NCBI GenBank assembly: GCA_016218805.1
Contig: JACRCW010000044.1
Location: 59,437 to 79,436 of the forward strand
Reading direction: 5' to 3'
DNA: 20,000 nt
Source of the DNA: Deltaproteobacteria bacterium
GTDB lineage: Bacteria; Myxococcota; JACRCW01
Made by a program: the position numbers and the translations under genes. Below the pieces are notes generated by a model that saw only the letters and a list, made by a program, of their open reading frames with translations, searched no databases and was not told the origin of the DNA. Below, in pieces: positions 1-20,000 of this stretch (positions are counted from its first letter, which is position 1; each line of letters starts with the position of its first letter).

Positions 1-100
1 TGTCCACGGGAATGGCGCGGGACCCGGGCGTGTCCAGCGGGGGGAGGGACCACGCGGGCGGTTTGCGCTGCGTGATGTCCGCAACGGTGGGTGTCGTCAT
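1..100 (-). CDS. 5' part of a hypothetical protein running off the left edge (MTTPTVADITQRKPPAWSLPPLDTPGSRAIPVD...)
   Basis: ATG at 100-98 overlaps the RAYT stop (ATGA overlap). The frame is open to position 1 with mostly G/C third positions. It is too short to assign a function. Confidence 0.45.
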   Translation of the reverse strand, partial: MTTPTVADITQRKPPAWSLPPLDTPGSRAIPVD

Positions 101-657
101 GGGGCGGCGGTAGCACGCGGCGGCGCGCCGGGACAAACGGGGTCAGGCCGGCGAGGGCGAGGAGGACCTGTGGGCCCGGCCTCCTGGCCGGGCGCCGGCC
201 CCAAGTTGCCTCGACCACCCAAGCCGGCCCATGGATACCATTCCACTCCCGGCCATCGCCGTGACGGGTTTCCCAGCACGTACGCCGTCGTGTCGTCCAG
301 TTCGCGGTCGTCACGGATGAGCCGGTCGTAGGACTCCTCCTGCCACACCGGTGCCACCCGCCCATGCTCCCCCACCATCACGTGGGCCGTGAACGATTTC
401 CATGACTGGAGAATTCGCGACAGGGGGTGTCCGGATTCCGGACGCAGGATGGCATGCGCGTGGTCGTCCATCACCACCCACGCCCGCAGCGTGTACCGGG
501 TCCCCTCGAAATGCGCGATGGCGCGGCACACGACGGTCCGTTCCTCGTCGGAGAGTACAGCCTGGCCGCGCGCCAGCCGCCAGGTCACGAAATACGTTCC
601 GCCCGCGGCGCGCCAGTGCGGGAGGTGACGGCGCCAGATGAAGAAAGGGCGTTCCAT
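97..657 (-). CDS. rayT: REP-associated tyrosine transposase (RAYT/TnpA-REP, Y1 HUH superfamily)
   Basis: Motifs RRHLPHW, TYFVTWR, AWVVMDDHAH (HUH), QSWKSFTA, VWQEESYDRLIR and YVLGNP (catalytic Tyr). It is flanked by REP-like palindromes. Confidence 0.92.
   Translation of the reverse strand: MERPFFIWRRHLPHWRAAGGTYFVTWRLARGQAVLSDEERTVVCRAIAHFEGTRYTLRAWVVMDDHAHAILRPESGHPLSRILQSWKSFTAHVMVGEHGRVAPVWQEESYDRLIRDDRELDDTTAYVLGNPSRRWPGVEWYPWAGLGGRGNLGPAPGQEAGPTGPPRPRRPDPVCPGAPPRATAAP
170..197 (+). repeat. REP-like palindrome, copy 1 (GTGGGCCCGGCCTCCTGGCCGGGCGCCG)
   Basis: GTGG foot followed by the stem CCCGGCC/GGCCGGG. Matches the reverse complement of 735-761 except for a single T indel in the loop. 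Confidence 0.85.
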
Positions 658-734
658 GGCGGGACCCGCTCAGCAGGACCCGTGCCGGAGCGGCTGGCGG
701 ACAGGCGAGAAGGGGGCTGGGTGCCAACCGCGGT

Positions 735-761
735 CGGCGCCCGGCCGGAGGCCGGGCCCAC
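735..761 (-). repeat. REP-like palindrome, copy 2 (inverted relative to copy 1)
   Basis: Reverse complement reads GTGGGCCCGGCCTCCGGCCGGGCGCCG. It lies about 80 bp upstream of the RAYT start. Confidence 0.85.
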
Positions 762-937
762 GGCTGGACACCTCAGGCTCCGGGAGCCAGGGCGCTCCAA
801 CCCCGGGATGAGCGCACCACAGCCACGCCTTTGGCTGTCCCCTTGAGGCGCCACGCCCGGTGGGCTAAGCCGCGCGGCCTCACAACGCGATCACCGCGCG
901 GGCGCCAGCGCCCCGCCACAACGACGGGAAGAAGAAA

Positions 938-1219
938 ATGTCGGACAACAAAACGCACAAGCACACCCGCGGCGCCGCCAAGGCCGCACGCAAGGACCGC
1001 AAGTGCTCCGTGGAGGGGTGCAAGAACCCCTACCGTGCCAAGGGCTACTGCAACGGCCACTACGCGCACTGGCGCGCCGGCGAGTACGGCAAGGCCCGCT
1101 TCAACACCTGCTCCAAGCCGGACTGCAAGAAGCCGGTGAGCCTCAAGGGCCTGTGCGCCACCCACCACAAGGAGTGGTGGACCGCGCGGCACCCGGAAGC
1201 CGCCGAAAAGAAGGCCTGA
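938..1219 (+). CDS. Small basic protein with two Cys3His zinc-finger-like motifs (resembles the Cys/His motif of myxobacterial vegetative protein VegA)
   Basis: CSVEGC-x9-CNGH and CSKPDC-x9-CATH, Lys/Arg-rich, strong G/C third-position bias, purine-rich leader before the ATG. Confidence 0.85.
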   Translation: MSDNKTHKHTRGAAKAARKDRKCSVEGCKNPYRAKGYCNGHYAHWRAGEYGKARFNTCSKPDCKKPVSLKGLCATHHKEWWTARHPEAAEKKA

Positions 1220-1304
1220 CACCGGGCGTTTCCCCACAGCATGATCCGCTGCCCGTCCTGCGCCCACTGCGCGGGGCGGGCGGTCGTCCGGACGAGGCAG
1301 GCAC

Positions 1305-1883
1305 GTGTCGACACCGTCATTCCAGGACTTTGCCCGGCGCTACCAGGAGACCTTTGCCCGCGCGGTGGCGGGCTGGGACCTGGCGGCGCTGGAGCGCGTG
1401 GCTGAGGTGCTGCGGCGCGCGCGCGACGATGGGCGCACCGTGCTGGTGGCCGGCAACGGCGGGAGCGCCGCCATCTGCAACCACCTGGAGTGTGACGCCA
1501 CCAAGGGCACGCACCACCCCGGCTGCGCGCCGCTGAACACCCGCTCGCTGTCCGCCAATCCTTCGGTGCTGACCGCGCTCGGCAATGACATCGGTTTTGA
1601 CGTCGTGTTTGAGCGTCAGGTGGAATACTACGCGCGCCCCGCTGACGTGCTGATGCTGATTTCCTCGTCGGGGAATTCGCCCAACGTGGTGCGTGCGTGT
1701 GAGGCGGCCAAGGGCCGCGGCATGATCACCGTGGGGTTTGTGGGCTTTTCCGGCGGGCGGCTCAAGGACCTGTGTGACCACGTGCTCCACATCCCGTTTG
1801 ACAACTACGGCATCAGCGAAGACATGCACCAGGCGTCCATGCACGTCATCACGCAGTGGCTCAACCTGGTGTTCCGGCCCTGA
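1305..1883 (+). CDS. gmhA: SIS-domain phosphoheptose (sedoheptulose-7-phosphate) isomerase, GmhA-like
   Basis: GNGGSAA-x3-H, TALGND, ISSSGNSPNVV, GFSGGRL and EDMH motifs. GTG start. Confidence 0.85.
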   Translation: MSTPSFQDFARRYQETFARAVAGWDLAALERVAEVLRRARDDGRTVLVAGNGGSAAICNHLECDATKGTHHPGCAPLNTRSLSANPSVLTALGNDIGFDVVFERQVEYYARPADVLMLISSSGNSPNVVRACEAAKGRGMITVGFVGFSGGRLKDLCDHVLHIPFDNYGISEDMHQASMHVITQWLNLVFRP

Positions 1884-1903
1884 CCAACGGAGGGAGGCGT
1901 TCC

Positions 1904-2914
1904 ATGGCGCAGTTTGAGGAAGTGGAGGAAGGGCAGGCCCCCAAGAAGAGCAAGACGCCGCTCATCATTGGCGGGGTGGTGGCGGTGGCGGCGGTGGCGG
2001 GGTTTCTGGCCACGCGCGGGTCCGGGGCCATGTCCGCGGAGGAGAAGGCGGCGTTCCAGGAAGCGCAGGACGTGCTGCGGCTGGATGACTACAACCGCTA
2101 CGGCGAAGGCGAGAAGAAGCTGCTGGCGGTCCTGCAGAAGCACCCCGACCACGTGGAGCCCACCGTGTGGCTCATCCAGTTGTACTGCGCCTGGGGCGAA
2201 GAGCTGGACGCCGAGGCGGACACCTTCCGCATGGCCGCGCAGTCCAAGCTCAAGGAGATTGGTGACCTCAAGAAGATCACCGAGACCTCCAAGAGCAAGA
2301 GCGCGCGCGAGAAGGCCAAGACGCAATACGAGGCGGCCAAGAAGGAGCTGGATGAGCTGCAGAACGCGGCCAACATCCGCAACAAGAGCAGCGTGGAGAA
2401 GCTCAAGGCCGCCAAGGACTGGGTGAAGGTGGCCTCCGCCACGGACTATTCGGACGCCGCGCTGCACCGCGCCATGGCGGACTACGGGCGCATCACCGGC
2501 AAGTGGGGCGAGGCGGAGACGCAGCTGCAGTACGTGCAGAAGCTCAAGCCGGACAGCGCGGGGCTGCGGTTCGTCAAGGGCGTCATTGCCCTGCAGCGTG
2601 ACCAGAAGCCCGACGACGCGGTGGCGCTGTACGACGAGGCGTTGAAGATTGACCCCAAGTTTGTCAAGGCGAAGTACTTCAAGGGTCTGGCGCTGGCCAA
2701 GAAGGGCGACAACGACAAGGCCGCCGCCACGATGAAGGAAGTGCTGGTGGAGAGCCCGGGGCACACTGGCGCCAAGGCGTTCCTGGGCCTGGTGGGCACG
2801 CTGGCGCAGGCGCGCAAGGTGGCGGAGGAAGCGGCCAAGGCCGGCACCGCGGATGAACAGGTGGCCGCCGGCGACGAGGCCGAGCCCGCCAAGCCCGCGC
2901 AGCCCGCCAAGTAG
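1904..2914 (+). CDS. Membrane-anchored tetratricopeptide-repeat protein
   Basis: GGAGGGAGG RBS before ATG 1904, N-terminal TM (LIIGGVVAVAAVAGFLA), a coiled-coil-like segment, then TPR motifs (AVALYDEALKIDPKFVKAKYFKGLALAKKG). Confidence 0.85.
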   Translation: MAQFEEVEEGQAPKKSKTPLIIGGVVAVAAVAGFLATRGSGAMSAEEKAAFQEAQDVLRLDDYNRYGEGEKKLLAVLQKHPDHVEPTVWLIQLYCAWGEELDAEADTFRMAAQSKLKEIGDLKKITETSKSKSAREKAKTQYEAAKKELDELQNAANIRNKSSVEKLKAAKDWVKVASATDYSDAALHRAMADYGRITGKWGEAETQLQYVQKLKPDSAGLRFVKGVIALQRDQKPDDAVALYDEALKIDPKFVKAKYFKGLALAKKGDNDKAAATMKEVLVESPGHTGAKAFLGLVGTLAQARKVAEEAAKAGTADEQVAAGDEAEPAKPAQPAK

Positions 2915-2926
2915 ACGCCCGCTGAT

Positions 2927-4366
2927 TCACAAGTCCCGGCGGGACATTGCCTCCACCACGCAGTCCGCGACGTTCAGCGCCAGGGCCATCACGGTCAGCG
3001 TGGGCGGGCGGTCCAGCGCCGTGGGCAGCAGCGACGCGTCCGCCACGTACAGCCCGGTGACCCCGCGCACCGCCCCGGTGACGTCGGTGACGGACGTCTT
3101 TGCGGAGCGGCCCATGCGGCACCCGCCCGCTTCATGACCGGCGCCGCCGCCCGCCAACGGCACCTGCAGCGGCACGGCGCGGCTCCCCGGCACCGCCAGC
3201 ACATCCGCCACCGACACGACTGCCTGCTCCATGTCCTGCACCATGGCGGCCTCGTCGTCACCCCAGGCAAAGTGGATGACCGGCAGCGGCCGCCCCAACG
3301 CGTCTGCCCGTGCGGGGTCCACCGTGGCCCACCGCTGCGGGTTGGGCCCGGATTCACCCATGGCGTGGATGACCAGGTGCGACATCCCGGCCGCGTCCGC
3401 GCGGTCCACGCCCAGCGAGGCCAGCGTGTCGTCCGGCAGCGTGTCCGTGGCAACCGGGCCGCGCACCTCAATGGTGAAACCGCCGCGGTAGGACCGCCGG
3501 GTCCCACGTCCCGCGTTGACAAACCGCGCCACCGTGCACGCGCGCTCCGTGGGCGCCAGCGTGCCGGGCCGCGGCGCGGGACGCGGCAGCAGCACCACGT
3601 GACCAATGAGGACGTGGTCCGTCAGCCCCTTGCCAATGAGCTGCGGGTTGCGGCCCAGTCCGCCCGGCGCCGAAGCGAGCAGCAACCGCACGGTCTCCAC
3701 CGGGGAGGCGCACAGCACCACGGCGCGCGCGGGAAGCTCATGCGTGGTTCGCGTGGTGACGTCCACGTATGCCACACCGCAGGCGCGGCCCCTGCGGTCC
3801 AGCAGCACGCGGGAGACGGCGGCGTCAGGCTGCAGCGGCACGTGGCGTGTGCGGTCCAGCGAGACGTACGCCCGGCAGCCGCACGGTCCCACCGCGGCGC
3901 GCTTGGGGAGCACGGGCACGCCCAGGTCACGCGGGACGGCGTCAAATGGGGGTTCAATGGGGACTTCGCGCAGGCCCAGCAGCGTCTCCACGCGGTGGTA
4001 GTGCTTGTCCAGTTCCCCCACGGCAAACGGGAACGGCACGCCAAACGCCCGCGCGTCCCAGTGGTTGTGTGCGTCCATGCGCAGGCACCACCCGCCCCAC
4101 ACCAGCGTCCGCCCGCCCGCCGCGCGCACGCGCTGCCAGTCGTACGGCGTACCCTCGCCGTGCCACGCCCAGTCCGGTGACGTCGTGGGCAGCACGGGCG
4201 CAATCAGCTTCTCGTACTTGTCACGGTCACAGGAGGGGAGCTTGTCACGCACCAGCGGACCGCATTCCAGCACAAGGACGGACAGCCCGGCGTCCAACAG
4301 GCGGGAGGCCACCAGCATGCCGGAGGCGCCGCTGCCCACCACCACCGCGTCCAGGACATCCGCCAC
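2927..4366 (-). CDS. GMC-family FAD oxidoreductase (divergent)
   Basis: DAVVVGSGASG-...-VLVLECG Rossmann motif, GGRTLVWGG, VVLCASPVETVRLLLAS, GKGLTDH, DALGRPLP, HEAGGCRMG and GLYVADASLLPT-...-PTLTVMALA. Confidence 0.92.
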   Translation of the reverse strand: MADVLDAVVVGSGASGMLVASRLLDAGLSVLVLECGPLVRDKLPSCDRDKYEKLIAPVLPTTSPDWAWHGEGTPYDWQRVRAAGGRTLVWGGWCLRMDAHNHWDARAFGVPFPFAVGELDKHYHRVETLLGLREVPIEPPFDAVPRDLGVPVLPKRAAVGPCGCRAYVSLDRTRHVPLQPDAAVSRVLLDRRGRACGVAYVDVTTRTTHELPARAVVLCASPVETVRLLLASAPGGLGRNPQLIGKGLTDHVLIGHVVLLPRPAPRPGTLAPTERACTVARFVNAGRGTRRSYRGGFTIEVRGPVATDTLPDDTLASLGVDRADAAGMSHLVIHAMGESGPNPQRWATVDPARADALGRPLPVIHFAWGDDEAAMVQDMEQAVVSVADVLAVPGSRAVPLQVPLAGGGAGHEAGGCRMGRSAKTSVTDVTGAVRGVTGLYVADASLLPTALDRPPTLTVMALALNVADCVVEAMSRRDL

Positions 4367-4384
4367 GCGTGTTCCACTACCACG

Positions 4385-5257
4385 TCAGCGCGGCGCCGCG
4401 GCCTGCCCCGCGGACCTGGCCGCCAGCCCCGCCAGCACCAGCAGCACGCCGATCGTCGTCGTGACGCCCAGCGTTTCCCCTCCCACCGCCACGCCCGTCA
4501 GCACCGCCACCGCCGCGGTCACAAACTGCAGGTATGCCAGCCCGCTGACGCTGTAGCGCCGCAGCAGGAGCAGGTAGACCGCGCTGGCGCCGGCGGACGC
4601 CACCAGGCCCAGGTACACAAACGCGCCCACCGCGGCCGGCGTGAACACCACTGGGGCATCCCGCTCCAGCAGCCACCACCCCGCACCCGCACCGGCGCAG
4701 ACGCACAGCGCCATGTCGCGCAGCATCACCGGCACGGGGGTGGACGCGGTGAGGTCCTTGGCCAGCACCTTGGTCACCGCATCCGTCAGCGCCGCCAGCA
4801 GCACCGCGGCCACTGCCGCCGCGTCCATTCCGTCCGCCCCGGCCGGGCCCGCGCGCGCGGCAATGAGCGCAGCGCCGGCAAACCCCAGCAGCGTGGCGAT
4901 GACGGCGGCGCGGCGCAGGCGTTCACCCGGCAGGAGGAAGTGCGCAAGCACCGCCACGAGGAAGGGCGTGGTGGCGATGAGGATGCCAACGAGCGACGAG
5001 GGCAGCCGCGCCTGCGCCCAGTACAGCAGGCCCACGGACGCCGCCTGTGACAGGCCGAATGCCCCGCGTTTCCACGCCGCGGCCGTGGCCGGAGGTGACC
5101 GCGTGACGACGAGGGCCGCCTGGGCGGCGGCGAGCAGCACCGCGTAACGCAGGGCCACCGTGAGCAGCGGTGGCAGCGTGGCCAGCCCCGCCTTGATGAC
5201 CAGGTACTGGGTCCCCCAGGCCAGGGCGAGGAACACCAGGCCGCCAACCCTCAGCAT
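4385..5257 (-). CDS. EamA/DMT-family transporter
   Basis: LAWGTQY, PPLLTVALRY, ATTPF-...-GER, YLGLVAS and GGETLG, with about 10 hydrophobic segments in two EamA repeats. Start placed at ATG 5257 (MLRVGG), downstream of the hairpin. Confidence 0.9.
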   Translation of the reverse strand: MLRVGGLVFLALAWGTQYLVIKAGLATLPPLLTVALRYAVLLAAAQAALVVTRSPPATAAAWKRGAFGLSQAASVGLLYWAQARLPSSLVGILIATTPFLVAVLAHFLLPGERLRRAAVIATLLGFAGAALIAARAGPAGADGMDAAAVAAVLLAALTDAVTKVLAKDLTASTPVPVMLRDMALCVCAGAGAGWWLLERDAPVVFTPAAVGAFVYLGLVASAGASAVYLLLLRRYSVSGLAYLQFVTAAVAVLTGVAVGGETLGVTTTIGVLLVLAGLAARSAGQAAAPR

Positions 5258-5280
5258 GGCGCGGGCTCCAGCAACGGGAA

Positions 5281-5315
5281 CGCCCCGTCCACCGTGAGGC
5301 ACGGTGAGCGGGGCG
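5281..5315. other. Strong GC-rich stem-loop between the peptide gene and the EamA gene
   Basis: CGCCCCG-TC-CACCGTG-AGG-CACGGTG-AG-CGGGGCG gives two perfect 7-bp stems. There is no U-tract. Confidence 0.7.
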
Positions 5316-5352
5316 CCGCGGTCTTACCGGTCCCCCGACGGGGAGGTGTGCG

Positions 5353-5454
5353 TCACTTGCAGCAGGAGATCTTGCAGCAGCCGGTGCCCTGGGGCGCCGG
5401 CGTGGGCTGCTGGACCTGCACGTTCTTGGGCTTGTGGTTCAGCACGGAATTCAT
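5353..5454 (-). CDS. 33-aa Cys-rich peptide MNSVLNHKPKNVQVQQPTPAPQGTGCCKISCCK (candidate RiPP precursor or metal-binding peptide)
   Basis: Strong RBS (GCAGGAGAAACC-ATG), nearly all G/C-ending codons, and Asn/Lys/Gln content unlike GC-rich shadow ORFs. First gene of a co-oriented trio. Confidence 0.8.
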   Translation of the reverse strand: MNSVLNHKPKNVQVQQPTPAPQGTGCCKISCCK

Positions 5455-5683
5455 GGTTTCTCCTGCGGGTGAGAGGGACAAGCGCTGCCGTAAGCGGAGA
5501 AGGGCCCGGACTGCAAGGTGACGCGGCGGTACTGACGGGGCACGCGTCCCCGTCCCCGGGTCCACGTGGCGAACCCCCGCCGCGGTCGGGGTGGCTGGCG
5601 GGGTCCAAAGTTGGAGCAGGTGGTGGGTTGGGCTAGGCTTTCCGGCTCAAGTCCGCGCCCGCTGTGTCGTCGGAGAAGACGCG

Positions 5684-8662
5684 TTGAAGCCGTTCGAGTT
5701 CGGCCCGTATCTCATGCTGGAACGCCTGGCCATTGGTGGCATGGCGGAGGTGTGGCTGGCCAAGAACAAGGGCGCGGCCGGGTTTGAGAAGCTGGTGGCG
5801 GTCAAGCGCATCCTGCCCAACATCAGCGAGGACCAGGAATTCATCAACATGTTTGTGGACGAGGCGAAGATCGCCGGGCAGCTGGCGCACGCCAACATTG
5901 CCCAGATCTTCGACCTGGGGAAGCACGCCGGGTCGTATTACATCGCTTTGGAGTACGTACCCGGCATTGACGTGCGGTCCCTGTGGGAGCGCGTGCGGCA
6001 CCGCGGCGGGTTTCCGCTGGCCATGGCGTGTCACATTGTGTCCCGCCTGTGCGAAGGCCTGGACTACGCGCACCGCCGCAAGGACAGCCGCGGCAAGCCC
6101 ATGGGCATTGTCCACCGCGACGTCAGCCCGCAGAACGTCCTCATCAGCTTTGACGGCGACATCAAGATCATCGATTTTGGGATTGCCAAGGCGGCGCAGC
6201 GGTCCACGCGCACGCAGACGGGCATCCTCAAGGGCAAGTTTGCGTACATGGCGCCGGAGCAGGCGCGCGGGCAGCCCATGGACCACCGCGCGGACATCTT
6301 TGCCATTGGCGTCATCCTGCATGAGCTCATCACCGGCGAGCGCCTGTTCCGCGCCGACAGCGACTTCAGCCTGCTGGAAAAGGTGCGCAAAGCGGACGTG
6401 CAGACGCCGCGCGCCGTGCGGCCGGACACGCCGCCCGAGCTGGAGCGCGTGGTGATGAAGGCGCTGGCCGCCAAGCCGGAGGACCGCTACCCGTGGGCCT
6501 CTGCCATGCAGGCGGACCTGGAGCGCTACATGGTCACCTCGCGGCGCGGCGCGGGGCGCGAGGACCTGGCGCAATTTGTCCGGGACCATTTTGGCGAGGC
6601 GTACAAGCAGGAGCAGGCGCGCCAGAAGGCCGCGCAGGAGTTCTCGCTGTCCCACCTCAAGGCGGTGAGCAGCCAGACCACCGGGCCCGCCCGCAAGCCG
6701 GACGGCACCATGCTGTACGAGACCGGCGAGGTGGACCCGCTCACCAGCAGCGAGGCGGAGGGCAACACCGGCGTGGTGGACGAGCCGAGCCTGTCCGAGT
6801 CCACCGACGTGCACGACTCCGCCATTGAGGGGCCGGCCCCGGATCCGGACGAGTTTGGCGAGGATATGCCACCGACCCGCCCGATGGAGGGCGTCCACCG
6901 GGACGGGCTGCGGCCGGGAAAGGGCAAGCCGGCCGCGGCCGAACCGCCCGGCGTGCGCGCTGCGGACCGGCGGGCGCAGGCGCGCGGCGAACCCGAGGAG
7001 CCCGAGGACGGCAGCGCGACCGACCCGCGCATGGCGCGCGTGGACGACCAGGACCTGATGAACGCGGTGGCCGGCGCCACCATGGCGGAGGAGTCCAGCC
7101 CCGCGTTTGAGGAACCGCCGCGGCCCGCGCCCGCGCCGCGTGCGGACAAGGCGGAGAAGCCTGAGCGGCCCTCCCGTCCCGAGCCACTGCGCCCGCGTGA
7201 CGAGGGCAAGCCGGTCATGCGGCCCGCGCCGTCGTCACGCCCGGGCGGGGGCACGCGGTCCGAGGCCCCGGTGCGCGCGGAGGCGGTGCCCACGCGCGCC
7301 GAAGCGGCGCGCCGCGACGACGACAAACGACCCGACCCGTCCGCCCCCGCGGACCGTGGCCTGCGGCGGGAGATGTCCAGCAGGTCCATGTCCGCGCCGC
7401 CGGTGGCTGACCAGGCAACGATGGACGGCGCGAGTCATGCGGGCCGCTCCAGCGCGCGCCGGCCGGGGGTTCGGCATGACGAGCTGTCCTTCCCGGACAT
7501 GCCCACCGGCGAGGGCGGGCTGCACCAGGACTCCGGTGTGGACGAGTTTGTGGCGATGCCGACGGCGGCGGCGGTGCCCATCTCCAGCGCCTCTCCCGGA
7601 GCGGCGCCGGCCGCGCCGGCGGTGTCCTCCCCGGTGGAGCGCGTCAAGGCGCAGTCCGCTTCAGCCGAAATCAGTCTGCACTCCGCCAACACCAGCCCGC
7701 ACGTGCATCCCGTGCAGGACGCCCCCGGCCGCGGCGGCCTGAAGGTGGTGGCCGGGCTGGTGGTGGGGATGGCGCTGGGAGTGTCGCTGATGGCGGGACT
7801 GTTGTTCTCACCGCTGCTGGGGCGCGGGGCGGTGGTGGTGGTCACCGGCAATGAGCGCGCCCAGGTGCAGGTGGATGACGGGCCCGCGCGCGCCGGCGCA
7901 GTGGTGGCGATGATGATGCCCGCCGGGTCACGCAAGGTGACCATCATCCAGGAGGGCTACCGGCCGGACATCCAGGTGGTGGAGGTGCGCGCCTTTGAGG
8001 TGACGCTGGTCAGCTTTACCGCCACGCCCACGCGCGGGCGCCTGCGCATCAACACCACGCCGGTGGGCGCCACCGTGTTCCTGGACGGCAAGAAGCAGCC
8101 GGGCGTCACGCCCATGGTCATTGACGAGATGCCGCCCGACGGGGAACACGAACTCATCCTCAAACACCCCGAGACGCAGGACGAGAAGGCCACGGTGACC
8201 ACGGAGCAGGGCAAGGAGTTCAACGTGGCCAAGAACCTCAAGTTCCTGGTGACCCGCGTGGTGGTGGACAGTGACCCGGAGGACGCCAGCGTCATGGAGG
8301 GGCGCGAGTTCCGCGGCAAGAAGGGGATGCTGCGCGTGAAGCTGGGGCAGAAGACCGGCCTCAAGGTGGTCCGCCCCGGGTGTGACCCGCAGGAACTGGA
8401 GGTGACGCCCAAGGGCGAGCCCGTCATCAACGAGAAGGTGACGCTGACCTGCCCCGCGTTTGACGCGACCGTGAGCCTGGAGAGCCCGCCGGGAGCGACG
8501 CTGGCGATTGACGGCGTGGAGACGGGCCTCACGCTCCCGGTGATGGAGTACCGGATGCCCGTTGGGAAGCACCGGTTTGAGGTGGTTACCAAGGGCCGGG
8601 TCATTGCCTGGACGGAGAACGTGCTGCAGGGACCGCAGCATCTGGCCGTGCCGGAGCGCTGA
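5684..8662 (+). CDS. Membrane Ser/Thr protein kinase with extracytoplasmic PEGA-like repeats
   Basis: GGMAEV, VAVK, HRDVSPQN, DFGIAK and GKFAYMAPE, followed by a long disordered linker, a TM near 7740-7820 and PEGA motifs (GRLRINTTPVGATVFLDG-...-GVTP). Probable TTG start at 5684 after GGAG. Confidence 0.92.
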   Translation: MKPFEFGPYLMLERLAIGGMAEVWLAKNKGAAGFEKLVAVKRILPNISEDQEFINMFVDEAKIAGQLAHANIAQIFDLGKHAGSYYIALEYVPGIDVRSLWERVRHRGGFPLAMACHIVSRLCEGLDYAHRRKDSRGKPMGIVHRDVSPQNVLISFDGDIKIIDFGIAKAAQRSTRTQTGILKGKFAYMAPEQARGQPMDHRADIFAIGVILHELITGERLFRADSDFSLLEKVRKADVQTPRAVRPDTPPELERVVMKALAAKPEDRYPWASAMQADLERYMVTSRRGAGREDLAQFVRDHFGEAYKQEQARQKAAQEFSLSHLKAVSSQTTGPARKPDGTMLYETGEVDPLTSSEAEGNTGVVDEPSLSESTDVHDSAIEGPAPDPDEFGEDMPPTRPMEGVHRDGLRPGKGKPAAAEPPGVRAADRRAQARGEPEEPEDGSATDPRMARVDDQDLMNAVAGATMAEESSPAFEEPPRPAPAPRADKAEKPERPSRPEPLRPRDEGKPVMRPAPSSRPGGGTRSEAPVRAEAVPTRAEAARRDDDKRPDPSAPADRGLRREMSSRSMSAPPVADQATMDGASHAGRSSARRPGVRHDELSFPDMPTGEGGLHQDSGVDEFVAMPTAAAVPISSASPGAAPAAPAVSSPVERVKAQSASAEISLHSANTSPHVHPVQDAPGRGGLKVVAGLVVGMALGVSLMAGLLFSPLLGRGAVVVVTGNERAQVQVDDGPARAGAVVAMMMPAGSRKVTIIQEGYRPDIQVVEVRAFEVTLVSFTATPTRGRLRINTTPVGATVFLDGKKQPGVTPMVIDEMPPDGEHELILKHPETQDEKATVTTEQGKEFNVAKNLKFLVTRVVVDSDPEDASVMEGREFRGKKGMLRVKLGQKTGLKVVRPGCDPQELEVTPKGEPVINEKVTLTCPAFDATVSLESPPGATLAIDGVETGLTLPVMEYRMPVGKHRFEVVTKGRVIAWTENVLQGPQHLAVPER

Positions 8663-8671
8663 GGAGGGCGG

Positions 8672-10360
8672 ATGCGTCCGTCGGCATGGGGAGGGCTGGG
8701 CATGGTGGCGGCGTGGGCAGCAACAGCACAGGCGGGCGGACCGCTGCTGTACCGCGGGGCGCGCGTGGTCACGCTGGATGGCGCCGTGCCGGTGGCGGAG
8801 GCGGTCCTGGTGGACCACGGGCGCATCAAGACCGTGTACGCGCGCGCGCCGGCGGCGGCGCCGGCGGGGGCGGGCGTGGTGGAACTGCGCGGCGGCGTGC
8901 TGGTGCCCGGCCTGCACGACGCGCACGTCCACGTGGGCGGCGTGGGACGCGCGGCGCTCACGCTGGACCTGGTGGGAACGCGCAGCGCGGCGGAGGTGGT
9001 GCAGCGCGTGGCGGCGCGGCTGGAGGAGCGACCGGGCGGGATTCTCGTGGGGCGGGGGTGGGACCAGAATGACTGGGCCTGCGGCAAGCCCGCCGTGCCG
9101 CCGTGCGGTGGCACCATGCCCACGCGCGCGTTGCTGGACGCCGTGGCGCCGGACACGCCGGTGTTCCTGGAGCGCATTGACGGGCACGCCGCGTGGGTGA
9201 ACTCAGCGGCGTTGCGGCTGGCGGTGGAGGGAGGCGCCACCGCGCTCGCCCGCGGCGGCAGGGACCCTGAAGGCGGCCGCATCCACCGCGACGGCGCCGG
9301 CGAGGCGACCGGGATTCTCGTCGACAACGCGATGACGCTGGTGGAGAAACAGTTCCCCGCGGTGACGCCCGGGGAGTTGCAGCAGCAGTACCGCGCGGGG
9401 GCGCTGGCCGCGGCGCGCGCGGGGCTCACCAGTGTGCATGAGATGGGCGCGTCCCTGGCGGGGCTGGAAGCGCTGCGCGCGCTTGACCGGCGCGGCGAGC
9501 TGCCCGTGCGCGTGTTTGTGTACCTGGACGGGATGGAGGCGGGCGTGTTGGACGCGCTGCCCGCCGGCGGCATCCGCCGCGCGGAGGGCCGCGTGGAGGT
9601 GCGTGGGATCAAACTGTTTGCAGACGGCGCCATGGGCAGCCGCGGCGCGGTGATGCTGGCGCCGTACAGCGACGAGAAGGGGACGCGCGGGTTGTTTGTC
9701 ACCGAGCCCAAGGTGCTGGAGGCGCGCGCGCGTGCCGCCAACGACCGCGGCTTCCAGGTGGCCATCCACGCCATTGGTGACGCGGGCAACCGCGAAGTGC
9801 TGGGACTGTTTGCGCGGCTGGGGCGGGACGCGGCCGCGCGGCGGCACCGCGTGGAACACGCGCAGGTGGTGGACCCGCGGGACTGGCCCGCCTTCAAGGC
9901 GACGGGTGCGGTGGCCTCCATGCAGCCAACCCACGCCACGTCCGACATGCCGTGGGCGGAGAAGCGGCTGGGGCGGGACCGCCTGCGCGGCGCGTACGCG
10001 TGGAAGAGCCTGGCCGCGGCGGGTGCGCCGCTTGCGTTGGGCAGTGACGCGCCGGTGGAGGGCATCAGCCCGCTTTGGGGTCTTTACGCGGCCACCACGC
10101 GCATGGACCAGGACGGCACGCCCGGCGGCGGGTGGACCCCCGGCGAGAGGCTGAGCGCGGAGGATGCATTGCGCGGGTTCACGGTGGGTGCGGCCTGGGC
10201 CGTGGCCCGCGAGGGCGAGCTGGGCGTGGTGCGCGAGGGCGCGCTGGCAGACCTGACGTGGTTGTCCGTGGACCCACTCACCGCCGCACCCGCGGAGTTG
10301 CTGCGCGCCCGGGTGCTGGGCCGCATGGTGGACGGCGTCCTGGAACGGGCGGAGGACTGA
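8672..10360 (+). CDS. Exported amidohydrolase, YtcJ-like (Amidohydro_3)
   Basis: Signal peptide ending ATAQA, then PGLHDAHVH, GRGWDQ, DGHAAWVNS, GIKLFADG, HAIGD, RVEHAQ, ASMQPTH and GSDAPV. RBS GAGGAGG overlaps the kinase stop. Confidence 0.93.
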   Translation: MRPSAWGGLGMVAAWAATAQAGGPLLYRGARVVTLDGAVPVAEAVLVDHGRIKTVYARAPAAAPAGAGVVELRGGVLVPGLHDAHVHVGGVGRAALTLDLVGTRSAAEVVQRVAARLEERPGGILVGRGWDQNDWACGKPAVPPCGGTMPTRALLDAVAPDTPVFLERIDGHAAWVNSAALRLAVEGGATALARGGRDPEGGRIHRDGAGEATGILVDNAMTLVEKQFPAVTPGELQQQYRAGALAAARAGLTSVHEMGASLAGLEALRALDRRGELPVRVFVYLDGMEAGVLDALPAGGIRRAEGRVEVRGIKLFADGAMGSRGAVMLAPYSDEKGTRGLFVTEPKVLEARARAANDRGFQVAIHAIGDAGNREVLGLFARLGRDAAARRHRVEHAQVVDPRDWPAFKATGAVASMQPTHATSDMPWAEKRLGRDRLRGAYAWKSLAAAGAPLALGSDAPVEGISPLWGLYAATTRMDQDGTPGGGWTPGERLSAEDALRGFTVGAAWAVAREGELGVVREGALADLTWLSVDPLTAAPAELLRARVLGRMVDGVLERAED

Positions 10361-10361
10361 C

Positions 10362-11093
10362 GTGGTCACCACCGCGCTGTGGCTGGCGCTGTCCCTGGCT
10401 GCAACGGATGGCGCGCCGCCGCCCGCCACGCCCACGACGGGGGACAACTGCGCGGGTGACCTGTTGTGCTGGGGCCTGGGGGACCTGGAGGCGCCCCTGC
10501 AGGAACGCCGCCTGGCCATGCGCGTGCTCATGGGCGTGGTGCCGCTGGGCGTGTTGGTGGTGCCGCGCTTGTTGGTGGACGAGACCCGGCGCCCCGCATT
10601 CCGCGGTGGGCTGCGGCGCAGCACGTTGCTGCACGGGTGTGGTCCCTGCTCCGTCATGGCCTGCACGCCGCCCGCCGGATACTGCGGGGGGCTTCCGGTG
10701 GGCACCCTGCTGGGTGGCGTGCTGGGGCCGGTGATCCTGGCCATCGTCGGTGGTGTCGCCGGATTCATTGTCATTCCCGCGGGCGGCACGTGCCTGGGCG
10801 TGATGGCCGGCGGTGTGGTGGGCGTGGTGGTGGGCGCCGTGGTGGGCGCGGTGCTGGGGCTCACCCTGGGTTCCACGGCGGGTGTGTGCGGCACGGCCTG
10901 CCCGGTAGCGTTGTGGCAGCTCTACCTGGGCCCCACAACGGTGCTGCACGAATACAACCAGGCGCTGGGGTTGGAGCCGTATCGCCAGGCTCCCGCCGTT
11001 GTTGACCCGCCGACTCCGCCCCCGCAGGCGCCGCCCCCGCAGGCACCGGTTGCGCCTGCCCCCGCGCCCGACGAGGGCGTGACCGTGAAGTAG
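10362..11093 (+). CDS. Hypothetical membrane protein with signal peptide, Gly-rich hydrophobic repeats, several Cys and a Pro-rich tail
   Basis: GTG start 1 nt after the amidohydrolase stop with GGAGG upstream. GxxxG series GGVVGVVVGAVVGAVLGLTLG. Confidence 0.7.
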   Translation: MVTTALWLALSLAATDGAPPPATPTTGDNCAGDLLCWGLGDLEAPLQERRLAMRVLMGVVPLGVLVVPRLLVDETRRPAFRGGLRRSTLLHGCGPCSVMACTPPAGYCGGLPVGTLLGGVLGPVILAIVGGVAGFIVIPAGGTCLGVMAGGVVGVVVGAVVGAVLGLTLGSTAGVCGTACPVALWQLYLGPTTVLHEYNQALGLEPYRQAPAVVDPPTPPPQAPPPQAPVAPAPAPDEGVTVK

Positions 11094-11198
11094 CGGACGG
11101 TCAGCCGTTCGTCCGAGCGGAGGCTTGCATCGGTCATCGGGCGGCCGCGCGCGGCGCGGACGGACGGTTACGCTGTCACCTCGCAGAAGGAGGTGCCC

Positions 11199-11504
11199 GT
11201 GGTGTCGCTCGGCCGGCTGCAGTTCATGGAGGAAGGGCTTGTTGTGGGGCGGGGCGGAACGCGCAGCCTGCACGGGTACCAGGAGCCGCTGCACCGGGGT
11301 GAGCGCTTCCACGCGGAGCCAGTGCCGCCACCGTCCGGGAGCATGCTGGAGCACCGCTTCCGCGCCGTGGCCGCCGAAGCGCGCACGCGCGCCGCGTGGA
11401 TGGCGCGCTCCGCGTGCGCCGTCTCACCGGTGGACACGCTGGCCAGCATGTTGCGCGCCCTGGGCGAGGCCCTGCGGACCTTGGATACCTGCGAGCAGCG
11501 CTGA
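11199..11504 (+). CDS. Small hypothetical protein
   Basis: AAGGAGG RBS 5 nt before GTG 11199 and fairly G/C-biased codons. No recognisable motif. Confidence 0.4.
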   Translation: MVSLGRLQFMEEGLVVGRGGTRSLHGYQEPLHRGERFHAEPVPPPSGSMLEHRFRAVAAEARTRAAWMARSACAVSPVDTLASMLRALGEALRTLDTCEQR

Positions 11505-11543
11505 GACCTCACCAGGCGGGCACCGGGTCGGCTGGAGTCACGT

Positions 11544-11598
11544 TGTCCATGTGACAGCACAGTGTCATCATGACACCGGAGCAGCGGTCACAATGACA
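11544..11598. promoter_or_regulatory. Three tandem GT-N7-AC (GTCA-N3-TGAC-like) boxes, NorR-type enhancer-binding-protein sites
   Basis: TGTCC-ATG-TGACA (11544-11556), TGTCA-TCA-TGACA (11563-11575) and GGTCA-CAA-TGACA (11586-11598). Confidence 0.7.
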
Positions 11599-11631
11599 AC
11601 ACTGCCGGACCGCGCACGCCGGTGCGCGCGC

Positions 11632-11647
11632 TGGCACGCGCGGTGAA
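11632..11647 (+). promoter_or_regulatory. Putative sigma54 (-24/-12) promoter
   Basis: TGGCACG-CGCG-GTGAA has a perfect -24 element and correct spacing, but GA instead of GC at -12. It lies between the triple boxes and the hemerythrin gene. Confidence 0.55.
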
Positions 11648-11711
11648 GCAGGGCAGCTCCATGTTGCCCATGCTTCAATCACCAGCCGCTCTGACCTGCA
11701 GGAGAGCCACC

Positions 11712-12224
11712 ATGCAGACACCAACCACGGACTGTTCACCCGCTGGCGGGATCGCCGCGTTCCTGGAGGCGGACCACCGCCGGTTGGAAGCGCTGCTGGA
11801 CGCAGCGGTGCCGCCTGGCCGCGCCCCGGACCTGCTGGTGTACGCGCGCTTCCGGGAGGGGCTGCTGCGGCACATCGGATTGGAGGAGAAGATCCTGCTT
11901 CGCGCGGCGCGTGGCGCACTGGGCGCCCCGGTGCCGCGCGCGGACGTGCTGCGGCGGGACCACGGGGACATCACTTCGCTGCTGGTGCCAACCCCCACGC
12001 CGGACATCATCCAGCTGTTGCGCCGCATTCTTGAGGGCCACAACGCCATCGAGGAAGGACCCGGCGGGGTTTACGACGTCTGTGAGCGCGCGCTGGCAGC
12101 TCGGTCGGAAGAGATCATCAACCGGATGCAGCGTGCGCCCACGGTGCCCACGCTACCGTTCCAGGACGGCGAACGCGCGCTGGAAATCGTGGAGCGGATC
12201 CGGCGCAGCTGGGATGTGGCCTGA
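11712..12224 (+). CDS. Hemerythrin/HHE di-iron domain protein
   Basis: DHRRLE, RHIGLEEKIL, DHGDI and HNAIEE give the H...HxxxE...H...HxxxE ligand set. RBS GGAGAG before ATG 11712. Confidence 0.88.
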   Translation: MQTPTTDCSPAGGIAAFLEADHRRLEALLDAAVPPGRAPDLLVYARFREGLLRHIGLEEKILLRAARGALGAPVPRADVLRRDHGDITSLLVPTPTPDIIQLLRRILEGHNAIEEGPGGVYDVCERALAARSEEIINRMQRAPTVPTLPFQDGERALEIVERIRRSWDVA

Positions 12225-12236
12225 CCTTGCCGCGTC

Positions 12237-12974
12237 TCAACCCTGTTCCAGCTTGGCAATACGCGCTTCCAGCTTCCTGATCTCGTCCAGGATGGGACGG
12301 GTGAGCGCATCCGGCGCGCCCTCCATGTTCATCTCAATGAGGTCCGCTTCCAGCATGCGCTTGTCGTACTGGAGGCGCTCCACCGGCGTCATGGGCGCGG
12401 TGCGGTGGACGCCAAACCCCACGGACGGATTCAGCACGCGGGCGCTGTCAAACCCGCCGCGCACGGTCATGGCGCCGTTCTGCTGGGAGAGCACGCGCCG
12501 CTCCACCGAGTTGAAGATGCGCTCCGCGGTCATGCCCTTCTTCACGGGCACCGTCACCTTGAAACCACCGTATTCAAACGCCAGTGACCCGTCCTTGCCC
12601 GCGGTCTTGCCCTTCATCTGCAGGTTCAGGAAACGGCAGTACGTGTTGCCGTATTCGCCGGTCTCCACCGTCACGTGCTTGTCAAACGCCACCGTCAATC
12701 CCGGCACGCTGCTCTTGACGTCCAGCTTGCAGTCCAACAGTTCGCGGGACCACTCCGCGCTGCCGCGCAGCTCATCCACGGACGAATGGACCTCCGCGCC
12801 GCTCTTCTCAAACCGGTCATTCTTGAGCCGGCCCACCTTGTCCATGGCGCGCGCTTCCACGCGCGTGATCTTCTCATCCTTCTCCGCCATGCTCACAAGC
12901 CCGGCGGCGTCCCGCCCCTTGATGTGCGTCTTGTTGGCAAGCGCGCTGGCGCGCTGCTGGATGGTGGTGGCCAT
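12237..12974 (-). CDS. Hypothetical protein (245 aa) with a C-terminal coiled-coil-like helix
   Basis: RBS GGGGAG before ATG 12974 (MATTIQQ), coding-like composition and codon bias. The longer listed ORF is an antisense extension. Confidence 0.8.
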   Translation of the reverse strand: MATTIQQRASALANKTHIKGRDAAGLVSMAEKDEKITRVEARAMDKVGRLKNDRFEKSGAEVHSSVDELRGSAEWSRELLDCKLDVKSSVPGLTVAFDKHVTVETGEYGNTYCRFLNLQMKGKTAGKDGSLAFEYGGFKVTVPVKKGMTAERIFNSVERRVLSQQNGAMTVRGGFDSARVLNPSVGFGVHRTAPMTPVERLQYDKRMLEADLIEMNMEGAPDALTRPILDEIRKLEARIAKLEQG

Positions 12975-13058
12975 GGTGATCTCCCCGGGCGGGCCCGTGG
13001 CGCCGCCAGAATGGTTGGACGGCCGGAACTTCTTCTGCGGGAGAGGGAGTGTCAACGC

Positions 13059-13556
13059 TTGATATCCGGTCATGCCGCACCGCGCGCGCTGCTTCGCCGG
13101 TTGGACGTCCTGGCGGAAGCGGTGGATTCCTCCGGATTGCGTGCGGTCCTGGTGGGAAACGCCGCCGCGGTGTTGCACGGCGTTCCCGTCACCACGCATG
13201 ACGCGGACTTCCTGGTTGCGGATGGCCCCGGTGCCCGGCGCGCGCTGCACGACGTGGCGGAGCACCTCCGCTGCACGGTGACCCGGCCGTTCTTCCACGC
13301 GGGCCTGCGCTGGCGGCTGGCCGGGGGACCGCACGCCGTGCGGGCGGACTTTCTCACTGCATTGGACGGGTTCCGTCACCCGCGCGGCGTGCTTGCCCGC
13401 GCGGTGCTGCGCGCCGCGGGCGTGCGCGTGTTGCGCGTGGCCGCCCTGGAGGACATCTGGGTGACCAAAGTGGCGGCCGGCCGCCCGCGGGACCTTGAGA
13501 CGCTGCCGCTCATTGAAGCGGTGCTGGCCCAGCGCCTCACGGTCCAACCACGGTGA
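13059..13556 (+). CDS. Small Pol-beta-superfamily nucleotidyltransferase (AbiEii/DUF6036-like)
   Basis: LVGNAAAVLHGVPVTTHDAD (G-x-A-...-HG-...-TxDxD) and C-terminal ALEDIWVTKVAAGRPRDL. Probable TTG start after GAGGGAG; the start is uncertain. Confidence 0.78.
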   Translation: MISGHAAPRALLRRLDVLAEAVDSSGLRAVLVGNAAAVLHGVPVTTHDADFLVADGPGARRALHDVAEHLRCTVTRPFFHAGLRWRLAGGPHAVRADFLTALDGFRHPRGVLARAVLRAAGVRVLRVAALEDIWVTKVAAGRPRDLETLPLIEAVLAQRLTVQPR

Positions 13557-14868
13557 TCCCGTCGGTGGAGGTGCCGTCATTGCCCGCCGCGCGCACCTCA
13601 ACGCGGTGTTGGCCCGCGGAGGATGACACCGCGGCCACGCCCCGGAACACGCCCCGCCCGGCGGCGGTCAACGTCTGCCACGGGCCCTGGTCCACGCGCG
13701 TCTCCACTGTGGTGACGCCGGATGGTGCAAACGCCAGCGCGCGCACGTGCACCGCGCCAGCGGGCAGCAAGCCGGCGCGGGGGTTGGTGCCGCCCAGCGC
13801 GTGGTCCGCCGGGAGGGTGATCATCACCAGCGGCCAATCCACGCTGGGACTCTGCGCGGGATGCAGCGGCACCTCCCGTACGCGCGGGCCGCTGTCATCC
13901 ACGGCAGCCAGCATGAACGTGGAATCCCCGCCTTCCTTGCCAAACGTGCGCCCCTGCACCATCAGGGTGTTTCCCGTCCATTCCACCGCCGGGGTGTGGA
14001 CGTGACCGCAGAAGTAGAGCGGGGGTTGGAACCGCTCCAGGATTTGAAGCATGCGCGTGTCCGAACCCAACCGCAGGCGCTCCGGTCCCAGCACCGGGTG
14101 GTGCCCCAGCACAATGGTGAATGCTGCGGGCTCAGCCGCGTGCGCGTCGTTCAGCAGAGCCGCCTGCTGCGCCTCGCCAAACACGCCGGCGATGTTGGTG
14201 AAGTTGTTGGCGGAGTCCGCCGTGTTGGTGCGCAGCACGCGGACCCGGCCACGTGGTGTGTCCACAAAGACATGACCGTACAACCCGGCGCCGGCCCGCC
14301 CGGCGTTGGACTGCGCCAGGAAGTTGGGCGCACCGTCGTCCTTGACGTCATGGTTGCCCGGAATCTCCAGCCAACGCGGGTAGGCGGGTGCGCGCGTGTC
14401 CAGGGCCTCCCGGTAAGAGCTCCAAGCCCATGAATGGCCGCCATTGTCCGTGATGTCTCCGGTGTGGAAGGCAACGTCCGGGTCCACCACGGGGACCACG
14501 TCTTCCAGGAGGCTGGTCACCAGCGTGCTGCCGCCGTTGCCGCTGCCAAAGTGCGTGTCCGTCACGTGCACGAACCACGACGGGCCGCCGCCGCCGGTCC
14601 CGCCGTCCGGGGGTGTGGCGCCCGCGTCCACCACCGGGACCACACCGGAATCGGGCGTCACGGTTCCCGCGTCCACATCGGTGCCGCTGTCAGCGTGCGC
14701 GGGAAGACCCGCGTCCGGCACAGACCCGCTGCTGCCGGCATCCACGGCGGAAGCCGGCCCACCGCCGTCTTCTGCGCTCTCACTGAGCGGCGCTGCGGAA
14801 CACGCGGCAACCAGGAGCACCGCTGCGAGAGGGATTGTCCCTCCGGCACGACCAACCCTTTGGCGCAT
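13537..14868 (-). CDS. Calcineurin-like metallophosphoesterase lipoprotein with a C-terminal Ig-like domain
   Basis: GGAGG RBS, lipobox LVAAC, DAG/DSG-rich linker, and the DTH, TGDITD, PGNHD, GHHP and CGHVH motifs. The beta-rich tail is VETRVDQGPW-...-GQHRVEVRA. Confidence 0.9.
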   Translation of the reverse strand: MRQRVGRAGGTIPLAAVLLVAACSAAPLSESAEDGGGPASAVDAGSSGSVPDAGLPAHADSGTDVDAGTVTPDSGVVPVVDAGATPPDGGTGGGGPSWFVHVTDTHFGSGNGGSTLVTSLLEDVVPVVDPDVAFHTGDITDNGGHSWAWSSYREALDTRAPAYPRWLEIPGNHDVKDDGAPNFLAQSNAGRAGAGLYGHVFVDTPRGRVRVLRTNTADSANNFTNIAGVFGEAQQAALLNDAHAAEPAAFTIVLGHHPVLGPERLRLGSDTRMLQILERFQPPLYFCGHVHTPAVEWTGNTLMVQGRTFGKEGGDSTFMLAAVDDSGPRVREVPLHPAQSPSVDWPLVMITLPADHALGGTNPRAGLLPAGAVHVRALAFAPSGVTTVETRVDQGPWQTLTAAGRGVFRGVAAVSSSAGQHRVEVRAAGNDGTSTDGITVVGP

Positions 14869-15094
14869 GTTGACCTCCGCGCTGTCCGGGGCGGCGCCTT
14901 CCCTCCCGCACGCGCGAATTGCAAGCATTGATTTGCGCATCAATTCGCCGCGATTGGCAGAACGTGCGGGCGGACGCTGGCCGCGCTGGGAACGTGGCTG
15001 GAATACAGCGTGTTTCGCCTGGGCGCCGCGGACATCCGTCAAGGGGATGACACGGTTGCAGGCGGGGCCGGGAACGCCCGCTATCGGTGCCGGG

Positions 15095-16267
15095 TCACTG
15101 TGGCCTGCCCCGTTCGGTGGGCTTGCGGGGGCCGGGGGTACTCGCCATGGTCAGCGTGGGATCAAACGGACCCGGCATGGGCATTTCCGGGGGTTTCTCC
15201 TCCGCTTCCGCGGGCGGCGGCGTGGCCGGGATGTCAACCACGGTGTCCCGGACAACGGGGGACGGCACGCGGCGGACGGCCGCCAGCGGAGGCATGGCCT
15301 GCGCTCCCGGGACCGCCACCGCCGTGGCCAACCGCGCCCGCGGACCCGTGTATTCCGGGAGATCCTCCAGCAGGTCCAGGAGCCGAGTCGCGTCCGCGGG
15401 GCGGTCCGCAGGGTTGATGGCCATCAGCCGCTGCACCATGCGGTCAAGTGCCGGGCTTGCCGGGCTGCCGGGCAGGGAGGCCCGCACCGACGGACGCGGT
15501 GCCTGCATGTGCTGCAAGGCGACCTCGATGGGGCTGGAACCGTCAAAGGGCACGCGGCCAACCAGCATTTCAAAGGCAATCACGCCCAGCGCGTACAGGT
15601 CGCTGCGGGGGTCCACCTTCTCGCCGTTGACGTGCTCCGGGCTGGCGTACAGCGGGACGGCGCGGATGGCGTTGTGGGATGCCAGGGCCCGCGTCCGCCG
15701 CTCCGGTCCCGGCGCGCCACTGGAGGACCTTGAACGGCGGTCGCCGTGCAACAGGCGCGTCAGGCCAAAATCAAGCAGTTTCACAAAATCCCGTTCCCCG
15801 CCGACGGGCACCAGCATGATGCACTCCGGCTTGAGGTCCCGGTGCAGCACCCCCTGGCGGTGCGCCGCGGCCAACGCGCGCGTCACGTACATCATGATGC
15901 GGACTGCGCGGCTCGGACTCAGCGGTGCCTCACGGCGGATCACGTCGTGGAGCGAATACCCGTCCAGGAACTCCATGGCCACGTATTCCCGGCCATCCTC
16001 CGCGCCCAGGTCAAAGATGGAGACGATATTGGGGTGGTTGAGACGGCTGATGACGCGTGCCTCCTGCTCAAACCGCGAGCACGCTTCAGGATCACGGCTC
16101 AGCTCGCGCGCCAGCACCTTGATGGCCACGCGGCGACCCAGCGGCGGCTGTTGCGCCGCATAGACCGTTGCCAACCCGCCGGAGGCCACCCGCGCCACCA
16201 CGTCATAACGGCCCGCCAGGCGGTGACCGACCAACGGGTCCGGCACGGGTGTTCGCGACAGCTCCAT
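15095..16267 (-). CDS. Cytoplasmic Ser/Thr kinase-like protein, possibly a pseudokinase
   Basis: GRY, SGGLATVY, VAIK, HPNIV, HRDLKPEC, DFG, YASPE and SDLYALG, with a Pro-rich tail and no TM. GAGGTG precedes ATG 16267. Confidence 0.88.
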   Translation of the reverse strand: MELSRTPVPDPLVGHRLAGRYDVVARVASGGLATVYAAQQPPLGRRVAIKVLARELSRDPEACSRFEQEARVISRLNHPNIVSIFDLGAEDGREYVAMEFLDGYSLHDVIRREAPLSPSRAVRIMMYVTRALAAAHRQGVLHRDLKPECIMLVPVGGERDFVKLLDFGLTRLLHGDRRSRSSSGAPGPERRTRALASHNAIRAVPLYASPEHVNGEKVDPRSDLYALGVIAFEMLVGRVPFDGSSPIEVALQHMQAPRPSVRASLPGSPASPALDRMVQRLMAINPADRPADATRLLDLLEDLPEYTGPRARLATAVAVPGAQAMPPLAAVRRVPSPVVRDTVVDIPATPPPAEAEEKPPEMPMPGPFDPTLTMASTPGPRKPTERGRPQ

Positions 16268-16477
16268 CACCACCTCGCCCGCAGGAACCCGCGGCAACTG
16301 CGGCGCCTGCTCGCCGGGGATGGGCCGGGATGTAACGGAGCCGGAACGCCGGAACATGCGGCCCCAACCGCCCGAACTCCGTCGAGCAGCCCCAACCGGC
16401 GGCTCACTGGTGTGCAAGGCACGCGCCGCCGGATACCTCCCTGGCGTGTTGGCCCCGGCAATGCACAATGGTCGGCA

Positions 16478-17167
16478 ATGCGAACCACGTTCCTCGCGAG
16501 TGTTGCTCTGCTGGTGGCCTGCGACGGGCACAACGGTGACGCCGCTCCCGACGACGGCACCTGGGACATTGACGTCCGCGGTGTGCCGACGTTCATGGAC
16601 GCGAGCTACGTGGAACTGGACAAGATCCACCGGGTGTCCCGCTTCCGCTCCGGGATTGGGCACGACTACTCTGACAGTTTCGAGCACTGCCGCAGCATGA
16701 AGCACTATTTCGAGCCCAAGGCGGAGCTTGACTGGTCAACCGTGGGCGTCGCCTCGCCGGTCACCGGGGAGGTCACCCGCGTGGAGCCGGAATGGGCGGG
16801 AACCAAGGTGGAGATCCAATCCGCGGCGTTTCCCGCGTTCCGCGTGGTCATCTTCCACGTGCAGCTGTCGTCGGCGCTTGCGGTGGGGCACACGCTGCAG
16901 GCGGGGCAGGCCCTGGGCCACCACGTCGGCGCGCAGACGGCCTCGGACATTGCCGTCCTGGTGAATGACCCCACGCGGCAGGGTCGCTTCGTTTCCTACT
17001 TTGAGACGCTTGGGGACGCCGTCTTTGGCCAGTTTGCGGCGCGCGGTGTGGCAAGCCGTCAGGACGCCATCATCAGCGCTGCGGAGCGTGACGCTGATCC
17101 GCTCACGTGCACCGGTGACGCGTTTGCTGATCCCGGGACTGTTCCAAACTGGATCATCCTGGATTGA
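16478..17167 (+). CDS. Lipoprotein with a probable M23/LytM-like (duplicated hybrid) fold
   Basis: Lipobox LLVAC. VASPVTGEVTRV, VIFHV and AVGHTLQAGQALG recall the M23 scaffold, but the canonical zinc motifs are not evident. Confidence 0.72.
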   Translation: MRTTFLASVALLVACDGHNGDAAPDDGTWDIDVRGVPTFMDASYVELDKIHRVSRFRSGIGHDYSDSFEHCRSMKHYFEPKAELDWSTVGVASPVTGEVTRVEPEWAGTKVEIQSAAFPAFRVVIFHVQLSSALAVGHTLQAGQALGHHVGAQTASDIAVLVNDPTRQGRFVSYFETLGDAVFGQFAARGVASRQDAIISAAERDADPLTCTGDAFADPGTVPNWIILD

Positions 17168-17331
17168 TCGCCCCGCGTTTTCGCCCCATTTCCCGGCCGC
17201 ACTTCAACTGCGGCGCGGCCGACGACGCGGCGGGTCCGCGGAGCGGCCCATGGACCGCAGCGGAGGATTGCCTAGATTGGGCTGCGGGGAGTGACAGCAT
17301 TCGCTAAGGCGAGCACAAGGAGGGGTGAGCC

Positions 17332-17886
17332 ATGCTTGGCGTCGCAATGAAGATGAAGCGGCGCGTCCGGGTGACCACCCCGGTGGAAGTCAGGGTGAGC
17401 CGCGAAGAAGTCCTGCCGGCGGAGACTGAGAACGTTTCGCTGGGCGGCGTGTTTGTGAAAAGCCGCGTGACGCTGCCGGAAGGAACGCACGTGCTGCTGC
17501 GTTTGCATACGCCGCACGGGCGGATCACCACGGGCGCGCGCGTTGTCCACGCGGTGGATTCACGCGAGGCCATGGCCACCTCACGCGCGCCGGGGATGGG
17601 CCTGTCCATGGCGTCCCTGTCCCCCTACGCCCAGAGCGTGCTGGAGCGCCTGCTGGATGAACATGATGCCACCCCGCGTGACCCGTGGGGCCGCCCGGCG
17701 CGCATCCTGCGCTCCGCCCTGCAGTGGTTTGTGTCAGGCGCCGCCACGGCGGACGTGGAGACCACTGACGAAGAGCCCTGGTACCACCGGGCCGCGGCCG
17801 CCCAGGGCCCCCACCCGCCCGACAAGCCCCCTGAACCGCCCCCCGCAGCAAAACCCGGCTCATCCGGGCGGTCATCAGATTTCTGA
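17332..17886 (+). CDS. PilZ-domain protein
   Basis: AAGGAGG RBS, then KRRVR, ENVSLGGVFV (D/NxSxxG), ARVVH and PGMGL, followed by a low-complexity tail. Confidence 0.85.
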   Translation: MLGVAMKMKRRVRVTTPVEVRVSREEVLPAETENVSLGGVFVKSRVTLPEGTHVLLRLHTPHGRITTGARVVHAVDSREAMATSRAPGMGLSMASLSPYAQSVLERLLDEHDATPRDPWGRPARILRSALQWFVSGAATADVETTDEEPWYHRAAAAQGPHPPDKPPEPPPAAKPGSSGRSSDF

Positions 17887-17972
17887 GCCGCCAGGGCGCT
17901 GTAAAGCATTGAAATGCCTTGTGGCCCGTTGATTGCGTGCACCCGCGCGCCCGGTCCGGGCTTGAGGCGTCC

Positions 17973-19628
17973 ATGCGCGCGTGCGGTCTTGTCGTGTTGG
18001 GCCTGTTCCTCCCGCTTGCCTGCGTGGACCAGCATCCAGGCGTGGGGGCTGATGCTGACGCCTCCGCCTCCTCCACCGGGCAGCCGCCGCCGGACGCGGA
18101 CCTGTGCGCGCTGCTCGCGCGTGACAACACCGCCAACGCCATTCACTCGGTGCGCGCATTCGCCGCCGAGCACGCCGCATCGCTTGTACAGGTCCGTGCG
18201 GATGCGCCGCGGCGCATTGGTGAATTGCACTTTGCCGACGTCACGGTGGAGACGGTGCTCTACGGGTGGGGCTTTCTGGCCGGCATCCGCGCCACCGTGG
18301 CGCTGGAGCCCGCGCAGGCGGCGCTGGTGACGGCGGGGTCCCGGTGGGTGGTGGCGCTCAGCGACGCGCGCGCCGTGACCTGGGACCAAACCGCGTTGCC
18401 CACCTGGGGGAACATCACCGCGCTGATTCCCGCCGACGAGCAGTCCGCGTACGCGGACAGCCTTGCGTGGCGGCCGCGCGCGCTGGTGGCGGTGGTGCGC
18501 ATTGTGGCGCGGGATGAATACCGGGTGACGTTTGACGTGGTGGACGTGCTCCGCGGGACGTTCCCCGGCCGCTTCAGTGACAACTGGCTGGCGTCATGGC
18601 GGCTGCCGTATCCGGATCCCTCCGCGGCCACGTACATCCTCAGCACCGACGGACTGGGGACCGCTCCCGGTGACGTGGTGCTTGGCAGCGTCATGGACCT
18701 GCGTCCGGCCACGGAGGCCGCGCTGGCCATGGTCCGTGCGGCCCTGGCCCAGGCGCCCGCGGATGCGCGCGCAGAGCTCCGCGCGCGGCGGGACGCGTGG
18801 CTGACGGGCTACCGGTTCCACTCCGCGCCCGTTGTGGTTGGGGCCACGGTGACCGGGCGGGCGGAGGAATGCTGCACCAACGCCGGGGGAACCTACGTTG
18901 CCCACCAGGTTTCCAGCGTCATGCGCGGAGGCGCGGCGGAATTGGCGGGTTTTGTCACGGGCGGCCACGCCTATTACGGCGGTGAGCAATGCGGGGATAG
19001 CGCGCTTTTTGGACTGCGCGCGCTGCTGCCGCAGGGTGTAAACGCGCTGTCTGCCGGGTTTGATTGTCTTACCGGTGGTGGCATGGACCCGGCTCCGGGT
19101 CAGAACCTCGTTTCGCCGGTGGAGGTGGTGCTTGCCGGCACCCCGGAGAACCGCACGCGCGTGGCAGCGTGGGTGGCGTCGTCGCCGCCGGTGTATCGCC
19201 TGCACGCGCCGGACACGCCGCTGGCGGAGGGTGACCTGGAACAGAATCCCGCCGCAGCACCGTGGTCCACGCCCGTGGACGCGGCGCACGCGTACATGTC
19301 CGGCACCTACGCCGCGCGGTTCCGCGTGGTGAGCGCCACCCGCCTTGGCTCTGCGTGGCGCACCCGCATTTCCACAACGTTGACGCTGTATGAGTACGCC
19401 CATCTGGCGCGGCGCGAATTCGACCTGTTCTTTGCGTGTGGCGAACCCGCGCTGCAGCAGCCCGGTTCCCGCTGGGTGGGCGCGTTTGAAATGCTGGACC
19501 CACCGTCCTGGGACCCCGCGCAGACGCCGGCGGTGACCCGCGGTTTCCTGGTCCCCGGCAGCATCCTGCCTGAACACGCAATGACCGCGCAGCTGGAGAG
19601 CGACCTCGCTCGCTACCTGCAACCGTAG
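17973..19628 (+). CDS. Hypothetical lipoprotein with about four divergent internal beta-rich repeats
   Basis: GAGG RBS and lipobox LPLAC. Recurrent elements include VETVLYG / VVDVLRG / VSSVMRG and GSRWV twice. Confidence 0.8.
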   Translation: MRACGLVVLGLFLPLACVDQHPGVGADADASASSTGQPPPDADLCALLARDNTANAIHSVRAFAAEHAASLVQVRADAPRRIGELHFADVTVETVLYGWGFLAGIRATVALEPAQAALVTAGSRWVVALSDARAVTWDQTALPTWGNITALIPADEQSAYADSLAWRPRALVAVVRIVARDEYRVTFDVVDVLRGTFPGRFSDNWLASWRLPYPDPSAATYILSTDGLGTAPGDVVLGSVMDLRPATEAALAMVRAALAQAPADARAELRARRDAWLTGYRFHSAPVVVGATVTGRAEECCTNAGGTYVAHQVSSVMRGGAAELAGFVTGGHAYYGGEQCGDSALFGLRALLPQGVNALSAGFDCLTGGGMDPAPGQNLVSPVEVVLAGTPENRTRVAAWVASSPPVYRLHAPDTPLAEGDLEQNPAAAPWSTPVDAAHAYMSGTYAARFRVVSATRLGSAWRTRISTTLTLYEYAHLARREFDLFFACGEPALQQPGSRWVGAFEMLDPPSWDPAQTPAVTRGFLVPGSILPEHAMTAQLESDLARYLQP

Positions 19629-19741
19629 GCCGCACCCCGTGTCCGGGATGGCCGCGCCGTCGGGGATTGCCCGCGGGGGCCAATTTCGGCAGGGTCCCGC
19701 ACACGGCAGGGACGGGACGCGGAATCCCAGGAGAACCAGGC

Positions 19742-19882
19742 ATGGCCAGGCTCAGCTTGCGCAGCGTCGGCGACAAAGCGGACAACAAGGAGCATGTCGT
19801 GGAAGCCGGCGGCGCCACGCTGGGGCGGGACGCCAAGGAATCGGACATTGTGTTGGCGGATATTGATAGGTCCGTAGTTTAG
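19742..19882 (+). pseudogene. N-terminal fragment of an FHA-domain protein interrupted by an IS
   Basis: AGGAG RBS. MARLSLRSV-...-ATLGRDAKESDIVLAD matches the first half of an FHA domain. The frame then enters AT-richer sequence at 19861 and stops before the SxxH motif. Confidence 0.7.
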
Positions 19883-20000
19883 GCTACACAATTGCGAACA
19901 ATCGTGCTATGAGTTTGTCATGGCCAAACGCGATGGGCGGACGTTGTCGCACGAGGTGTCTGAGGAAATTCGGCGGCTTGCAGTGGAGCGCGTGTTTGCA
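19861..20000 (+). mobile_element. Left end of an IS630-family insertion sequence (partial)
   Basis: Abrupt drop in GC starting at a TA dinucleotide (19861-19862, the IS630 target), followed by a transposase-like start at 19920. The right end is outside the window. Confidence 0.7.
19920..20000 (+). CDS. IS630-family transposase, N-terminus (MAKRDGRTLSHEVSEEIRRLAVERVFA...)
   Basis: DGRxLsH-...-EEIR-xx-AV-xx-V is typical of IS630 N-terminal HTH regions. Only 27 codons are visible. Confidence 0.72.
   Translation, partial: MAKRDGRTLSHEVSEEIRRLAVERVFA

Follow-up and report, generated by a model that had tools for sequence, protein, structure and literature searches.

Methanobactins and bufferins are made from short Cys-bearing precursors whose cysteines are turned into copper-binding heterocycles, and their gene clusters are tied to copper homeostasis and to exporters. 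Maturation is carried out by MbnB/MNIO-type iron enzymes together with partner proteins, and bufferin precursors carry signal peptides. According to the accessible part of one report, bufferins carry 5-thiooxazole, and GMC oxidases can oxidise thiols to thioaldehydes (PMC13638132). Two GMC oxidoreductases, ThaO and TheO, install thiazoles at the cysteines of Cys-rich ribosomal precursors with a mass loss of 20 Da; their hosts are Thermoanaerobaculia, and TheO acts without a lanthionine synthetase, as set out in the available sections of a recent paper (Nature 2026, PMC13083261). The preliminary description of the locus studied here knew of no RiPP class with a GMC enzyme as its sole maturase; on the account given in those sections, TheO now supplies a precedent.

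The locus lies in a window of 20,000 nucleotides, the whole stretch of DNA that was analysed, and its features are collected in Table 1. A micro-peptide gene, a hairpin, an EamA transporter gene and a GMC gene make up a single unit on the minus strand, flanked on both sides by genes of the opposite strand. The short ORF with its AGGAGA site, the stem-loop and the two genes that follow on the same strand were all found as the preliminary description had placed them, and the opposite-strand genes that it saw on both sides are confirmed, as a TPR gene and a Ser/Thr kinase gene. No copper gene, protease or other maturase was found in the window. We hold it to be somewhat probable that the unit is a cassette of the RiPP kind, in which a leader/core precursor is Cys-oxidised by the GMC enzyme and exported by the EamA protein, with a probable link to copper or another soft metal.

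Table 1. Features of the micro-peptide locus and its neighbours, in window coordinates
Feature	Position	Strand	Remarks
TPR gene	1856-2914	+	convergent with the GMC end
FAD-dependent GMC oxidoreductase, cytoplasmic, 479 aa	2927..4366	-	Pfam GMC_oxred_C and GMC_oxred_N
EamA/DMT-family membrane transporter, 290 aa from ATG 5257	4385..5257	-	Pfam EamA
Hairpin, G+C-rich, 37 nt, 17 pairs	5316-5280	-	between peptide stop and EamA start
Micro-peptide gene	5454..5353	-	33 aa and stop; ATG at 5454, stop 5355-5353
Shine-Dalgarno AGGAGA	5464-5459	-	four bases 5' of the peptide ATG
Ser/Thr kinase gene	5591-8662	+	divergent from the peptide end

The window peptide is the product of a real, conserved gene that accompanies a special flavin enzyme in bacteria of soil and groundwater. 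Its conserved N-terminal part (residues 1-17) is joined by a Pro/Gln-rich linker to the core CCKISCCK at the C-terminus, with 4 Cys in 33 residues. In nineteen distinct relatives the N-terminus is conserved, the linker varies and the C-terminal part holds a CC-x3-CC core; similar purine-rich sites lie 5' of their starts. A word-indexed search yielded 9 family proteins among 48 candidates, all of 29-40 aa with paired Cys at the end. Scanning 1.84 billion representatives with HMMER brought 13 matches at E<=0.001, 12 of them peptides of 29-40 aa, and 401 genomes of the phylum, searched with a profile, yielded 8 true peptide places in 5 genomes. One further match of the profile search, in G043, was dropped as it lies inside the middle of another frame. 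In an order-level search around G037, 2 of 22 genomes gave a match; these two were known before, and the family did not grow. The DNA pattern for CCKISCCK followed by a stop matched 16 stretches of metagenome contigs, 2 of them true (L060 and L065), and 18 stretches of species genomes, where the G037 genome supplies the only 2 true ones. The remaining 16 species-genome matches are chance CCKICCCK-like words without a convincing ORF; 11 of these 16 loci have a G+C of <=0.36, that is, they lie mostly in A+T-rich DNA, where the expectation of about one chance match for this pattern is too low.

The two G001 copies of the peptide have coding sequences that are 93% identical, with flanks at 41-49%, and they differ by 7 synonymous and 2 non-synonymous codons. 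The peptides of L008 and L060 are separated by 7 synonymous and 5 non-synonymous changes; 4 of these 5 affect codons 10-23, the stretch that separates the conserved N-terminus from the CC core. Judged from such codon comparisons, the peptide relatives are under purifying selection. A chance ORF was considered and rejected on the grounds of this synonymous excess, of the relatives found in protein searches and of the rarity of the CC-x(2-5)-CC word, which occurs a single time in the six-frame translation of the whole window.

The enzyme of the window matches GMC_oxred_C with 70 bits (cutoff 24.6) and GMC_oxred_N with 37.9 bits (cutoff 23). It has 24 relatives at E<=1e-40 and belongs to a small Myxococcota-type clade, which at E<=1e-60 occupies 20 places in 19 of the 401 genomes; its nearest relative outside the clade, P0032, is a domain-fusion protein. 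In the clade alignments G11, G13 and G16 (GxGxxG, residues 11-16) and H411 (GHEAG) are invariant. H411 stands before a G-[TG]-C-x-MG motif, as in the GMC superfamily, aligns by HMMER with the His of FAD-GDH, and occupies what we take to be the position of the catalytic His of GMC enzymes. The nearest solved relative is the alpha subunit of FAD-glucose dehydrogenase (6a2u_B, E 2.8e-38), alongside the large subunit of fructose dehydrogenase; for this set of closest structures (6a2u, 8grj, 7w2j, 8jej) the fold comparison gives E 7.4e-27 and TM 0.73. The catalytic subunit of these dehydrogenases works with a small partner protein. They share about 19-21% identity with the window enzyme and are periplasmic, with a 3Fe-4S site and a Tat-signal partner, whereas the clade enzymes start directly with the FAD fold and have only GPCGC, or nothing, at the cluster site. 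The best NCBIfam matches of the window enzyme are weak ones to MftG models (TIGR03970, 67.8 vs 387.45; TIGR04542, 64.8 vs 400; NF038210, 43.4 vs 300). The MftG of mycofactocin loci resembles the window enzyme in being genetically tied to a very short ribosomal peptide, but it oxidises the finished cofactor and not the precursor, as described in the accessible part of the preprint (bioRxiv 10.1101/2024.03.26.586840). Unlike mycofactocin loci, the window has no radical-SAM MftC gene and no MftB/D/E/F genes.

The preliminary description had proposed to look for a conserved Cys-rich ORF at homologous GMC loci and would have taken its lack as a refutation. This search found a short Cys-bearing ORF adjoining the GMC gene at 17 of the 20 clade loci in the 401 genomes. 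Peptides of the CC-x3-CC type stand beside the enzyme in the window, G037, G039, G085 and G001. A 12-residue micro-ORF ending in RHCG[I/L] does so in G267 and at 9 of the 10 loci of one family, as selected with a micro-ORF filter chosen after the first examples had been seen. Peptides with a double-glycine leader are found beside the enzyme in G262 and G390, at the latter with three in tandem. No peptide was found at three clade loci, namely those of G026 and G292 and the window genome's own paralogue, which lies inside a cusBA operon. In a quick version of the clade tree, as opposed to a finished careful one, the core type tracks the GMC subclade: CCK cores go with subclade A, and the CCG and HC types with subclade B and its sister group. 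Three rows of this tree (L024, L027 and L029), each the longest ORF of its locus and on a very long branch, are probably in the wrong frame and were disregarded. Viewed from the peptide, all 5 of the 5 peptide genomes carry a close GMC, and 4 of the 10 CC-type peptide loci have no GMC nearby and adjoin a histidine kinase, a sigma-54 regulator or a Ddl-like ligase. Full-text searches of the literature on GMC enzymes with copper, cus or Myxococcus, and on vicinal-Cys small proteins with copper, yielded no account of the module. Pfam and NCBIfam contain no family that matches the 12-codon ORFs or the 29-43-codon peptides, and wherever a public name exists, which is seldom, it reads 'hypothetical protein'; for these reasons the peptide-GMC module is invisible to standard genome mining.

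The co-fold of the window peptide with its GMC scored 0.78 (0.77-0.78 in three runs), and the best of 3 controls scored 0.01. The 0.78 mark is reached by 116 of 157 solved complexes and by 2 of 215 mismatched pairs, counts that hold only roughly for this pair because other, author-made alignments were used. The runs had at least 64% of contacts in common, with a partner pLDDT of at least 60. Confident contacts join peptide residues 2-5, 7 and 9-17 to GMC residues 147-150, 256, 258, 282 and 378-403; the leader (residues 2-17) is placed confidently and the Cys core is not. Co-folding, one of the checks suggested beforehand, predicts a direct contact through the N-terminal 'leader'. Together with the recurrence of the pair at the clade loci and the purifying selection, this contact supports the earlier suggestion that the peptide is a leader/core precursor oxidised by the GMC, and the micro-peptide is most likely the substrate of its GMC.

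On this reading the 33-aa peptide would be translated, and its N-terminal 17 residues would act as a leader that, in the model, docks in extended form on the substrate-binding domain of the enzyme (helix 370-390, strand 396-400). The Pro-rich linker would allow the C-terminal CCKISCCK to reach the flavin site. By analogy with ThaO and TheO, the FAD enzyme would then most likely oxidise the Cys side chains from thiol to thioaldehyde, and cyclisation on the preceding carbonyl with loss of water would give a thiazole. Thiazole formation would remove 20 Da per Cys, and the vicinal Cys pairs could yield up to two bithiazole units. The EamA protein, its gene presumably co-transcribed, would export the product.

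A docked N-terminus with a free tail is also what one would expect of an unmodified thiolate peptide, a mini-metallothionein or metallochaperone that binds a soft metal such as Cu(I) through its CC pairs. Docked on the enzyme, such a peptide would play the part of a small subunit or of a swinging arm, and might for example receive flavin-reduced metal, or release metal on disulfide oxidation. The vicinal Cys pairs at the free C-terminus and the strong heavy-metal context of related loci agree with it, as does the habit of this GMC branch of working with small partner subunits, the FAD-GDH gamma-alpha complex being among the best structural matches. We nevertheless judge it unlikely: with a single Cys and a single His in the 12-residue relatives, and a single Cys in those with a double-glycine leader, the count is too low for a thionein, and at G390 the precursor genes stand in tandem and encode bacteriocin-like leaders, a hallmark of RiPPs. 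No match to a metallothionein family was found in Pfam (E<=0.01) or NCBIfam (E<=1). It also counts against a metal-shuttling role that, to our knowledge, GMC enzymes are not known as metal reductases.

The preferred reading, that of a precursor oxidised by its GMC, can be set against ThaO and TheO as far as the accessible sections of that paper describe them (PMC13083261). In both cases an FAD-dependent GMC adjoins a ribosomal peptide composed of a leader and a C-terminal core that contains Cys, and a multimer prediction supports contact between enzyme and precursor. As far as can be judged, the enzymes apparently belong to one GMC branch, the large-subunit type of gluconate, glucose and fructose dehydrogenases. 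The precursors, however, are unrelated: in the published sections ThaA and TheA have mersacidin-like lanthipeptide leaders and a GGC(G) target, whereas the peptides described here have short Lys-rich leaders and CC-x3-CC, RHCG or FC[V/T]TPWD cores. In the Gly-Gly-Cys-Gly target of ThaA and TheA, G-1 and G2 are stated there to be needed by TheO; the window core T-G-C-C-K-I-S-C-C-K has a Gly before the first Cys and none after. Cys-Gly is present in the subclade B relatives and in the 12-aa ORFs. Unlike the ThaO and TheO systems as presented in those sections, the loci studied here have no lanthionine synthetase, C39 peptidase or ABC transporter, belong to Myxococcota-type hosts and are repeatedly embedded in heavy-metal efflux operons. 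The first 400 residues of TheO, compared by eye, keep the Cys-cluster motif that is reduced to GPCGC in the clade, and the enzymes may therefore be only distant cousins.

The hairpin of the window has a z of only -1.7 by dinucleotide shuffles, with 15 of 200 shuffles equally stable, and none of 60 random 90-nt windows of the same DNA folds as well. It has no T-tail, and a terminator scan was negative. An equally strong hairpin follows the peptide stop at 7 of 10 peptide loci, a precursor-like arrangement that counts in favour of the RiPP-kind cassette; at the 12-aa micro-ORF loci the hairpin has a T-rich tail. The order of short ORF, strong hairpin and same-strand genes, seen in the window and at the 12-aa loci, would also suit a cis-regulatory leader ORF, in which a shortage of cysteine or thiols (for example under soft-metal stress) is sensed as the Cys codons are translated, and the hairpin controls read-through into EamA and GMC. 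Its precedent is found in mycobacteria, where, according to the accessible part of a preprint (bioRxiv 10.1101/834739), polycysteine short ORFs act as Cys-responsive attenuators, and a very short Cys-codon-rich ORF likewise heads the operon. Attenuation is nonetheless quite improbable here, as non-Cys residues are conserved and synonymous changes dominate, and the co-fold supports a contact between proteins. The peptide copy at L075 is followed by a convergent gene, which leaves nothing to attenuate; at G267 the micro-ORF is convergent on the 3' end of the GMC gene, and the G001 peptide gene and the GMC operon point away from each other. The peptide family differs from the mycobacterial ORFs, as far as that part of the preprint covers them, in that conservation extends over the entire peptide, the start is preceded by a Shine-Dalgarno site, certain copies occur on their own, and none of the downstream genes belongs to cysteine biosynthesis.

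The EamA protein of the window matches its Pfam family with 75.4 bits (cutoff 28.2) in 2 stretches, which indicates two EamA repeats. In NCBIfam it has generic matches only, and the equivalog model for an O-acetylserine/cysteine exporter (NF008523) is not reached (23.3 vs cutoff 472). A GTG at 5302 is a possible alternative start, but the listed ATG is the likely one because an orthologue with 51% identity, lying 3' of a family peptide at the metagenome locus L065, aligns from there. EamA stands 3' of the peptide at 2 of the 10 peptide loci; the others have an MFS transporter nearby (L010), divergent heavy-metal RND genes (L009) or no transporter seen. EamA, which the preliminary description had counted as a member of the cassette, is accordingly not a conserved partner.

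Heavy-metal RND pumps lie at 5 of the 12 annotated clade loci. Three clade loci have pumps of the CusA/CzcA family (1000.8, 1032.7 and 1048.2 bits; cutoff 701.45), and two further ones have RND pumps with HMBD-bearing adaptors, one of them also with a cupredoxin-like protein. Related peptide-GMC pairs are often inside copper-export operons. G039 has a multicopper oxidase, a TlpA-like protein and a copper-monooxygenase-like protein, and at G001 a His-rich protein and a TonB-dependent receptor lie 3' of the peptide, the receptor being a likeness to methanobactin and bufferin clusters. Unlike those clusters, the window has a flavoenzyme and no MbnB/MNIO-type genes. The metal-handling idea of the first analysis gains support from these related loci; the window itself lacks copper genes. 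It is possible, though somewhat doubtful, that the GMC clade and its micro-peptides constitute a flavin-dependent route, so far undescribed, by which Myxococcota make ribosomal peptides that bind copper, the third after those of methanobactins and bufferins. Along such a route Cys and Cys-Cys would become thiazole and bithiazole in precursors of down to 12 residues, encoded in cus-type copper-efflux operons, and the CC-x3-CC peptide of the window would be the largest, bis-bithiazole, EamA-exported form. If true, Cys heterocycles made by GMC enzymes would be no oddity confined to two Acidobacteriota clusters but a wider enzyme-substrate system that includes three or more new precursor families, one of them with one of the shortest precursor genes known (12 codons). 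The copper/silver efflux operons of myxobacteria would offer a testable physiological setting, bacterial copper defence would gain a new player, and peptide engineering would gain new small, leader-guided, thiazole-forming flavoenzymes.

In all 3 genomes with two peptide copies (G037, G001 and G000) the second copy adjoins an AtoS/ZraS-type kinase and/or an NtrC-type sigma-54 regulator. Because of these neighbours and of the sister GMC modules in heavy-metal efflux operons, the cassette most likely serves to handle a thiophilic metal, be it copper or another one, and two-component sensing is possibly involved. Copper operons of Myxococcus xanthus use such a pair of kinase and sigma-54 regulator, and no GMC is mentioned in the accessible parts of the Myxococcus copper papers covered here, this one included (PMC3707914). 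The same second copies could point to an exported, pheromone-like signalling peptide, modified or not, that is sensed by the neighbouring two-component systems, with GMC and EamA only maturing and exporting it. We consider this very improbable: the regulators are explained equally well as controllers of the peptide gene, and there is no dedicated processing/secretion ABC transporter. A signalling peptide would, moreover, overlap with the RiPP-kind cassette that we prefer and does not exclude it. As a separate observation, a loose sigma-54 pattern picked out one exact-looking candidate site 76 nt before the peptide of G085.

On the minus strand of the window, the peptide gene, its AGGAGA sequence, the hairpin, the EamA transporter gene and the GMC flavoenzyme gene follow one another between opposite-strand neighbours, a layout proposed in the preliminary description and confirmed by coordinates and Pfam matches (see table). 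Of the flanking genes, a TPR gene converges on the unit and a Ser/Thr kinase gene diverges from it. No second maturase-like gene was found in the window, and the word CC-x(2-5)-CC occurs only once across its six frames. The window also encodes a 93-aa Lys/Cys/His-rich protein with spaced, zinc-ribbon-like Cys-His motifs and no Pfam match (938-1219, plus strand), and a 186-aa protein (97-657, minus strand) with a borderline match to IS200-like Y1 transposases (E 9.7e-05; 22.9 bits, cutoff 23).

Features of the peptide-EamA-GMC unit in the window
Feature	Position	Strand	Evidence
Peptide gene, 33 aa (MNSVLNHKPKNVQVQQPTPAPQGTGCCKISCCK)	5454..5353	minus	
AGGAGA, four bases 5' of the ATG	5464-5459	minus	
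Hairpin, 37 nt	5316-5280	minus	folding
EamA transporter	probable start at ATG 5257; stop at 4385	minus	Pfam, 75.4 bits
GMC flavoenzyme, 18 bases past EamA	4366..2927	minus	GMC_oxred_C 70 bits, GMC_oxred_N 37.9 bits

The best-supported reading of this unit is that the peptide leader would guide the GMC to oxidize the core cysteines and that the modified peptide would then be exported, a chemistry and an export that we infer. The gene family, the selection acting on it, its linkage to the GMC and the predicted contact between the two were established by computation. No family match for the peptide was found in Pfam or NCBIfam. A profile built from the first four members matched 9 of 48 candidates in a search of 5.8 billion clusters, all nine being 29-40 aa long with a paired-Cys end, and a complete HMMER scan of 1.84 billion representatives gave 13 matches at E<=0.001, namely 12 such peptides and one 1674-aa protein. 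In the latter (P0036), the leader part of the profile (positions 4-19) matched in four stretches (E 2.5e-05); the matched region lies near residues 581-596 and may hold a repeated K-x-K-N-V-K-V-like motif. Among 401 genomes of the phylum, six matched the profile, yielding eight true places in five genomes: two each in the window's genome, G001 and G037, and one each in G039 and G085. The match in G043 was rejected as false, as it sits inside another frame. With two further peptides from two short metagenome contigs, the family comprises 19 distinct sequences with three common parts: an N-terminus of the pattern M-K-x-L-x-x-K-L-K-N-V-K-V-E, a variable Pro/Lys-rich linker and a C-terminal core (CCKISCCK, CCKITCCK, CCKIGCCK, CCEIRCCE, CCDIRCCD, CCKISCCKISCCK, CCG-repeat forms or HCQIRCCK). 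Purifying selection acts on the peptides. Between the two G001 copies, whose flanks are unalignable, 7 codons show synonymous differences and 2 show non-synonymous ones. Between loci L008 and L060 there are 7 synonymous changes and 5 non-synonymous ones, and four of the latter lie in codons 10-23, the stretch that separates the conserved N-terminus from the CC core. On L060, a 1.7-kb metagenome contig, a D-Ala-D-Ala-ligase-like ATP-grasp gene (305-1480) begins 13 bases past the peptide stop. Large subtilases are encoded near the peptides of G085 (L077, 8354-11200) and G037 (L042, 1572-3992) and could be leader peptidases.

At E<=1e-40, 24 of the 8000 candidates scored are relatives of the window GMC, and at E<=1e-60 its clade occupies 20 places in 19 of the 401 genomes. 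A quick tree, taken ahead of the completed careful search and with three rows disregarded as probably in the wrong frame, separates one subclade (the window, P0011, P0012, G037 and G026) from a second (G001, G039, G085, G267 and the paralogue in the window's own genome), the sister group of the second being drawn from one large family; G262 and G390 form a further subclade. That Cys-containing short ORFs would recur near homologous GMCs was borne out: with all 20 places inspected, a peptide lies beside the GMC at 17, and core type tracks GMC subclade. The relaxed short-ORF filter was chosen after the first examples were known; what counts as evidence is that the same short sequences recur, rather than the filter itself. 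CC-type peptides lie directly upstream of the GMC in the window (with EamA between), G037, G039 and G085, and divergent from a GMC-cusCBA operon in G001. A 12-codon ORF, MKK[K/N][I/L]K[V/I]RHCG[I/L], is present at nine of the ten loci of the large family, 67-85 nt ahead of the GMC, and in G267, where it converges on the GMC. Double-glycine-type leader peptides with the core FC[V/T]TPW(D) occur once in G262 and three times in tandem in G390, with weak, sub-cutoff matches to bacteriocin and lanthipeptide leader models. The G390 ORFs, upstream of the clade GMC, are 33-37 aa long (L083, 8454-9095; the similar single ORF of G262 is at L019, 19-147), and their neighbours include MFS, TetR, metallo-beta-lactamase-fold and PhyH genes. 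No companion was found at the three remaining places (G026, G292 and the paralogue, inside a cusBA operon). A rival explanation is that the peptide gene is a Cys-sensing leader ORF. A Shine-Dalgarno site accompanies the 12-codon ORF, with a T-tailed hairpin on the ORF's 3' side in both loci fully read. The window hairpin has no T-tail, and a terminator scan was negative; the z of this hairpin is only -1.7 against dinucleotide shuffles, while it beats 60 of 60 random windows from the same DNA.

For leader-guided oxidation, the proposed co-fold of peptide and GMC, with each chain supplied as an alignment, predicted direct contact with a score of 0.78 (runs 0.77-0.78) against 0.01 for the best control. 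Of 157 solved complexes, 116 score this high, as do 2 of 215 mismatched pairs; these counts are a rough guide only, because the alignments supplied were custom-made. At least 64% of contacts are common to the runs, and the partner's pLDDT is 60 or higher. Contacts predicted with confidence link residues 2-5, 7 and 9-17 of the peptide with residues 147-150, 256, 258, 282 and 378-403 of the GMC; in the single-chain model (mean pLDDT 75.9, pTM 0.83), these GMC positions correspond to a helix (370-390) and a strand (396-400) in the substrate domain. The Cys core has no confident placement. The model supports, rather than demonstrates, peptide-GMC binding.

The preliminary description knew of no RiPP class with a GMC enzyme as its only maturase, a statement now superseded. 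According to PMC13083261, the GMC oxidoreductases ThaO and TheO make thiazole at a Gly-Cys motif in Cys-rich precursors, TheO is active without a lanthionine synthetase, and GMC enzymes in RiPP biosynthesis were previously undescribed; PMC13638132 ties such thiazole formation to the oxidation of thiols to thioaldehydes by GMC oxidases. The system is of a known kind, first described in 2026, and what is new here are the precursor families and the genomic setting. Thiazole as the product would be a guess from this precedent. Among solved structures, the window GMC comes closest to FAD-glucose dehydrogenase alpha (E 2.8e-38) and to fructose dehydrogenase, and its nearest non-clade relative, P0032, is a domain-fusion protein. 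Judged from these relatives, the window GMC appears to share a branch of the GMC family with ThaO/TheO. MftG models score far below cutoff on the window GMC.

EamA, part of the cassette in the preliminary description, comes after the peptide in the window and at locus L065 (51% identical) but is not a conserved partner, being absent after the peptide at the other eight loci. We infer that a role in soft-metal handling is likely. Genes for heavy-metal handling are frequent around the clade: of its 12 loci with annotated neighbours, 5 have RND pumps. CusA/CzcA-family pumps score above cutoff in G001, G026 and the paralogue locus, and RND pumps accompanied by HMBD-bearing adaptors are encoded in G319 and G343, the latter also having a cupredoxin-like protein, two Cys-rich membrane proteins and an ECF-like sigma factor. 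In G039, a multicopper oxidase, a TlpA-like protein and a copper-monooxygenase-like protein are encoded near the clade GMC. The window itself contains none of the heavy-metal or copper genes and no AtoS/ZraS-type kinase or NtrC-type regulator gene. Another rival explanation is that the peptide is an unmodified, metal-binding partner. Second peptide copies adjoin AtoS/ZraS-type kinases or NtrC-type regulators; this regulator class controls copper in Myxococcus xanthus, according to PMC3707914. The remaining rival is a signalling peptide. The G001 peptide is followed by a His-rich protein and then a TonB-dependent receptor; the former (L009, 11581-12048) has 155 aa and a hydrophobic N-terminus and lies directly 3' of the peptide's hairpin. 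The two Cys-rich membrane proteins of the copper-efflux operons in the large family have no family match. These operons (L082, 5510-9984, in G343; the colinear L084 in G255; L080, 7200-14576, in G319) run from an ECF-like sigma factor through a 196-aa Cys-cluster membrane protein, the 12-codon ORF and the GMC to a paralogous 181-aa Cys-rich membrane protein, a cupredoxin-like protein, an outer-membrane factor, an HMBD-bearing adaptor and an RND pump.
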